From: Trichodelitschia bisporula
Lineage: Eukaryota
Assembly (NCBI GenBank): GCA_010356995.1
Contig: ML996693.1
Coordinates: forward strand, 1,054,001 to 1,118,000
DNA: 64,000 bases
Direction: 5' to 3'
Shown: one piece after another, positions 1 through 64,000 of the stretch
Numbering within the stretch: position 1 is the first letter of the stretch
Layout of the letters: every line of letters begins with the position of its first letter
The notes under the pieces: generated by a model
The model's database searches: none
What the model was told of the DNA's origin: nothing
The model's input: the letters and a program-made list of their open reading frames with translations, nothing else
Made by a program: the position numbers and the translations under genes

Positions 1-1
1 C

Positions 2-223
2 ACAGCAGCTAGCGTTGCGGACCCCTCCGCGACCGAAACGACGCATACGAACGGAGTTGGAGATCTTATTGCTTCAGGGCTCGGGATCGGGAGTGCGCCG
101 AGTACGACGGTTAGGCAGCCGAAGGCGACGGCGACGGGTGGTGTTGGGAAGGTGGGAGTGTGGTCGCTCTGGATGTGGGAGGTTGTTGCGGGGGCGTTGG
201 GGGTGGTTTGGGCTATTGCATAG
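2..223 (+). CDS. 3' end (partial) of a Ser/Thr-rich, probably GPI-anchored cell-surface protein
   Basis: Frame 2 is open from the window edge: TAASVADPSATETTHTNGVGDLIASGLGIGS...WEVVAGALGVVWAIA* (TAG 221-223). Hydrophobic C-terminal tail. It shares IASGLG and GVVWx(L/I)A* with the next gene. Not in the ORF track. Confidence 0.7.
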   Translation, partial: TAASVADPSATETTHTNGVGDLIASGLGIGSAPSTTVRQPKATATGGVGKVGVWSLWMWEVVAGALGVVWAIA

Positions 224-1529
224 TGCATCAGCATGATGATTGGATTTAGCGGGCGTTGCGTAATGACTGGCTTGTATGTTAGCCGAATGCTGTGGTACTC
301 ACTTTAGAGATCGTCGATACGATATTGGTTCATGTAAAGTATAGCCCATGGAAGGAAAGAGGCAAGACTCTGGTGATGAACACGACGATGAGCTGAAGTC
401 TCCAAATGAATGAATTATGGCATGTTCCGGCGCGGTTTGGGGATCTGGCTCGGATCTGGATTGGGGATATAACTCGTGTTTACCTCCTGGTTGATTGGGC
501 GAGTCTACGTATCTGCTAATTGTTTGGTGGTACAACCTCCCAGGAATTAAACAACCATGCCTCGAGCGGCCTCAAGTCCCAAATGCTCAGATACATCGCC
601 AGGACGCGATCTTGCAAGTCGAGAGCCGCAGAGCACACGCCGGCGAACGATGCTTCGATTGATTGTCTTCCGGCACCGGATCGCCTGGTGTCTACCGTAC
701 GGCTAGATCGATCGAGCAGTACGGCGATGCTTCCGCCAAGTAAGTACTCATACGGTACCGTAGTATCAAGAATAGCATCCGGGGCTGCGAATGATGATGG
801 TGTGAGGTGGTTGGGCATCGTGCCCTGTTCCCCACGGCCTACCGTCCAAGGGCCGGGTTGAAAAGTCGTGGCCACCCCTCCCATGGCTTTTTCTGAGTAG
901 AACGCAGTACCGACGGGGAGGGGACAGCCACGACTTTTTGGCCTCGCCCTTAATACCCTGCCAGGCATGGAGCTCGCCAAGGGTCTAGACTCTTGGCCAG
1001 TCCTCGGCGAGGAGCTTGCGAAGTCAATGTCAACAACATTCCCTCCGTCTTCCATCTCATCTAGTTACGGATGTACTAAGTGTTTTGACCTCATCAGGAT
1101 CAGACCTGCATTTACCCGTTATGCTGGTCTCATAACTAAGATTCTTGGTAGGATGGACTCCTCTCCGCGCATGTAGCCTCATGCAAGGGCGCCGCCCCGT
1201 CCAAACACCCCGGACATCCGCGCAAGGCTGCGGATGGGTTAAGCGATGATGGCTTTCAGCCGTGGCTCAAGTCGAAGTCGGTTGGACGAGATCGCGAGGG
1301 GTCTAGCCTCGTGGTTTGCGCCTTCACAAGCCACTTAATACTCAAGAGGGGCGGGGTATTGCACCATGTTCATCCGTATATGAAGATAGCCTTGCCGTGA
1401 AAGGGATGGCATTTAGGATTAATACTCTCCTGCAGAACTCTTGAGAACTGTCAAATTGCTGTGGGAAAACTGCGCTCGTTTTTATACCTTGATTTTGGCT
1501 GTCCTCCACGCTGCCCTCGCTTGTCCGAT

Positions 1530-2985
1530 ATGTTATCCTCCATTCTCGTCCCTACTCTCCTGGCTGGCACAGCCATTGCAGCATCCAGTTCGTGACTGAA
1601 TAGCAAAGGTGGATACGCATAAGTAACAAGTCTCCAGGTGGTTCTACCGCAGCAACCCTCGCATCCGGGTCCTGCTCAGCCAATTGTTACTACACTGCCA
1701 CAACCGCGTTATACCGATGGATCAGTCTCGACATAACGACAGAAATCGTCGCCGCAACAGTTGTCTACGTCGTCGACAGCAACGGGGCCACAAAAACGTC
1801 AACTAAATTCAATAATCTCCCGGCCGGGTACACGCTTCCAGATACCAACGCCGGCGGCACCAGGGTCACGACCATCACCTATACCACCGAATTCGGCAAA
1901 TCCGCTCAGAAGGTCTTGTAAGTGCCGTCCTCGGCGTCCACTCAACCCACATACTCACCCCGCCCAGAGCCTACCCCACCGGCTTCGACGCCTACCCCCA
2001 AGCATACACCTGGTCCGGCACCCTGCCCACGACCAACAGCGCCGGCAAATCCACCTGCTCAACCGCTAACCAAGCCCTCGTCCCATTTGCGCCATACCAA
2101 ACACCAGCCCAGACCGCAGCCTTCACCGTAGACTCAAAAGATCCCGGCGGCTCGCACTACACCCTCCTCGACCTCGGCTGCGAAAACTACGTACCAAAGG
2201 GCCTTCCAGACGGCGCCATAACACAATGTGGTACGCAGAGGACCTGCGAAATCAGCGCGCAGGGTACTGCGAAGTTTCTCACCGAAACGTCGACGTCGAA
2301 GGATAATTCGTCGCCGCCGCCGCCGTCTCCGGCGCCGGCTCCGCCTGCCAACCCGGCGCCTGTGAACAACAACCCGCCTCCCGCGAACCCGCCTCCCGCC
2401 AATCCTCCCCCCGCAAATCCACCTCCCGCCAACCCCCCCCCGGCAAATCCACCCGCCGCCAATCCACCATCGAACCCCGCGCCCCCCGCCAACCCTCCCG
2501 CGGTAACCCCCCCGTCCAACAACAGCCCGCCTCCCGCTAACCCGCCCAGCAACAATCCACCTCCGGCTCCAGTTCCAGTTCCGCAAGGCGGCTCGGGATC
2601 TGGGTCTGGATCTGGGTCGGGGGCTGGATCTGGATCTAGTTCGGGCGGCTCCGGATCGGGATCGGGATCGGGCTCGGGATCAGGTGGCTCGGGCTCAGGT
2701 GGCTCGGGTTCGGGTTCGGGTTCGGGTTCTGGGTCAGGTTCTGGCGGCTCGGGATCAGGTTCCGGTTCCGGCGGCTCCGGCTCCGGCGCCGGCTCGGTGG
2801 TTGTGGTAAACGGTGTCACGAGCGTAGTAACCGCAACCGGTCTCGGCGGCGCAATCGCCAGCGGGCTCGGGGGCCCTGGTGGAAAACCCGTCGAGCAAGT
2901 TTCGACCATGGGGGCGGCGAGGGAGGGTGCCCGGTTGGTGATGGCGGTAGTGGAGGTTGTTGGGGTTGTTTGGGTTCTCGCGTAA
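1530..2985 (+). CDS. Secreted, probably GPI-anchored cell-wall protein (~451 aa) with PPAN and Gly-Ser repeats; exons 1530-1587, 1638-1917, 1968-2985
   Basis: ATG 1530 gives a signal peptide MLSSILVPTLLAGTAIAA. Two 50-nt introns (GTTCGT..CAG 1588-1637; GTAAGT..CTCAC..CAG 1918-1967) join the exons in frame. Then a Thr/Cys-containing N-domain, (NPPPA)n, (GS)n and a hydrophobic C-terminus. Confidence 0.8.
2370..2790 (+). repeat. Coding tandem repeats: 15-bp NPPPA units followed by GGNTCN (Gly-Ser) units
   Basis: aacccgcctcccgcg-type units at 2371-2565; ggctcg/ggttcg/ggatcg units at 2590-2790. Confidence 0.9.
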
Positions 2986-3584
2986 CGGGTAATGGGCGCT
3001 GGGTTTAGGTTTTGGGTAGCGGGTAGCGGGTTGTGGGTTGTGGGTTCTGGGTATCGGGCGGGGGGCGGGATTTAGGGTTAGGATTCGGTCTTTACGATGA
3101 ATGATTTGTACGAGTTTTGGACTGGGCTGGGGGAGTTGGGGCTGTGGGTAAGGGTTACCCACGAGATGACTACGTCTGGTTCGTTTTTAATTGCTAGTTT
3201 TAAAACCCTTTCCTTTAGGAATCATATGTAGGCATAGCCTCGAGATCGTTCCTTGAACATGTGTGTCCCTCCGCAGTGTCAGCCATAGAGTAATGGGGGC
3301 AAAGACCCAAGGATGAAGACGGTGCAAGATACCAAACTTTGCCTGCGGAGCGCGGGTCTTGGAGGCGAGGCAGGAAGGTTGGAGTCGGGGTATGTACGGG
3401 GTGTGCAGCGGAAGGTACGACGGGTCCTTCTGTGAAAAGACAGGTTTCTAAAGCGTACCTGCCTCCAGAACCACCACCTGTCTCCAGAATTGCACCTGCC
3501 TCCAGGATCCAGCGAGGACGTGGCCTCTTCCCACCTATATCCCTCTCCATCTCTCGCACATCACACTGCAAACCACCACCACTC

Positions 3585-3770
3585 ACCACTCAAACCACCA
3601 CTCAAACCACCACTCAAACCACCACTCAANNNNNNNNNNNNNNNNNNNNNNNNNNNNNNNNNNNNNNNNNNNNNNNNNNNNNNNNNNNNNNNNNNNNNNN
3701 NNNNNNNNNCACCACTCAAACCACCACTCAAATCACCACTCAAACCACCACTCAAACCACCACTCAAACC
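3585..3770 (+). repeat. 12-bp minisatellite (ACCACCACTCAA)n spanning an assembly gap (N run 3630-3709)
   Basis: Identical 12-mers on both sides of the N run. Confidence 0.9.
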
Positions 3771-3836
3771 ATCACCACTCCTTCACCTATCAATCACCGT
3801 CTGACATTGACTCGCAACCTAAGAAGCACCAGCAAA

Positions 3837-5387
3837 ATGGAGCCACCACCCAACCCCCAACATGCTCGCCGACGTGAACTTCTGCAACGCATTCACCGGA
3901 AATTGGCCGCCGAAAACAAGCCACTCGACACGCAGACACTCTGGGCCTTCCTGCTCTTCGCAGACCTCAACTGTGTTGAGTTCATGGCATGGTTAGCTGA
4001 CTTTAACGTCATGTTCTTCATCTTATCCGTTGTCGGGATCGAGATGACTAAGACGCTTTGTAATATTTTGCTTCTTTCCGTTCTTGCCATCTATTAACGT
4101 CGTCTAGGGCTCCAAAAGGCCTCAGGTGCATCAACTGGTAGCTGGTCCGTTGACGAATTGCCACTTGACCCCAACCAAGCTACGCCGAGCTCTCTTCGCG
4201 GGAAGAAGAGGATTGTCTCTGAGCAGATCGTGTCTCCCTCCAGGCCGACCATGTCTCCCTCTAGGCAGTTTGTATCTGCCTCTGGGTCTGAACAGATTGT
4301 GGCTTCTGAACCTACTGTATCCTCTGGCTATATCACATCCCCGTCTGGCCTTGTCGTGTCTTCCGGGGGGCATATCGTATTTAGCTCTGGGCGGGTCCTT
4401 ACGCAGTCTGGGCAGATGCTGTCTCCTTCTGGGCAGATTATATCTCCCTCTGAGCAGGGAGTGTCTTTCCCTAAAGAGATGGTGTCTCCCTCTGGCCATA
4501 TCGTGTCCCCCTCTGGCCATATCGTGTCTTCCGCGGGGCATATTGTATATTCCTCTGGGTAGGTCGTTACACTCTCTGGGCAGATTATATCTCCCTCTGA
4601 ACAGAGGGTGCCTCCCCCTAAGTCTCGCCCAACCCCCCGGAGTCAGAAGGCGGCGGACTTGGTATGAAATTTCTATCTGTATGCCCATTTTCCTATGCTA
4701 ACTCAATGAGAGGCCCACGAGCGTGACGGCAGAAAGTGCATTCTCACCGGCTCCCCAGTGACAGATGTGGCTCACATCATTCCTCATTGCATCCTAAAGC
4801 ATGGGGCCTATGCAAACACGCGAAACACTCAGTTCTGGAGCACCCTTTACATGTTCTTCAAGAAGGAGAAGGTCGAAAAGTGGATGGAGGCTCTCTATCC
4901 GACTGAAGGGAGACCCGGAAAAGTCTCCGTCGACAACTTGTTGACGCTTGCAACAGACGTTCATAGGATGTGGGACGAATCTGCCATCGCGCTGAAGCCG
5001 ATTCGTTCCACGGAAGTCGAGCTGGAGCTGGAGCTCCACGTTCTGCCTCGTATGGCCCGCAAGGCCGGGTTAAGTCTGACCACAGTCCTCGAGAGCTCGG
5101 AGGGCCGTATCGAGATCGACATGCGCCAGCGCGCTGAAGGGCCACCGGAGGTCCAGTATGTCTTCAACCGCGTCAGTAAACGCAACATGCGCACCGGCGA
5201 TCGAGTTGTCACAACGGACGACCCGAAGCTGAAGCCTCTGCCACGGTTCGAATTGATGGAACTACAATGGGTGCTGCATCGTGTCACTGCACGGTTCGCG
5301 GCGGCGGAGGAATTCGACTCGGAGGATACCTCAGACGAGCTCGCGGAGGACGACGCCACCGTAGATGGAACTGAAGATCGATACTGA
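3837..5387 (+). pseudogene. HNH endonuclease-domain (HNH_2-type) gene with an in-frame TAG at 4560-4562; exons 3837-4059, 4108-4661, 4713-5387
   Basis: Spliced reading gives RSQKAADL|AHERDGRKCILTGSPVTDVAHIIPH...NLLTLATDVHRMWDE, the fungal HNH motif, and C-terminal TTDDPKLKPLPRFELMELQWVLHRV. Introns GTAATA..TAG (4060-4107) and GTATGA..CTAAC..AG (4662-4712) keep frame. Exon 2 contains a premature stop. Confidence 0.7.
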
Positions 5388-5575
5388 CTCGTGCTTTTCA
5401 GGGTAAAGCGAGAGGCGATAAAGAAGTGAACTCTCCCCGTATCGTTCACGTTGAAAATAAGTTCACGGGACAAGGCCAATCCGCATACCAGGTACGAGGA
5501 ACGCACCAGCGGTAAGTATAGCAATGCATTCAAAACCACCTCCATGTATATTGTACATCCAAACTCACATCCCCC

Positions 5576-7307
5576 TCACAGCTTCGCCTTAACCCCTTCC
5601 TTCTTCGCACGCTCCTTGAGAATCCGTCTCAAGATCTTCCCACTCGCACTCTTCGGAATCTCATCCACAAACACCACGCCGCCCCTAAGCCTCTTATGAT
5701 GCGCAACCTGCTGCGAAAGCCACTCCACAATCTCCTCCCCAGCCTCCGAAGTCTTCGCTCCATCCGCCGCAGCAACGACATACGCGCGCGGGACTTCGGT
5801 GTGATTCACCGTATCCATAACGCCGATGACAGCGACATCCGCCACATTCGGATGAGCCAACAACTTCCCCTCCAGTTCCGCGGGCGCAACCTGGAAACCC
5901 TTGTACTTGATAAGCTCCTTCAGCCGATCCGTGATATAGAAGTTATGCTGATCGTCCGCGAAGCCCACGTCGCCCGTTTTGAAATACCCGTCCTCCGTGA
6001 TAGATGCGGCGGTCGCGGTGGGGTTTTTCCAATATCCCTTAAACACGTTCGGACCCGAGAGCCACAGCTCACCGGGCTGGCCGGGCGCAGCTTCGGTCCC
6101 GTCCTCGGAGATGTATTTGGCCGTCATGTTGGGGACGAGCTTGCCGACGGAGCCGAGGGCGGTGAGCCATTCGTCCCAGGGCTAGGGGCATTAGCATAAT
6201 GACCAAAAGGCGGGTAAGTACGAACCTGGATGTGCGTCGTGGGACTCGTCTCGCTGAGACCATACGCCTGCGTGATCTTAATCCCAAACTTCTTATGAAT
6301 AGCATGGACAAGTTCCCCCGTCAGCGGCGCCGCCCCGCTTGTGATATTCAGCAAAGAGCTCAAATCATACTTCTCCGCCTCCGGGTCCCGCGCCAGACGC
6401 ACAATCACCGGCGGCGCGACGTACACCATCGTAATCCTGTGCTCTTGAATCGCCTTCAGGAAAGTCTTCATCTCAAACGCCGGCATGACGACGGCCTCGA
6501 ACCCGCGGTGCAGCATCTGGTGCACAATCGTCGTCAGCGCATAGATGTGGTAAAACGGCAGTATGGCCAGATACTTGTCGCGCCCGTACACGTAGCACCC
6601 CCCGCCCTCGTTCTGCAGCACCACGGACACCATGTTCCGGTGGCTCAGCATCACGCCCTTCGGCAGCCCGGTCGTGCCGGATGAGTACACTAGGAACGCG
6701 AGGTCTTTGTCGGGATTCGCCTTCCGTCGGCGGTAATAGCTCGAGCGGGACAGGTTCACGATCTGCGTCCAGTGTTTCACCCTCCGCTGCTCGTCTTTCT
6801 CGCCCAGGACGAGCACCCGGTTGGTTGGGATGCCGCATTTCGCCGCCGCTTTGAGAGCAGTATCGAGATACGCGACCGTCGTAACCAATGCTTTGGCCTC
6901 TGCGTCCTTAAGCTGGAACGCAAGCTCCTCAGCCGAGTAAGCGGGATTGGCAGGCGTGACAATGCCTCCGGCCCACAGGGTGCCGTAGATGATGGCCGGG
7001 ACGTCGATATCGTTCGGCGTGTAGAGCGCGAGCACTTCGTTCTTCGCCCAGTCCCATTCAGAGCGCAGGCCAGTGCCGAAGGTTATGGCGGCCTTGCGGA
7101 CGTCGGCAAAGGTGTAGACTCGAGTATCGGGCTTGTGCACATCGCGGAAGACGACTGCGAGAAGGGATTAGCTAAGGGGGGAAGTGGTGGTGGGGAGGGT
7201 GCAGTACCCTGCGAATCGGGAAAGGGCCGGTTTTTGCGCTCGAAGATAAAGCCCCACAGGTCGACGTCGGGAATGTCGATGTCGGGGTAGGGGGATTTGG
7301 TTGGCAT
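5576..7307 (-). CDS. AMP-binding acyl-CoA synthetase (4-coumarate/phenylacetate-CoA ligase-like), peroxisomal; introns 7155-7207 and 6182-6225
   Basis: YSSGTTGLPKG P-loop, YGLSET, TGDVG, DRLKELIKYKGFQVAPAELE, PKSASGKILR; C-terminal AKL (PTS1); start MPTKSPYPDIDIP. Confidence 0.93.
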
Positions 7308-8955
7308 GTTGGGTCTCTGGTGGTGCAGTCTATGAAGCTCACGGTCGCTCGCCTCGAAAAGTGGGAAAGCGGGCAATGCGCCGTTATATACACTCCGCTA
7401 ACCTTACGTACATCGCGCAGTGCTTCCGCGCCTCCTCGCTCACCGATCTCGCAAGTCCCGCGCTTTCACGCCCGAGGCCAATCCGCTGGACCTAGCTAAC
7501 GAGGTCATGGCTTGCGTTCTCTTACCGAGTTTACGGATGTACAGGAGGTGCGGCTTGGCGGTGAAAGGAAACGAGGGCGTTTAAGGAGTTTCTGAGGAAT
7601 CGGCCCACTGGTAGGGAGAGTACAGACTGCTAAATCGCCGTCATGACCGTGAAATCTTGCCTCGTCAGGACTAGCTGTCAGATCAAAAGCCTCTACGGAT
7701 GTAAGCGTGGTACAACCAGTCAGGTGGGCAGCCGACGTCAGCGCCCCAGCCATCGACTAGCCGCGAACTTGGGCCCCGTTATCCCCGCGCCGAACACCCC
7801 GCACTATCCCCGGGCGGGATAGGCGCGGGGCGAACCACGGCATTCGTCCAACCACGAAGCGGGGTGATGTGGGGAATGGGGAACGGGAGATCCTGGGGAT
7901 TGGAAGACGGGTGGCGGGGATATCGGGGAGGAACCGGGAGAGTAATTGGACGCAGTCAGACCGAGGATGAAGTGAAAGCTGACGGCGTACGTCTGCTGTG
8001 AGCGTCCCCCTCCGGGCGTGGCTGGTGCTGATCCCGACGGCAAGCCGAAGGCGACGCGTGCCGTTGCGCGGGCTGCAAGACTGGACCTGATGCAAGATTA
8101 CTTTTGGCGCGACTGTGCCGACTGCTCGGTGTGCTGGTGCGACGCCCGATTTTACGCTAACCGTTGTGAAGAGTAATCTGGGCACTCGGAGTTGCACTTC
8201 GGACATATGCAGCATCAGTTCGTGATGATATCTCGGCTACGATTTGAAGAATCCACTGCGCCTTTTGAGACTGTTGAGAGCATGCCATACTCGAAGAGCT
8301 GACAACATCAGCAAGTCTCACAGATCCCAAAGTCACATAGTCATAAATGACAACCACGAAAGAATCATGCACACGTCAACAAAGCCTCAATATCTCCTGG
8401 CCTAGCTAACTACGCGCGCGGACCGTCCCTCCATCCATCCCGCACAGTAAAAGCTTGAAAAAACGCCCATTGTACCCCGGACAACGATCCTCCCATCGCC
8501 CAAGGCGCCATCGTCCCTCTGCGGGTACAAAAATCCCGTGTACAAGTAAGATAGTAACAAGTTAAGGTCCAGCAAACACACTGATCACACACGCCCAAAC
8601 CCCCAGCAAACCATCATGGTAGCAAAAAAAGTCAAGACACAAGAATCGAACGTAGAAAAAGAGAGAAAACACATCCGGAATCTCATCTTGGCGCCGCCCA
8701 TATCCCATTCGATTTACACAAAGCAAAGATCAGGAAAAGCAAAGGTCCCTAATTGCGCCCAAGATGAAGTCGCCTGATTCCCCATTATCGGTGACATGGT
8801 GGTGCCCAACCAAGTCGAGCCAGGCGGCGAAAAAGATGGCGACGTGAGGTCATGTAACGTCAACGGCATGGCGGGTGTACGCATATCGAAAGAAACAGAA
8901 AGGGGGTATGAAGCATCGAAAGCAGAGTAAATACAGACAAAGCAAACGCGTTGGC

Positions 8956-11900
8956 CTAGAAGCAGTTAATGCTGCTCTTCTTCTTCTTTTGTTTGGACAG
9001 CTGCGCCATGCGCTGCTCCAGCTCCTGCCGCTGCGCTTCGATGCGCTTCCGCGCGTTGCGCTCTTCCTCGAGTTGCTGGACCGAGAGCCGGCTCGACTGG
9101 CGCTCCTTCTTCATCTGCTGGACTTCTTCTTCTAGCTGCGCGCACTTGCGGCGCCAGCCCTCCATGTCGCTCTTGAGTTTCGTGCTCGAAGCCTCGAGGT
9201 CTGTTAGCGCTTCTTCCAGTGTGGCGGTAAGCTGCTTCTCCGCGAAGAGATGCTTTTCGATCGTCCGTAGGCGCGCTTCCTGGTCTTCCGCTAGTTGCGA
9301 GGCAACCATGTCCTTGCTCTGGTGGCGCGAGGCCGGCGGCGAAGCTGCATTCGCGGCCGCATTCGGGCCAGGAAGGGGCGGCAGCGGGATGGCGGGCGGA
9401 GGCGAGGGCAAGGAAGCGGCTGAGACGCTCTTGCGCAGGTTGTTATTGGAGTTGCCGGAATTCGACCGCTGCAGGTCGCCGTTGGCGTCACGCGGATCGA
9501 GGGACTCGCGGTGCGATCGCCGCTTGGCCTCAGTGAGTTGAGTCTTTTGGGAGTTAGTTACGAAAAACTTGTACGAAAACCACACCGTTTGGCTTACCTC
9601 AAGCGTAGCGATGCGGGCACGCGCGTCCTCGAGCTGACCCACGACCTCCTCGAGCTGGACCTGGCGTTCTGTCTGCAGGGCGGAGAGGCGGTTGTTCGCG
9701 GCCTGAGTCTGATCGTAGTTGGAATTGAGTTGATCTTCCAGCTCTTCCACGAGACGAGAGCTCTTCTTCTCCTTCTCGCCGAGGACTTCTAGCTCCTTCA
9801 TCATCTCATCGTTGATGCTTTTGAGCTCAGCCATCTTGCGCTCGAAATCGGCAGTGCGGGCACGTGAGTCTTCGAGCTCCTGGCGCACGCTCTGCAGCTC
9901 GTTCGTAGCCGTCTCGTGGAGAGCGCCAATGTCCTTGCGAGCGTTGACGAGCGTTTGGATGTGGGCAGTAAGGTTGGCGGCCGTCGTAGGCTTGTTGAGG
10001 ACCATGCCGGCCGTCTCAATCAGCTCCGTCAGCTCTCCCTGTACCTTGGCGACCTGTGCATTGAAGGCGGATGTAGCTTCCATGCTAGCGGCCTGCACTT
10101 GCTCAAGCTGTTTCTGCAGGGCAGCAGTTTCCTCCTGGTGCTCGGCTATCAGGGCAGTGAGCTTCTTGTCAGAGTCGGACTCCGCAGCCTTGAGCGCCTC
10201 GTTCAGCTGAGCAATTTCCTCAACATGCGACTCTTTCAGGGCATCAAGAGCCTGCTGGTGGGTTTGCACTGCATTCTTGTGTTCGTCAATTTGCCGCTCG
10301 AGGTTCGAAACAAGCTGGCGATGGGTGAGTAGCTCCTGCTCGGTGAGTTCATGCTGTTGCTGGTCTTCCTCAACTTGAGCCAGAATCTTGTTGTAAGACT
10401 GCTCAAGCTCGGCAAGGCGCTCAGCACGCGCAGCAGCCGTGCTCTTGTGCTCACCGATCTCCTGCTGCAGCGTCTGAATGGATTCCTCATACCGCTTCTT
10501 CTCGGGCGCAAAGATCTCAACAGCGCGATCCTCAGGCGACGTCGAGCGAGACGTATTCGACTGCTCCTCAGCCGTCTTGAGCGCTGATTCGAGGCCGTTG
10601 ATCTGTTCCAGAAGGTGCTGCTCAGATGTCTTCATAGTCTCAATCGCGGAGTCGTGCTTGCTGCGCCAGTCCGCGACCTCCTTCTGCAACTGATCAAGCT
10701 GGCGTTGATGCTCTACGGCAGGCACAACTTCTCCCAACGCCTTGGTCCCAGATTCAGAGGCAGGCGTCTCCGGGAAGTGACCAGGGATAGACTTCTCTAG
10801 CATGGGCGTGGTACTCGTACTCAGCGAGGCCTTGAGGCTATCGATTTGTTCGAGCAGTTCGCGCTCGCGGCTGGCATGTGCTTCGGAGAGAACGCGAATC
10901 TTGTTCTCGCTCTCAAGGAGTTGGTCATGCATCGACGAAATCGCAGTGATATCTAGCGGTGACGAGACCTTCAAGCTGGTACGCTCGCGAGTGAGGCCAG
11001 AAATGATGGTCATCTTCGACTCCATCTCCTTGCGCATCGACGCGACTTCAGCCTCTAGAGCAGTAACACGTTCAGTCCGCATGTTGAGCTCATTCATGGC
11101 GGCATTGAGGTTGACGTCAAAGCTCTGGATCTTGTCAGGATCGCCCTCAAAATGCTCTACGACAAAGTTGCGCAGAGAGGCAAATGATCGAGCGGCGCGA
11201 TTGTCGGCTGATGCCAGCATCTGGCTGGACTTGCGGCGGAGAACCGAAGGGCTCGGGGAAGCGCGTCCGGACATTTGAGCCTTCTGCACTTCCGCCTTGA
11301 GTTCCTCAACGTAGTCAAGGGTGTCGCGGTGCTGCTCTTGCAGCTCGGCATAGTTCTCCGAAAGTTCAGCAATGCGCTCTTCCTTCTCAGCTGCCAACTT
11401 CTTGAGCTTCTCCATCTCTTGCGAGAGCAGATCTGCATGCGGCAATGCAGCCAGCTCGGCGAGCTCCGGAGCCTCAGTTTCCGCCTCCTCAGCTGCCGTA
11501 TCCAGGATAGAGTTGGGCGATTCGCCAAGCGACGAAAGCTCCGAGGACAAGGTACGCGAGTAGGAAGGCTTGCCACCGTTCACCTGCACGGATGCTATAG
11601 CCTCCTCCGCTAAAAAAGACGTCGGGCGCGAATCATCCAAGATGCGGGACCCACGGCGTGCTTGCTCCACAGTGTCTTGGAGTTCAGCAAGGGTCTGCAG
11701 AGCGACTTGATATTTGCGCTGGAGCTCATCGTAATCGGTAACAGTCGCGTCATGCTCCATCCGCAGTTCGAAGAGCTCATGAGTAACGGTCTCCAGCTTG
11801 TCGGCGACGAAGCGCGACTGGGCGGGGCTCGTAGGCTCGTGGTCGTCCTCAACATGCAGGCCAGAAGTGGCGATGTTGGCGGGGGTGTGGGTCTCGAGGT

Positions 11901-14432
11901 CCTTGTCCTGGGCCGGAGATGCCTCAAGAATCGGCTGGAGAGTGTCGACAGTAGCGACAGGGCCCGAGTGGCGCGGCGATGTATATGCTGAGGAAGCATC
12001 GTCATGGACGTCCTTGGCTTCTGAGGCGACGGAGTGATACGAGTCGCTGTCGTGCTTCGCGTGCCCGTTGGTGTAGGGCTCCATCTCCACCTGCCGAACA
12101 CCATCAAGCTCATGGAGGAGATTGTCCAGTTTGTTGATGCTACGCTGGCGCTCGACAACGTGCTCGAGGCGCTCAATCTCGCGCTGCATCATTTCATGGT
12201 CCTGCTCCGCCTCGGCGAGGCGCTCCTCAAGGGTCGAGATGTACTCCTCGCAACTAGCCTCGTTTTCACGAGCGCGGGTCAACTCCTTGCGTAAGCCTTG
12301 GATCATCGCACTGCTCTTCTCCTCGCCGGTGGTTGCACCGGCAACGCGAGTCTCCAGATCGCGGAGATAGTTCTCGTCATTCATCTCACGGTCCATGGCC
12401 TTTTGGAGCCGGGACTGGAGCTGATGCGTAACCGTCTCCATGTACGCAATCTTGGTCTCCTTCTCGAGGAGCGTGCTCTCCGTGACGGACAGGGACGACC
12501 GAGTATTGGAGAGAGAAGCCTCTAGAGTTTGGATGGTCTTTTCGTACTCAAGCACAACCTGTTCAACCGCTTCCGCAAACGAGTTGGAACGCTTGAGCCG
12601 CTCCAGTGCAGTGTTGCCGACGGTGTCCCTCAGGATGGGAGTGTCTTCGGAGACATTATCGCGGGCCTTGGTAATTTCGGAAATGAGCTTCGCATGCCGC
12701 TGGCTCAGCGCGTTGTAGTTCTCTTGGATGTCGAGCAGCTGATTTTGAAGTTCGATATCACGCTCGTGCAGCCGCTCGGAGCGTTCCTGGGGAGCGGTCG
12801 CCTTGCGGTCAGTTCGCTCGGAGAGGCGGATCTGGTCGCGAAGAAAGGAAATTTCAGCACGGAGGCGTTCAATGATCGCTTGCTTGTCAGCGTCGTCGGA
12901 GTGCTGCTGGATCTGAGGTTTGCTCTGGATTGCGCGGGCGCGCTGCGCGTACTGTACGGTGTTAAGGGTTTCGCTGAGATGGAACTCGGCCGGGTTGACA
13001 CAGGCGACCATGTACGTAATGGCATTTCCACCGAGGGAGTCTTGCAGCAGGCGTGTCAATTTGGAATCACGGTAGCTGACGTGCGTGCCAGGCTGCCGTG
13101 ACGACAGCTGAGAGATGACCTTGCCCAAACTAGCCAGGCCCGCGTTGATGGAAATTCCCTCCTTAGCCCGCTCGCCTTGTGCACCAGTGTTCTTTAGGCG
13201 TTCGCTGCCAGCCAGATCCACGAAGTGCAGTTTGCTGTCGATGGTAACCCAGCTCTCGCCGCCGGACATGGCCTCCAGCGGGACGGACATGCGCTTTTCC
13301 TTGACCGATGTCTGCGCAGAGCTCCGCTTCTGGATTAGATTCAGGCTGAAGACGGCGTGTGACCGCGAAGACCGAGCGTTGACGGCGGTGGCGTCCGTCT
13401 GCCGGATCGAGGAGCCAAAATTGAGGGCATTGAGGAGATCTTCAACGGAGTTGACTGGCACCTGCTTCAGCCCTGTGAGCAGAATCCGGCCCTTTGGATC
13501 CTCGCGGATGGCAACCTGTGGCCGCTCGTTCATGGGTACCGTCTCGTCGATGAGCAAATCACGGAGCGATTCTTGGTATATCTAAAGGGATTAGCGGGGT
13601 CAGACAACAGACTAGTGTCGTACCTCGACGTAGCTGGCCTTGAGCTGCCAATTTTTGTCGGCACTCTTTGCGGCGTTTGTCGACAAGCCATTGGACATGG
13701 AGTAACGCGACGGGGCCTTGATGCCTGAACGGCCAGACGGACCGCAGAGCTTCTCAAATAGTGCTGCCGCAGCACGCGGTACGACACCTATAATTATCAG
13801 CGGACGGCCGGTGAAGGAGGCAATGCGTGTCGCCGCATTTTGCCTTGTCTCGGAGAAGACGTACCCATGACCTTTGCGTCGTTTTGCTCTGCCGGACCAG
13901 TTGTTCCCATGGTGTAAGACTTTCCAGCGCCGGATTGCCCGTATGCAAGAATTGAGACATTGTAGCCTTGAACGAAGGAGTTGACGCTCTCGCTGAGGTA
14001 CTCCCAAACTCCCTCTTGGTCCACCTCTTCACCAAAGACGCGGTCGAAAACGAAGAGTTTACGGCCCTGGGCCGACTCCACCGTCAGGTTCGTAGACGTC
14101 GAGACCTGGCACGTCGAGCCACGGAAGCGTTGTGGAACAAGGTCGTAGCCCGGATCGGCGGGGCGCAGAGGAGGGCGCACACGGACAGCTGTGTCGCGCA
14201 ACGTTAGTCAAAATGGTCGTGGACTCGGTTACCTCGAGTCGATAAAGCAATATCATTGCGCGCTATATAACTCACCAACTTTGACCGCAGTTTTCCCATC
14301 CTCGTCGGAGAACCGGCTACCGCCGTGTTTGCTCCCCATGCTCATGCGGCTCGAGGAACGGTTTGGGCGGACCATCGCGCTCATTGGGCGCGGCTTCGTC
14401 GCAGCAGGAGAATCGGGCGGCGAGGGAGACAT
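8956..14432 (-). CDS. Kinesin-4 family (KIF4/KIF21-like) motor with a long coiled-coil tail; introns 14189-14275, 13788-13864, 13582-13623, 9544-9597
   Basis: VKVAVRVRP, FVFDRVF, LAYGQSGAGKSYTMG (P-loop), NARSSRSHAVF (switch I), DLAGSER (switch II), HVSYRDSKLTRLLQDSLGGN; canonical splice sites. Confidence 0.95.
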
Positions 14433-17400
14433 GTTGCGTGCTTGTCAGACGACCGCCAAATCGTCCGTGGCAGGAGAAAATGCGTGGTAAAGATGCGACG
14501 CGCAATTGGTGATCAACCTGGAAGGTGGTGTTAATGGTAGACGTTCAAGAATGCGGCGATGGCTGACGGCGATAGTGGTTGTGGATAGAGAAGAGGGAAA
14601 CGTGTACGACAAGCATGTGCGACAACGCTGTTGTTGGTGATGGATGTTTGTGTTGCTGCACTTCGTTGTCGTGTCGACGCGCGGAACAAACGTGACGGAC
14701 GCGATGACGGGGGGAAGGGTTTCATACACCTAGGGTTCGCAACTCAGAATCTATGAAGCTGGGACCAGCTATTGGATGCGCATGCAATGGTGGATATTTG
14801 CGATGTCAAAATGCGTGAAGTAATAGGATTCTTGTCGAAGGACAGGAAGAAGGGATCGTCAACGAAGATTGGTGTTGCTGAGGCGGTGATGGGTGACCAG
14901 TAGTGGTGAGAAGGAGGATTTGGCGGGAGAGCTGGGGTCTGGGAAAGGCACCACGTTCTTCCGACAAGGCCCCGGGCTGCACTGCAGGATGTTGAGATGG
15001 AGAGACGGGATATTGGAGGAGCAAATGTTAGGGAGTGAGAGAAAAAATGATGTTGATGAGATGAAAAAGATGCTTTTCGGACCAGACAAGGAGTCCGTTG
15101 CTTCACTGATGCAGGGCGTCCTCTCTCTGCTTTTCGTCTGAACCGGGGGCGCGACACTCCCAGTCAAGTTAGGCTTAGGACTTTTTCGGGGAGGGGAGGG
15201 AGTGGGGAGAGAGGAGGGGGGGGTTGTGCAGCGCGGCAGCGATTCCTTTCGTTCAGGGGAAGGGCCCCTTTTGCGAACCGACTTGGTGTGTGTGCTTCGC
15301 GGGCCCAGCCTTGCAGCCACTCCCCGGTCCCGAAGCTACTTAATAGCCCCCGTATATTATCCGTGCCGCGCAGGGTCAGCGCAGAGTACCCCTAAAATTA
15401 CTCATTCTACCCAGCTTCCGTCGTATATCACGACTCTTCAAGCTTTCTACCGGTGTCAAGGCTTCTCCACCCCAGTCTCCACATGCACAGAAACATCCAC
15501 CCCCCCCCACAGGCCCCCCCATCCTTCGAACATCCCACTTCTTCTTGTCTTTTCTCCAAGTCTTTGCACTACCGATTTTTCCGTCCCCTGGATAAAGCAG
15601 TCCCAACCCTCCCACGATCTTCATTATCGTCCAAAGCCGCTCCCGACATACCGTAATGGCGCCTATATCGTGGCGGATATGCAGCAGGGCGTCAAACAAA
15701 AGTCACAAACAAACGGCCTTGTCACTTGCATCCGCGCCTCGACTCCCGTTAGCACGGAAACATGCAGCACACTGACCTTCTCGACGCCAATTCCTTCCTC
15801 GAAGCCCGTGCTCCCGGCCTCCACCTCCAACCCGCCACCACTCACCAGCCACCCTCACAGCCATCGCAGTGTGTGCCGCAACCGCGTGGAGGTCAAAGCC
15901 GCTCCCTCTACCGCGATGGCGTTGTTTTCAGACCCGCTCCCGCACCGTGATCATCCTCACGGACGGTGCACGCTTCATGCCCATGGCCGACTTCCGCGCG
16001 CGCGGCGCGCAAGTCGTTTCACCATTTCACCCGTTGACGGCGGCTGTCATCGCGGCTTCGAGCGCGCACGGCGGGCCAGCCTCCATATCTTGACACATGT
16101 CGTGCGCGTCTTTTCTGTGCCCTCGCATCTTTCCCGTCGACTTCATCCTTGCAGAGGGCTTTGCGCGCTTCCCTGCCGGCTGGCCCTGCCGAAGGTGTGC
16201 ATATAATAGAGTTCGAAAACGCGCTTCGGCAATTTGGAGACTCGACGCGGATAACTTGGTTCTTGTGTTGTTGTCGTGTGGGTTCGAATTTTCCTGCTTT
16301 TTGCTCACTTCGTTGCCCATGACGCTCTCCCTGTCCGCTTTGATCTGCACCGATTCATCGGCCGGCATGAAGTGCGGTGCAAAAGTCAACGCTGTGCTGA
16401 AACTCATGTCGTCGCCGAAGCTAACCTTAGTCGCCACGTGGAAATGGGCCTGCCCTTGACTTACGATACATTCCGTGCGCTCCAGGAACCAGGGCTATTG
16501 AGTAACGTACCGCGTGCTGTTGCATATCGGACGACCCGCTGATCATATCGCTTGTTTCGCTGAGACTCCGTCCATTAATGGCGCACAAAAGATGTTGATC
16601 GCCCTTCGGACAATTAGTATCCATTGTATTGAGGGTTTGCTTCGCCTCGCCCAGTATTGCCGACGATGCCGCTCTCGTGGTGACGAGGAGATCGCGGATA
16701 CGGACTATCGACCAGAATAGATGGCGACACGATTTGGGCACGCAAGCTGCATATCAATACCAGATGCTTTCTCCGGGATCGAAGAAGCTTTGGGACGTCG
16801 AGATAATGCACAGGAAACGCGTTCTTGCAGGTTGCATATTGAGTGGTGCCTTGTCAGCATGCACAGCTGAAACACCGAGTGGGTCTCGGAAGTTATGGCC
16901 AGATAGCTTTTGTGAGAACATCACTTAGAACGGCAATGACTTTCTTACCTTGCCCCAGGTTCTCTGACCCCCACATTCCCGGACGGACGCTCTAAATACT
17001 GCCAATCCATTATCAGCTCCTTTCCGGGCTATATTGCGGCGAACAAACCGACGGCCCTCGTCCGTACTCGCCAGGAGAGCACTGAGCGTTTACCTCCTAA
17101 GCATATGCTCATCTCTTTTACTTCCGCCGCGGCCTCTCTCAATGGATGATAGAATTGCCGCTATCCGCGCGGTCCATGTCCATGTGTTATATCGCAACCT
17201 CGGTACCCCATTAAGATCCATTGGTTGTCGTCCTCCGCAAGACCAATTTGCTCCACGTCACTTTTGCAATATCGGAGATCTACAGCCAAAGATGGGCTCC
17301 GGTACGGGAGGGAAGGTGCCGGAGTTTCTACTCAAGACTGGATCGCACCCCCGTTTGTGTTCTCTCGAGCCGGTCGCTACGGGCCCGCCAATATCCGCGA

Positions 17401-18869
17401 CTGTTATTGTGGCTCGGCTGGATTGTGGCTGTACGGAGATATCACGGCGGAGTGACGGGCGGATTCCAAGGGCTTAGAGGAGAGTAAGCCATGTCGAAGC
17501 GTTCGGATGGATTTCGTACGTACTATCTGTCCTCAGTCTCCCCACTTAAAGCATCTCAGCACCATGATCGAAATCGGCTTCGATCAGCGAAGTCCCGGCT
17601 CCGGCATAGCTCTTATCACTCTCGTTGTCTTTCACATTCATTGCCTGGTCAACCGACTTAGCCGACCCCGGTATCCTCCATGGGCGCTCGCCTATCGTAA
17701 AGCAAAGAGCCTGTGGAAACGGCGTCCGTTCTCGTCATTCAGCGGGTCAGCAATACAGCGGTGCTTCCGTGGCAATTCCTAGATGCTGTGTGACATCGTA
17801 ACATTCCCAGTCGAAAGGCAAAAGTCGATGACAAAGCCAGAGCCAACGTGCCCACAAGCAGCATCATCTCACCACACGAGGGATGAAGACGTTGTTGACC
17901 TCAAGGCTGGCGTGAACATCCTACCGTATGGTCGTTGCGGGCCAATCAGCAGTTCTCCTTTCCAAGCAGCTAGCCAATCATAGCTACCGGTAGAACTAGC
18001 AGCCGCCTCAGGGCTGATAGCATCGAGAGCCGACCACGGCGATTTGACAATGCCGTCACGAGCCGTCGAAGCCCCGCACATCGGCGGTAATTTTGCCGAG
18101 GATATGACACCATGGCACAATCTCTACCGGTATATATACCGGTCCTGTTCCACAGGTCATTGAATCGGAGACTTCTTCCCCGTTTCATGACCAAGAGCGT
18201 CCGGGGCAGCGTTTGTGCGGGAGCACAACGTGTGGACCTGCGCCGCCGAGCGGGGGGTCAACATATCGAGCAGCAAGTCGAAGGACTAACCGTGCAGTCC
18301 GGCGATGAACACGATGCCGACAGCCACTTCGCAGTCGCTTACTTCCTTCTGAGACAGCGTCCCCGGTGTTGAAGTCCGCCGAGGACCGCTCGCGTGCATG
18401 AAGGGGCGGTGCTTCGATATCTGCTTTCAGGAACTTTGCGGACTTTTGGTCGCTCGAAAGGTGCGTTATTCCGGGGGTGGGAGATATTATGTCATGCCTA
18501 CTGACGCTCATTTAGCCTGACTATCGCCACACCTCCCACCTCATTCCGCTTCGAGAATATGCACACGGGCTTCCTACGCCAGCTCGTCATGACTGCCCCA
18601 ATGACTCAATGCACCCCCCAACATCGTCTTATCGGCTCCAAAACACGCTGTTCGACTCGGTACCGAAGAAGACTGGAAGCTTTGGCAAAGATGTCACCAG
18701 CGGAAGGATCGCCTGGGGTAAAAGTGGCCCTGGAGGTTTGCGGAAGTGATTGACGGTCGAGAGATGCACAACTCCGCTATCCAGTCGAAAGGTTCCGCGC
18801 TCAGACAACATGGGAAGCACTTGTGGCACCCGAGCTTTGGAGTCTTTTTTACGGACCTAACTCCATGAT

Positions 18870-19930
18870 AGAGTGGAGTGACAGGCGTAAACATACTCTG
18901 CTTCAGCCCATCCTGAGGAGACTCAGGGGTGCAATTTGAAGGCCGGTGGTAATGTCTACAGTGCTCAATATTCCGCTGACGCCGAGATTGTGTTTTGTGT
19001 CCTTGAAATATGGGCTGCCGTAGCAGATGGTTCTCTGAGGAATCGCTGCTTCGATGCCTCTCAGACAAACTTTGGATAGCCGTCTGCTGCGACAACTGAA
19101 CTTCAAGGTCACAAAGCATGGTCTCATTATCGGTGGTATAGTGAGCGTGGTTAACGAAACCACTGGCCTTCTTACTGTGAACCCTGAGCTCCCTCAAAAC
19201 GGGCTTTGTCAGGGCATGTTTACGTCTGCTACTCTACTTTATTGCGGAATTGATGTAAAATAGAGAGAGGCCTCTGGGGATCTCATTCACGACTTCACTC
19301 TCTAAGATGGATTGCAGTGGTAGGCGTGTGCATGCTCTGCCGGAGACTGCCCTGAGGAAGCTCAGGCCTACAATTCGAAGGCCAGTGGCAAGCTCCACCA
19401 TGCTCGGATATTCCGCCAATTCCCTGGTCCCATTTGGTATCCATAAAGTCAACATTGTCGTAGCAGATGGCTATTGGAGGAATCACCGTTTCTAGGTCTC
19501 TTATAGCACCCTCAGATGGCCACCTGTTACGACAATGTCAACTTCATGGACACCAAATGCGACCTACACATTGGTGTAATGGCAAGCATAGTTGGTGTCG
19601 TTACCGGCCTTCTCATTGTGAACCCTAAGCTTCCTCAGAATGGACTTCGCAAGATATGCTCAGATCTACCATGCCACCCGTTGCGTCAATGCCAAGCTCA
19701 AGTTTTGTATCCATGAAATTGACGTTATCATAGCAGATGACTATCTGACGAATTGCTCTGGGGTCCCTCGGACAGCCCGTGGATAGCCTTCTGTTATGAT
19801 ACGTCAATTTCATGGGAACCATGCGTGAGTTCGGCATTTGCGCAGAAGCGAATGGTAAACCTTACCACTGGCCTTCTTGTTGTAACCCCTTTCTTAGGGC
19901 GGTCTTCGTCGAGCATGCATACGCTCGCGG
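18870..19930. repeat. Array of six diverged ~60-170 bp units in alternating orientation, each encoding an 'IAICYDNVNFMDTK...TGLLxVNPELPQxGLRQSM' fragment
   Basis: Approximate units: 19031-18870(-), 19076-19240(+), 19474-19310(-), 19516-19680(+), 19744-19685(-, truncated), 19783-19930(+). Confidence 0.8.
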
Positions 19931-22235
19931 GTCTCTGTATATATCACTTCTGTCCTATAATTCATCGAGTCTAAGATTTCTTCCCAGCTTGATCAACAAT
20001 ATGGCAAAATCGCTCCTTTCCATTTCCACCCAACCCAATCCGTTCATGATCACCAGTCTTGAGCTTAACATGCTCTGCCATTTTGCCTAAATCGGATCCG
20101 GAAATCATCCTCAGCATCATCCTGCGCTTCAACTTATTCTTCCTCAGACGTTACTACCGATGTACATTATTCACTCTGTCGTACCGCTGTTCTTTTCACT
20201 CTGCCGTTCGGAGGTGACAGAAGCAAAATATCGTTGCTCGAGATGGAGATCGGAACCAGATCAAGTCAGACAGTACGAGAAGCCAAACTTCCAGTAAGCA
20301 GGGTCTGGCATCAAGGATGCAGGATACCGTCTTTTTTCTCTGCAACAGACTGACTCGTAACACTTCCATGCAGGACCATCGAAAGTTCGCTGCATGGGCG
20401 CCACTGGCGATTGGCCCAAGCCGCGCCGCAGGCGGCGCAACCCATCTCCAACATCGAAACGGACGGCCTGCATCCGCAGGCACGGATGGACCGGATTGGC
20501 CATACCGGGTGGCAGACGGCAATTGATATGGAAATCACATCCGATATCGGCACCACTCGACTTCAGTCATGATACATCCTCTCCCACGTTTCACCCCCTC
20601 ACTCACCCCGCCTGAAACACATCATCCGTCGCACTGACACCGCATCTACCCCGCTGCAACCCACCGAAAGACCCCGCGTGAAACAATTCATCCCAGACGC
20701 CAATCAGCTTATCTTACGCCCCTCCCGCTCATGCCGTCGAAGAAAAAATCAGACGGTGGAGGTGCGGATTGGCTGAGATGTGCTCGTTCAACGAGGATTT
20801 CTAGATGGCTGTCGGGTGGGGTGCCCGTTAAGCCGGTTGATCGGACCGGCTTTCAGATCTCGTTCGGCAGTTGTGGGTGTATTTGCCGGCGGGGATTCGG
20901 GCCGGGTGCCGGGTCCCAGGATGGGATCTTGGAGGATTGGTGTGGGTTGATTGTTGTTCGGTCTGCAGTGGACCTCGTCATGCGTTGCTGTCGGCAATAG
21001 CACTTCGTATGTTGCGTGGGAGCGGGAATGATACTCGTTCGACATATTCTCCGAGCCCGGGGACGCAGGCATTGGAGAGCAAGCTCGGAGCTATGGCCTT
21101 CCCAGGCTGTGATCCAGGTTCAAAACCGGGGTATAATTTGGGTCCCAAAAACGTACTCGACCGAAGCTTGCTGCGGGGACGGTACAGGTCTTAGTTGGCT
21201 TGATATCCCGCCTGTCACTGACTCTCAAGGACTAGATGTTGGGCATTTCCGCTGTTGCCACACTTGCGGATGACTCTGTTCGAGCATTATCAGCCGTACA
21301 ATTATACCCCAGAACTCTTCGACGCATTGAGGACGATAATATTTGTCTCCTTGCAATTTGGGGTAATTCCATATGGTGTGTTAGCGGAAGCGCTAGAATC
21401 CTGACGGCGGACGCTGGATAAGGTAAAGGAGATCCAGTGCTCCTTCCACCACTATGTGACAGAAGAGGAGCCTTCGGGAAGTTACGGGGCTGAGTTTCCC
21501 GGTCCGCGAAATAATTGAACGGAATCCGAAAGAAAGGTCGTTGCGGTCGGAACCCATGGATGTGCGCAACCTGACGGACGAACTGGACTCTGTGGAAAAG
21601 CTTAAGCTCATTGCTCTTAATTTATTATCACCCTTACCCACGCTCATTAGCTGAATTAGATCCCCGGAATCGAAGAACGATTACCCGGCTAGAACATCTC
21701 AAGCGAATACGCGGGCTGAAACCGTTTGGCGTTGCAACCCTGCACTGGCCCGCTTTGCAATCCACACTATTGAAGCGGTACCGGGCGTTTGAGTTGCCGG
21801 AGTCGTATTATTGAATGTAGGAGGAGTTGAAAATGCTTCATCTTGTTGGACAGCTTAGAGGCGGACTCGAAATCAAGAACGTTGACGTCACCAAGCAGGG
21901 TCCCGCTAGCGGCCCGTCCCGGCCGGTTGTTGTCCCACCTCACGAGAATTTCGTCTCAACTTCAATCACAACGTCGCTTCGCTCACGTACATCGATCGTG
22001 GGTATAACTGAAAGTCCCTGGGCTCAATTTTTTGTATCAGTGCTCAATGCCAACGTCTGCACATCATCCATAACCGCAAACAAGCAAAGGAATTCATTAC
22101 TTACTCTCTGGAAAAAAGGAATTTAGCTAGGGCGGCAGTTCAGACAGCACATCTCTAGATAAGAGAAGCCCCCGTGACTCAAGAATCGCTGTCATCAGAA
22201 CTACCATCCTCAAGTTCATCGTCACCCCAAAAATC

Positions 22236-23207
22236 TTAAGGGTCAGGAAACCGGTCAACCTCGTCTGCGCCCAGGCATCCAGGCTTCGGCCTGGACATTG
22301 GGGCCCCGGCAGGACCAAGGTACCAGCGCACCGACACTACCTCCTTCCGTTGTTCATCATTGACAGATAGCATATGGGAAAAATGATCCCGCCCTCTGCG
22401 GTCGATAAAATCTTCGACGTACTCCTCAATATCATCGTCGCGAGGCTCCTCGTCGCGCAAAATAAAATCAGGAGGACCAACGATAAACCAACGGAAGCGG
22501 TAGGGCGTGACGTTAGCCTTCTCCTCAAGGCCGAGCTTAAAGTTCTCTAGACAAGCGTGGACCTGTACAAAGTACAACTCATCGATCTCCTTCTGGCAAC
22601 CTGGGCAGTTGCACTTGCGACTCTGCACGTCCGTGACCTCGATGTCAACTTGCGCCCGGTCGTCGCGGGTAACTAGGATGCGAAGAAGATACTCGAACGG
22701 AACAGGATCGTCGACCGGAACAAGCCCCTTCCAGGAGTGCGTTGGGATCTCCCAGTGGACATGGATGTAGCGGAAATTCAGAAGGGCCTCTACTTCGAAG
22801 ACGTCGCTGGCAGGGTTTGAGGAGGCATTGAGGTAGGTGACGTATTTTGCCTCTTTATAGATCAAGTCCCTGGCCTCCGCCTCTACTTGATGGTATACCC
22901 AGAGACACCCGAAGTTGTCAGTCTGGTCCCAGGGCCGGGAAGGGTGGAACTTGGGCTCTACCTTCTTCTTGCGTTTGTTTGTTATCCTGGTAAAGCCGGG
23001 GGAGGTGGGTGGCGCTTTATCCACGATCTCTTTTCCGCGTAGCTCTTTCGTAATTTCGCCATTCGGATAGAACGTCTCACGATAAACCATCCATCGCAGC
23101 TCGAGGGGAAGGGCGAGGAAGGGGAAAATATCCTTAGAACGCGGTCCAGCCGCGTCAAGGTTTCGGTCGTTGGGCGTCGGGCCCGATTCTTCAAATCCGT
23201 TAGCCAT
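22236..23207 (-). CDS. Hypothetical protein with an N-terminal F-box-like/2EXR-like motif
   Basis: 323-aa ORF containing FPFLALPLELRWMVYRETF, typical of fungal F-box-like orphan proteins; natural protein composition. Confidence 0.6.
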   Translation of the reverse strand: MANGFEESGPTPNDRNLDAAGPRSKDIFPFLALPLELRWMVYRETFYPNGEITKELRGKEIVDKAPPTSPGFTRITNKRKKKVEPKFHPSRPWDQTDNFGCLWVYHQVEAEARDLIYKEAKYVTYLNASSNPASDVFEVEALLNFRYIHVHWEIPTHSWKGLVPVDDPVPFEYLLRILVTRDDRAQVDIEVTDVQSRKCNCPGCQKEIDELYFVQVHACLENFKLGLEEKANVTPYRFRWFIVGPPDFILRDEEPRDDDIEEYVEDFIDRRGRDHFSHMLSVNDEQRKEVVSVRWYLGPAGAPMSRPKPGCLGADEVDRFPDP

Positions 23208-23325
23208 TTCGAAGACTGTATCAGAAAGTAGTCTGGGGGTGGACGGGAAGACGGATAGAGTGTGTCCAGCCTATCATATAGGCATATATCGATTGAATGT
23301 GATTGTAGTAACAGGAGTGTGATAG

Positions 23326-23410
23326 CCTAGTTATAATGCTGTGATGTCTAGTTGTGATGCTGTGATACTTTAGCAGTGATGCTGTGATAGACTAGTTGTG
23401 ATGCTGCGAT
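23326..23410. repeat. Degenerate ~21-22 bp tandem repeat (CTAGTTGTGATGCTGTGATA)
   Basis: About four consecutive imperfect units upstream of the F-box-like ORF. Confidence 0.6.
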
Positions 23411-23734
23411 AATCTCACTTTGTGATATTCAACTGTGTTAGCTTGCTGTGGCCGAATAACGGTAAATGCTTGGGCATATTGAGTGTCGACTGCAGATAAA
23501 AGATCTCCCCGAGCAACGCCCCACGCCGGCCGCCGCCTCGGGTTCACCCTTGAATCCAGTCTTCCCCCTGATGACCTCGACCTGCCGGAACGGCTCAGAT
23601 GAAGAAGCATCTATTGCTCAACCCGATCTCACACAATGCAGCCCCTTTCTCCCCATAACGCCATTCAGATCAAATATCACCGCCACCGCTCCGCGTTACA
23701 CACCCGAAACCTACATACCCCCCCATCACCCAAC

Positions 23735-24638
23735 CTAAAGCAAACTCCGCTCCACAGCCCTCAGTTCCCGCCTAACCTGCTCCCTCAACTCCCTCGCCAA
23801 CCCCACCCCCTCCGCCTCGTCCATATCCTCCCTCTGCCCGCGCCCAAACATGCGCCAACTGTGTGAAAGCGGCGCCGCTGTCTCCGGCCTAGGGATGATG
23901 TGGAAGTGCACGTGGGGCACGACTTGGGCGGCGCGCTCGCCTGGGGTGTTTAGTATGTAACCTGGGATGCGGAGATTGTGGTTGTAGGGCATACCGTTGT
24001 TTTGCACGATGTTGTAGTCGCTTACGTTGGTGACTTTTGTGACGGCGCGGGCGAGTATCGGGAGCCAGAAACCTGGGGGTGTTAGTGGGGAGGGGAATTG
24101 GGGAGGGGGGGGGGGTATACCGATGTCCCGGCCTTCGCGTGAGGTTATGTCGGTTAGCTTGGGGCGGTGGGCGCGGGTGCAGACTGTGGCGTCAGTACCC
24201 GTTACATGAACTCTCAGGTAATGAGGGCAACGCCAAACATACCCTACACACGTCAGCTCTCATCCCACAACCACTGCCCCCCAATCTCCCACGCAGTAAG
24301 GGTGCACGTACAAGCAAGTGCCCACGCGTCATAGGCATGATATCCAAGAACGCAACGACATTATGGCCCGATAGAACGAGGAAGCACTCTGGGTCCACAG
24401 CTGTTGAATCTGTGACCTCGGGCACGTCGGTAATGGATGGTTCGGGGACGACAGCGGTGTCGGGCGTGGACACATCAGGCCCGGCCTGGAGGTCGTGGAA
24501 CGGCGCGGCGTACGCTGAGGCGATGTTGCAGAAGGGGCAGGATTGGGGATATTGTGCGTCTAGACCCTGTGTGCCGTTGTCCAGTGCTTCGGCTTCGGCG
24601 GCGGCGAGAGCGCCGGGGAAGGAGGGCTCGTTGGGCAT
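23735..24638 (-). CDS. HIT (histidine triad) family nucleotide hydrolase; exons 24638-24312, 24243 (1 nt), 24183-24121, 24072-23995, 23940-23735
   Basis: CPFCNI, VVAFLDIMPMTRGHLLVCTRAH, YNIVQNNGERAAQVVPHVHFHIIPR (HxHxH triad). Four introns with GT donors and YAG acceptors. Confidence 0.9.
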
Positions 24639-25186
24639 GTTGCTCGCTGGGTGGTCGCGTGGAGGTTCAAGGGTTGGGAATTGAGTGGAGGAGCTATAGG
24701 GACGATTGGGCTGTAGGATTAGGGTTCTAGGTTCGCGAAGGGATTGCACGAGGTATGGCCGTTTGACAGGCCGCCGGGACTGTTTGCGCTGGCGGGTGAC
24801 GTCGCGGTTGAGGCTGTTGAGGTTGTCGGCTTGAGGGCGCTAGTCGGGCGCGAGCAGGGGGCAGTGTGGGGTAGTGTGGCGTTTCGTGTAGGTTGGTGGG
24901 GTTGCCGACAACAGGGAATGGGGTGCGGGGAAGACGGGTGAGCAAGGAGTAGGAAAGCGGAACTAAGAATGAGATAGGGACGGGTGAAGTCGAATTGGTG
25001 GTGAATGTTCCGGTCAGGCAACGTGGGCCGAGAGGTACGTCACAGTGATCGACTAGTTCTAGGAAGGCGCACGAGATGTGTTCCTGCATATGTATCTGAA
25101 TCGGGAAATCTATCCAACGCCTGCAATGCTTCACGGATGACAAGAGCAATATCAGTCCAACCCCCACTCAAACACCGTCCGTCCGA

Positions 25187-27485
25187 TCAAGACCCAAAAC
25201 CCAGTCCCCGGACCTCCTCATCATCCTTCAACGCCAAAACAATCTCATCATCCCCAACCCCCAACCTCACCCTCCTCGCCCTCTCCCCCCTCCTCGCCTC
25301 AACCCCCACAATCCCCGCCTCCGCCAGCCCCGTCAGCGCCGCCTCCATCCCCAGCACCCGCGGCGCCGCAGTCGGCGCCTTCTTAGTACGCCGCGGCGTC
25401 GCTCCCACCGCAGGCGCCTTCTCCGTCCCCTCCCCAAGTAGAATCTCATGCACCCCCGCAAGCTGCGACATGATACCCAGATTCCGCGCCTCATCCAACA
25501 CATCCCCAACCAGCGCCTCGCCGATCCCCGTCCTCCGCACCCGCGCCAGCAACGCCGCGAGGAACACCTTCGCCGCAAGCGGCAGCGCGCGCAGGCACTG
25601 CTGCAGCGGCGAGGACGTGGCTTCCGCGATCGCGGCCTTGATTGTGGCGATCGTGACAATGCCCTCGCGCGCGGGGCGCTTCAGCACGAGCTCGGGCTTG
25701 TTGCGGCCCGATTTACTCGGTGTGCCGGGGGCATCGGGGCCAGCGGCTGCGTTGGCCATGGCTTCCGCCTCAGCGAGCTCGACAGCGCGGCGGCAGATGT
25801 CGAGCGCGCGCCGCGCGTCGCCCGACACAGCAGCCACCTTACGGGAGGCGAACTGCACGGCGTCCGGGTGGACGATGTTGCCCGGCACATTGGCTAAGCG
25901 GGACTCGATGATTTGCATGAGTTGGGCGTGGGTGTAGCCCTTGAAGGTGATGCGGTGGAGGCCGAGACGGGAGGAGATTTTGTTGCTCAGCGTGCGCTCG
26001 GGGAGATCCATTGTGTTGGCGACGGCGAGCACGATCAGCCGGCTGTGCCGCAGACCCGGCCAGTTGAAGAAGTTGTACATGACGGATTGGTTTTTGGTTA
26101 CGAGTTGGTCGAGCTCGTCCATTAGGACGACGCAGGGGACTCGGCGCGGGCTCGGGGCGGAGAATTCGCGCTCGAGGAGGTCGAGGGCGTGGCTCGGGGA
26201 GACGCGGTCACCGCGGAGGGCTTCCCAGAGGAGGGAGTAGGATTGGTGGGGGTCGGTGACTTTCATGCCGTTGATTTCGACGAATATGAAGTCGTCGAGC
26301 TCTTCGGCGAGCACGGAGGCGTTCAGTTGAGCGACTACTTCGCGTACCGTCGCTGTTTTTCCTGTCCCGGGTGTGCCTGCGATGTAGATGCAAGAGCCGG
26401 TGCCATCGGTGATGGCCTTCTCCAGGTGTGAGTATACTTCGGCGAATTCGTCTTCGCGGCAGGGGAGCGAGGCTGGGACGGACGAGACGTGGAGCTGGTT
26501 GCGGGCGATCTGGTGCGGTGATGCGAGGACCTCCGGGGCCAGCACGCGCGTACCCAGAGGCGTGAATTCGAGCGGCTTCTTGACGACGATACGCTTGTGC
26601 GTAGGTGTTAGAAACTTGCGCGGGCTGAGATCCTTGAGGTCCTTCCGCCGGGAGGGTGTGACCGCATCTATCTTCCGGCGCTTCTTGGGCGTCTTGGGCT
26701 CGCCATCTTCATCGTCTTGGACGACAAAGTCGGTAACGCCGGCTTTGGCTGGCCCACGGCCTTTGCGGGTTGCCTTTGTTTGGCTCTTTACCAGGTCAAT
26801 CAAGTCGGGGATGTTGTCAAAGCCTTGGTAGACGTCTTCCCAGATGAACTCGTCGGTGTAGGTGGCCGTCCGCGTGTTGCAACCCCGCCGACAGACGAAA
26901 TATTTACCGTAGTGCTGCGAGTTCCGGGGAACGACGCCCTTGGGATACTTCTTCGCAAAATATTCCGGTGACACAACGTAAGCCTTCCCGTTGATGGTAG
27001 TCAGGGGGTTGTCGTCCCATGATGGCGAGATGTACAGTTCGTTCTGGACAATGTTAGACGGACAGAGAAAGTGGCATTGAACTTACGGGCAATGCATCCA
27101 TCCGTCTCTTCTGTTTATTGCGAATCTCGCTGGGTGATGCGAACCACATAAAGTTCGCCAACTTTTCGCCGGACTCCTCATCGTCAAAAAGGTGGCATAT
27201 AAGCCCAACCCATGCTTCGCCACCACTCTCGGCTTTCAGCAGTACCGTGTCTCCCAGCCGGCACTCAAACTTGCCCATCCGCGCGCCAACAGGCTGTTTT
27301 TGAGCATCTCCGGCCTTTCGCTTTTTGCTGGGAGTTTTCTGCTGCACATCGTCATCCTCGGGGTAGATCCACTCCCAAGGAAGATCCTCATCGCCGAGCT
27401 CGTCATCCGAGTCCTCGCGGACTACGGCACCGGTCTTGAGGTATTGCTTAGCCTTCTCGATCTTTGTCTTTTTGCGTCCGGGCAT
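25187..27485 (-). CDS. ORC1: Origin recognition complex subunit 1; intron 27044-27086
   Basis: N-terminal BAH domain (LGDTVLLKAE..WVGLI..FMWF), LHVSSVPASLPCRE, Walker A GTPGTGKT, Walker B VLMDELD, AVANTMDLPER, SGDARRALDICRRA. Confidence 0.96.
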
Positions 27486-27556
27486 GGCTGCGTGTTGAGG
27501 GGCTCAATATCACGGGGTGTCTAGTTAAGGAATTATGCCGACTCCTTAATCGATAG

Positions 27557-27569
27557 ACGCGTCGACGCG
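27557..27569. promoter_or_regulatory. MCB-like elements (ACGCGT + ACGCG) ~70 bp upstream of the ORC1 ATG
   Basis: Sequence acgcgtcgacgcg. MBF/MCB sites are characteristic of G1/S replication genes in ascomycetes. Confidence 0.45.
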
Positions 27570-28282
27570 CCGTGGGCACGAATGTCCAGATAGCGCTAAA
27601 CCAGAAGAAGCCAGATCATGTGACCCCCACCAACCTCATCTATCCAACACCGCGTCAACCACAACCACGACTCTCCTCGATACATCGCAATGCTTCACAA
27701 AGGTCACACAGTACGGATGTACACCCACCAGAAACTGGGGCGAGCACGTCTACTTTCAGCTTCGCAATTAGTCTCCCACGGCTCCAATCCTCCACGCCAC
27801 CTCTTTCCCTCCAACGCGCACAGCTCGTCTTGATTACCCGCATAGCGGACCAAGCGGCATAGTCGACAGTGCGGAACGTCGTGACGTCTTGATTGAACTC
27901 CACCAACTGGGCTAGGGTTTGTGCTATCCAATCTCCCCCGCCATGCCGGCCATTTCCATCGCCGCACAGGGCCTGGGATGTCCCCCATCCGCCGTCCTCA
28001 AAGCCAGCGGATAAGTGCGCATGTATACTGCGGCACAGGCTATGTGTATACCCCGCGGACGTAACTCCCAATCACGCATGAAGGAATCATATAGACGCGA
28101 CCATCGCGGGTGCGGCCCAGAGCCCTTGCGCCGGAATTAGCTTTGAGCTTAATCAATGGTGTTTTGTCGATCCGCCTGCGTTCGTCCTCTTTTATCTCAG
28201 TGGGGGAGATCATTAGTGCTTGGTTCCCACCTCTTCTGTTTCCGTTCCTGAGAATCCTCTGCTCTCATCCCTCTAGTATCAA

Positions 28283-28352
28283 TATTCCAGCCCAGTTCTC
28301 TAGATTCCAGCCTAGTCTCCAGAACTCCAGCCTAGCCACCAGATTCCAGCCT
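28283..28352 (+). repeat. 18-bp degenerate tandem repeat (AGATTCCAGCCTAG-type) x4 just upstream of the CFEM ATG
   Basis: attccagccc / agattccagcct / agaactccagcct / agattccagcct at ~18-nt spacing. Confidence 0.6.
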
Positions 28353-28362
28353 CATCATAACC

Positions 28363-29004
28363 ATGAAGTCCTTCCTCACGCTCGCCCTCCTCGCCGCCAT
28401 CGGCACCGCAAAGCTCAATGCGCCCGCCTGCGCCGTACGTCCCCCCCACCGACTCCCACCCATCTAACCGTCTAGGACAACTGCATCTCCCGCGCCACCT
28501 CCTCCGACGGCTGCGCCTCCGCCTCCGACTTCTCCTGCCACTGCCGAAAGCAAGGCCTCATAGCCGCTCTCCAGCCCTGCATCGCCTCTGCCTGCCCCTA
28601 CGAAGGCGACCAGCAAGGTCCGCCCCCCCCTCCCTACCCCACTTAGACTAACCCCCCCAGCCGCGCACCACGCCATCAAATCCGCCTGCCAAGCCGCGGG
28701 CATCAAGATCTCCTTCTCGGTACCCAAGGCTCAACCGCATCTTGAGGCTCGTGCCGACGATATGGCGGGCCATGACATGAGTTCTGGGGCGACGACGGCT
28801 GCGCCTAAGGGAGCGGGCGCGGCGAAGGCGACGTCTACGACGAGTGGGGCGCCGAAGGGGACGAAGACGAGTCCGGCTAAGCTGGCGACGTCGTCGGCGG
28901 CTGGGAAGGGCGGGAAGCCTGCTGTTTATACGGGGGGTGCGCCGGGGCGGGAAGCGGGCGGTTTCCTTGGGGCGGTTTTTGCGGTGGCGGCGATGGCGCT
29001 GTGA
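28363..29004 (+). CDS. CFEM-domain, GPI-anchored secreted protein; introns 28435-28475 and 28618-28660
   Basis: Signal peptide MKSFLTLALLAAIGTA; PACADNCISRATSSDGCASASDFSCHC...PCIASAC...SAC (8-Cys CFEM pattern); Ser/Thr/Ala linker; YTGGA plus a hydrophobic GPI signal. Confidence 0.88.
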
Positions 29005-29794
29005 GGGGTGATTGGTGAGGGAAGGTGGTAATGGTGACGCCTTTCGAGGTGGACGAGATGGGAAAAATGAGTATCGTGGGTTCGTGGTTTCTTTGGTCCG
29101 TTTGCTTAGGTTGAGTTTCTAGGCATACCGGGTGGGATAATAGTCACTCCTTTTCTGGGCAAGCCCTTGATGTACCGCATTTTCAATTGTATCACGATTC
29201 ACTCCTTTACGGATTCGTAATCGACCACTGATCTGCAGTGCCGGCGGTTGCCATGTGATATGAGTACAGGACCAATGTACTGGAAGTTGCAACCGGCAAC
29301 GTCACTGCTGATGTCGACGTGAGGCAGAAGCATTGTTATCTCAGAAAGGAGCATACTTGTCTGAAGAAGGGACGTGACGTAATGTGCTCATGGTTGAGGG
29401 AAGGAGCATCGGGGGCCATGATCCATATATTTCGGACAGCCTCTCGACTCTCATCCTTTCATCGTCTTTATCTCCATCTTCACTTTATACGGTCGCCTGT
29501 TGCTCACGTCAAGCTTTGCTTCCATTAACTGCTACGGCTCACAGATCTGTCATACTGACAGCCACGTATTCTTCATGACTTTTGAAGCAAAGTAAGTTTA
29601 CTCCGCACCTTTCCTTCGGTACAACCCTCTTCTCTGTCATACCGAAGGTCAAAGTATGGTGTGCCTTCATCTTGCCTTTGCATGGCAACACAACAGTGCA
29701 AAACATCATTCACGACTAACTGCTTTTCGTCCACTCACAAAGGCCTCAGCATCCAATCGAGCCCACCCACCACCACGCGCGCCGCACCTAGCAC

Positions 29795-30262
29795 TCAAGC
29801 CGCCACCCTCGCTACATTCAAAAAGAACCGTCCCAACCACCCCACCCCGGCCCACCAAACCGCCGTCCTCAAATGGCCTGTCGCCTGCGTCCCGCCCGTA
29901 ACATACACTACCGCATGAAGAGCCCTCAACCCAAACCACCCCTTGATAAAGCCCATCAACTCCGCATGCCCCACGCCCGCCCACAACCCCGCCAGCACGG
30001 CCGCGACATACAGTGGAAGCGTTTCATGCGCGTTGGCAGTGGCGGCCTCGGCGCGCTCCCAGCGCGCGAAGATGTGGGGAGGCAGGGATGATTGGAGGTG
30101 TGACCGGAAGGAGGAGGACCGGGGTGAGGAATTGTCGAGAGTGGAGAGAGGGAGGGGGCCGCGCGCGAGGTGCATGGCGTAGACGTGGGGGAGGAGGCTG
30201 AAGATGTGATAGGCGGGGATGGAGAGAAGGGGGATGTTGTAGGCGGAGAGGAGGGAGGCCAT
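29795..30262 (-). CDS. MAPEG-family membrane protein
   Basis: Starts MASLLSAYNIPLLSIPAY; contains DNSSPR, ERAEAATANAHETLPLYVAAVLAG, RALHAVVYV, LRTAVWW, matching the MAPEG pattern. Confidence 0.8.
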   Translation of the reverse strand: MASLLSAYNIPLLSIPAYHIFSLLPHVYAMHLARGPLPLSTLDNSSPRSSSFRSHLQSSLPPHIFARWERAEAATANAHETLPLYVAAVLAGLWAGVGHAELMGFIKGWFGLRALHAVVYVTGGTQATGHLRTAVWWAGVGWLGRFFLNVARVAA

Positions 30263-30993
30263 GGTGGAGGGTTCTTGGGGGGAGAAGGTTGTGCTGAGGA
30301 ATGGGTGGGTCGCGCGGTGTTGATTTTGTGAGCTACATTCGAGGGATGGGGAGCTCTTAAAAAGCGGCGATGCTGACGTGAGGCGGCCCCCCAGACAACG
30401 TTCCGGTGCGCGGGCCGGACAAATGATTAGTTCCGCCTCCGTCGAAGCGCGGCGCAATGCTGCTGTACCGGTAAATACGCATTCGTAGTGGACGCCAAGG
30501 ATCGGCTTTTGTTCCGAGTCGGGTTATTAATCTGTCCTGCGCTCTGACTTGCGGGCCGGGAGGGCTTAACCTTACCCGCGTCGCTTGGCAGCCTTGCATG
30601 TCCTGCACTCCGAGGGCGGCTTGATTCCGTGTTGGACAGGCGAATCGGAAGTGGGATGGGGAGTGTGTACAATGCGGAATTGGAGGTGAGGGCTGATGTC
30701 TGCCTTTATTCTTTGGCGTGGAGCGGAGGGCGATGGGGCAGTGGACTTCCGCCGTATCGTTCATGTCGGACGAGATCAGGACGAGCGGCGGCTGGCAGCA
30801 GAAAGCAGATCCGATTCATATAGACACGACACGCTCACCACGAGAGCCATGTCGTAACCATCCTTCAAGTCTCCAACTCAGGTCCCCACCCCATCCCCCA
30901 CCTCCCCAATTCCCCACCCGCATCAACCCCCTCACCTCCCGCCCTACACGCAGTTAGCCATTCCCCTCCCCAGAAAAAACAGGGAATACTCAT

Positions 30994-32700
30994 AAAAAAT
31001 GGCCCCCCGCCATCCCCTCAAGAACAGTAGGAGCAGGTACCAGACAAAAAATTAACCGCGCGCACCTCCCCCCTCCCAACACACCCACCACCCCTCCCCC
31101 CAACCCCTGCCTTCCCCACCCAGCCTCCCCGCCGAAGTTACCTACCCACACGTCATCAACACGGGAACCCCGCAGCTGAGCCTAGGCCCGCTAAACCGAC
31201 TCCCTTCCACCTTGACACGCTGGCAGCCCGTACGCGCAGACAAGCCGGGGCTTTGAACACCGCGGGGCGGGTTCCCGCGTGAACGGCTGGGGTTCCAGTG
31301 GCTTTGGTAGAGAGGGGGACGGGGAGCGGGTACCTGGCTTCAGCGCGCGGGGCCGCTCAGCGCGGGGCGTTTGACCTCGCAGTGCGGTTTGGCTGTCAGG
31401 GTCGGTGGGGGGGCGGGAACAGAGGCGTAGACACGTGGTTCGGGCTTCGGTACGACGCAATGTCCGCAGGACATAAATGCATCTCCGCGCATCTCGCAGC
31501 TTCCCTCCAAACGTGCATCTCCGTTGCAGGGCTAGGCCCGTACCGCAAGATCTCCCACCCAGTGCTGGACTCTCTGTTGTGTCGCATGCCCCTCGGAGAT
31601 GGGTCTTTGGTTTCCGTTCAGCCGCGCGCGTGCGCAACCGTCAGGCAAAGGCGGACAAAGGACGTCTGGGAAAACCGCTTGTGGCCGTGCCTAGCGGCAC
31701 GGCGTTCGGCGCTTGACGCCTCGGGCGGGGCCGGAGGCGGCGATTAACGCGGGTGGTCTGGCATCCCCCATGGGGGACGGCGCTGGTAGCGGGTGCTGGG
31801 GCGCTGGCGCGGGAAGCAAGCCCGCGAAGATGAGGGGGGGAAACGGGACCCGGGATCGAACAAGTCGATCCCGAGAAAGGAGACGTGCGGGTGTCTTCGC
31901 CAGAGGGTGGAATCCGGGTTGCATCGGCAGGTCGTTGTGTCCGGGGACGGTTGGTTTTGCTCAAGCTCTGCTGCTGGACTCCGACGAACCCTGGTTTTCG
32001 CAAAGGGCAGCAGGATATCAGACTTCCGGGGCGTGGCGACAAGTCGATGCTGATGAACGGGGTACCGGTTTCCCGGGCCCACCATCTGAGGTCAGACTAC
32101 GTCGCGCCCGTCTTCAACCACTTGAGCCAGTGCGCTAGACCAGGTGACCGGGCCTGAGGGCTGCGGTCCAGAGCAGAGCGAGCGCCACCAACCGCCGTCC
32201 GGCGAGCCTGGAATCCGATATACGCAACCCGTAGATCTGGCGACCGCAAATCCAGTCCCTCAGCTCATGAAGATCCCAAAGACACTCCCCAAAAAACAGG
32301 GCGTCCGACGTCCCCCACCTGGATCCTCCTCATCTTCGCAGGCAGCTTCATCCAACGCTGCCAATCATGACCGAGTCACATATGCCGGACAGAAAAAGCC
32401 GACGCTCGCCTCTTCGAGGCATCCCATGGCAATCTCCATCCACACGGCGCCCTAACCGGGGTTGGGCACTTCGTCGGGCCGCACAGAGCACGACACCCGG
32501 CAGCCCTTCGAACGCGCTTAGTTCCCGGAAAGGACAACTCGAGAGCCCGCGAGGCTGGACCGGGGAATGGCTAGGGTTAAGTTCCGAATCCTTTTTCGTC
32601 CCCAGCGCGGCGCAGCGGTGTGACCCGCTGCAGACATCGCGCTGGTTAGTGGACGAAAGGGAACGGCGCACTTTGGGGAGGGGGGGGTGCGTGGTTCTGT
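30994..32700 (-). ncRNA. TER: Putative telomerase RNA (TER), ~1.7 kb; 5' end approximate
   Basis: Template UAACCCUA (32579-32572) directly 3' of a long hairpin (32664-32581). 5'/3' closing inverted repeat (32673-32696 with 31054-31079). Sm site AAUUUUUUG (31053-31045). Terminal intron AUGAGU..GCUAAC..UAG (30993-30944). No credible ORF. Confidence 0.85.
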
Positions 32701-33229
32701 GTGTTGAGAGCGGCGGCTGGGTGGGAGATGATGCGGTGAGAGACCAGGGTGCAACTTCGACGATGGGGCGGGGAGGAGCTGGGTGGTGAGATGGCGGTGG
32801 TGATGCGTATGGGGGGAGAGGGTTGGTGGTTGCGGAATGGTTTTAAGGGATGCGGGCACGCGACGCGTCGGGGCTTGGCAAACATGCGCCAAGATGGAAG
32901 CCGCGAACGTTCGATGTGGCGTCTGAAGTCCATCGCGAGCATGTGATACGGTATGTATCGGCGAAGGAAAGTAACTAACGACTCAAGTTGTTGTTTGATG
33001 ATAGTACAACGAAGTTCGTCATCATCGCCCCACAATACTGTACTACGTAGATGCCACAAACTCAAAATTCCCACTGATAAGGTTATCCTCTGCTCCGTCA
33101 ATCTCCACCAACTGAACTTGTCAAAGTAATCCCCCATCTTCACCATCGCGGTTGCAGAACTGAAAGAAGCCTTATCGCCCCGCGACACATCATAACGCCA
33201 CTTACGCTCTGTCGACGGGACCCGACATC

Positions 33230-36200
33230 ATGGAAGTAGACTCGGCCTCGCCAGAACCCTCAGGTGTGACGCCGCAGGAAGCAATCTCCAAAGCAGAAGC
33301 CTTTCTGGAGCCGGCGCTTGCCTACGGTAAGTATCGAAATACATCCGCATCAGGAATTTAACACGCCGTAGCCCGCCAGCATCCCGATCAGACCACGAGC
33401 ATCAGCTCCCGTCTTGCCAACGATGAGCTAGCACAGCGCGAGGCCCTCGAGCACGCATGTCAACATCTCACCGCCATTCACCAAAGCCTCTTAGATGCGC
33501 AGCGGATGGGGAGCAAGCAAGTCTACGACTCCACCCTCCTGACCACCGTGTACTCCCTCATCGACTTCATCCTCCTGGAAGCCCTCTACCCGAGACTCCC
33601 CGAGGGCGCTGGTAACCCCCTCGAGCTCCGCAAACGGGCTTTGTTCTGGAAGTCCATGGACCGGAACTACACGGTCCCTCCCGACAATGGCACCTTCTAT
33701 GATGCCATCCGCGCTTTCCGCCAAATTACGCGCAGCATAGGCGAAGGCCTTGAGCCCCTACTGCGGAACCGTGCGCTGAAGCACATCATCGTACTAGATG
33801 CCTTCCTGATCCTGTCGCGTAATGACTGGGAGCAGTTGGTTGGAACGGCATGCTCGTTCAGCGACTACATAGTCGCGCTCCCCACGGACGCACTGATGAC
33901 AGAAATGTCCGCCCTAGTAAAAGCGAATGCACCGTCCTGGCTGAAGAACCCTCTCACTTCCTCCCTCTCCCATCTCCCCCTCCGCCCCGATGGCGTCCGC
34001 AGCGTCTTCGAGTATCTCGCACGCGCGCGGCACAGACCCAACACGCAGCCGGAAACTGACATCCCCACCCCCTCCAAAGGCCCAACCTTCACCCTCGAAG
34101 TCCTCCAAGACGCAGCCCGTCTCCTCTCCTCCGTCCCCTCAACCATGACCGCAAAAACTTGGCTCGCGGGCATTGGGCCGCAACTCTTCGCCCTTCTCGA
34201 CGCTGGCGGCGACATGAGCAAGGCGGCAGCTTACGTCATCGTCTTCGGGATTCTGTCCAAGAAAGCCCTCGGCGCAAGCAATGCCCCCGGCTGGACCACC
34301 TTCGCTCTCCCAATCCGCGACGCGCTGTACCCGACCGCGCCCCTGGAGCGCTCCCCCCCAGACCTCTCGGACCTAGAGCCCGTCGTCGTCCCGGAGGCCA
34401 CGCTACACACGGCACTAAGGCGCCTCTTGACCCTCGTGCATTCCCACCCTCACCCAGCCGTCGCAAAGCGGCTAGTCGGCATGTGCCGCGGGCCCCTCTG
34501 GGCCATTGCCGCATACGACAAATCGCCTGTCGTAGCAGCGCAGTGGTCCGACCTCGCACTCCGCCTGTTGGCGCGCTACATTAGCCTATTCCCCGACTCA
34601 GACCCTCTGCTCAACGTCTTCGACAGCATGCTGTGGGACGGTGCCGCGGAATGGGAATTCGCCCCCGGTGACCAAGGCGGGATAGCAATCCGCGTCCGCA
34701 CGCCGGAGGGGAATATCAATCTTGAAGCCCTGCAGGAGAAGATCGAGCGGCGCATCGGATCGTTCCTTAAGCTTGTGGAGGCGCTGCAGCTTGATGCGCA
34801 GAAGATGGCGGAGCTCCTCCTCGCCATAACGCGACGCTGGCTAAGTGCGGAGCACAGGGAGGGCAAGTCGCCGATTCAAAACCTCGCCCGGACTGCCCTC
34901 GCGCAAGCCCTGCTCGAGAAGCACCTCGCGCTGCTCTCCAGCTCGCCCATCCAAGCGCTCACATTTATCTCCTCGCTGCTGCGCATCCTGGGCGACCAAC
35001 CGGCGCCGAGCGACCCAGCGCTGCTGATGCAGCCCGAAAGTCCAGCGTATGCGAATATTATCTCTGATTGGCCCGAGGACCCCTCCAAGGAAGCCCTCGT
35101 GGAGCAGCGAGAGGACATGATGTTCACGGCACTGAGTGTCATGAACGCCGTACTTGCGGCGCCGCTGCCTGTAGACCCGAAGTTGGAGACCACACTCAAA
35201 GACATCGAGGATAACATGCGCCGCGCCTGGAATATGCCGTACCGTCTGCAGTGGAGCGCCCGCATCACCAACACCATCAAGCGCCTGTCCGCCCTCCGCG
35301 AAAAGCTAAACACTACACAGACCCCCACCGCCCCGCCTTACACCAAGCCCTCCTTCCTCGAATCCCTCCCCTCAATCCGTACCCAGCTCTCCAGCGACCA
35401 ACCACCCATCCGCCGCTCCGCCCTCGCAACCCTAGACTCACTCCTCACCCCAGAAGCCAATCCCGACACCCAGCTAGCAGCCACCCTCCTGACCTCCCTC
35501 CTCCTCTCCGAACCAGAAAGCTTCGTCTACCTCCCCGGCATCAGCTCCCTCCGGCGCCTCGCCTCTCTCGATCCCCGGCGCGCGGCCAACACGCTCGTCG
35601 ACGCCCTGTCCGACCCCTCGGAAGCAGGCTCCGTCGACGGGCGCTTGCGCGTCGCTGAGGCGCTCATCGCCGTCGTCCCGGTCCTCGCTGGGAGCACGGA
35701 GGGCAGGCTCGCGATCCCGCACGTCGCTGAAGTGGCGATTAAGGTTGCGGGTAGGCGCGGGCGTCGCGAACGCGAGGCGTCCGAGCGGGTTAAGGCGGAG
35801 CGGTTGGCGCGGCGGAAGCGCAAGGAGGCGGAGCGGGCGTGGGGCGGGGAGGTGCCTGAGGTTCCAGACCTGGAGGACGGGTATGAGGAGGAGGAAGGTG
35901 AGGCTGCGAGGGAAAAGCGCAGGAGAGAGATAGAGGCTATTCAGCGCATTGTGCGTGGCTGGGAGGACACGGGGTTTGAGGAGGATGTGAGGGTGCGGGC
36001 GAGCGCGTTGGGCGTGCTGGCTGGCGTGTTTGAGAATGGGGGAGGCGGTGGGGTGGTTGGAAGTGCGGTCGATCTTGTGCTTAGCGTGCTGGTTATTGAG
36101 ACGGGGACTGAAAGGGCGGTGCTAAGGCGTGCTGCGGCGATGGTGCTGCTTGGGCTGGTGAATGGGATGGACGGGGCGTATAAACGGGGCGAACAGCCGT

Positions 36201-36451
36201 ACGTTCTAGCGGCGGAGAAGTGGTCTGAGGTAAGGCGGGTGGTGGAGTGGGTAAGCGCGGAGGATGGAGACGATGTTGTAAGGGACCATGCGGAGACGGT
36301 GAAGGAGAATTTGGAAGCGGTGGCGATGATAGGGGTTTTGGCTGAGGGGGAGATGGAGAGGAGGAGAGTGGAGGAGTTTGGGAAGGAGGGGTTGAGGGGG
36401 TTGAGCCTAGGGGAGAGTGGGGGTAGAGCGGGGATTGAGGAGGTTGAGTAG
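33230..36451 (+). CDS. RTP1: RNA polymerase II assembly/nuclear import factor Rtp1 (TANGO6 homolog); intron 33327-33371
   Basis: ARM/HEAT-like ~1050-aa protein with LPLRPDGVRSVFE, WEFAPGDQGGIAIR, ESFVYL, DGRLRVAEAL, DVRVRASALGVL, VLRRAAAMV. ATG 33230 plus a GTAAGT..TAG intron joins in frame to the long ORF. Confidence 0.85.
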
Positions 36452-37354
36452 TGGGCGATTGATGGCGTTGGGTGGGATGGAATGGAATGAGGCGCGATGA
36501 TGGATTCATGGATGGCCAGGTGGTGCTGAGCCTGCCTTCAAATCGGGGATTTGGGTGAGAATACGCGGCGGCAGCCGTCGGGTTCAATATGCCTACACCA
36601 ATCAACCTTTCCATTGTGCACCCATTCCAGGTCATGATGTATGGTAGTTTAGGTTCGTGGTTCCCGCGCGCGTTTGTATGCCTCCCTCTAGTTCTAGCAA
36701 CGGTGCGAAAATCACGCTTCCCGTCCAATATCCCGACATCCCCGTCTGCCAGATTTGCCATCTATCACCAGCCCGCCAACAGCTACCACCACCTCACCCA
36801 CCTCCAAGCACAACCCAAACCTCATTTTCCCACCCCTCAGCAGCCTCTTCGCCTTACCTGTTCCACAAAGCCAATCCGGGTAGCTCATGTCACGGCGTAC
36901 ACCCACACTCTCACAGCCGGACAAAGACCTCCACAAGCACAATCTGAGGAGTATGTACACCATGCATTAGCACTAGCAGTACAGCACATATCTACAACCC
37001 CCTCAACCCCCGTCCTCTTCCTTCCCTTAACCTCACTGCTACCAAAAACAATAAGATTAACCTCCGCAACCCATGCAAAGCAGCGATAACCACATGCCAT
37101 CAAGGCAAAATGAACCCTCCTAGGCAAAACAAGAACGAACACCGATTCAAAGTGCCTTCGCCAAAGGAAACGCCTTTTAAAACCAAGCCAAAACCGTACC
37201 AGCCGACCGTTTCCGTTCCGAGACCCATTAGTTGTCCAAGGTTGATGCCCTTGGGGGTGATACGAGCATTAGAGCCAAAAGTCGATGATGCCGAGAGGGG
37301 GTAAGAGATGGAGAGGATGAGAAGAGGTATCGGACTCCGCAAACATCATGCCAC

Positions 37355-40300
37355 TCACGCCATAAGCGCCTGCACCTTCGCCCTCTCACTCACAATCTCC
37401 GCCTGCAACCGTCTTGTCCGCATCATCGCCTCATCCCTGTCCTCATTAGCACCCATCCCCACCCAAACGCGTATACGAAAGAACATACCTCTCGCCCTGC
37501 AACTCCCCCACCTCAATCTGCGCCCTATTCATCCTCTGCACCACCTCCTCCATCTCCCCCTCCGCATCCCCCAGCGCCTTCTCCAACTCCGCAACCCGCC
37601 TCTCCAAAATCTCCGTCCTCCCCACCTCCCCAATACTCATGCCCACCCCACTCCTCGTCCACGCCAACACCGGCCCCCTCCCCCCAAAAAGCGCTTTCTC
37701 CGCCCCCTCCGCCCCCGGCGGTAGTATCACACCCCGCACGAGGCCAGCATGATCCGCCTCCCTCAACAGCCTCGCATCCTCATCCACCCCCGCCATAACC
37801 CCCTCGCTCCTCGCCTGCGCCGCCATAACGCGCTCCTCCAACTCCCTGAGCCGTCCCTGCATCGTCGCAATCCGCTCCGCACAGCGTTCCTGCTCCCGCT
37901 CCCCCCGTCCAATCGCCTCCGCCAGCCGCGCCCTCAGCGAGGTATTCGCAGCCATCTGCGCCGCGACCTGCTCAGCGAGCACATCCATGCGCCTAGCCGC
38001 AGCATACAGCTCCGTCGCCAGTGCGCGGTGCTCAGACGTCGCGTCCGAGTCCGCGGGGGAGAGCGGCTGGGGCCCGGTAAGTGCGCTTGGCGGCGGCGAG
38101 TCCTGCAAAGCGCGGGCCTGGGCGCGATACGATTCGGCTTGGTCGAGGGCGTGTGCGCGCTCGGCCTCGGCGTCGGAAATGGATTGCTTGAGGAGCGCGA
38201 GGATGCGCGCGTCGTCTGCGCCCGCGCCCTCCATTGCGCGTACCCGTGCCAGGGACAGGGCTTGCGTGGTGCGCAGCTCATTGTACGCGGTGTCGAGGAG
38301 GGCGCCGGCGGGGGGGATCTGCGCTTCGTCGTCGCCGCGCTCGTAGCCGCGCTCGTTGAGGAGCACGCGCAGGGAGCTCGTCTCCTCGCGCGCACGGTCC
38401 AGGTCCATTTTCAGTCCGCCGAGTCCCTTCTCGCACATCCACTTCTGCTCTAATGCATCATCGGCGCGCCGGCGGAGGACCTGTATCTCCTCGCGCAGGC
38501 CGCGGACTTCGCGGTAGAAGGCCGTGCGGCGCGGGGTGAGATTCTGCGCGCGGTCGCGCTCGGCCTCGAGCTGCTTGAGCCGGCGCTGGTGGACCTTTGC
38601 CTCATGTGAATAGCGCTCGAGGAGCGTCTTCAGGGCCGAGTGCAGGGCCTCGCGCTGCTGCTCCGTCTCCTTGACGCGTTCGGCGAGGGCCTCGCGGGAC
38701 TCGTGTAGTCCCGGAGAAGGGCCGGCACTTGTTGGTGTTTGCGAGCCGGGCGGGCCGTTGGGGTGCTTGACGGAGTTTGAGCGGGAGAGGGCGCCTGAGC
38801 CGGCGCCGGAGTTGGAGCGGGACACGCGGCCTGTGGGGCGCTTGGTTGCTAGCGATTTGGAGCGGGAGAGGCCGAGGCCGGAGAGTTGAGGCGAGGGGGG
38901 CGGGAGGGGGTAGGCGGGGATGTCTTCCTCGGCGATGGAGCGGAAGCGCTGCTGCTGCTGAGCCTGCTTCAAGGTTTGGTTTTCCTCTCTTAATGCGCGG
39001 AGTTCGTGAGCGACGCGGGAGTGCTCATATGTCAGGGCCTCCTTTTCCGCCACTTCGTGCTCGAGCGCTTCCACTCTTGCTTTCAGTTGCGGTATCACCT
39101 CGTCGCGCAGCTCATCGCGATCGTTCCGCACGGCCTCGCCTTCCATGCGCATCCCTCCGATTAAGTCCTCCACGTTCTCGCGGAACTGTCGCTCCTCGCC
39201 GAGCTTCCGCTTCAATTCGTCGAGCATGAGTTCCAATTCGCGGACGCGCTCGCTCTCCAGCTGCCCGCGCGCCTGCGCATGTATACGCTCTTCTAGCGAA
39301 TGTACCCGCTCTTCCGCCTCCTGTCGCGCTCGCAACGACTCTTGTAACCGCTGCGTCATGTCCAGCTTCAACTGCGCCTTCTCTTGCTCTGCGCGCCGCC
39401 GGATCCGCTCCAGCTCTTCCAGCTTCCCATCTGCTCCATCGCCGCCATGGAGGGGAAACCTAACGGAGCTAGTGCCGGAATCTGAGTAGTAGTCACTGGT
39501 GCGGCGGTTGGCGTCCAAACCTCCAGACCCAAACGTGCTGCCGGCTTCGATATTCGCTTTCCACCGCTCTACTTCATCCTCCAGTTCCAATTCTCGTTTT
39601 ATAGAGTTTGTGAGTTCGGAGCTCAGCTCCCGCAACTGCTGCTCCAACTCAGCAGTCACTGAACTGGACACAGGCGGCGATGGGAGGCCCGGCGTGCCCA
39701 AGCCGTAGTACGAAAGCGAACCACCGGCATTGGCGCGAGGAATGTCCAGCGCCGCCGGCTTGTGGACCCCAGATGGCAAGTTCATGGGGAAAGAGTTTGT
39801 GTGCGGTAAGGGTGACGGCAATACCGGGGAGCGATCGGAGAAGGTCGTGGTGGGAGAGTCGCCGGAGGGCGTTCGCCGGCTCCAGCCGAAGAAGGATGTG
39901 AATTTGGTAGAGGGAGACTTGGGATTCTTGTTGATGTATCGGGGGTCGAGGTCATCGTCTCCGGGTGGTGGGAATGGATCGAGACGAAGACTGGACGAGT
40001 GTGCGTGGACTGCTGCCATGCTTTTCGAGTGAGAGTGGCCTAGATGCTGGGACGAGCCGGTGCTCCTTTGCCGCCTGCGGAAGAAGATATCGGGATATGA
40101 TAACCCCTTTGAGTGCTGTGGTCGAACTGGCGATATAATTGCGGGTGTCGGGTTGCTCGCGATCGTGGTGAGCGAAGCATAGCGAGTCTGGGGTCCTCCG
40201 TCTCCTGCGGCAGAGGCGTTCTTGTCCGTCTGCAGGCCGACAGGAGGCTTGTTCAATTGGGGAGGGAGCAACGGTGATGTGCCGTGTGGGTTTCTGAAGG

Positions 40301-41114
40301 AAGGCAAGAGAGGTCAGCACGATGCAAGCCTAGGCGGGAGGCGGGACACCAGGACGAAAGCGGAGGGAACAGCGGTCCAAGCTTCGGCCTGTCAACAAAG
40401 ACGGGGGGAATGTTGAGGCTTGTGTGTGGGCCATTCAATAGATACGGCTATTGTGTGGAATGTTTCCCCCACGGTCTCATATAAGAAGAGATGCGCTACT
40501 CACCTGTCCAGATCCCGAATCAATAGCTCCCCTTCGCCAAATCTTTCAGCAGCACTCGGTACTGCCAATCTACTCCCTTGCAGTGTAGAGGGAGCGCCTG
40601 CTGCAGGACGAGACGGCAGTTCAGTCGCGGAGGAGTTCTGTTGCGTTGCGCCTTGCGGACGTTCTGCAGCAGCCACTGTGGACCGCCCGTCCAGAGTATT
40701 TGCGTTTACTCTGCTTGCCAGCCCGAATGTATCCTGGCGAACGGAGCCAGACCCGGTATCTTGGTGGAATCGCACGCCGAACTCAGCAGCAATGGGGGAT
40801 GCAGTGGACGGCAGCGGCTTGCGATTTACGAGGCCGCCCCGGGAGCGCACGGGAGGTGTGGATGGAGAAGGCCCGGAGGATGCGGCGGAGGCGCTTTGAA
40901 TGGCGTTCGCGGCGCGAGGAGAGGAGTTGTTGGCGCTTGGGCCCGGAGACGCGCGAATGTGAAATGCCGACAGAGTATGCGGAAACAGAGGAAACGAGAT
41001 GCCCGGAAGTGAGAGCTTCTTCGGGCGCTTTGGTTGACGAGATTCTTGAGAACGTCGCGGAGTAGCCGCGAAGGAGGAAGAGGCAAGGCCCGTTGGATCC
41101 GCGTTGGACTCCAT
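37355..41114 (-). CDS. Large conserved fungal coiled-coil protein (disordered N-terminus, Uso1-like coiled coil); introns ~40294-40503 and ~37436-37487
   Basis: 204-aa and 953-aa ORFs join via GTGAGT..CAG. Motifs KRELELEDEVER, RTSDYYSDSG, ALEQKWMCEKGLGGLKMDLDRA. Last exon DEAMMRTRRLQAEI..MA*. Confidence 0.8.
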
Positions 41115-42943
41115 CGCGGTTGGACTTCCAAGCTGTGCGAAGGCTAGCTAGCGCGCATTGATTCGTGCTAGGCACGCCAGGGTGGATGGGCTGCGCGCAA
41201 GGTGCAAATGATGGCCTACCCTATCTGATTAGGGGCGCGGCAACTGCACGAATTCGGCTGTAAGTGAGGTGATCTGTTGGATGAAGTCGGCAGGATGGTA
41301 TTTGAGCATGTTAGCGTGGCGCCGCTTCTTGCGCAAGACTGAGGGGTTGCTATTCGACGCGAGGGATATTTCGAAGAGGATGGTGGGCAATGTGCATCAT
41401 CTCACTCGCTGTCCACGTCCCCGGTCGCAATCTTCGGTCGCGTGGCCAGAGAATCAATCTCGAAGAGCCTCGATGAGTGGCAACCCGTCGAGCGCACCGT
41501 TGCACACTCTCTTCTGCCGTTTCCTACTGGCGATGCGCGAAATGGTTCGGAGACGGGCTGCTTTGTTCAGACTGATTGGTCTGTTGGTGTTGAGCGGGGG
41601 CGAGGGGGGTGAAGTCAAAGCCTTTGTCAGGTACAGCACCGCATTGATTGGGTGGGCGGACTATGTGGCTTTCGACTCCTTTGTTGGTTTGTTGGCCCGG
41701 ATCAGCTGGTGATCTGCAGGTGAAGGGGGGGCTGGAGCCAAAGGGCGGGGGAGTGAAGAGGCGCGTTTTGGCGTCGAGTGTAGCCGGGGTTCGAGAGCGA
41801 CTCCGCGGGCGAGAAAGGTTGCTTAATAACACCGGCGAAGATGCTGGAGGAAGAGGGGGATGAGGTTGCCGAAATGTAGATGGAGAGAAGAGCTTATGGT
41901 GTTGAGCTTCGCTGTCCGACGGGTCACAAGAGTGGACCAGGGAAGGCGCGAAGAGTCCAAAGGCGTCTTGTATGACGTTCCACTACCAGTCGTCCACTCG
42001 TCTTGCGGAAAGGGGAGAGCCGCTGAACAATACCCGCCGATGGGTGACACCACTCGCAACGTGAACAATAGACTTCAACGATGGCAACGACAATTCTGCT
42101 TCACTCATCATCAACCTCACTCCCCCATCCCCACTGCATATGTATAACAAACTCTCCGACCGTCCCTGCAGACCTCTGCATCTACATTGCCTTGCATCCG
42201 CCCCAAGTCTCACCTCCTTCATATACGGATGTACAAAAGGCCCAGCGCCCTCGACATCGGCGTACCCCGCTGCAGGAGGCAGCCTCTCCGTCTCAGATAT
42301 CGCCCCCAGCACGCCGTGCAGCCTTCCACCACCCTCCACACACATTCTCTGCGCAAAATTCTCCGCCAGCGCTTCGCCCACCTATAAGCAGTCATCACAC
42401 ACCATCCGACTTCTATGTCTCATCGTGACTCCCCACGAGGCCAACGGCGCACCCGTAGCACCGATCGTACCCGTCGCACGGCAGCCCGCGCAAGCGCGCC
42501 TTCGCCCTACCTATCGCAAACCATTCGAGGGGGCAGACATGCTTGGTGTTTCAAGGCGGCAACACGCCCGGCCCAATAGTTTCACTGATACGGCTTCTGT
42601 CGCAGCGGGGCCTCGAGAACACGAACGATGATATGCGGCATCCCGGTTGCTTAACGTTTTGTTTCGCACGTCATTTCGTCGGCACGGTGGTTGCGGGTGA
42701 AACGCCGTTGCCGACACGGGGTTGAGCTGTGGATGGCTTGAGGTGGTACGTACTTCGTACCTGACGTTTGGCTGCTTTGAGTGAAGTATCCAGGACGATC
42801 AAGGGCCACCAGAACAAAGTCGTAGCCGCCCCCATATGCAAGTACGCATGGGCATAGCGGCAATTACTTTAGTGGTGGCCCTTGGATATCGGAACAGCCG
42901 CACACCTCACATTCGTCTCCACCCCTTCATCCCATATCTCACA

Positions 42944-43043
42944 GGCAAGGTGGCCGAGTTGGTTAAGGCGTCAGGTTAAGGTCTCCCTTAGCAACAATAT
43001 CCTGATTCAGAAATGAGCACGAGTTCGAATCTCGTCCTTGTCA
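42944..43043 (+). tRNA. tRNA-Leu(AAG) with ~18-nt intron
   Basis: GGCAAGG/CCTTGTC acceptor stem; A box TGGCCGAGTTGG; anticodon stem TCAGG/CCTGA with loop TT-AAG-G; intron after position 37 containing CCTTA; long variable arm; B box GAGTTCGAATC; T-run terminator ~43057. Confidence 0.93.
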
Positions 43044-43930
43044 ACATGCTGTTCTCTTTTTGCTTCCTTGGGACCGGTGGGGGAAGTGGGGTGGTGGGGC
43101 GAGGCTAGCGGCAAGGCTGGACCGGCCCGATCTTTTGCGCATAATTTAGACGTCATGGAAGGTAGGTAATGAGTAATTGAATACGGATGTTGAATCGATG
43201 TTCGGGTACAGTGGGGAATGTGCGTCGGCTGTTAAACCTGCGTGAGGGTGAGAGCCGGTCCAGTTATCATCAGGCCACGGACAGAGTGAGCAGAACGTTC
43301 GACGAGAGGGAGATTCAGGACAGGAATGATGTAGACACGGAAGGAGCATTGTTATGTCGGGAAGGAGCATACTTTTCTGAGGAAGGGGACATGATGCAAT
43401 GTGCGCATGACAGGAGGAATGAGCATATGAGGATACTTGGCATCATCGTGTATTTCTTTTTGAGAGTCTTCCTCTCTTCCTCTCTTCCTCTCTTCCTCAC
43501 TTCTTTTTTACTTCAATCATCAGCATTTCACAGAGTCTTTTGCTTCCATCAAGGAAGTTGGTGAGGGAAGTATTGCGAGGCAGCATCAGCCACCCCAGCA
43601 TGAATTTAGACACTCCAGATCCGCAGCAGTATGCAAAATCCCTCCCAGGCTAGTAGCAGACCCCATCCCAACCAACCGGCAAGCCCCCCTCATGAACTCG
43701 TCATAATATCACAATCCGCCCAGTCCCTAACGCAGGCATCTATCGGGGGGTATAGCCCATGAATGAAGTGAGGAAGAGCAACTCCAGTCTACCCAACCGC
43801 TCACCAAGAAAAGTCAGATCCCCAAGCTCCATCGCCAAAATGCTCAGCCTCGAAGTAGAGGAACGAAAGGGCGCCAGAAACTCCAGCCAAACCCATGGAC
43901 GGTGGAAACGTACAGCGAATGAGTATACCG

Positions 43931-46259
43931 TTACCAGCCTGCACCTGTTAGCCATGCCCGAGCAGCAACAGAAGAAAAGAAACTTACCAAATGTCTCCGA
44001 ATGCAGCGTAATATCCTCCACCGCGCCCGAAACCGCCATGCCCTGCAATCGGGCAACCTCATTCGCAACCCCAATCTTCAGCGCATTCGGCCCACACACC
44101 GTAACCAGATTCCTTCCACCAGGCACCATAAACCCAGGCAACAGGTTCTTCATATCAGGTCTTCCAAACCGCACCTCGACTTTAACCCGCTCACCCGTCG
44201 CCTTCGCCGCACCCGCGCCAACCATCCCCGCTGCCATCAGTAACTCCAGCTCCGCGCTGCGCCCCTGCTGCCCATCCGCCTCCTCCTTGCTCGTCACGTA
44301 GATCAGCACTTCTACGCGGCACTCCGTCGACGAGGGCAGGTCGGCCAGCGCACGCAGCGCGCGCACAATCTCCGGCCGCGCCCAGGCTATCCACGCCGCC
44401 TTGCGGATACTCCACACGAAGCGGACGCTGCGCGTGCGGCACGCGCGCTCCCGTTCGATATCCGCCGCAAACCCGTCCGCCTCCTTACCGGCGCCAGGCA
44501 TGGGCCCGAGGGCCGATGCAGCCGCGATTTTCTCGGACAAGTACACGAGCCACGGCAGCGAGGCCGTGACGCCGGATCCGCCTGCCACAGTCACGAACCC
44601 ATCGAAGTAATGCTGCGCAGGCCGGACGTAGTCGCCGAACGGACCGTCAATCCACGTGCCCACATCCGCGGTATTCGCGCGCAGGGATTCGAGGGCCTCG
44701 AGCGAGGGGAAGCCAGGGGATGTGGGCGTTGTGCGGCCGCTGTAGCGGTATGGGCTGAGGGGCGCGGTGCTCAAGGTCGAGACCACGCGTGGTTTCGTGG
44801 TGGAGGTGAAACTGGCGCGGCTCGGGTTTTCGCTTTTCAGGCGGGAGAGGGAGGAGTAAGAGTCGTGGCGCGCGCGGGGCGGCTCGTCGAAGTCGGTGAC
44901 GCTCATCATGGGGGTTGAGCGGCCGTTCACGGTCAGGCCGCTGAGGTTGGAGAGACCCTGCTCCTCGCGGCGTTTGGCGAGTTTGTTGAGTTTGCGGGTG
45001 AAGCCGCCGCAGGCGCGGACTAGGAAGACCATTTCGTTCTGTCCGCCTAGGTAGCGCGGTGTTGGCACTGAGGCGATGGTGAAGGGGTGGTTGTCCATGG
45101 CGCTGATCCCTGGGATGCTGATGTAGCAGTGCTGGCCCGGTCGCCAGCGGAGCCTGGCCGGTACAGTCACGGTTACGCGCGTCATGTCGCCCGGCAGGCT
45201 TTCGAGGGCCGTCGGGAAGCCGTGCAGCCCCCGGCTGAGAGGGAAGGTGAAGCGGTTACGCTGGATCATGCGCGCGATGACGCTGAAGGCCCACAGCGCC
45301 ATAGCGCCGTAAATGTACTCCGGTGCGGCGTACTCGCCCTTGATGTGCCAGAACATGAGCGCGAACCAGCCGGCGGCGAAGAAGATGTGTAGATGCTTGA
45401 AGACTTCGTAGGCTTTGTTGCGGAAGTAGGGGAGCGAGAAGATGACGAGCAGGATGAAGACCGCCTGGAGGAAGGTGCCAGGGAGCTGGTGCGGTTAGCG
45501 GGTTTGACAGAGACAGGAGCGAGGGATGTCACGTACTTCGCGCCGGTGCAGCCTGTACAGCAGAACCAGCTCGTTCCAGCCACCCTCCTTGAGAGGCGCG
45601 ATTATGTGGGGTACCTATCCGGTAAGCGGTGCCAACCTCAGCTTCGGCTAACGTACGGCATGGATAATGGACAGGCAAAAGAGGATATACGCGACGAAAC
45701 GGTGCCATATGTTTAGTTTCGCGTACGAAATGCCCGTCAGGAAGGTTACGACATTGACCTTGCCGGCCAGCGCGATGCACACGGGTGTCAAGCCGGACAT
45801 CAACATGGCGCAGCGAACGGATAGCGGCGGTGACCCGTATCGGAACTCGCTGCGCAGGTACTTGCCCTGGAAGAAGGGGAGGATGGAAATGTAGATTGTG
45901 GCGGCGGCCATGAGCAGGAGGACACCATAGGAGATATCGAGGGAGTCGCCGAGCTTGCCTGATAGTCGGCGGTAGGTGAAGGAGCGCCAGTATCCGACGA
46001 GGCGATGCTGGAGGTTGGAGCGGCGGTGAAAGTCGTTTAGGCGATGGCGGAAGTGGATGATCATGAAGAGGCCGATGAGGACGGCGTAGAACCAGACGGC
46101 CCATTCGCCGTAGCTTTCGAAAAATGTGTTCGAATACGCGTTTTGTGAGTCGTTCCAGCCGATGATGAAGGCTTTGCACGACCGGTTCATGCACCGCGGG
46201 TCTTCGATGGGAAGGTTCCACAGCGTATTTTCGGATTGGTCGCCTGCGTAGTCGGCCAT
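43931..46259 (-). CDS. Ferric/cupric reductase (FRE family); 3 introns
   Basis: ALAGKVNVVTFLTGISYAKLNIWHRF, heme-ligand His pairs (YEVFKHLH..FWH), WRPGQH, HPFTIAS (FAD), DGPFG, VAGGSGVT (NADPH), VCGP; the final intron yields ETFGW*. Confidence 0.92.
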
Positions 46260-49139
46260 CTTGGGGTGGTTGTCTACGCGGCCAGGGGGGAGCTTTGGGG
46301 TTGCAACTGAAAGGGGGGGGGAACAAGAGCACTGCTACGATGGGATACGGAAGAAGCGAACGTCGAGGCTACGATCGTAGCCTAATGGAAAGGGAAACGA
46401 ATGACGATGGTGGGAGAAATATCAGCACAGACTTCAAGGGGCACGGAAGGGGAACAGGAAGCTCATATATTTTTCTAGGAGTCTTTCGAAGCTCCCCTTA
46501 GGCATAGCCGGCCAAGTGTCGGCGAAGGCTGAGATTGACGCCGACAGCCACATGCGCCTCATACGGAGTGGCATCCTGTCGGACACAGCAAAAAGTCAGT
46601 GGTGCAGGGGCGCTCGGATACCACGGAATGGCAGCGCTTGCCCATGAGAGGAGAGGCGCGGTGGTATGAGCGAAATGGAGTTCGGAGAAGGAGAGAAAAG
46701 TATCATGCAATGGCGGCCATCGTCAACTCCGACAATGCAGCCTCAATTGCATCGCCAATCGGCCATCTCACAGGCTGCAGCGTACTTTCGCAGTTGCAGT
46801 GCGCAAATCCCCGCCGGACATTCGCGGTGTTCGAAGCACAAAATCCCCTAGCGGCCAGGGCTGATGGCTGCTCAGCCAAACTGCCGCGCTGGACCACTCA
46901 GGAGGCGCGCCGCGCGCGCTCGCGACTTGGCCGCTATTTTGGGAGGACAAGGGCGGGGCTAAGCGGCGGCTAACTGGTTGGCGGGATCTGGGACCTGAAG
47001 CAACGAGATTCTAGCGGCCGAACATGCCAATTGACGAAGCTGTTGTTGTTGCGGTGGGAGATGAGCCGCCAGCAAGTGCTGGCTTTGACACGGCAGTCAA
47101 GAGCGGGGCCTCAGTATGCCTAAAGGTACCTCGCGCTCCTCATCAACGCGATGGGGCAACTGCCCCCCCGTCATCGTTGGACAAAGGAGGCAGGACTCGA
47201 GGGCAGAGCTTCGAACACGAGAGACAGACTCGGAGCATGAAACAAAAGCTCCCCACAAGGCTCGGCGTGTTCAGAACGCCGATCGCAGGTGATGACTCAC
47301 TCCTCCGCTTCCACTTCGCCATGATAAAGCCTTTATCACCACCTGTCGTGCACGCCTATGACGAAGCAGCCGCAGACCAACGGCCTTACCGCAGCAAAGC
47401 AGACGGTGTAACAACGCCGACGCTGCACGCTTGTCGCTCGACCGTCCGCACAGCATGGAAGCAGCGTTCGAAAGAAGCAGGATCGGCATCAGCTATCGGC
47501 ATCAGCAGGGCAGCCGTACATAACGGCACAACGACCGCACAACGGCACAATCCGCCCACCATGCAGCGCCCATGCCTCCTCTCGCCCCCTTTCGCGACAA
47601 GACGTCGCCCCCCAGCCACCACCGGGCCCTCGTTTTTCCACAACCGTCCGGGCCTGAGCTCCGCTAACCAATTAGCTTCCTGCTTTTCCGCCATGCGGCC
47701 CGCCGCGCGCTGCAAGGCACGGGAGGCGCGCAGGGAGGAGAGGCGAGTGGGCCACGCAGCGGCGACGCGTGGGGGCTGAGACGACGGAACGTGCCCTGCG
47801 TGCACAAAACACGCCCGCCGCTATGACATGTTTAACCTAAAAACGCATCGGTAGTCCATCGGTTTCGCGATTCCACCTTTCCGCCGGCATGCCGTGCGCG
47901 CCTGCGGTGCCGAAACCTGATGCGGGGCCGGCGCGAGGCTATGTGCTGTTGTGCGGCAGCTAAGCCGCGAGGGCGGGTGAGGAGGGTCCGGTGGGATAGG
48001 CGGTGTTGCGCGACGAGCCTTGTGTAGTAGCTAGGGCCTTGGATGCTGAGAGCTTGGGACGCTCGGCTTGGGGTGGCGAGAGGTTGAGGTTGCATGCCGC
48101 GGTGAGGTGGCATCCGGGGATGCGGGGCTGCCTGGGCGTCGGTGGAGCGGGGAGGAGTGCTGGGTTGAGGTTCGCTGTGTGGGATCGGAGTGTCGGTATT
48201 GGTATGCGGATGCTGTGGGATGAGGGACGTTGGTGAGTGGCTGGGTGGGATGATGATTTCTGGGGCTTAAGTTGCCGTTTTGGGATGGCATTCAGCTGGG
48301 GATGTTGACGACACTTCCAGTTTGTCAGCCCATCGCCATGATCCGATCACCTAGCTTGTGTTTCCGGATCCGCTCCCCTTTTCCTAAAACTCTCAGACCA
48401 CCAGCTTCTCGCGCTCCGAAGTCCTCAGTCATGTCAGGACCCGACTTGCTCATATCGTCGATCGCAAGGCTGGCCCGCACACCCACAGCATCCGCACCAT
48501 TTCTGGACACATCCTTCGCACCGGCAATCGCCGCGACGCCGACATCAAGCATCCTGGATGTCATGCGGGCGGCATGACCTTCGCTTATGCGAGATACGTA
48601 TCTGCCGTATCTTGCCAGCCGAAGCGAGGGCGCTGTGGTGATCGCTGCCGTGCCTCATTGAACCAAGGCCGTCACTGTCCATCCGGGGTCCGCATGAATC
48701 CTGCTGCTCATAGCTCTGCCGTATCGAGGTCGGTACGTCATGCATGAGCTATGGTTTGTCGTTTTTACTGTTGATCTCAAAACCAAGCTGGTAGATAGCC
48801 TTGCTCAATTGGAGGAGCTACGGGCATCGGTTTTGCAGCTTGTCGGCAAGGCATGAAGCATAACGCCTACCGTTCGAAATCGGCCCGAGATGACGAACAT
48901 ACTGAACCTCGAGTTCGGATCCTTTGCCCATAGTAATTGTCATCGCGGCTATTTGCCCAAAAAAAACAGAAGGTGTGTTACACCCCTCATACTTGCTCGC
49001 AGGATGAGCGTTCGTGGGCTAATTGTTGCTCTAGGGGGGTAAATTATTCACATTGCTCAAGAATTCATGAAAAAACTTCACTTCAAAGTCTCGTGCAAAG
49101 AGCTCACTGAAAAAGGCTCATACTCGTATCTCTGATATA

Positions 49140-51333
49140 AAGTGAGAAGAGATGGACAGGACTTCGTTGTCACACAGAGGAGATACTTTCGAAAGATCCC
49201 GAGCAAGTACAGGATAGAAGAGAAGGCAGAGGCGTGCGTCTCTCCCGGTGAGCCGAACTTCGAGCTCTTTCGACAAGCTTCACCATGCCGTCTACTTCCA
49301 GCAGCCGTCAGTGACGAAATGGCCTTCGGTGCCGGAGGTGTGAGCGATACCGGCTATGGCTAGGACACGCATCATGCGACAAAGATCTACACCGATCACA
49401 AGGCGTTACTCGGCGTTCTTTGCAGTCCTGACCCCACTGGAAAGATCGCACGGTGGCAGTATTCCCTGTCACAATATTACTTGGAGTACGTGTACATTTG
49501 TTATGGAACAGGCATCGAGGCTTTGACAGCCTGAAGGCTCATTGAGCATGGACGACGCCCTAACATTTGGTAGCTGAAGCTGTCTTCCTCTCGCATACCA
49601 CGAGAGAACTTCGATTCACTACCTCAGGGAGCCAAGAGGTCGCAGCGTCACCGAGTCGGCACTTTTTCTCTCTCCGTCTGTGCTGCAGCGGAGCATCCCA
49701 ACTCGACTGTGAGAACAGCGAGTCAACACACCTGGCTGTGCAGACAGCAGGCACCTTTCCCTCTGGCCGGCAACAGCAGAGCACCTCACCCTCAACTCAC
49801 ACATGGAGGACGATGGATACACACGTTGTTATGGCACGTTGTCTTATGGCTTATATGCTGCGAGAACGCAGCGTTCTTTTCTTTGTTTGTGCCATCTGTT
49901 ATGGAACAGGCATTGAGGCTTTGGCAGCCTGAAGGCTCATAGGGCATGGACGGCGCCATACCAACATTCCAGGCAAAGATAACAATATGGCCGGTGATGA
50001 GAGAGAACTCACGAAGAGTGGTGTGTCCCACTGAGAACCTCACTCTCCACATCTGCTTCCACTCCGCCAGCGGTTGGCATAGTGACTACGGGCTGGTTGT
50101 GACGCCAGAGGATGTACTGGAAGCTCAGACATCATGGCACGGGTTCAAAACGGCTTCCACCAGATACTTCGGTCTTGAGCTAAGGATGGCATCCCCGAAA
50201 TCAGGATCACACGGCTTTCGAGGCCCAAGGGTTCGGCCAAACTTCCTGGGCTTAAAGCCATCGAGATACACGCCAACCGCATGGATATGACAAGTTTGAC
50301 GGAGACGATGACCCGAGGTTTCAGCATGTTGCCGGCGAACTCCGCCGTTGGTATTGCGGAGAGGAACATGAACCCTGGCCGGAAGTCCTAGTGGTCAGCC
50401 TCAAAGGGTCAAGCCACGGTGCCGGGTCTACGCCGGCTCCTAACCGGTCAGTAAACGCTCCGAGTTCCTCTCGTCTGTCAGTTCCAGTCCCGAGCAACGG
50501 CGACCACGCAACGCGATAAGGACGTCCTCCAGCGCAGCGAGGTGATGGCTCCAAAGTCACCTGTTTCAACTGTTACGGAATTGGCCACATGCAGTGGGCA
50601 CGGCATTCCATCCCGAGACTGATGGCCAGTCTGAGCGCGCCAATGCAGTGTTGGAACTGTATCTGCGAGCGTACACGTCACGGGAGCAAGACGACTGGGT
50701 TGACTGGCTGGCGATGGCAGAATTCGAAGCCAACGCAGCTCCCAGCGAGTCCTGTCCCGAGCCCCGGCTCCGGTCCAAGAGAAAGCTGAAAAACGCAAAG
50801 CATACGAGTTGGGAGCTGCCAGAAAAGAGTTCCAAGAATCGGACGAACCGGAACAGCGGAACAGAGGCTTATGGCCTCATGTGTCTGAGGAGTATGTCAA
50901 GGAAGAAGTGTGCAAGAGTTATCCTGCGACTAGGAGGCACGACTTGACAACCTGGGGATTGGTACTGAGGTGTTCGAGGAGGAATCTGAAGTTCGTAGCC
51001 GTTTTGTGTGAACCAGATACAAGGCTCATTGGGTCAGGCACATGTCAAACACATGTTGAGGCATATGGCACCCACAGGCTGATGGAGCCCATGGCCCGCG
51101 TTGAGGCTATGCCTGCGCAACGTCGGTCGCGCGAACAAGCGGATCTGTCAACCTCCGATGAACCCGCTCGCAAGACGACCAAAACTAGAAAGAACCCGAA
51201 GAGGAGCACGGCAGTGCGTCACTTGCGCGGCATGACGGGGAAACCTCAGATTGACATCGCACGCAAAATCCTTGCTCAGACGGTCAGGGAAGAAGACGGC
51301 ATCACATTCGGGGACCTCCTCGACGCCAGCTGA
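49140..51333 (+). mobile_element. Heavily decayed Ty3/gypsy LTR-retrotransposon fragments
   Basis: RNase H-like KIYTDHKALLG..TGKIARWQYSLSQY (~49382-49495); integrase core [41 protein letters not shown] (50600-50735); gag-like ITFGDLLDAS (~51300). Many stops; no LTRs found. Confidence 0.75.
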
Positions 51334-52543
51334 GGCATGTATCAAGCACACACCATGCCGTGGGTTACCCGAGCATGGATATCAGACGACCAAGTGAGCC
51401 TAACTCTCTCCTCATCCATCTTGTTCACTTGAATCAATCACATGCATTCTGGATCTCCACTTTGCGTCACACCAACTTTGGTACGCAGCAATTGGTGCAA
51501 GGAATTGGCTTGGAGGGCAAGCATCATGGCGAGAAACGGATACTGGGTGCTGACCTTGCGTAATCGGTGTTCTCCTCGGCAGCAGCAGGACAATGCGATG
51601 GTCGCCACCGAAGCCTTAGGAACCGGGAATGTTTCAGCCTTGCACACCCGGGAAGTTCACGACCACACACCACGTGCCATGTCTGGAAACGAACGCCGGA
51701 TCGGCCAAAGGGCGCTCCAGGACGGGGGCGCTTTTCTACTCTGTGGGTGGGATCCTGGTGCCCAGTCGCCATCAGTGGTTTTGACCTCTTGGTGTGGGTT
51801 GGGTTGCAGGTTGCAGGTGTTCTGCTGTTGTCGTTACTGTCGAATGCACGTCAATATCTAGAACTAAGGATACTCGTATGTGTATTTTTAATGTTGGCTG
51901 TGTGATGCTACCATGAAGTGCCATCTGAATCATCTATTCTCGATCCTATGACAGCCCAACCGAGCCATCCAACGGCACAAGCGACAGACCAACAACCCAG
52001 CCAACTCACCCTACGAGACCCTACTCATCCTCCATCTTTGTAGGTGTATGGGACACATTCGGGCATCACCGCCTCGTGACCCACATCCACCATCGTCAAC
52101 ATCACGCAGCTTCATGCAATGTGCTATAAACACGCCCCAACGGGGCCAATTACGTCCTAAGCCTATAGACCGGACCACCTAAGGTACTCATCATCCCCAC
52201 ACTCGCGGCGACCAGCTACGCGAGACGTGCATGCAAAGAGCCGTGCATCAAGTATCCACACTCAAGGAAAAACGAGTTAAAGGAAAAAGGAAGAAGCGCC
52301 CTCGGGTCGTATCGACCGCGCAAGGGGAGAGAGGAGAAAGAAGGTATAGACTCGAAAAAGGTATGTAGACGTGCAATTTGTCCAAGAACCCAACCAGCAA
52401 ACGGTGGTATCAATCTCAGCGCCGCCGCGCACCCCAAACATAAAACAGGAAACGAAGCCAACGCAAAGAGAAGAAAGGCCACATTGTAGCACGGAACCAA
52501 AGCTGTACACGAAAACGACAGACGATACTCAACCCTCACCTCC

Positions 52544-55500
52544 TCACTCCCCCCTCCACCCCCCAACCCTACCCCCAAACTCCGCCCTCGGCGTTCCCTC
52601 CATACTCCCACTCAAGCTCTCATCATCCCCAAACCCCCCCACCTCAGCATCAGCATCATAACTCCCCCTCCTCAACAACGGCGGCGTGCTCGGCTGCGGA
52701 ATCTCCTTCCCCTTCCCCTTCCCCTTCCCGCCCCCCGCCTCCGGCGTCCGCCTCGCATTCGACGTCGGCGGCGTCATAAGCCCTGACAAAAAACTCTGCG
52801 CACTACTGGGCGGCGGCCGGATCCTAGACGGCGTGCCGGCACGGGGCGACGCCGCCGCGCTCGTCGTCTCGCTACTATTTGCAGTCGAGAGCTGGCTCGG
52901 CGCACGCCGCCAGTTCCCAATCGCAGCCGCCAGTTGCGCAGCCTTGGGGGACGCAAAACTAGCCACGCTAGCAAGGCTAGGAAAAGCCTGCGCACCGCCC
53001 GCGGCATTCGCGAGCTGGCGCTCCTTCTCATGCAACTCCATCTGCAGGCCCGCGCGGATACGTATAGCCGCGTTACGCACGGCCTTGCGGTCGAAGGTGC
53101 TGACGTCCAGCGCGCGGACGAGGTCCGCTAAATCGTCCGACCGCACATGGAGCAGCTCGCGCAGCCAGGCGATTTCAGAATCACGGGCGCGGAGCTTGGA
53201 GCCCGATTCTGGATCCGCTTCGGCGAGACGCGTTTCCAGTCCTTCGATTCGCGATTCGCGTTCTTGGAGTTGATCTTGTAGGACCGCGAGGGATTCGCGC
53301 AGGGCCTGGGAGGAGCCGCCTAGGGAGGCGCGGGGGGGTGGGGAGAGGGGTGTTTTTGCGGATTGCGCTGCGGCGGCGGCGGCGTGCGCGGCGGATTTGG
53401 CGACGTCGAGTTTTTCCTCCATGTGCAGGAGTTTGTCTTGCAGGAGGGTGATCTTGGAGTCTGCGAGCTGGAGCTGCGAGGTCAGATACGCCTCGGACCG
53501 GGCCTTGTCCTCGCGCGCGTGCTCCAGCGCGCGCCGGTGCTGCTCCTCCATCTCGCGCAAGCGCTCGGCGTGGGCCTCCTTCACGAAACCCTCAGCGTGG
53601 ATCCTACTCTCAGCCACATGCTCCATCTCCCTCCGGTGCTGGCGCCGCAACTCCTCAAGCCGCTCATCAAACGCCTGGCGCTGCTCCGCGAGCGCCGCAT
53701 TCTTAGCCTCGAGCGCCGAGCGCAGGGCATCGCGCTTCGAGTCCGATTCCTGCTCGAGCACAAGCTCGTGCTTCGCCTTGGCCGTATCGGCATCCATGCG
53801 GACGGCCTCGAGTTCAGCCCGCGCGCGCGCAACTTCGTGCTCGAGCCCGGCGCGCACGACGTTGACCTCGTTATTCGCAGTCTCGAGATCGGCCTCCATG
53901 AGCATGCGCGTGCGCTGCACCTCCACACGACCCGTCTCGCGCGCCTCGCGGAACTCACGCGCATACTGTTCCGCCGCCTGCTGGTGCTCCGCAACCTCAA
54001 GCCTTAGCGCAGCAATCGTCTCCTCGAGCCTTGCGTGCTCCTTCTCCGCCTGCTCCACCACAACCCCCAGTCTCACCGTCTCGCGCTCATGCACAAACAG
54101 CTTCTCGCGATCCTCCTGCAGCCGCAAGCACTCCTTCTGCGTAGCCTCGAGCGCAACGCGAAGCCGCATCGCCTCGCGCTCCTGCTCCTCAAGCCTCTCG
54201 AGTTCGCGCTCCAGACGCTCGCGGGTGCGGGCCTCGGCCTCGCAACGCGCGGTGAGAACCTCGTAGCGCGTGCGGTGCTCGGCGTCGGCACGCTGCCACT
54301 TAGCGCGCTCAGTGGCGATTTGGCCGGCGGCGCGGCCCATGTCGGTTTGCACCTTGTCGATACGTTCGCGCATGGACTCGCGGATGCGTAGAGCTTCTTC
54401 GGTTTGCAGTTTGAGCGCGGAGAAGGTGGCTTGGATCTTGGATTTCTCGGCGCGCTCGCACTCGACGTCCTGTACCAAAGTGGCGTTGGAGGAGCGGAGG
54501 TCGTCGATGGTGATCTGTAGCGTGTTCTTCTCCTCCATGGCAGCTTCGATGGCCTTATCCATACGTCCGTTGCTGGTCTCCAAGTTTGCCACATGGGCCC
54601 TGACCTCGGTGAAGGTGTGCTCGAGCTCCTTCAACCTGCCAGTGTCACCGGCGGACGAGGCACGCAGAGCTTCCAACTCTTCCTTCGCTTGCTGAAGCTC
54701 CCGCTTCATGTCCTCTTCACGCTTCTCGGCGTCCTTGCGCAGTTCAATCTCAGCGGTGAGCTTCGAAGTCGTCTCCTTGATAGTCTCGGCCAACTTGCCC
54801 ATGTGCTCTGACTCCGCAGGTGCCTTGCGGCTACGCTGCAAGTCATCAACTTGCCGTGTGAGGGCCTCGTCGACCAGACCCTTGACAGTGTCCGTCTGGG
54901 GAAGCTGAGAGATGGAGGCCGCGACGGAGTTCTTAATCTCCGCAATCGCCTGGTGCACCTCAGTGAGGTCAACGCTCTGCACAAGTGTCTTCTGGCTGTC
55001 CTGCTGAAGCGACGAGATCGACTCCAGCATGATTGTCCGCAGCTTCTCCATCCGCCTATCGCGACGGGGCGAGAACGAGCGCGAGTTGAGATCCGTGCCA
55101 GCATCATCATCTTCGTCATCCGCGTCGCTCTCCGCCGTCGCCCGTGACCGCATGCGGCGGCTTGATCCGGTGTGGGGAAGCGACGACATTTGCTCGATGA
55201 TCTGCCCCAAGCGCTTCTCGAGCGGCGCGAGGCGGCTGTCGACCGCGCCCTGCACGAGCTGGGACACACGGCTATCGAAAAAGCCCATCCGCTGGCGGAG
55301 CATGTTATCGTCGCCGGAAGAAATGGCATCGTCCCAGTCGCTGACGGGAACATCGCCGGCGGCGTTGAGACGAACGGGGGAATCGTACGCAGGCGCTGCG
55401 CGGCCGTCGCTGAAGGGATCTTGCGTGACGGACGTGGTGTCGACATCTGGAACACGGATGGGACGGGCGTAGAAGCGGCGCGGGCTCGGGCTCGGCGCAT

Positions 55501-58500
55501 CGCTGCGTAGCTTGGGCATCTCGAATTCCTCTTTGTGGGGTGCGGGCGAGATGCCGTCGGCGGGGGTCGATTCCGGCCATGAGCGGTCATCGCGAACGAC
55601 ACCGGCGTCGGAGACCTCGTCGTTCATGAATTTCATCACGGCATCGATCTCCTGGAAAGAAGGCTGCTCCAGCTCCTGGAAGTAGCGCAGCGAGGTAGGA
55701 GCCTCCGTCGCTTCCTTCTCATTGTCAGAGTATCCGAGATGGGTGCGGTCAGTGACGCTGCTCTGTTCAGGCGATGCAAGCGGCTGACCGATAGAACCGA
55801 TGGCGCGTGCAGTGCTGGAAACGACGCCCATGTCCGTCTTTTTGGGGTCGACGTCGGTGGATCCGGGTCCAAAAGGCTTGTCCAGCGTGGTGCTTGCGAC
55901 CAAGCCTTCACCTGCGCTTTCCGCAGATATTTCCGGAAGCTCCTCTTCAAGGGCGGCGACTCCAGTGTCTGCCTCAAGGGGAGGTGTTAGCAGCCCACCG
56001 GAAGGTACCCGCTCAGTGCTGGAAAGGCGTTCCGGCGATCTCTCCGCATCGGTGTGTCTCGGCTCCTCTGGAGACACCGCCGGCTTAACAGCTTCCACAA
56101 CATCCACCGCGACATTTTCTTTGTTTGCCTCAGGTTGCGGGGAAGGCGTCGCAAACAACGGCACTTCGTCCCCGGAATCTCCGCCGCGTCGAGCCCGCTT
56201 CTGCCGCGCATCACCTTGTGTGATCCTTCCATCCTCGTCGAACGTCTCGTCTTGAGACTCACGAGTCGGAGTTCCGGTTTGGGAAGGTGGCTTGATTGGA
56301 AGAACCTTAGACTGCTTCTCTGGCTTCACAACATCCGTGAAGTTGATATTTGAAAAGATCTTAGTAGGCGTAGGCTCAGATGTCGGCGCCACAAAGCTCT
56401 TGCCAGGTACAAACTCTGGAGCACTAGGTTTAAACACCGGCGCCGTGGGCTTGAACTTCGGAGCGCTGGACACGAAGCTAAACTCGCTGTTCGATTTGCC
56501 AAAGGTGCTGCCTGGGCTGAAGGCATTACCGGGGCTAAAGGCATTACCAGGACTGAACGGAGGAGCAGCAACGTTGAATCCACCGGCGCTGATTGAGCTG
56601 CTGCCCGAGTGCCGTATCCGGTGCGTGGGCGGCTCGAAAGCGGGTGCTGTCGGTGTGAACTGCCTCGCCTTATTCGGCTGGAACGAAAAGGCAGATGACG
56701 AGAAGATGGCAGGGTTGAAGGTGGCGCTGGGGTTGCCGCTCGGGCTGAACTCCTTTGCAGCAACGTTGAGTCTCGAAAAGGACGACTTTGAGGAATGATT
56801 CGTGTGCGGCGCCTGCTTGAGGGGCGACGGAGACTTCGGCTTGAAAGTGGGGTCCGCAGCCCAGTTGGGCTGGACATCGTCTTTCGTCTTGCGTTCCCTC
56901 TCCGTCTCGCTCGGGTTCGTGTCGACGTCTGATGCCGCCTTGTCGTTTTCAATAGGTGGTGGAAGGGTATCCATCTTGGAGGCAGCTTGCATAGCGGCGG
57001 GAGCCTGAGGGGGCGCCCATTTACTCTGCACAATGGTATTTGGGGGAGCAGTCCAGTTGGCCTGGTTGTTTCCCGCGGGTGACGGTCCTTCGTACTCCTC
57101 GTCCAACTGCCTGTCAATCGACTCTTCCAGATGGTAGTCTGCATTCTGGATCTTCCGCTCCAGCTTGACGCTGATGTTATGGCGGTGGCTCGGCTTGGGG
57201 TTGACGATTTCAGGGCCCGCACTACGTGTAACTTCGCGCGGCAGCTCCTCCTCCACCTCCGGGACTTCTGCAAGAGTGGATGCGGGACGCATCATCTGTT
57301 GCTGAAGGATCATCTGCTGTTGCTGCTGCTGGCGCTGCAACTGCATCAACAGATCTTCGCGCTGCGGAAAGCCGTAGGGCGAGTCTTGATGCATCCCTGA
57401 CGGAGAGATCGACGCCCGCCTGTTATACTCAGGTAGCGCCGGAGAGCCGCCATGGGGAATGCCGTTCTGGGCAATGAATTGCTGGGGCGACCAGCCCCCC
57501 ATGCCACCCGGCGACATGGCTTGGTGAGGAGACGCGTAGAACGACTGCCTCTGCATGTGAAGACTGGCCCGCGGATTGACCATCGACAGCGGTGAAGCGA
57601 TGGAGCGACTTGCGCCATGGTGTGAGGAGCCCGGGATGAAGCCCTGCGGCATAACGCTGATGGATTGTGCAACCCGATGGCTTCCAGCCGATGACGTAGG
57701 AATTGGAGGAGAAAAGGGCATGCCCGAGTACTGTGAAGATGCCTGTCGTGACATAAGCGCCTCGTCTGAGTCCCCTCCGAGCCCGACGCCGAGTGCACGG
57801 AGCTTCTCTTCGCGCAAAAAGCTGACATATTGCTCCCACGCGCGCCGATCCGGGATGGATACGTTGAACTTGTGGTCCTTGCGGTCCACCATCTGGTCTG
57901 CTTCGTCCGGCCAGAGAGGGCGAGCCTGAGTTTGGCCATCATCGCCATCGTCGTCTTGGAAATCAAAGCCCCTTGTGTTGTACCCAGCCTTCTCAAACTG
58001 CTCAAACCGGGCTTTGACCGAATCAGGGCTTAGAGGGACGGCTTGCTGGCCTTCACCGCCTCTTGGGATGGGTGGTGGCAGCAGAATCCAGCATGCTTTC
58101 CCTTTATATGCCAGTTTCTTCTTGGGTCGCTGCGTCAGAACCGGGTCGCTCTTTGTATCGGCCCGTTGCAATGAAGATGTGCGCGGCAGAGCCGGAGGGG
58201 TCGGAAGAGGCTTCTCGGCCGGCTTCGGGGATTGCTTTTCGGCAGCCTTCGGCGAGGGCCGTTCCGCTGGCTTCGCAGCCTTCTTAGGCGGCGGCGAAAC
58301 CGCGTACCTTGAAGTATACATCTCGGAATCTCGGCTCTGATGCGCCTTGAGAAACGTCGGCCAGAAGTCTTCCTGTTTCAAGGTGCGATTTCCTCTCGGC
58401 TTGTGTCCCTTCTTCGGCTTATCCCACTGCGAGCCTGCACTGAGATACTTCTCGTCTCGAGTATCTTCAGATTCTTCAGCCTGGTCGTCCTCCGGCTGCG

Positions 58501-59143
58501 CAGGTTCCTCGTCTTCAGATAGCTCCTCAGGCCCGAAGAGAACCGACCGGGGAAGTGTCGCACGAGGCGGGCTGAGGCCAATGAAAGGCAGACTCTGTAT
58601 CGCCGAGAGACTAGGCGGGGAAGAAGGAATCCACGAACGAGGCGCACTGGACTGTGGAAGACGCGGAGTTGCCTGCGCTCCTCCGGTAGGAGAGGGTGTG
58701 CTCGGCCGAGTGGGTGTGAGCGTCTGCAAGAGCGGGAGTCTCGATGGTAACAGGTGCGAAAGACCGAAGATGTTCGGCGAGTCCTCGTCCGCGTCGCTGC
58801 TGTCGGCAACCGAGAGCCTCTGGCTTCTAGATCTCCGCGGTGAAACAGATACCTGGGGTGGTAGCTGGTAGGGCGAGCCCCAGCTGGCTGTATAGTAGCT
58901 GCTCTGGTCGGTAGCCGGCGGTGGCAGAGCTGACAGAGTCGGGGTTGTAGGTACTCCCAGTGACGGAAGTGAAGGGAGCGGGGGAAGCTCAGGGCTCGAG
59001 GGGTTCAGCGTCTGCGTCGGGGACGGAGCAGTCCAAAGTGTACCAGCCGGCGATGAAGGCTCAGGGTCGAAGCCGTAGGTTGGCGTCGGCGGCGACGAGG
59101 GCAGCTCTGGCGACAGCCGTGGTGAATTACGAGCAGCGGTCAT
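52544..59143 (-). CDS. 2199-aa conserved fungal protein with a long disordered region and C-terminal coiled coil (often loosely annotated 'myosin heavy chain-like'; no motor domain seen)
   Basis: Single long ORF with strong coding bias; motifs SSYYTASWGSPY, LREEKLRALGV, LNVAAKEF (PAM2-like), heptad region, QALRESLAVLQDQLQERE. Confidence 0.85.
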   Translation of the reverse strand: MTAARNSPRLSPELPSSPPTPTYGFDPEPSSPAGTLWTAPSPTQTLNPSSPELPPLPSLPSLGVPTTPTLSALPPPATDQSSYYTASWGSPYQLPPQVSVSPRRSRSQRLSVADSSDADEDSPNIFGLSHLLPSRLPLLQTLTPTRPSTPSPTGGAQATPRLPQSSAPRSWIPSSPPSLSAIQSLPFIGLSPPRATLPRSVLFGPEELSEDEEPAQPEDDQAEESEDTRDEKYLSAGSQWDKPKKGHKPRGNRTLKQEDFWPTFLKAHQSRDSEMYTSRYAVSPPPKKAAKPAERPSPKAAEKQSPKPAEKPLPTPPALPRTSSLQRADTKSDPVLTQRPKKKLAYKGKACWILLPPPIPRGGEGQQAVPLSPDSVKARFEQFEKAGYNTRGFDFQDDDGDDGQTQARPLWPDEADQMVDRKDHKFNVSIPDRRAWEQYVSFLREEKLRALGVGLGGDSDEALMSRQASSQYSGMPFSPPIPTSSAGSHRVAQSISVMPQGFIPGSSHHGASRSIASPLSMVNPRASLHMQRQSFYASPHQAMSPGGMGGWSPQQFIAQNGIPHGGSPALPEYNRRASISPSGMHQDSPYGFPQREDLLMQLQRQQQQQQMILQQQMMRPASTLAEVPEVEEELPREVTRSAGPEIVNPKPSHRHNISVKLERKIQNADYHLEESIDRQLDEEYEGPSPAGNNQANWTAPPNTIVQSKWAPPQAPAAMQAASKMDTLPPPIENDKAASDVDTNPSETERERKTKDDVQPNWAADPTFKPKSPSPLKQAPHTNHSSKSSFSRLNVAAKEFSPSGNPSATFNPAIFSSSAFSFQPNKARQFTPTAPAFEPPTHRIRHSGSSSISAGGFNVAAPPFSPGNAFSPGNAFSPGSTFGKSNSEFSFVSSAPKFKPTAPVFKPSAPEFVPGKSFVAPTSEPTPTKIFSNINFTDVVKPEKQSKVLPIKPPSQTGTPTRESQDETFDEDGRITQGDARQKRARRGGDSGDEVPLFATPSPQPEANKENVAVDVVEAVKPAVSPEEPRHTDAERSPERLSSTERVPSGGLLTPPLEADTGVAALEEELPEISAESAGEGLVASTTLDKPFGPGSTDVDPKKTDMGVVSSTARAIGSIGQPLASPEQSSVTDRTHLGYSDNEKEATEAPTSLRYFQELEQPSFQEIDAVMKFMNDEVSDAGVVRDDRSWPESTPADGISPAPHKEEFEMPKLRSDAPSPSPRRFYARPIRVPDVDTTSVTQDPFSDGRAAPAYDSPVRLNAAGDVPVSDWDDAISSGDDNMLRQRMGFFDSRVSQLVQGAVDSRLAPLEKRLGQIIEQMSSLPHTGSSRRMRSRATAESDADDEDDDAGTDLNSRSFSPRRDRRMEKLRTIMLESISSLQQDSQKTLVQSVDLTEVHQAIAEIKNSVAASISQLPQTDTVKGLVDEALTRQVDDLQRSRKAPAESEHMGKLAETIKETTSKLTAEIELRKDAEKREEDMKRELQQAKEELEALRASSAGDTGRLKELEHTFTEVRAHVANLETSNGRMDKAIEAAMEEKNTLQITIDDLRSSNATLVQDVECERAEKSKIQATFSALKLQTEEALRIRESMRERIDKVQTDMGRAAGQIATERAKWQRADAEHRTRYEVLTARCEAEARTRERLERELERLEEQEREAMRLRVALEATQKECLRLQEDREKLFVHERETVRLGVVVEQAEKEHARLEETIAALRLEVAEHQQAAEQYAREFREARETGRVEVQRTRMLMEADLETANNEVNVVRAGLEHEVARARAELEAVRMDADTAKAKHELVLEQESDSKRDALRSALEAKNAALAEQRQAFDERLEELRRQHRREMEHVAESRIHAEGFVKEAHAERLREMEEQHRRALEHAREDKARSEAYLTSQLQLADSKITLLQDKLLHMEEKLDVAKSAAHAAAAAAQSAKTPLSPPPRASLGGSSQALRESLAVLQDQLQERESRIEGLETRLAEADPESGSKLRARDSEIAWLRELLHVRSDDLADLVRALDVSTFDRKAVRNAAIRIRAGLQMELHEKERQLANAAGGAQAFPSLASVASFASPKAAQLAAAIGNWRRAPSQLSTANSSETTSAAASPRAGTPSRIRPPPSSAQSFLSGLMTPPTSNARRTPEAGGGKGKGKGKEIPQPSTPPLLRRGSYDADAEVGGFGDDESLSGSMEGTPRAEFGGRVGGWRGE

Positions 59144-59906
59144 TCATCAATTACGGACGACTCAGCATGGTTTCCAAGCGCGTACTTGAGCTTGAAAGGA
59201 GGCCGAGCCGACGATGTTGCGGTGTTGTTCCTTTTTGAGGGAAAAGGTGACAGGTCGCGTAAGGATATGGGGTATAGGTCGCAAAAATCGAGGAATAGGA
59301 GCAGACGCAAATATTTGAACAAAGGAAAAGGTGAAAGCTAGCTAAGGAACGACGAGAGAGGAGGCGGAGAGACGCACAATAGGCACGATGGAGGTGGTGG
59401 CTTCGAAAAAAAGGGTGACGCGAAGACGAGACGACGTGGACCGTGGCAGCAGAAGCCGTGGCCCAAACGGCTATCCCGCCGAAAAATGTATCCCCATTCG
59501 ACGAACTAATTTGCCCCAGTGGGGTGCAATGACAATCTGGGGCAGGCTTTGACTGCCGCCAATCGCTTCAGCCAATCGCCATACCTGTTCACGCCTGATT
59601 TATTAGGTTTTAGATTTCTTTTTTGCTGGCAGACGACAGTTGGTGGTGGATGATCCAGAAGTGCAGCAAGGAGCGACTCAACAGAACAGATGGGCGATTG
59701 TAAGCGTGTTGGTATTGATAGCACAGTGTGCAGCGCATTAGATAGTTGCGAAGTGCACATTGTACAGCCTACCCCGCAAGGCTGGTCCTCGAGATGGGGT
59801 CAGGGTTTGGATGCAGGGACTACTACCATGCTTTTCAAGCATGGCACGCATGGCAACAACTCCGCATCTCCGCATCTCCACATTCCGCATTCCACAGTCA
59901 TCCCTT

Positions 59907-61092
59907 CTAGGCATTGCCCCGCCGCCGCTTGCCTTGATTCCGCTCCCGTTGGTGTACCACCCACTTGTTGATGTTCCGCTTCGGGCGCGTCTTGTAGCCG
60001 GATTTGGCCTGCTAAAGTCAGAACAGCTCGCATTGCGGCAATGAATGGCATGACGTACCGGTGTACCCCACGGGCTGACAGGATGCACGTTACCCTTCGA
60101 TTTACCACGGCCACCGCCGTGCGGATGGTCGGCTATAAAGCGTCAGCCACATTCCCTCCGCGACAAAACCACTCCCACTGACCTGCGTTCATGGCCAAGC
60201 CACGCACGGTTGGCCTGATATTGAGCCAGCGAGATCGCCCGGCCTTGCCCAGCTGTCTGAAGTGATGATGCGGATTGCTCGCCACCCCGATCGTGGCGCA
60301 TGCGTCCTTGCTGACCATTCTAACTTCTCCGCTCTGCAACCGGACGGAGACGAAGCGCCAGTTCTTGCCTTCTCCTCTGGCAACAACGACGGCGTAAGTG
60401 CCGGCGCTACGGCAAAACACACCTCCCCTAGTCGGTGCAGAGCCCACGTTGTAAACCTGCGTCCCGAGCGGTATGAGGTGCAGCGGTAGGCAATTTCCGC
60501 GGAAAGCTGTCTTCGCCGCCAGCATACCGGGATCGATCGTGCCGCCCATGCTATCCAGCAGTGCCTTTGGAATCCCAGACATGTAGCTCGTCACCACATC
60601 CCCGGCACGCATGCCCTCTGCCGCAACAATGTAGCTCTTCGTGCCCGTCTGCTTGTGTGAGAGCAGCGCAAGATGTGCACTGCGATTCGGGTCGTACTCG
60701 ATCCGCTCCACCAGCTGCTCACCCGGCTCTTTGCGCATGTAGTCCACCATTCGAATGCGCCGTCTGTGACCGCCGCCATGATGCCGTACCGTGATTCGGC
60801 CAGTGGCGTTGCGGCCACCTTTTCCATGGCCAATCTTGGGAAATGTGAGCGGGCGATGCGGTTTTCCTTTCCACAAATGGTCGTTGATCGGGCGCTTGAG
60901 GTGACGGATACCCGGGGTGCGAGGCTTGTAGGTGCGGAGGACGACGTTTCGCTCTCGTCGGTACGGTGCCGCTGTTGGGGTCGGGACGCTGGTTATGGGT
61001 GTGTGGGTGACGGTGGCGTAGGATCGGAGGGGAGAGGAGAGACAATTGGCGATCAGTGGCCTAAATCTTGCCAGAAGTCGAGGTTGTAGCAT
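59907..61092 (-). CDS. RML2: Mitochondrial ribosomal protein uL2m; introns ~60134-60182 and ~60009-60058
   Basis: Basic presequence; [77 protein letters not shown]. Confidence 0.95.
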
Positions 61093-62867
61093 GGTGGACT
61101 TGCTGAGCCAGCTATGGATGCCGCTGTCCTTCCATGCTGGGGTTGAAGCTGTGTCTAGCAGAATGCCAAATCTGCATGGAACAACGTTTTTCCGAAACGT
61201 GATGTCGGGATGAACAGAATTGGCAAGTACACCTTGGGATCAGAATGCACAAGCGATGCTATTTATTGAGACACCATCTCCGCAGGTTAGCTAAAGGTTA
61301 TGGGGTTGAAGGGTTTAAGCTTGAGGGTTACGCTGCGGTTTTGGGTCACTCAAGGCTCATCGATTGATGCACTTGAAGATGCCCGATCAAGGTCAGAACA
61401 AATCCCATGTCGGATCTATGGACTCAATAGGAAATGATTGTGACATTCAAGCCAATGAAGCACCGCGTAATCCCAGAGCGTTCCAGCGGATGAAAGTAGT
61501 CTCCGGCACATGGCCCGGCGCGTGAAAGGCGAGTTAGGTCAATAATGGACGCGTCCAAATCTTCAATTACCAGCCTCGAACGCGAGCTTTGACACTCTTT
61601 AGACGCGACTTTGTGCGCGGAAGCCCCACGCAGCAACCGTGCTGCGTGGGTCTCGGATGTAGCTTGCAGCGAAGAATTTGCAAGCAAAAGGTGGAGGCTG
61701 GGAGTGGGACAGTCGCTGATTTATGTCGCCGGGATATCCTGCTTGCGTTTGGTCGCCGATGAGACGCCGGCTGCATGCACAATCAAGTCATTCCAGCCTC
61801 CAGTTGGCTCACGATAGCCATGGTAACAGGAGTAGCACAGCGACTGGATTGAGGATTGTTAGGCCTGGCATGATTGTACAGACACAAAGGAAGGAGCAGT
61901 AAACAGATGATCGGTAGCCGCAATTCAGCTTGTTATGCATCGATACATTTGATGTGGAGTAAACATTAGAGTCCCCCTTGCAGACGCACATTGGTCCAAA
62001 GCGGATCGGGGAAGGTTTTCATGGTGGATGGAGGCACGGGTGGATGCTTGGCGCGCGTCAGGTACCCAGGCAACCGGCCAAGGAAGAGCCGGGGCCGTAC
62101 AAACTGGGCGGGCGAGGGGGGTCTGTGCTCTCGAGCCGAGCTAGCGCCCTCCCTCACTCAAAGTTGATCCGCCCAGCCAGACTCCCTCACTCTCTCTCTC
62201 TCTCTCTTCAAAAGTCCTCCTCCAACTCTCGCCCTCTTCCATCCCCCAAACCCCAACCAACCACCTTCACTTTTCGCCAACTCACGCAGCGCGCAGAACC
62301 TTTCGCGTCTTCAAGTCAATTTGACGATACTCTTCGTCAGGGTACGCATTTGATCAAATTCCAAATCTCGTCCAAATCCGCCTCTGTCGCGCTTCTTTTC
62401 GCGGCTTTCCGTAAGGGTACGTACCTCAGTCTGTCGCGGCGCGACACACGATACGCGAACGCGGCTCGTCTCCAAGCACGTCGCCCGTGACAAGGGTACA
62501 ACCCGGTGGTCCGTGCTTTACCACAACAACAAGCCCACACCCATCTACCTTCTTCACTTCAACTTCTCTTTCTCCAACAACAAACTCCATCCCCTCCCCA
62601 CGTCCCAACACTCGACAGCACCATTCCGTTCAATCTTCCACTGTTTCGTGTCCTCCCCGCGAAGCAGCAGGAATTGGCATTCCCCTGTCCCATCCGCCAG
62701 CTCTTCGAGGAGGATTGTTTTAACTCTCTGCCCCACCACTCTTCTGTCCCCATTGGTACTCTGCATTCTACCTGGACAGCACCAATAACCATTCGCCACA
62801 TACAGAACAGCTCCCGACTCTTCGAACTCTTCAACCAAACGTGAACTCCTTGATCAACTCGGTCGAG

Positions 62868-64000
62868 ATGGCTCCGGTAAGTCGATGCAAGCACTCCATG
62901 ACGCGACAGTCGCTAACCGCGTAGAAGATTACGAAGAAGGCCCTCGGGCATGGTGACGAAAACGCTACGACAACGCGTGTGACGCGTGCGAAGGCTGCCG
63001 CCCTTGGTGCCTCTGACATGACTGCCGACGTCAAGAAGCCGCTTCAGCAGCGCGTCAAGGCCACCGCCAACACTCGCAAGCGCGCTGCGCTCGATGATGT
63101 CTCGAACGTCGCGAAGACTGTTGCCAACGCTGGTAAAGGCAAGACCGGTCTCGTCTCAAAGTCCGCCCAGCCGACTGGTGTTCTCAAGGCTAAGGCGACC
63201 AAGTCCACGCTCGTCACCAAAAAGACCGACCTGAAGCGTTCGGCTAGCGGTACCGTTGGCAACGCCCCTGCGGCGAAGAAGCGCAACACGAGCTCGTCGA
63301 CCGGTCAAAAGTCGGATGCCGAAAACGATGCCGACGTGGACACTGATGCTCCGGTTGTCAAGGGCAACGAGCTGGTCAAGATCACCAAAGTCGAGGATCA
63401 GCAGCTCGTCCTTGCCTCTCAGGATGACGTGAAGAAGGAGGATCTCTGCCAAGTCATTGTGCATGGTGCCAGCGGTATGCCCCCTGGTGTTGAGGATCTC
63501 GACGCTGAGGACGAGCACGATCCCCTGATGGTCTCCGAGTACGTGGTTGAGATCTTCCACTACTTGGAAGAACTCGAGGAGAAGTGCATGCCGAACCCGG
63601 ACTACATGGATTCCCAGAAGGACCTTGAGTGGAAGATGCGCGGTATCCTGATCGACTGGCTGCTCGAGGTTCACACTCGTTTCCGCCTGCTCCCGGAGAC
63701 GCTCTTCCTGACGGTCAACATCATCGACCGCTTCCTCTCGACCAAGGTTGTCCAGCTCGACCGCCTCCAGCTCGTCGGCATCACGGCGATGTTCATTGCT
63801 TCCAAGTACGAAGAGGTACTCTCTCCTCATGTCCAGAACTTCCGCCACGTTGCCGATGATGGTTTCACCGAGGCCGAGATCCTCAGCGCCGAGCGCTTCA
63901 TCCTGGCTGCTCTGAACTACGACCTGAGCTACGCCAATCCGATGAACTTCCTTCGTCGCATCTCCAAGGCGGACAACTACGACGTCCAGACTCGCACTCT
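62868..64000 (+). CDS. G2/M B-type cyclin (NimE/Cdc13-like), 3'-truncated by the window end; intron 62877-62923
   Basis: ATG GCT CCG|GTAAGT..GCTAAC..TAG; DENATTRVTRAK; destruction box RAALDDVSN; cyclin box MRGILIDWLLEVH..LLPETLFLTVNIIDRFLS..LQLVGITAMFIASKYEE. Absent from the ORF track because it runs off the end. Confidence 0.95.

Follow-up and report, generated by a model that had tools for sequence, protein, structure and literature searches.

The locus analyzed here raises the question of how a 128-nt gap in a protein-coding gene can be closed in the mRNA without loss of the reading frame. The gap (24311-24184) interrupts a HIT gene on the minus strand of a 64,000-nucleotide stretch of Trichodelitschia bisporula DNA, called the window throughout. 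The exon upstream of the gap closes with the complete codon CTT (24314-24312; phase 0). The exon after the gap lacks one base to be in frame, so that, as the preliminary description of this DNA had stated, the frame is shifted if the whole gap is excised as a single GT-AG intron. Translation of such a product would end early, at a stop after 118 amino acids. That description had proposed that the gap consists of two complete introns separated by an exon of one nucleotide, G24243.

Structure of the HIT gene and of the interrupted region

Read base by base, with cuts marked by slashes, the minus strand gives CTT/GTACGT..(68 nt)..CTGAC..TAG/G/GTATGT..(59 nt)..CTGAC..CAG/TCTGC, and this confirmed, base for base, the two-intron arrangement around G24243 at 24184..24311. 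AG stands directly before the single base and GT directly after it, and the flanking introns each have a donor, a branch element, and an acceptor of their own. Both branch elements read CTGAC. That of intron 1 occupies 24256-24252, its A (24253) being 9 nt away from the acceptor G, and that of intron 2 occupies 24195-24191, with a distance of 8 nt from its A (24192) to the acceptor G. In total, the coding region is made of five pieces on the minus strand of 23735-24638 (Table 1).

Table 1. Features of the HIT gene and its transcript, in window coordinates
Feature	Position	Strand	Description
Transcript contig, extent within the aligned stretch	23549..24900	-	Contig runs on beyond 24900
Coding exon 1	24312..24638	-	ATG 24638-24636; ends ...GGG CAC TTG CTT (GHLL)
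Intron 1, 68 nt	24244..24311	-	Donor GTACGT, acceptor TAG; GTACGT...GCTGACGTGTGTAG; absent from transcript contig
Proposed one-nucleotide exon G	24243..24243	-	First base of codon GTC (Val110); one G at mRNA junction
Intron 2, 59 nt	24184..24242	-	Donor GTATGT (context AGG/GT), acceptor CAG; GTATGT...ACTGACGCCACAG; absent from transcript contig
Coding exon, 63 nt	24121..24183	-	TC TGC ACC CGC GCC CAC = (V)CTRAH; transcript piece 24119-24182, cut ambiguous
Intron 3, 48 nt	24073..24120	-	GTATAC...CTAAC...CAG; transcript joint skips 48
Coding exon, 78 nt	23995..24072	-	Sequence and transcript contig
Intron 4, 54 nt	23941..23994	-	GTATGC...CTAAA...CAG; transcript joint skips 54
Last coding exon	23735..23940	-	Histidine-triad motif HVHFHII; stop codon 23737-23735

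Judged from their sequence, introns 1 and 2 are built like the transcript-confirmed introns 3 and 4 of the same gene. The distance from the branch A to the acceptor G is 9, 8, 9, and 9 nt in introns 1 to 4, respectively, the element of intron 4 (CTAAA) being one letter off CTRAY. The lengths of 68 and 59 nt are comparable with those of 48 and 54 nt, and one intron of 128 nt would be about twice as long.

Introns 3 and 4 have some peculiarities of their own. The donor of intron 3, GTATAC, is unusual in having no G at position +5 and is followed by a run of 11 C in an intron that is very C-rich over its 48 nt; despite this donor, it is spliced precisely in the transcript contig. Since the lengths of both introns are divisible by three and both are free of stops, the whole C-terminal half forms one 174-aa open frame through them at 23735-24259 (-), and a naive open reading frame call would yield a plausible wrong protein with 34 extra residues. 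The upstream neighbor of the HIT gene, at 25187-27082 (-), encodes an ORC1/Cdc6-type AAA+ protein (Pfam AAA, Cdc6-ORC-like lid, and ORC1 winged-helix domain), and the downstream neighbor is a 344-aa frame at 22236-23270 (-) without a Pfam match.

When the exons are joined with G24243 included, they encode a protein of 224 amino acids that is identical to the deposited "HIT-like protein [Trichodelitschia bisporula]" (P0001), a model that may derive from the same transcript data as those used below, so that the two are not independent. The supposition that predictors miss one-nucleotide exons fails for the product in this case, the deposited protein having the correct sequence already. The protein matches the Pfam HIT family (PF01230) at residues 86-175 with 69.6 bits, above the curated cutoff of 21.5, and carries the HVHFHII motif; a weaker match to DcpS_C was also observed.

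Transcript junction and the ways of producing it

Transcript data were available as contigs from two runs of one sample in one study, of a kind guessed to be RNA. The runs cover 71% of sampled words, and their contigs were aligned to positions 23500-24900. Each run contained one spliced contig (1186 and 1236 nt, with word depths of 667.9 and 266.8, respectively) that had no other letters relative to the window and showed three joints, with skips of 54, 48, and 127 nt, the first two exactly where introns 4 and 3 had been predicted. As the three joints fall at intron borders, the contig represents a spliced transcript; its piece at 24310-24900 matches exon 1 without a mismatch. The 127-nt joint leads from 24182 to 24310, with 2 nt fitting either side, and the coding strand across it reads CTTGTCTGC. 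The mRNA skips 127 of the 128 nt of the gap and keeps one base. The cDNA junction that the preliminary description had predicted, CACTTGCTTGTCTGCACC, was present in the contigs of both runs, with 127 nt skipped and no mismatches. Three records per run were aligned, and only the fully spliced form was seen in these contigs, which drop rare forms; neither a half-spliced nor a G-skipping form appeared among them. Removal of the gap as a single 128-nt GT-AG intron is rejected by the 127-nt joint and by the frameshift.

The contigs also provided information on both ends of the transcript. At 23516-23591, each run has two additional contigs (841-1337 nt) whose match is limited to 43-63 nt of the 3' untranslated end of the HIT gene, with 2-4 other letters; beyond it they are unlike the window, which suggests a short sequence common to other transcripts. 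At the other end, the transcript contig continues upstream of the ATG for 262 nt or more within 24639-24900 (-) and for about 63 nt beyond; no upstream ATG was found by eye in 24639-24900, and the leader, which is long, appears free of upstream open reading frames.

The cDNA alone fits G24311, G24243, or G24184 as the kept base, because intron 1 begins with G and intron 2 ends with G, and the exonic base is a G as well. We enumerated exhaustively the contiguous deletions and the pairs of GT-AG, GC-AG, or AT-AC introns, each of at least 20 nt, that reproduce the cDNA. Three contiguous deletions of 127 nt do so, with the ends GT..CA, TA..AG, and AC..GT, none of which is a known spliceosomal class. 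Exactly one canonical intron pair does so, 24311-24244 with 24242-24184, around G24243. The composite motif CTRAY-N(2-18)-YAG-N-GTRNGT has a single match across both strands of the 64-kb window (128 kb), at the 24243 site, and it arose in 139 of 100,000 dinucleotide-preserving shuffles of the gap interior (0.14%), with both halves at least 45 nt long in 76 of 100,000 and with G as the middle base in 53 of 100,000. The inner splice signals are more than a chance by-product. Overall, we consider it highly likely that two ordinary introns, of 68 and 59 nt, flank a single exonic G24243 between Leu109 and Val110, and we infer that G24243, and not G24311 or G24184, is the base that is kept.

Four other explanations of the junction were weighed. 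One of them, which we regard as very unlikely, is that a single noncanonical intron of 127 nt is removed in one step and that the internal TAG-G-GTATGT is unused; this would require either a 5' cut displaced by one base downstream (TA..AG, 24310-24184) or a 3' cut displaced by one base upstream (GT..CA, 24311-24185). Such an intron would account for the cDNA equally well, and there were no intermediates among the transcript contigs, a type of record that loses rare forms. However, all three contiguous solutions have noncanonical ends, and the CA end would lie a single base away from a perfect CAG. The second step of the U2 spliceosome needs the first and the last base of the intron (G...G), which also argues against this explanation. 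In addition, the single intron would have about twice the length of the other introns of the gene, and the internal set of branch element, acceptor, and donor would be left as a coincidence of the kind seen in 139/100,000 shuffles.

It is highly improbable that the assembly misses one G at a border (CTTG/GTACGT or CAG/GTC), in which case a single canonical 128-nt intron would be removed and there would be no micro-exon. As assembled, the borders read CTTGTACGT and CACAGTCTGC, and an mRNA contig gives no cover of the intron borders on the genomic side, which leaves room for such an error. On the other hand, the exons agree with the transcript contig with 0 other letters, the internal splice-signal set would again be a coincidence, and an intron of 128 nt is out of line with the confirmed introns of 48 and 54 nt.

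The preliminary description had named one junction that would speak against its proposal, formed by a weak GTGCAC donor at 24307 and the CAG acceptor at 24184. The resulting 123-nt intron keeps the frame and gives GHLLVLCTRAH, with the junction CTTGTACTCTGC. This junction differs from that of the transcript contigs, among which it was not seen, and its product differs from the deposited protein, whereas inclusion of the G restores the HIT strand GHLLVCTRAH, as had been proposed. Homologous proteins gave the same answer. The homologue search returned 119 other proteins, 81 of them with the strand, and in every one of the 81 the spacing is that of the 127-nt model, [GA]H-x-x-V-x-x-[RK]-x-H; the residue added by the 123-nt model is needed by none of them, and a single one also fits the longer pattern. 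Against a profile of 23 orthologues, the 127-nt model scored 276.2 bits versus 270.8 bits for the 123-nt model. As the source of the main mRNA, the 123-nt intron is barely credible; it is contradicted as the major form, and a rare minor isoform is compatible with the contig data. There is likewise next to no chance that the junction arose artificially during transcript assembly or when reverse transcriptase switched templates at the 2-nt GT repeat, an explanation favored by the origin of the support in contigs of one sample only, since the exact junction is identical in the contigs of both runs at the depths given above, it restores the frame and the conserved spacing, and an overlap of 2 nt is too short for template switching.

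Orthologous loci and possible origin of the intron pair

One metagenome scan gave 80 loci, most of them of bacterial type and running straight through GHTLVIPK-like strands, and 13 were judged to be fungal-like (L001-L004, L006-L008, L011, L013-L015, L021, and L070). The AG-G-GT arrangement that the preliminary description had suggested looking for in orthologs did not recur in this set, as 0 of the 13 fungal-like metagenome loci have an intron at Val110. For this reason, the intron pair looks lineage specific, or else the relatives that have it may be unsampled. Ten of the 13 loci are free of introns from AFLD to GH-x-L-V-x-x-R and serve as length markers, which agree with the 127-nt model.

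L003 has a phase-1 intron that splits the Gly codon preceding the His of GHLLV, at a distance of 11 nt upstream from the double-intron site. The reading frame of L002 and L004 is lost at this point too, and no downstream exon was found for these two within 330 nt. These three loci, inspected around the AFLDILPM..GHLLV stretch, are Pleosporales-like orthologues, and the positions of neighboring introns are discordant among orthologues. By eye, the L003 intron measures approximately 150-160 nt, with AGGGTGTAAG inside it; as one intron, it keeps the frame, and a micro-exon is unneeded. Five gene calls on environmental contigs (P0002, P0012, P0024, P0025, and P0098) start with a few unrelated residues directly before GHLLV, and an intron ending before GHLLV would explain these starts.

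The sequences of introns 1 and 2 are only weakly alike; 3.7% of 300 shuffles attained their global alignment score, and the splice signals present in both account for part of the likeness. No other copies of either intron were found in the window, where the best other matches were 11-12 nt long with E values of at least 0.15. Thus, the intron comparison and the window search gave no sign of an introner-type or duplication origin. For the Fusarium gene discussed below, Nelson and Syed proposed that the loss of one base was rescued by a cryptic AGGGT (PMC12940212). Insertion of a second intron beside an existing one may be an alternative.

Proposed splicing order and comparison with known systems

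The mechanism that we propose treats introns 1 and 2 as complete and independent U2-type GT-AG introns, each of which would be recognized by intron definition. Filamentous ascomycetes are described as pairing splice sites across introns (PMC5587772), so introns of 68 and 59 nt would each be definable alone. Because TAG/G/GTATGT places the intron 1 acceptor and the intron 2 donor in the same space, simultaneous processing would be impossible; two spliceosomes cannot share one base, and removal must therefore be sequential. The two introns would be removed one after the other, in either order: with intron 1 out first, the remaining TTG/GTATGT would be a good donor, and with intron 2 out first, TGTGTAG/GTC would offer a good acceptor. 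We infer both the sequential splicing and the free order. Such a scheme would be sequential and recursive-like, as was proposed for APC11 (PMC4674806). In the conserved strand GHLLV-x-x-R-x-H, the kept G would open the GTC codon of Val110; a splice from donor 1 straight to acceptor 2 would omit this G and truncate the reading frame.

It is possible, though we think it unlikely, that the one-base exon is not merely tolerated and acts as a kinetic switch and an evolutionary intermediate. If so, excision of all 128 nt would produce the frameshifted mRNA, with its stop after 118 amino acids, as a likely target of decay, and the share of productive mRNA would be set by competition between the inner and the outer pairs of splice sites. 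Loss of either intron would then leave orthologous introns one base apart, which would be a route to 1-nt intron shifts separate from the published route through [D1,2]/[A2,3] stwintrons.

The one-base exon of the HIT gene is a further case of a rare kind that has already been published. The earlier characterization of such exons as very rare holds, with the addition that published examples of this kind include fungi (PMC12940212 and PMC12230235). The cases found among the papers searched were few: Arabidopsis APC11, plant VPS55, Fusarium CYP621A, and 13 in a Coprinopsis annotation. Judged by title or abstract, a full-text literature search on one-nucleotide exons returned no paper on a HIT gene or a Dothideomycete, and none of the papers returned for the species name Trichodelitschia bisporula dealt with splicing. 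One-base exons provide a stress test for models of splice-site pairing, for gene predictors, and for read aligners, and the present gene adds a transcript-supported example from another fungal class. The gene is small and easily assayed, and its short introns suit reporter and lariat experiments. A G exon of this type is inherently invisible to cDNA alignment, and similar cases may hide behind "non-canonical" introns in annotations built from transcripts.

The preliminary description had also related the arrangement to stwintrons. These are defined by an internal intron that interrupts the donor, the branch element, or the acceptor of an external intron, with nothing kept (Fekete et al. 2017, PMC5587772). 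The relation stands as a loose resemblance and fails as a classification, since both introns of the HIT gene are complete, neither interrupts a splice element of the other, and one base is kept. Neither the [D1,2] nor the [A2,3] reading fits, by eye or in the enumeration, where contiguous removal has noncanonical ends. The likeness, as far as the published account of stwintrons goes, is that two U2 introns form one complex intervening region in a Pezizomycotina gene and are removed by intron definition in two consecutive reactions. Stwintrons of the [D1,2]/[A2,3] type are reported to underlie 1-nt intron shifts (PMC5587772), and loss of either HIT-gene intron would leave introns one base apart, as in that scheme. 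Unlike stwintrons, the HIT-gene introns would have no fixed order of removal, and the mRNA retains one base.

Recursive ratchet points are zero-length exons that leave no base in the mRNA and serve very long introns. The HIT-gene site resembles them in that an acceptor is followed at once by a donor and the first splice would regenerate a usable 5' splice site. In contrast to ratchet points, it leaves one coding base between short introns, and with AG-G-GT in place of AG/GT it is not a recursive splice site. Recursive splicing is named in the Discussion of the Arabidopsis APC11 study (PMC4674806).

In that study, substitutions of the retained base established the single-nucleotide exon of APC11 (Guo and Liu 2015, PMC4674806), and 1-nt micro-exons have been described in APC11 and VPS55 across land plants (PMC8831610). 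As in the HIT gene, a 1-nt exon stands between two GT-AG introns, constitutively so in plants, and sequential removal was proposed by the authors, whose scheme for APC11 combines intron definition with recursive-type splicing (PMC4674806). The base of APC11 is an A, which makes the cDNA unambiguous, and the substitutions appear in the mRNA as reported, whereas the base of the HIT gene is a G and is ambiguous in the cDNA. The APC11 and VPS55 introns described for plants are also much longer than those of the HIT gene.

Fungal cases come from both basidiomycetes and ascomycetes. The long-read annotation of Coprinopsis cinerea contains 13 one-nucleotide exons in 13 genes (PMC12230235). It resembles the present case in that 1-nt exons recur in fungal nuclear genes under transcript-guided annotation, and it differs in concerning a basidiomycete and in giving genome-wide counts, apparently without case-by-case dissection. 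The one-nucleotide exon of Fusarium CYP621A has read support and was introduced by its authors as the first example from a fungus (Nelson and Syed 2026, PMC12940212). It belongs to another gene family and to the Sordariomycetes, whereas the HIT gene is from the Dothideomycetes, and its arrangement is reported to be conserved in at least 20 orthologues, compared with 0 of the 13 fungal-like loci for the HIT gene. In the other respects described for CYP621A, the two cases are alike: both are nuclear genes of filamentous ascomycetes with the identical core AG/G/GT, the gap is about twice the usual intron length, and the phases are incompatible unless one base is kept. In both, a conserved protein motif is interrupted, relatives without introns there act as length markers, and the junction is documented by RNA data.

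Follow-up and report, generated by a model that had tools for sequence, protein, structure and literature searches.

Introduction

On the minus strand of this locus, a 50-nt segment resembles a short fungal intron whose 5' splice site begins with A, raising the question whether the spliceosome uses it to form the 3' end of a non-coding RNA instead of joining two exons. An earlier interpretation made from the letters alone (the sequence-only reading) had proposed exactly this, i.e. a terminal intron undergoing the first step of splicing only. We analysed the 64-kb stretch of DNA surrounding the segment, here called the window, and our data support the proposal: the sequence-level features described in the literature for the 3' module of filamentous-ascomycete telomerase RNAs are all present, in the right order and at the 3' end of a transcript resembling a telomerase RNA (TER). 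We conclude that the segment is probably the terminal intron of a Dothideomycete TER gene, the 3' end of which would be generated by first-step-only spliceosomal cleavage.

The locus, its neighbours and the RNA contigs

On the plus strand, the gene at 33230-36451 codes for a protein of the RTP1 family (Pfam RTP1_C1 and RTP1_C2), which is 100% identical to a protein of Trichodelitschia bisporula, a member of the Dothideomycetes, order Phaeotrichales, while its next relatives are only 27-33% identical. Downstream of the candidate TER lies a MAPEG-family gene on the minus strand, the contigs of which begin at 30882 in both RNA runs, 62 nt past the UAG of the candidate intron. When metagenomes were scanned with the RTP1-like protein, 171 pattern stretches were matched, of which none was confirmed, and a 20-nt string from the template region had no match among metagenome contigs.

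The RNA evidence consists of the runs X1 and X2 of one study, for which the RNA type is only guessed and which consist of contigs giving neither the strand nor the ends of the RNAs. Both runs cover the body of the candidate TER, X1 with a contig spanning 31092-33325 (record 5) and X2 with a contig of 1700 nt spanning 31127-32826 (record 10). In X2 this contig is separate from that of the RTP1-like mRNA, with which it overlaps by 29 nt, whereas in X1 both are joined in one contig. Three GT..AG segments of 41-45 nt are missing from the contigs, showing that these derive from spliced RNA. Among the listed contigs, none lies over approximately 30883-31091 in X1 or 30883-31126 in X2, and the bin depths are arithmetically accounted for by the listed contigs. 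This gap, which contains the predicted 3' end, the intron and the 30994/30943 joint, follows an 80-nt G-rich tract; since the tract precedes it and contigs cannot show RNA ends, we take the gap as evidence neither for nor against cleavage. At 30913, a contig of X1 ends loosely with 179 unmatched letters, which we tentatively regard as a cross-match of G-rich sequence.

The length of the candidate TER (1700 nt in the contig, about 1.83 kb as predicted) falls within the range of roughly 1.3-2.1 kb of Pezizomycotina TERs, the N. crassa TER being 2049 nt long. None of the eight stop-to-stop ORFs of this stretch contains a Pfam family. Searching Rfam at the gathering threshold returned only a tRNA at 42944-43043 in the whole window, and relaxing the search to E values up to 10 within 30500-33300 gave two sub-threshold matches, which we regard as chance. 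The Aspergillus promoter motif CRCGDCGCG occurs at 32867-32859, which is a distance of 41 nt ahead of the end of the contig; with 10 occurrences in the window against 7.8 expected, it is not evidence for a promoter. The coordinates of all features are collected in Table 1.

Table 1. Features of the candidate TER locus and RNA-confirmed introns nearby
Feature	Position	Strand	Remark
Body of the candidate TER, approximately 1.83 kb	30994..32826	-	5' limit is the contig end; 3' limit is a prediction
Hairpin of template-boundary type, immediately 5' of the template	32590..32660	-	fold
Candidate template UAACCCUA, copies TAGGGTTA	32572..32579	-	one TTAGGG repeat plus 2 alignment nt
Sm-like site AAUUUUUUGU	31044..31053	-	sequence read
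AUUUUUU tract next to the 5' splice site; possible Sm/Lsm site	30994..31000	-	predicted 3' end 30994
AUGAGU, non-canonical 5' splice site with A at +1	30988..30993	-	sequence read
Intron segment GGGGAAUGGCUA	30955..30966	-	perfect 12-bp complement of UAGCCAUUCCCC at 32573-32562
Branch site GCUAACU	30952..30958	-	branch A 30954; equals the Aspergillus consensus GCUAACU
3' splice site UAG	30944..30946	-	sequence read
Perfect helix	32729-32717 with 31562-31550		
Perfect helix	32339-32328 with 31835-31824		nested inside the 32729-32717/31562-31550 helix
Perfect helix	32573-32562 with 30966-30955		
RNA-confirmed intron	28435-28475		41 nt; GUACGU; CUAAC; branch A to 3' splice-site G 8 nt
RNA-confirmed intron	28618-28660		43 nt; GUCCGC; CUAAC; branch A to 3' splice-site G 9 nt
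RNA-confirmed intron	33327-33371		45 nt; GUAAGU; UUAAC; branch A to 3' splice-site G 10 nt

Candidate template, boundary-type hairpin and fold of the RNA body

The candidate template, which has 'UA' repeated at both of its ends, is located on the same strand as the intron and approximately 1.6 kb upstream of it. Directly 5' of it the RNA folds into a strong hairpin: the segment 32700-32560 has a folding energy of -52.9 kcal/mol (z -4.5), a stability reached by none of 200 shuffled sequences, and in the full-length MFE structure the helix extends to 32584/32585 paired with 32666/32665. PMC3603654 and PMC3592445 describe a template-boundary helix at the same place in filamentous-fungal telomerase RNAs. 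The hairpin also drew a sub-threshold Rfam match to mir-4738. Within 32826-30944 we found three perfect helices of at least 12 bp, whereas 300 shuffles had 0.17 such helices on average and none of them reached three, and this excess of long perfect helices indicates a structured RNA. Pairing between the C-rich 5' leader and the G-rich 3' tract was considered as well and rejected, as 42 of 200 shuffles paired equally well.

The features that define telomerase RNAs in their core were searched for in the candidate TER, and no convincing pseudoknot or P6/P6.1 three-way junction was found there. Two U-tracts, at 32397 and 32296, come into consideration as parts of a pseudoknot, together with A-rich strands read by eye close to 32000 and 31955, and CCCUGUUUUU might pair with GAAAACCAGGG. 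The three-way junction of Pezizomycotina TERs has a 4-bp P6.1 stem with an NUNGN loop according to PMC3592445. A strict scan for P6.1 gave two matches (32379 and 31868), neither of them lying in a convincing junction, and looser scans gave 3-bp candidates only, e.g. GAC-AUUGC-GUC at 31464, for which local folds were not decisive.

That these core elements were not convincingly identified bears on a reading according to which the transcript is not a telomerase RNA, being instead another long non-coding or promoter-associated transcript or belonging to the RTP1-like gene as its antisense or 5' extension, with coincidental motifs and the true TER lying elsewhere, e.g. near 3080. In line with it, TAACCCTA occurs twice in the window (0.38 matches expected), with the second template-like string CCUAACCCUAAA being located at 3071-3082, and the strandless X1 contig mentioned above connects the stretch to the RTP1-like mRNA. 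Against it, the site near 3080 falls within repeats of low complexity, immediately beyond a repetitive ORF of the plus strand and antisense to it, and a template, a strong hairpin, an ORF-free contig of 1.7 kb, an enrichment in long helices and a family-type 3' module coincide at the locus studied here. We therefore consider a transcript other than TER to be very improbable.

Elements and geometry of the candidate terminal intron

Reading the minus strand from 33500 to 30700, we found GGCCAUUUUUU directly 5' of AUGAGU (30993-30988), and the overall order of elements is GGCCAU6/AUGAGU..GCUAACU..UAG. A further U6 tract lies inside the candidate intron at 30979-30974. The AUUUUUU, AUGAGU, GCUAAC and UAG elements are located precisely where the sequence-only reading had put them, and its intron length of 50 nt (30993-30944) is correct. 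Its description of this length as typical holds roughly, as the three RNA-confirmed introns within 28000-36000, which serve as our comparison set for intron geometry, are somewhat shorter (Table 1). The branch A of the candidate is 10 nt away from the G of the 3' splice site. This geometry resembles that of the three local introns, suggesting A at +1 to be the sole defect; as judged from the sequence, the candidate is an ordinary local intron in all other respects. Among the GU donors of the window, position +3 already tolerates A as well as G. A weaker alternative donor, GUACCU, had also been proposed; it is present at 31040-31035 but has no G at +5 and no CURAY/YAG partner of its own, and when the stretch from the template to 30860 was scanned for donors, none but AUGAGU paired with a consensus CUAAC branch site.

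To which extent chance could produce such a motif depends on how much of it is considered. The loose A-initiated pattern AT[AG]NGT..CT[AG]A[CT]..YAG has 11 matches on both strands of the 64-kb window, compared to 33 matches for the GU form of the loose intron pattern, so that the intron-like motif alone is weak. Likewise, TTTTATRNGT alone has one match versus 0.25 expected, with at least one match in 24 of 100 shuffles. The composite of U5, ATRAGT, N20-50, CTRAY, N2-20 and YAG, a pattern composed after the site had been seen, has a single match in the window and none in any of 100 dinucleotide shuffles. As the intron motif is not clearly above chance on its own, the weight of the argument rests on its context.

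Sm-like site and formation of the 3' end

Between the template and 30860 there is only one match to AU4-7G, at 31052-31044, within the sequence AAUUUUUUG at 31053-31045 and the U following it. The sequence-only reading had called this a full Sm site: the letters at 31053-31045 are as claimed, but the site ends in GU, while the AU5-6GR consensus given in PMC3603654 requires GR; we refer to it as Sm-like. On the minus strand, 32560-30860 contains five U-tracts of at least 5 nt, three of which cluster at 31051, 30999 and 30979. The Sm-like site does not adjoin the candidate 5' splice site but lies 52 nt upstream of it, and due to this distance the final 3' end may either be 30994 or be trimmed back towards approximately 31045. 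The segments 30994-31420, 30940-31060 and 30994-31060 fold no better than shuffled sequences (z 0.81, 0.02 and 0.05), and we accordingly do not claim an snRNA-like 3' hairpin. For trimming after cleavage there is precedent: for the TER1 of S. cryophilus and S. octosporus, PMC4299874 places the 5' splice site 14 and 27 nt, respectively, downstream of the mature end, which itself lies in an Sm/Lsm-like site. The distances in these species imply trimming and can be compared to the 52 nt observed here, although the block in these RNAs is ascribed to a C at +3 over-stabilising the pairing with U6 and not to A at +1.

The near-consensus Sm-like site at this distance would also fit a telomerase RNA whose intron string remains unused, the 3' end arising either further upstream, through termination followed by exonucleolytic trimming back to the Sm-like site in the manner of the Nrd1-Nab3 route of TLC1, or elsewhere. 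Loose A-initiated intron-like strings are not rare in the window, as the 11 matches demonstrate, and the Nrd1/Nab3 route does exist in budding yeast, where PMC4299874 and PMC4993307 describe it for S. cerevisiae TLC1. What speaks against an unused intron is that the full composite with its adjoining U-tract is unique in the window, that the Aspergillus module presented in PMC3603654 is reproduced down to GCUAACU, and that the review PMC4993307 states spliceosomal cleavage for all known filamentous-fungal TERs. On balance, we regard 3'-end formation without the use of the intron as unlikely.

Returning to spliceosomal cleavage, we propose the following model. RNA polymerase II would transcribe the minus strand from approximately 32826 to beyond 30944, and the spliceosome would assemble on the otherwise ordinary short intron via AUGAGU, GCUAACU and UAG. 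The first transesterification would release the 5' exon, leaving its 3' OH at position 30994, where the AU6 tract ends. The A at +1 would be unable to make the contact between the first nucleotide of the intron and the last, i.e. the G of the 3' splice site, exon ligation would fail, and the cut 5' exon would be set free as telomerase RNA. Its 3' end might then stay at the U-tract as an Lsm-type end, or be shortened in the direction of the Sm-like site (31053-31044). In this model the elements, their order, the intron geometry, the TER-like context and the contig cover of the RNA body are observations, from which we infer the cleavage, the block of the second step, the binding of proteins and the exact mature end.

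Comparison with known telomerase RNAs

The N. crassa TER, the subject of Qi et al. 2015, reportedly has an A-initiated 5' splice site that is conserved across Pezizomycotina. The candidate intron shares with the Neurospora crassa type an A-initiated donor, the position at the TER 3' end and a short intron that is normal in other respects, with A at +1 alone being taken as the block; it differs in having G at +3 (AUGAGU) in place of A (AUAAGU), in being a prediction from sequence and in coming from an isolated Dothideomycete lineage.

The reviews PMC5199203 and PMC9564094 name A at +1 as the block in both Aspergillus and N. crassa. For Aspergilli, PMC3603654 (Kuprys et al. 2013) and PMC4299874 (Kannan et al. 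2015) report CGGC3-5U7-12 directly before AUAAGU (AUACGU in A. nidulans), GCUAACU as the branch site and, not far from it, a 3' splice site. The candidate corresponds to this in the GC-rich run and U-tract preceding the donor, in the retained A+1, U+2, G+5 and U+6, in the identical branch site and in the proximity of the 3' splice site; the donor interior varies in Aspergilli as well, there at +4. In contrast to the Aspergillus TERs described in these papers, the candidate has U6 instead of U7-12, an A precedes the tract, the variant position is +3, and a further Sm-like site, close to the consensus, lies upstream of the splice site.

Functional data in PMC4299874 relate to the same position. 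When an intron from A. niger was put into S. pombe TER1, the RNA was cleaved and gave active TER1, the intron's A at +1 blocking the second step, and the exchange A1G in this construct resulted in full splicing and short telomeres. The exchange G1A in the intron of S. pombe TER1 itself blocked the first step, showing that the effect of A at +1 depends on the context. In S. pombe TER1 (Box et al. 2008, as summarised in PMC4299874) the 3' end is also made by the first splicing step, with Sm and then Lsm proteins at a U-rich end, but the donor is GU and the block is brought about by a strong branch site together with a 3' splice site lying a long distance away from it. The normal branch distance of 10 nt and the A donor assign the candidate to the Neurospora/Aspergillus type and not to the S. 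pombe type.

The mechanism as such is already published. Our literature search found no paper connecting AUGAGU with a telomerase RNA, and both the species and this spelling are new relative to the literature searched, Qi et al. 2015 and the supplement of Qi et al. 2012 being outside its reach. The locus would add a TER with a spliceosome-made 3' end from an isolated early lineage of the Dothideomycetes and so enlarge the set of RNAs behind the idea of A-initiated 'half-splicing' as the ancestral state of filamentous ascomycetes. Judging from the letters of the donor, a crippled 5' splice site may have G at +3, which fits a model in which only A at +1 matters while U+2, G+5 and U+6 are kept. 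Furthermore, it provides an annotation for an RNA gene that matches no Rfam model, and a signature for searching other fungal genomes, i.e. a template and a U-tract with AURNGU, followed by GCUAAC and YAG.

Possible pairing between the intron and the template flank

The third of the long perfect helices connects the candidate intron to the template region, UAGCCAUUCCCC comprising the last two nucleotides of the template and its 3' flank and GGGGAAUGGCUA stopping one base before the branch A. This pairing was noticed after the fact. Of 1000 dinucleotide-shuffled introns, 3 reached 12 contiguous pairs against the RNA body and none did so against the template zone of 61 nt, and among 2553 windows of 50 nt on the minus strand only two reached 12 pairs, both of them overlapping the intron.

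These 12 perfect base pairs speak for a reading in which the mature RNA runs through the 'intron', 30966-30955 being a structural strand for the 3' flank of the template and the branch-site likeness of GGCUAAC being partly a by-product of the pairing. Several points speak against any functional role of the pairing: the template flank is rich in C and the entire 3' region rich in G, and the G-rich tract at 31136-31097 gives better duplex energies with the flank than the intron segment does; the full-length MFE structure pairs the flank with 31102-31127. The pairing also leaves U6/AUGAGU and UAG at their family-typical spacing unexplained, and we know of no TER architecture containing a helix between an intron and the template flank. 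A mature RNA including the intron thus appears hardly likely at all.

If the segment is a terminal intron, the helix could instead exist in the precursor only and act as a switch, in which the branch-site region of the intron is paired with the template edge and 3'-end processing is tied to the availability of the template. We offer this as a speculation with a slim chance of being correct; to our knowledge, such coupling is undescribed for any telomerase RNA. If it were true, the precursor helix could mask the template until the spliceosomal cut, or it could tune cleavage by competing with U2 at the branch site.

Long-range pairing within the telomerase RNA candidate

Two perfect long-range helices of 13 bp and 12 bp (coordinates in the table) are formed within the telomerase RNA candidate (minus strand, about 32826-30994, template at 32579-32572), being nested and enclosing the template and the U/A-tract region, and we consider them candidates for the core-enclosing helices of the Pezizomycotina telomerase RNA type. 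Complementarity between the G-rich 3' tract (31062-31135) and the C-rich 5' leader (32670-32850) of the minus strand was rejected as compositional only, 42 of 200 shuffles being equally good.

A further pairing connects the terminal 50-nt intron candidate (30993-30944) with the template, as its branch-site region (30955-30966) forms 12 perfect bp on the minus strand with the template 3' edge (32562-32573). Matches of this kind are rare in shuffles (3/1000 against the RNA body, 0/1000 against the template zone); thermodynamic folds do not favour this pairing.

Coordinates of features in the window
Feature	Position	Strand
MAPEG-family gene	29539-30882	minus
Perfect long-range helix, 13 bp	32717-32729 with 31550-31562	minus
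Perfect long-range helix, 12 bp	32328-32339 with 31824-31835	minus
Rfam tRNA match	42944-43043	plus
Repetitive ORF	1816-2985	plus
Second telomere-template-like string	3071-3082	minus
12-nt tandem repeat array	3564-3775	
Assembly gap (N run)	3629-3709	

Neighbouring transcripts

The MAPEG-family gene starts only ~62 nt past the intron UAG, and its contig depth in X2, one of two spliced-RNA runs of the same study, is 1646.8 versus ~23-29 for its neighbours. Any precursor of a telomerase RNA would need to end within the MAPEG promoter or read into it. One contig of the other run, X1, aligns from 30913 upward with 179 letters unmatched below this position, probably reflecting a G-rich cross-match originating from another locus.

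At the 5' side, the X2 contig of the telomerase RNA candidate ends at 32826 and that of the plus-strand RTP1-like mRNA starts at 32798, resulting in a 29-nt overlap (32798-32826) as if divergent transcripts overlapped head-to-head, contig ends not being proven transcript ends. Run X1 has both within a single contig.

Other features of the window

The Rfam tRNA match (100 nt, 49.9 bits) presumably includes an intron, and no tRNA was found there by ARAGORN run with bacterial settings. The second template-like string, CCUAACCCUAAA, is located in C/A-rich, low-complexity surroundings just beyond the end of the repetitive ORF, to which it is antisense and which has no match in Pfam. The tandem array, with the repeat unit CACCACTCAAAC, contains the assembly gap.

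Follow-up and report, generated by a model that had tools for sequence, protein, structure and literature searches.

Telomerase RNAs (TERs) of the filamentous-fungus type were described in 2012–2013. Features of the family include a stable boundary helix 1-2 nt upstream of the template, a pseudoknot containing a U-tract (CS3) and an A-tract (CS4), and a P6.1 of 4 bp. The Aspergillus TERs (Kuprys et al. 2013, PMC3603654) have a 9-nt template and a terminal 5′ splice site of the form AUA(A/C)GU; the available portion of that text treats the synteny around the Aspergillus genes without naming RTP1, and A. nidulans is given there as an exception to this synteny. According to the portion of Qi et al. 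(2012/2013, PMC3592445) available to us, N. crassa TER is 2049 nt long and has a template-pseudoknot domain, core-enclosing helices and a P5/P6/P6.1 junction; its template reads UAACCCUAA, and its 5-nt P6.1 loop follows the consensus NUNGN, the U and G of which are needed for activity in N. crassa. The same portion ties template length to processivity, and connects a short alignment with low repeat-addition processivity, both in mouse and in template variants of N. crassa. The mature 3′ end is made by spliceosomal cleavage: in the part of Kannan et al. (2015, PMC4299874) that was accessible, fungal TERs have a U-rich Sm-like site and, after it, a 5′ splice site that begins with A; in Aspergillus it is this first intron base that limits the spliceosome to its first step. 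In A. niger, replacing this A by G led to complete splicing in place of cleavage and to less mature RNA. In the literature that we searched, no paper combined “telomerase RNA” with “RTP1”, and none linked Trichodelitschia with telomerase.

We analysed a 64,000-nt stretch of Trichodelitschia bisporula DNA (the window, to which all coordinates refer), and we consider it very probable that the minus-strand locus at about 32826-30994 is the Pezizomycotina-type TER gene of this species. A preliminary description had proposed this identity for positions 30994-32700, and the proposal is now supported by motifs, 29 metagenome loci, a model of the three-way junction, synteny with RTP1 and RNA contigs. 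Although very divergent, the locus almost certainly belongs, as an ordinary member, to the established TERs of filamentous fungi; it adds a member to the family and no new kind of RNA. The putative RNA and its neighbours lie as follows:

30994..32826, minus strand: putative mature TER of about 1.83 kb; 32826 is the edge of an RNA contig only, and the 3′ end is a predicted spliceosomal cleavage site
33230..36451, plus strand: RTP1 gene, the divergent neighbour, with exons 33230-33325 and 33371-36451
29798..30262, minus strand: open reading frame of the neighbouring MAPEG gene (PF01124)

Both neighbours are those named in the preliminary description, and its reading of the stretch between them as GC-rich and devoid of a credible open reading frame agrees with the Pfam search, in which none of the five open reading frames of 95-166 residues within it found a match. 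From 5′ to 3′, the parts follow one another as putative core-enclosing helices, boundary hairpin, template, CS3, CS4, P5/P6/P6.1 junction, U-tract, A-initial 5′ splice site, GCUAACU and UAG; as far as can be read from sequence, every part of the known TER anatomy is present, and in the known order. The block order is that of the Aspergillus TERs, from ACGCGTCGCG through GCUAACU, and UCAAAGCCCCGGCUUGUC in the window resembles, by eye, UCAAAGCCCAGGCUUGUC of A. terreus; outside the core blocks, however, the locus (GC 62%) does not align with the Aspergillus TERs. With N. crassa TER the locus shares the template-pseudoknot domain, with putative core-enclosing helices, and the P5/P6/P6.1 junction, and the two are of similar size (about 1.83 kb vs. 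2049 nt). What is unusual in the locus is an 8-nt template, an AUGAGU splice site and a 4-nt P6.1 loop, CCCG (9 nt and AUA(A/C)GU in Aspergillus; NUNGN in N. crassa).

Relatives were collected by scanning metagenome contigs with a pattern spanning CS3-CS4, which returned 40 loci. In 29 of these, AACCCTAA lies 733-1301 nt upstream of CS3, and the corresponding spacing in the window is 902 nt; the other 11 comprise 10 loci that have no template in the upstream stretch and one (L031, GC 0.32) that is probably a chance match. The window matches the scanning pattern too, which by itself accounts for some of its likeness to the relatives in CS3 and CS4. Nothing in the pattern refers to the template, the three-way junction, the 3′ end or the adjacent gene, and these therefore serve as independent tests. 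Motifs taken from the Aspergillus alignment (junction, CS3 and CS3-CS4 spacing) match once each in the 64 kb, all on the minus strand and in the published order. In comparisons of the window TER with 39 loci, megablast gave no alignments and sensitive blastn found three blocks, at 32412-32268, 31682-31570 and 31018-30947.

The long hairpin and the template after it, which the preliminary description had placed in this 5′-to-3′ order, were both found:

32581..32664, minus strand: template boundary hairpin, with outer pairs GUUCC/GGAAC, ending one base before the template
32572..32579, minus strand: template UAACCCUA, predicted to direct TTAGGG repeats with a 2-nt realignment region

The fold of a 186-nt segment that includes the boundary hairpin has a z-score of −3.46, with 1 of 200 shuffles as good. 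The boundary/template junction GGAAYHWRACCCTA, derived from the Aspergillus alignment, matches once in the window, at 32572-32585 on the minus strand, and in none of 100 shuffles, and UUCGGAACUUAACCCUA is exactly common to the window and many relatives. The telomere-like TAACCCTA occurs twice in the window vs. 0.38 times expected by chance, and 4 of 100 shuffles also reach two. The template itself is 8 nt long, whereas it is 9 nt long in all 29 relatives; these and the 10 aligned Aspergillus species all read AACCCTAA. The roughly 1.5-repeat template of the family (UAACCCUAA in relatives) is thus represented by UAACCCUA, one base shorter. The difference lies in the base after the template, which is G32571 in the window and A in all relatives: the 29 relatives and the 10 Aspergillus species read AACCCUAA, and the window reads AACCCUAG. 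We take G32571 to be real because none of four runs, covering both DNA and RNA contigs, shows any alternative letter at this position. As written, the window template would offer two matched realignment bases, or three counting a G-T wobble.

The helices that would enclose the core, the pseudoknot, and a G-rich tract near the 3′ end are placed as follows, together with a further conserved block:

32672..32745, minus strand: 5′ strands of three nested helices predicted to enclose the core (32737-32717; GCUCUC at 32711-32706; CGCA/CCCCUC at 32691-32678)
31535..31602, minus strand: 3′ strands of these three helices (GAGGGG..UGCG at 31594-31583; GAGAGU at 31574-31569; 31562-31542)
31603..31680, minus strand: pseudoknot region, composed of PK1, U-tract and PK2
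31680-31675 with 31654-31648, minus strand: PK1, AAGCGG with CCGC(C)UU
31674-31671, minus strand: pseudoknot U-tract of four U
31660-31656 with 31609-31605, minus strand: PK2, CUUUG with CAAAG, 5 bp, its 3′ strand inside CS4
31615-31603, minus strand: CS4, GGAAACCAAAGAC
32268..32412, minus strand: conserved block with UGUCUUUGGGAUCUU, from sensitive blastn against a relative (L035)
31065..31130, minus strand: G-rich tract, complementary to the C-rich 5′ part of the RNA

The core-enclosing inverted repeat is 21 nt long and 90% complementary. Cofolding of 32745-32672 with 31602-31535 gives −48.3 kcal/mol vs. −16.3 ± 4.3 kcal/mol for shuffled sequences, none of 300 being as good, and 31602-31535 can be aligned with the segments conserved downstream of CS4 in relatives. 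Energy alone leaves the core fold undecided, because the G-rich tract at about 31150-31040 pairs still better with the C-rich 5′ part of TER (−72 kcal/mol). Several inverted-repeat pairs join this tract, at 31065-31130, to 32674-32821, with the strongest cofold energies found; the tract may form an end-closing helix or act as an alternative partner, and its low sequence complexity makes this pairing weak evidence.

Within the core, the Aspergillus CS3 consensus has a single match in the window, with one mismatch, at 31651-31678 on the minus strand, and none in 100 shuffles; CS3 with GGAAAC after it, spaced as in Aspergillus, likewise has one match in the window. Among 27 aligned sequences, PK1 changes on both sides at three pairs, and a C-G pair is found only in the window, in place of the U-A or unpaired C.A of the other sequences; PK2 is invariant in the alignment because the search pattern fixed it. 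The pseudoknot flanks GCCCUCC and GGAGAGG, conserved in relatives, are missing from the window. A U-rich segment at 32299-32276, which contains an 8-bp complement of CS4 (GUCUUUGG), was considered as CS3 and set aside: it belongs to the separate conserved block, and the true CS3 is at 31678-31651. That block (32268-32412) is 68% identical to its counterpart in L035 over 156 nt (E=2.7e-10, sensitive blastn against 39 loci) and includes 15 nt that A. clavatus shares without change in the published alignment; GTCTTTGGG is located 323-357 nt after the template in three relatives (L008, L013 and L035) and 297 nt after it in the window.

The second structural domain was identified through the relatives:

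31225..31296, minus strand: three-way junction (CR4/5-like), with P5 formed by CACGCGG at 31281-31275 and CUGCGCG at 31239-31233
31274-31255, minus strand: P6
31253-31242, minus strand: P6.1, AAGC-CCCG-GCUU

The junction consensus of the relatives consists of P5, P6 (GGGACC...GUC), an A, P6.1 (AAGC-loop-GCUU), GU and the return strand of P5. In 20 distinct loci, counted without the window, 94.4% of the junction positions expected to pair are paired, 11 of 18 pairs have changed on both sides, and the covariation is matched by none of 500 shuffles. A covariance model built from these 20 metagenome loci, again with the window excluded, gave a single match when searched against both strands of the 64-kb window: 31225-31296 on the minus strand, with 23.8 bits and E=1e-5. 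The match lies 350 nt after CS4, within the range of 215-512 nt seen in relatives. Taken alone, 31150-31300 has a local minimum-energy fold that does not surpass those of shuffled sequences (z-score −1.0). Two other routes to P6.1 were abandoned: a scan by rule for a 4-bp stem with a NUNGN loop gave five candidates, none in a junction context, and GGGC-CUAG-GCUC near 31192 was dropped since both the consensus of the relatives and the covariance model place the junction at 31225-31296.

The P6.1 loop of the window, CCCG, departs from NUNGN: it has 4 nt, keeps the G and carries C in place of U. Four-base loops with a C also occur in the Aspergillus alignment (CCAG in A. terreus, UCAG in A. fumigatus), and a C occupies the same loop position in two metagenome TERs (TCAGT in L003, TCAG in L011). 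Since CCAG, UCAG and TCAG loops occur naturally, NUNGN is not universal in the family.

The check recommended in the preliminary description, a search with the Rfam Ascomycota telomerase model, came back empty. The Rfam telomerase families gave no match to the window at gathering score and none to 30000-33600 at E<=10, and RF02462 (Telomerase_Asco) gave none at E<=10 to 601 nt around the pseudoknot and junction. The same model reports all eight relatives tested: seven reach or exceed its 30-bit gathering score, one of them with 1229 bits over the full model, and the eighth has 27.5 bits; these eight are therefore real TERs, and they share with the window the CS3-CS4 arrangement, the junction, the template spacing and the synteny with RTP1. 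The Rfam failure shows divergence, not absence of TER, and is probably explained by the missing GCCCUCC and GGAGAGG flanks of the pseudoknot. As an Rfam score is a detection criterion and not a biological feature, we place the locus in the biological family and do not present it as an Rfam match.

The 3′ end comprises the following elements:

31045..31053, minus strand: Sm-like AAUUUUUUG, of canonical Sm form, about 50 nt upstream of the U-tract, at a position not conserved in relatives
30994..31013, minus strand: pre-cleavage motif AUGGCGGGGGGCC followed by AUUUUUU, that is, a conserved motif and an Sm-like U-tract
30944..30993, minus strand: terminal intron of 50 nt, with AUGAGU at 30993-30988, GCUAACU at 30958-30952 and UAG at 30946-30944

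This layout matches Aspergillus 3′ ends and those of 11 distinct metagenome loci, the comparison being confined to relatives with enough downstream sequence: in all 11, a hairpin, a C-rich run, a U-tract and AUAAGU lie 461-916 nt after CS4, and the distance is 612 nt in the window. The terminal intron was correctly anticipated by the preliminary description. Its Sm site is a more divided case: the motif AAUUUUUUG is indeed present at 31053-31045, but the Sm-like tract of the relatives corresponds in position to AUUUUUU at 31000-30994, which directly precedes the splice site, and we regard AAUUUUUUG as a second candidate Sm site. The pattern of U-tract, ATRMGT and GCTRACT has a single match in the window, at 30952-30999 on the minus strand, and none in 100 shuffles. 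The strict Aspergillus form ATAMGT has no match in the window, so the third intron base of this pattern was fitted after seeing the sequence; that base is G in the window (AUGAGU), compared with the AUAAGU of Kannan et al. in the part available, and AUGAGU is also used by a relative (L039) that scores 185.6 bits with RF02462. A 19-nt inverted repeat between the 3′ flank of the template and the intron was treated as chance: it is not conserved, 11 of 200 shuffles are as good for the window, and in 10 relatives no pairing between template flank and intron does better than that.

RNA is present at the locus. RNA contigs cover 31127-32826 in one run (X4) and 31092-36334 in another (X3), both runs being from one sample. 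These runs are RNA because they carry GT..AG joints, at 28434/28476, 28615/28659 and 33325/33371, that two DNA runs (X1 and X2) lack. The contigs carry no strand, end or expression information, and the cover of X3 runs on into RTP1; none of the listed contig pieces spans 30883-31091. The minus strand and both ends of the RNA are thus predictions from the elements. For the 5′ end, a strand of the 21-nt helix at 32737-32717 and RNA contigs reaching 32826 place the start upstream of 32700, and therefore the gap to the RTP1 start codon (33230) is about 400 bp. Of the earlier layout, a gene spanning 30994-32700 head-to-head with RTP1 at a distance of about 530 bp, the orientation stands, and the start and the distance are revised. 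Two elements lie in the interval between the genes:

32859..32868, minus strand: promoter-like motif ACGCGTCGCG, within the interval common to TER and the divergent RTP1
32847-32840, minus strand: TATA-like CTTAAAAC

ACGCGTCGCG occurs once in the window, yet 21 of 100 shuffles also match, which makes its occurrence weak evidence; it also stands in the block labelled “Promoter?” in the Aspergillus alignment (PMC3603654), and each of the 16 other distinct loci that were examined has ACGCGT or CACGTG no more than 700 nt upstream of the template. The promoter role of ACGCGTCGCG is putative.

The neighbour on this side is RTP1. The joined exons translate exactly to a protein (P0001) that has the Pfam RTP1 domains PF10363 and PF10304 and bears its NCBI name from Trichodelitschia bisporula; the intron joint 33325/33371 is confirmed in the RNA contigs, and the closest RTP1 homologue found is 33% identical. 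The synteny with RTP1 is conserved in relatives. Sixteen loci, forming 10 distinct groups, have 1150 nt or more of sequence before the template; in 14 of them, tblastn with the RTP1 of the window found RTP1 upstream and on the strand opposite to TER, and the head-to-head arrangement of the window recurs in all 10 groups. The first RTP1 match lies 787-1222 nt from the template in relatives and 925 nt from it in the window. MAPEG was found in none of the relatives.

Homology to known TERs suggests how the RNA would be made and used. TER would be transcribed from the interval shared with the divergent RTP1, as a precursor extending through the 50-nt intron; at the A-initial AUGAGU the spliceosome would perform the first step only, and cleavage would free a 5′ exon ending in the U-tract, the mature RNA of about 1.8 kb. 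Nested core-enclosing helices would close a core containing the boundary hairpin, the template and the pseudoknot, the U-tract of which could engage the U-A pairs of the second pseudoknot helix in base triples. UAACCCUA would direct TTAGGG synthesis, the boundary hairpin would halt reverse transcription one base past the template, and the separate P6/P6.1 junction would provide a second contact for TERT, the reverse transcriptase.

The departures from the family consensus could also be read as decay, with the locus a non-functional copy and the working TER elsewhere in the genome. RF02462 does not report the locus, the template has lost the last A of its realignment region, and the P6.1 loop has no conserved U; however, a C at this loop position is also found in some Aspergillus species and metagenome TERs, all structural elements are still able to pair, RNA contigs cover the locus, and it occupies the conserved place beside RTP1 that TER has in 10 of 10 distinct groups. 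We therefore judge a decaying copy to be very unlikely. The same A-to-G change creates CCCUAGCC, a 2-nt terminal repeat around a 6-nt unit, so that a functional TER might instead be templated in another register and specify CTAGGG-type repeats in place of TTAGGG. Such a register is at odds with the boundary helix and the UUAACCCUA junction, which equal those of the relatives base for base, and copying would have to stop well before the boundary; we hold it to be extremely unlikely.

Hardly credible, in our view, is the idea that the locus yields a long non-coding transcript of some other kind, or one that arises upstream from the RTP1 promoter, with a telomere-like 8-mer present by chance. Two copies of TAACCCTA are within reach of shuffled sequence (4 of 100), and in one run RNA cover is continuous with RTP1, both of which would suit such a transcript, but five more independent elements fit TERs in order and spacing, and the arrangement is syntenic in relatives.

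In conclusion, the locus fills the missing TER annotation for a phylogenetically isolated fungus, and it illustrates that a curated Rfam model can overlook a true family member which domain-level models and synteny bring to light. Both the 8-nt template and the CCCG loop are naturally occurring variants that may affect processivity and TERT binding. It is possible, although by our own estimate rather doubtful, that T. bisporula has a natural short-alignment telomerase among the TTAGGG fungi and that TER and RTP1 are an old head-to-head pair across Pezizomycotina; if this is true, the pair could serve as a syntenic landmark for TERs that have diverged beyond the reach of the Rfam model. The conserved head-to-head layout of TER and RTP1 offers a practical route to TERs in other Pezizomycotina genomes.

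Of the 16 metagenome loci with sufficient flanking sequence, all of them relatives of the window TER matched by a pattern of the pseudoknot blocks CS3 and CS4, 14 have the proposed telomerase RNA gene (TER) head-to-head with RTP1, and the arrangement is found in all 10 distinct groups (10/10). We found no mention of the pair in the literature searched. Its position in the window, and the loci that also carry it, are as follows:

32826-33230, interval between TER (-) and RTP1 (+), divergent gene pair; also in L002, L003, L009, L014, L016, L019, L020, L024, L027, L028, L035, L039 and L040

Within TER, a conserved block at 32268-32412 (-) containing UGUCUUUGGGAUCUU, about 300-350 nt past the template, is common to L008, L013, L035 and A. 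clavatus, and the GUCUUUGG of this block is the exact complement of CCAAAGAC in the window CS4. A second complementarity (19 nt, 84%) joins the 3' flank of the template (32555-32573) to a part of the terminal intron, 30955-30973 (-), that takes in the branch site; it is not conserved across 10 relatives and is therefore probably due to chance. The single TAACCCTAA at 3072-3080 (-), a complete 9-nt template-like word distant from TER, is probably also fortuitous, because one such word arises in 10 of 100 shuffles.

Beyond the 3' end of TER, the MAPEG gene is highly expressed, and its RNA contigs (window 29539-30882) extend to 30882, ~620 nt upstream of the start codon; in RNA run X3, 30395-30882 is covered to nearly the same depth as the TER contig. 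The RNA over this segment could represent either a long MAPEG 5' UTR or the second exon of a TER precursor together with read-through. Further along, at 29350-29487, contigs from all four DNA and RNA runs stop and unlike sequence continues beyond; the same span also has several short pieces of 90-95% likeness, and the pattern suggests a dispersed repeat. Elsewhere, the sole Rfam match in the window at gathering score is a tRNA gene, whose length is sufficient for an intron:

42944-43043 (+), tRNA gene, 100 nt

One or more palindromes, ACGCGT/CGCGNCGCG or CACGTG, occur between TER and RTP1 in 17 of 17 cases (16 distinct loci and the window, where the copy lies at 32859-32868), within a search range that reached at most 700 nt upstream from the template; by a rough estimate, chance would supply ~0.3 such motifs per locus. 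These palindromes may be a cell-cycle or E-box promoter element that the loci have in common. The pairing of TER with RTP1 itself appears to be conserved among Pezizomycotina TERs that otherwise differ widely.

Follow-up and report, generated by a model that had tools for sequence, protein, structure and literature searches.

A helix at the predicted template boundary of a telomerase RNA locus in Trichodelitschia bisporula

A long hairpin lies beside a telomere-like octamer in a 64,000-nt stretch of the Trichodelitschia bisporula genome (hereafter the window, the whole stretch that was analysed; C7:1054001-1118000 of a 25.8-Mb genome in 44 contigs), which raises the question of whether it serves the fungus's telomerase RNA (TER) as template boundary element (TBE) and, if so, which strands pair at its base. 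An earlier note on this DNA had taken the hairpin for such an element and had placed the helix base at GUUCC(32664-60)/GGAAC(32585-81). The analysis described below makes it very probable that the hairpin is indeed the TBE, and the reading of the locus as a TER, one that Rfam does not detect, is well supported. The base of the helix, though, appears to pair in a different register. All positions are those of the window.

The hairpin and the conserved pairing at its base

The four nested pairs of arms (32581-32664) described in the earlier note are exact reverse complements at the coordinates it had given, and its 6-nt hairpin loop was likewise borne out. As minus-strand RNA, the 84 nt of 32581-32664 fold to -42.8 kcal/mol (z = -5.13), a stability that none of 200 shuffled sequences equalled. 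Furthermore, among 2094 GC-matched windows of 93 nt (step 20, both strands, 64 kb) only the two strands of the hairpin locus attained -47.3 kcal/mol or less. The exact arms, the shuffle z-score and the window scan together indicate that the hairpin is real and unusual. The plus strand folds likewise (z = -4.53), so that the hairpin by itself does not give the strand. In eight folds of the minus strand, the three inner helices formed with pair probabilities near 1, lower values (0.44-0.97) being confined to the two or three outermost pairs of TTTCGTCC/GGACGAAA, whereas the basal GUUCC/GGAAC stem did not hold: its probability was about 0.5 when the fold was cut at 32664, and 0.00-0.01 in the seven other folds, all of which take in sequence upstream of 32664.

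Homologues were sought by scanning metagenome contigs with a motif for the TER three-way junction, which gave 73 loci. In 22 of these, GGAAC plus template occur 1.3-1.7 kb upstream (14 distinct); at 10 further loci the junction context is present and the contig ends upstream. The remaining 41 were dropped as unrelated; 19 of them are the same repeat within a single data set, and two have a template-like match over 2 kb away and no junction context. At L057 and at 18 further loci from a single metagenome, the P6.1 pattern is matched by a repeated element that frequently lies close to a contig end; its copies have identical flanks and lack TER context. The 14 homologues, from about 8-9 lineages, share 41-49% identity with the T. 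bisporula RNA across the core; used entire as a blastn query against them, this RNA returned short matches only. In their single-sequence folds, the 3′ strand paired with an upstream AGU-(2-3 nt)-CCG strand. A pattern for this strand, written after seeing those folds, has exactly one site in 14 of the 15 sequences, including 32672-32664 in T. bisporula, and in the fifteenth (L066) the strand was placed by eye. Windows cut around this anchor were aligned with MAFFT as input to RNAalifold.

The pairing homologous to that of the other fungi is AGU(32672-70)/ACU(32582-80) together with CCG(32666-64)/CGG(32586-84), reaching beyond the 5′ coordinate of the earlier note, and it is 3.4 kcal/mol more stable here than GUUCC/GGAAC. 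Over the 15 sequences, AGU/ACU and the 12 main-helix pairs are paired in 88.1% of 219 cells, with changes on both sides in 8 of the 15 pairs (27 cells; covariation score 0.369), whereas slid controls of this register gave 24.6-50.7%. None of 500 shuffles reached it on four of five measures, and one did so on the fifth, statistics that ignore relatedness among the 15 sequences. GUUCC/GGAAC, by comparison, is paired in 58.1% of 74 cells, a value exceeded by a slid control (up to 60.8%), and is fully paired in T. bisporula alone (1/15). Compensatory changes in orthologues, proposed in the earlier note as a check, are therefore seen in the main helix (8/12 pairs) but not in the basal stem of that note (0/5), and what stands is the broader claim of a template-adjacent helix at the TBE position of a fungal TER, kept in homologues with compensatory changes.

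The basal AGU/ACU pairs form in 13, 15 and 15 of the 15 sequences and show no compensatory change (0/3 pairs), an invariance that is partly built in, because the homologue patterns contained GGAAC and an AGT anchor. From the sequence-only alignment, RNAalifold gave the main helix in the AGU..CCG register but left the AGU/ACU base unpaired. When the arms were folded singly, the basal G-C pair had a probability of 0.48-0.96 in all 15 sequences, against 0.00 for the GUUCC/GGAAC register.

Helix 2 of the earlier note (32658-51/32601-32594) is the upper part of the conserved helix; in 8 of the 15 sequences, its equivalent forms at least 7 of the 8 pairs (7-8; best of four shifts). The T. bisporula main helix is interrupted by mismatches directly above CCG/CGG, and its 3′ strand is 2 nt longer. 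The GGAACTTAACCCTA of this 3′ strand is also present in the A. clavatus TER. The apical arm is species-specific, and the whole arm, at 87 nt, is the shortest of the 15 (96-207 nt in the homologues). A 20-nt hairpin, GAGCCYYAYARCAYGGUCUC, is kept in the TBE arm of 9 of the 14 homologues (L059, L067, L070, L073, L091, L092, L099, L121 and L123; alignment A1, columns 136-154), with a variant in L102. It is conserved although the remainder of the arm diverges, and is absent from the T. bisporula window; a resemblance of the T. bisporula apical loop to half of this motif was rejected as not beyond shuffles (p = 0.07-0.17).

Table 1. Features of the locus in window coordinates
Feature	Position	Strand	Basis
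Telomerase RNA (TER) gene, about 1.8 kb	30994..32820	minus	Element order and spacing against the Aspergillus alignment; 14 homologues
ACGCGTCGCG motif upstream of TER	32859..32869	minus	Identical with an Aspergillus TER block labelled 'Promoter?'
5′ strand of core-enclosing helix 1 (partner 31586-31583)	32688..32691	minus	Duplex fold
5′ strand of core-enclosing helix 2 (partner 31594-31589)	32678..32683	minus	Duplex fold
Boundary helix base, true 5′ strand: AGU (32672-70), 3 unpaired bases, CCG (32666-64)	32664..32672	minus	Alignment with 14 homologues, pair counts, single-sequence fold
5′ strand continued: UCC (32662-60) with GGA (32591-89); helix 2 (32658-51) with 32601-32594	32651..32663	minus	Folds
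Apical arm (helices 3 and 4 of the earlier note, 6-nt loop)	32602..32645	minus	Pair probability about 1
Boundary helix 3′ strand, end CGG-A-ACU adjoining the template	32580..32601	minus	Homologue alignment, pair counts
Template UAACCCUA, predicts TTAGGG repeats	32572..32579	minus	Position, motif
Pseudoknot CS3 (PK1 5′ strand, U-rich tract, PK2 5′ strand, PK1 3′ strand)	31646..31681	minus	8 homologues, Aspergillus CS3
Pseudoknot CS4 (PK2 3′ strand, 31611-31597) and core-enclosing 3′ strands	31583..31615	minus	Alignment
CR4/5-type three-way junction (P5, P6, P6.1 at 31253-31242)	31233..31281	minus	Fold, consensus fold of 17 sequences
U tract (Sm-like) at the predicted 3′ end of the mature RNA	30994..31005	minus	Aspergillus Sm site (accessible text)
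Terminal intron: AUGAGU (30993-88), GCUAACU branch site (30958-52), 3′ UAG (30946-44)	30944..30993	minus	Motif match
MAPEG-family ORF (stop to stop), downstream neighbour	29795..30523	minus	PF01124
RTP1-like gene, divergent upstream neighbour, intron 33326-33370	33230..36451	plus	PF10363, PF10304

Template, boundary and proposed mechanism

The template UAACCCUA has UA at both ends, that is, a 2-nt alignment region, and comprises 8 nt plus a possible G·T wobble at G32571. Its mean unpaired probability is 0.90 in the local fold, and lower in some whole-RNA folds, which lack the pseudoknot. A telomere-sense octamer (32458-32451) tried as a partner for the template was rejected, with a pair probability of about 0.02. 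The ninth template position is G in T. bisporula, as in L063 and L103, whereas L066 has U there and 10 others have A, and the template of L056 is shifted; not being A in 4 of the 15 TERs, this position leaves them a 2-nt Watson-Crick alignment region. From the 2-nt region and the possible wobble a lower processivity would be predicted, so that the locus offers a natural short-alignment template whose processivity is predictable and can be tested. In N. crassa, a longer alignment region increased repeat-addition processivity 2- to 3-fold (PMC3592445). A telomere array was absent from all 88 ends of the 44 contigs (300-400 bases each), and the template can therefore not be matched to a telomere here; a 29-base telomere repeat pattern had no match in the genome, and the longest TTAGGG run, of four copies, is internal. 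Short TTAGGG runs at C1:1999726, C1:2010218, C6:1378605-1388065, C11:12883, C12:950392 and C19:696164 lie no more than about 35 kb from several contig ends and are possibly subtelomeric.

In the pairing of the earlier note, base 32580 alone separates the stem end from the template-like UAACCCUA. This distance of 1 nt is kept, in that G32671-C32581 is the last firm pair, but the partner strand is a different one. With all three basal pairs formed the gap is 0 nt, and it becomes 1 nt if the terminal A-U pair (probability 0.23 in a 401-nt fold) frays; were CCG/CGG alone formed, the helix would end 4 nt from the template. A further pair, A32673-U32579, would reach into the template; only one of the 15 sequences has a Watson-Crick pair at this place, and its probability is about 0.2.

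We propose that a long arm of the minus-strand RNA (32672-32580) would close directly 5′ of the template, its base being made of the 3-bp AGU/ACU helix, a 3x1 internal loop and CCG/CGG beneath a long upper stem. Since the 3-bp base is conserved but does not covary, it may be a sequence recognised by protein and not a stable helix. By analogy with other fungi, TERT would copy 3′-AUCCCAAU-5′ and add TTAGGG repeats, and the paired RNA, probably held by TERT, would bar the next bases from the active site, so that no copying would proceed beyond U32579. The position of the helix, and what is reported for other fungi, suggest that reverse transcription would stop there; we likewise infer expression as a discrete RNA, binding of TERT, the stop position and the repeat made. 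According to a review (PMC4993307), which covers both types, fungal TBEs are stable helices directly 5′ of the template and act through pairing or TERT binding.

The second of these modes underlies the alternative that survives best, which we regard as unlikely without dismissing it: the arm would be structural, and the stop would be set mainly by TERT on GGAAC or by the tether of the core-enclosing helices rather than by pairing. It would fit the basal pairs, which are invariant rather than covarying. Moreover, the U-motif of fungal TERT has been proposed to engage the TBE (PMC8096264, accessible part), and no read-through test of a Pezizomycotina TBE was found in the accessible parts of the literature searched. 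However, strong covariation is seen in the main helix, which lies 4 nt from the template, and pairing-based boundaries have been reported for yeasts (PMC4993307, same part). This alternative agrees with the TBE reading on identity and differs on mechanism only.

A combined model, which we offer as speculation and would not expect to hold in full, is that the filamentous-fungal TBE has a two-part base, in which an invariant AGU/ACU mini-helix and bulge, read by TERT through their sequence, lie beneath the covarying helix, and that in homologues with the 20-nt hairpin the arm tip carries an accessory-protein site. In T. bisporula the mini-helix could gain one more pair inside the template, which at 8 nt is already short; the boundary would then be flexible, processivity would be low and the repeat ends would be mixed. 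Such a base may be likened to that of ciliate helix II, which is read by TERT.

Alternatively, the element could be a TBE whose base has switched to the GUUCC/GGAAC register in this species, or alternates between registers. The five perfect pairs available only here, together with a 3′ strand longer by 2 nt and a helix broken above CCG/CGG, could favour such a shift, and Aspergillus has a UUCYC-like 5′ strand opposite GGGAA. Yet GUUCC/GGAAC is the weaker pairing by the margin given above, its probability falls to 0.01 or less once 32665-32672 are included, its pair counts are no better than those of slid controls and come with no compensatory change, and the AGU..CCG strand persists in T. bisporula, as far from the core-enclosing helix as in the homologues. 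We consider a register switch quite improbable. Since the homologue register is AGU..CCG, the mutagenesis proposed in the earlier note is aimed at the wrong 5′ strand. No account of this register or of the arm-tip hairpin was found in the literature covered, outside which lay key published figures and one supplement.

The probable telomerase RNA gene and its surroundings

The minus strand was compared with a published alignment of 10 Aspergillus TERs (PMC3603654), and besides the hairpin six further TER elements were found on that strand, correctly ordered and spaced (Table 1). The 3′ end of the gene probably lies at the 5′ splice site, and its 5′ end is approximate. That template, pseudoknot, junction and 3′ signals follow the published order supports the reading of the locus as a TER with a TBE. 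A chance GC-rich hairpin, a transposon remnant or a pre-miRNA-like fold beside a telomere-like octamer, with no TER at all, is hardly credible: Rfam gave no telomerase family match for the window or the region, both strands fold alike and the 14-base boundary-template motif, with its one match in the genome, has three when reversed, so that one match is not rare, but those six elements stand against it, as do the 22 of 73 loci that were found by the junction motif alone and have a boundary-template match upstream. The weak, unrelated Rfam hits (best E 0.22) were taken as chance. The junction motif has one exact match in the genome and one with a mismatch, and its reversed control four. Because both patterns were built around this sequence and their reversed controls match, the evidence lies in co-location and order, not in rarity.

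The core-enclosing duplex (-16.5 kcal/mol here) is present in all 10 sequences in which CS4 was located, CS4 not having been located in 5 of the 15. CS3 (31681-31646) and CS4 (31615-31597) align with eight homologues and with Aspergillus; an early guess at the pseudoknot, at about 32340-32265, was dropped, as the Aspergillus alignment puts CS3 elsewhere. The junction folds as a three-way junction, with a z-score of only -0.71; in its consensus, the P6.1 columns were fixed by the search pattern and the P5 and P6 columns were free. P6.1 has a 4-bp stem and the loop CCCG, which is not NUNGN. The accepted A. terreus TER has CCAG in place of this loop, so that the NUNGN consensus is not strict for Pezizomycotina.

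At the 3′ end, a search for the U tract, splice site and branch site matched in 8 of the 14 homologues, with AUAAGU in seven and AUACGU in one. AU-type 5′ splice sites are described for Aspergillus TER 3′ processing in the accessible parts of PMC4299874 and PMC3603654. A second U tract with a GU dinucleotide (31031-31046) lies about 45 nt upstream of the tract adjoining AUGAGU and could, from its sequence, be an alternative Sm or splice site. On the 5′ side, the ACGCGTCGCG motif sits between the TER and the divergent RTP1-like gene; the sequence ACGCGT corresponds to an MCB cell-cycle box. ACGCG(T/A) occurs upstream in 7 of the 14 homologues, a count made without a chance control.

Contigs from two runs of one sample, which also skip the RTP1-like intron, cover 31092/31127 to 32826 or beyond, in unstranded data from a single study. 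Close to where the TER 5′ end is expected, run X4 has a contig ending at 32826 and another starting at 32798, no more than a weak hint; a single contig crosses 32798-32826 in run X3. The uncovered places near 30883-31091 fall in a low-complexity stretch that interrupts a DNA run too, and no use was made of them. The genome has one TERT RNA-binding domain (E = 8.3e-47; contig C1), within a 792-residue open frame in which we take reverse-transcriptase motifs to be recognisable.

A MAPEG gene also lies downstream of the TER in five metagenome loci (four distinct). The RTP1-like intron is skipped in runs X3 and X4 and not in X1 and X2. Searches with tblastn for RTP1, ORC1 and DUF7603 gave no match in the metagenome loci (flanks of 2.5 kb at most). 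The window also holds a minus-strand ORC1-like gene (25187-27503), 3.5 kb from the TER on its downstream side, and a tRNA gene (42944-43043) whose anticodon arm contains an insert that is probably an intron.

Comparison with known telomerase RNAs

The feature type is a known one: 73 filamentous-ascomycete TERs of the same architecture were reported in 2013, and the T. bisporula TER may already be in the species list of PMC3592445, of which part was accessible. What is added is an annotation of the TER and boundary helix for a previously unannotated gene, and a correction of the target strand for the obvious boundary experiment. Further gains are the covariation-backed register of the helix base and the conserved arm-tip hairpin of other fungi. 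The latter occupies the position at which Ku is bound in Saccharomyces TER and, if the speculative model above is true, would be an undescribed accessory-protein site.

Where it can be tested, the structure of the feature is that of a Pezizomycotina template-adjacent TBE, and it differs from the Aspergillus and Neurospora models in its split base, 8-nt template, CCCG P6.1 loop and AUGAGU splice site. With the TBE of Aspergillus and Penicillium (Kuprys et al. 2013, PMC3603654, accessible text) it has in common a template-adjacent helix closing a short arm, and GGAAC(U) before the template forms part of a 14-base identity, GGAAC-U-UAACCCUA, with A. clavatus. CS3/CS4, CS5/CS6, the Sm-like tract, the AU-type 5′ splice site and the GCUAAC branch site are also common to these fungi. 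However, the Aspergillus TBE is about 8 bp long and, in the same text, mostly 2 nt from the template, whereas here 3 bp, a 3x1 loop and CCG/CGG end 0-1 nt from it. The ninth template A is replaced by G, giving CCCUAG against the CCCUAA core of 13 Aspergilli (accessible text), and the 5′ splice site is AUGAGU instead of AUA(A/C)GU.

The accessible part of the Neurospora crassa study (Qi et al. 2013, PMC3592445) describes two core-enclosing helices, a TBE, the template start UAACCCUA, a pseudoknot and a P5/P6/P6.1 junction, all shared with the present locus; the U at the 5′ boundary, too, is the one used by N. crassa telomerase. On the other hand, its template is 9 nt long with a 3-nt alignment region, compared with 8 nt plus wobble here; its arm is longer than the 87-nt arm of T. 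bisporula, and nt 256-433 of it were deleted without loss of activity; and its P6.1 loop is a 5-nt NUNGN, as in vertebrates, against the 4-nt CCCG. The TBEs of Kluyveromyces, Saccharomyces and S. pombe (PMC4993307, accessible part) are, as here, template-adjacent helices at the base of an arm. A Ku-binding stem-loop is not evident at the arm tip in T. bisporula. The possible A32673-U32579 overlap resembles the template-overlapping helix of S. pombe.
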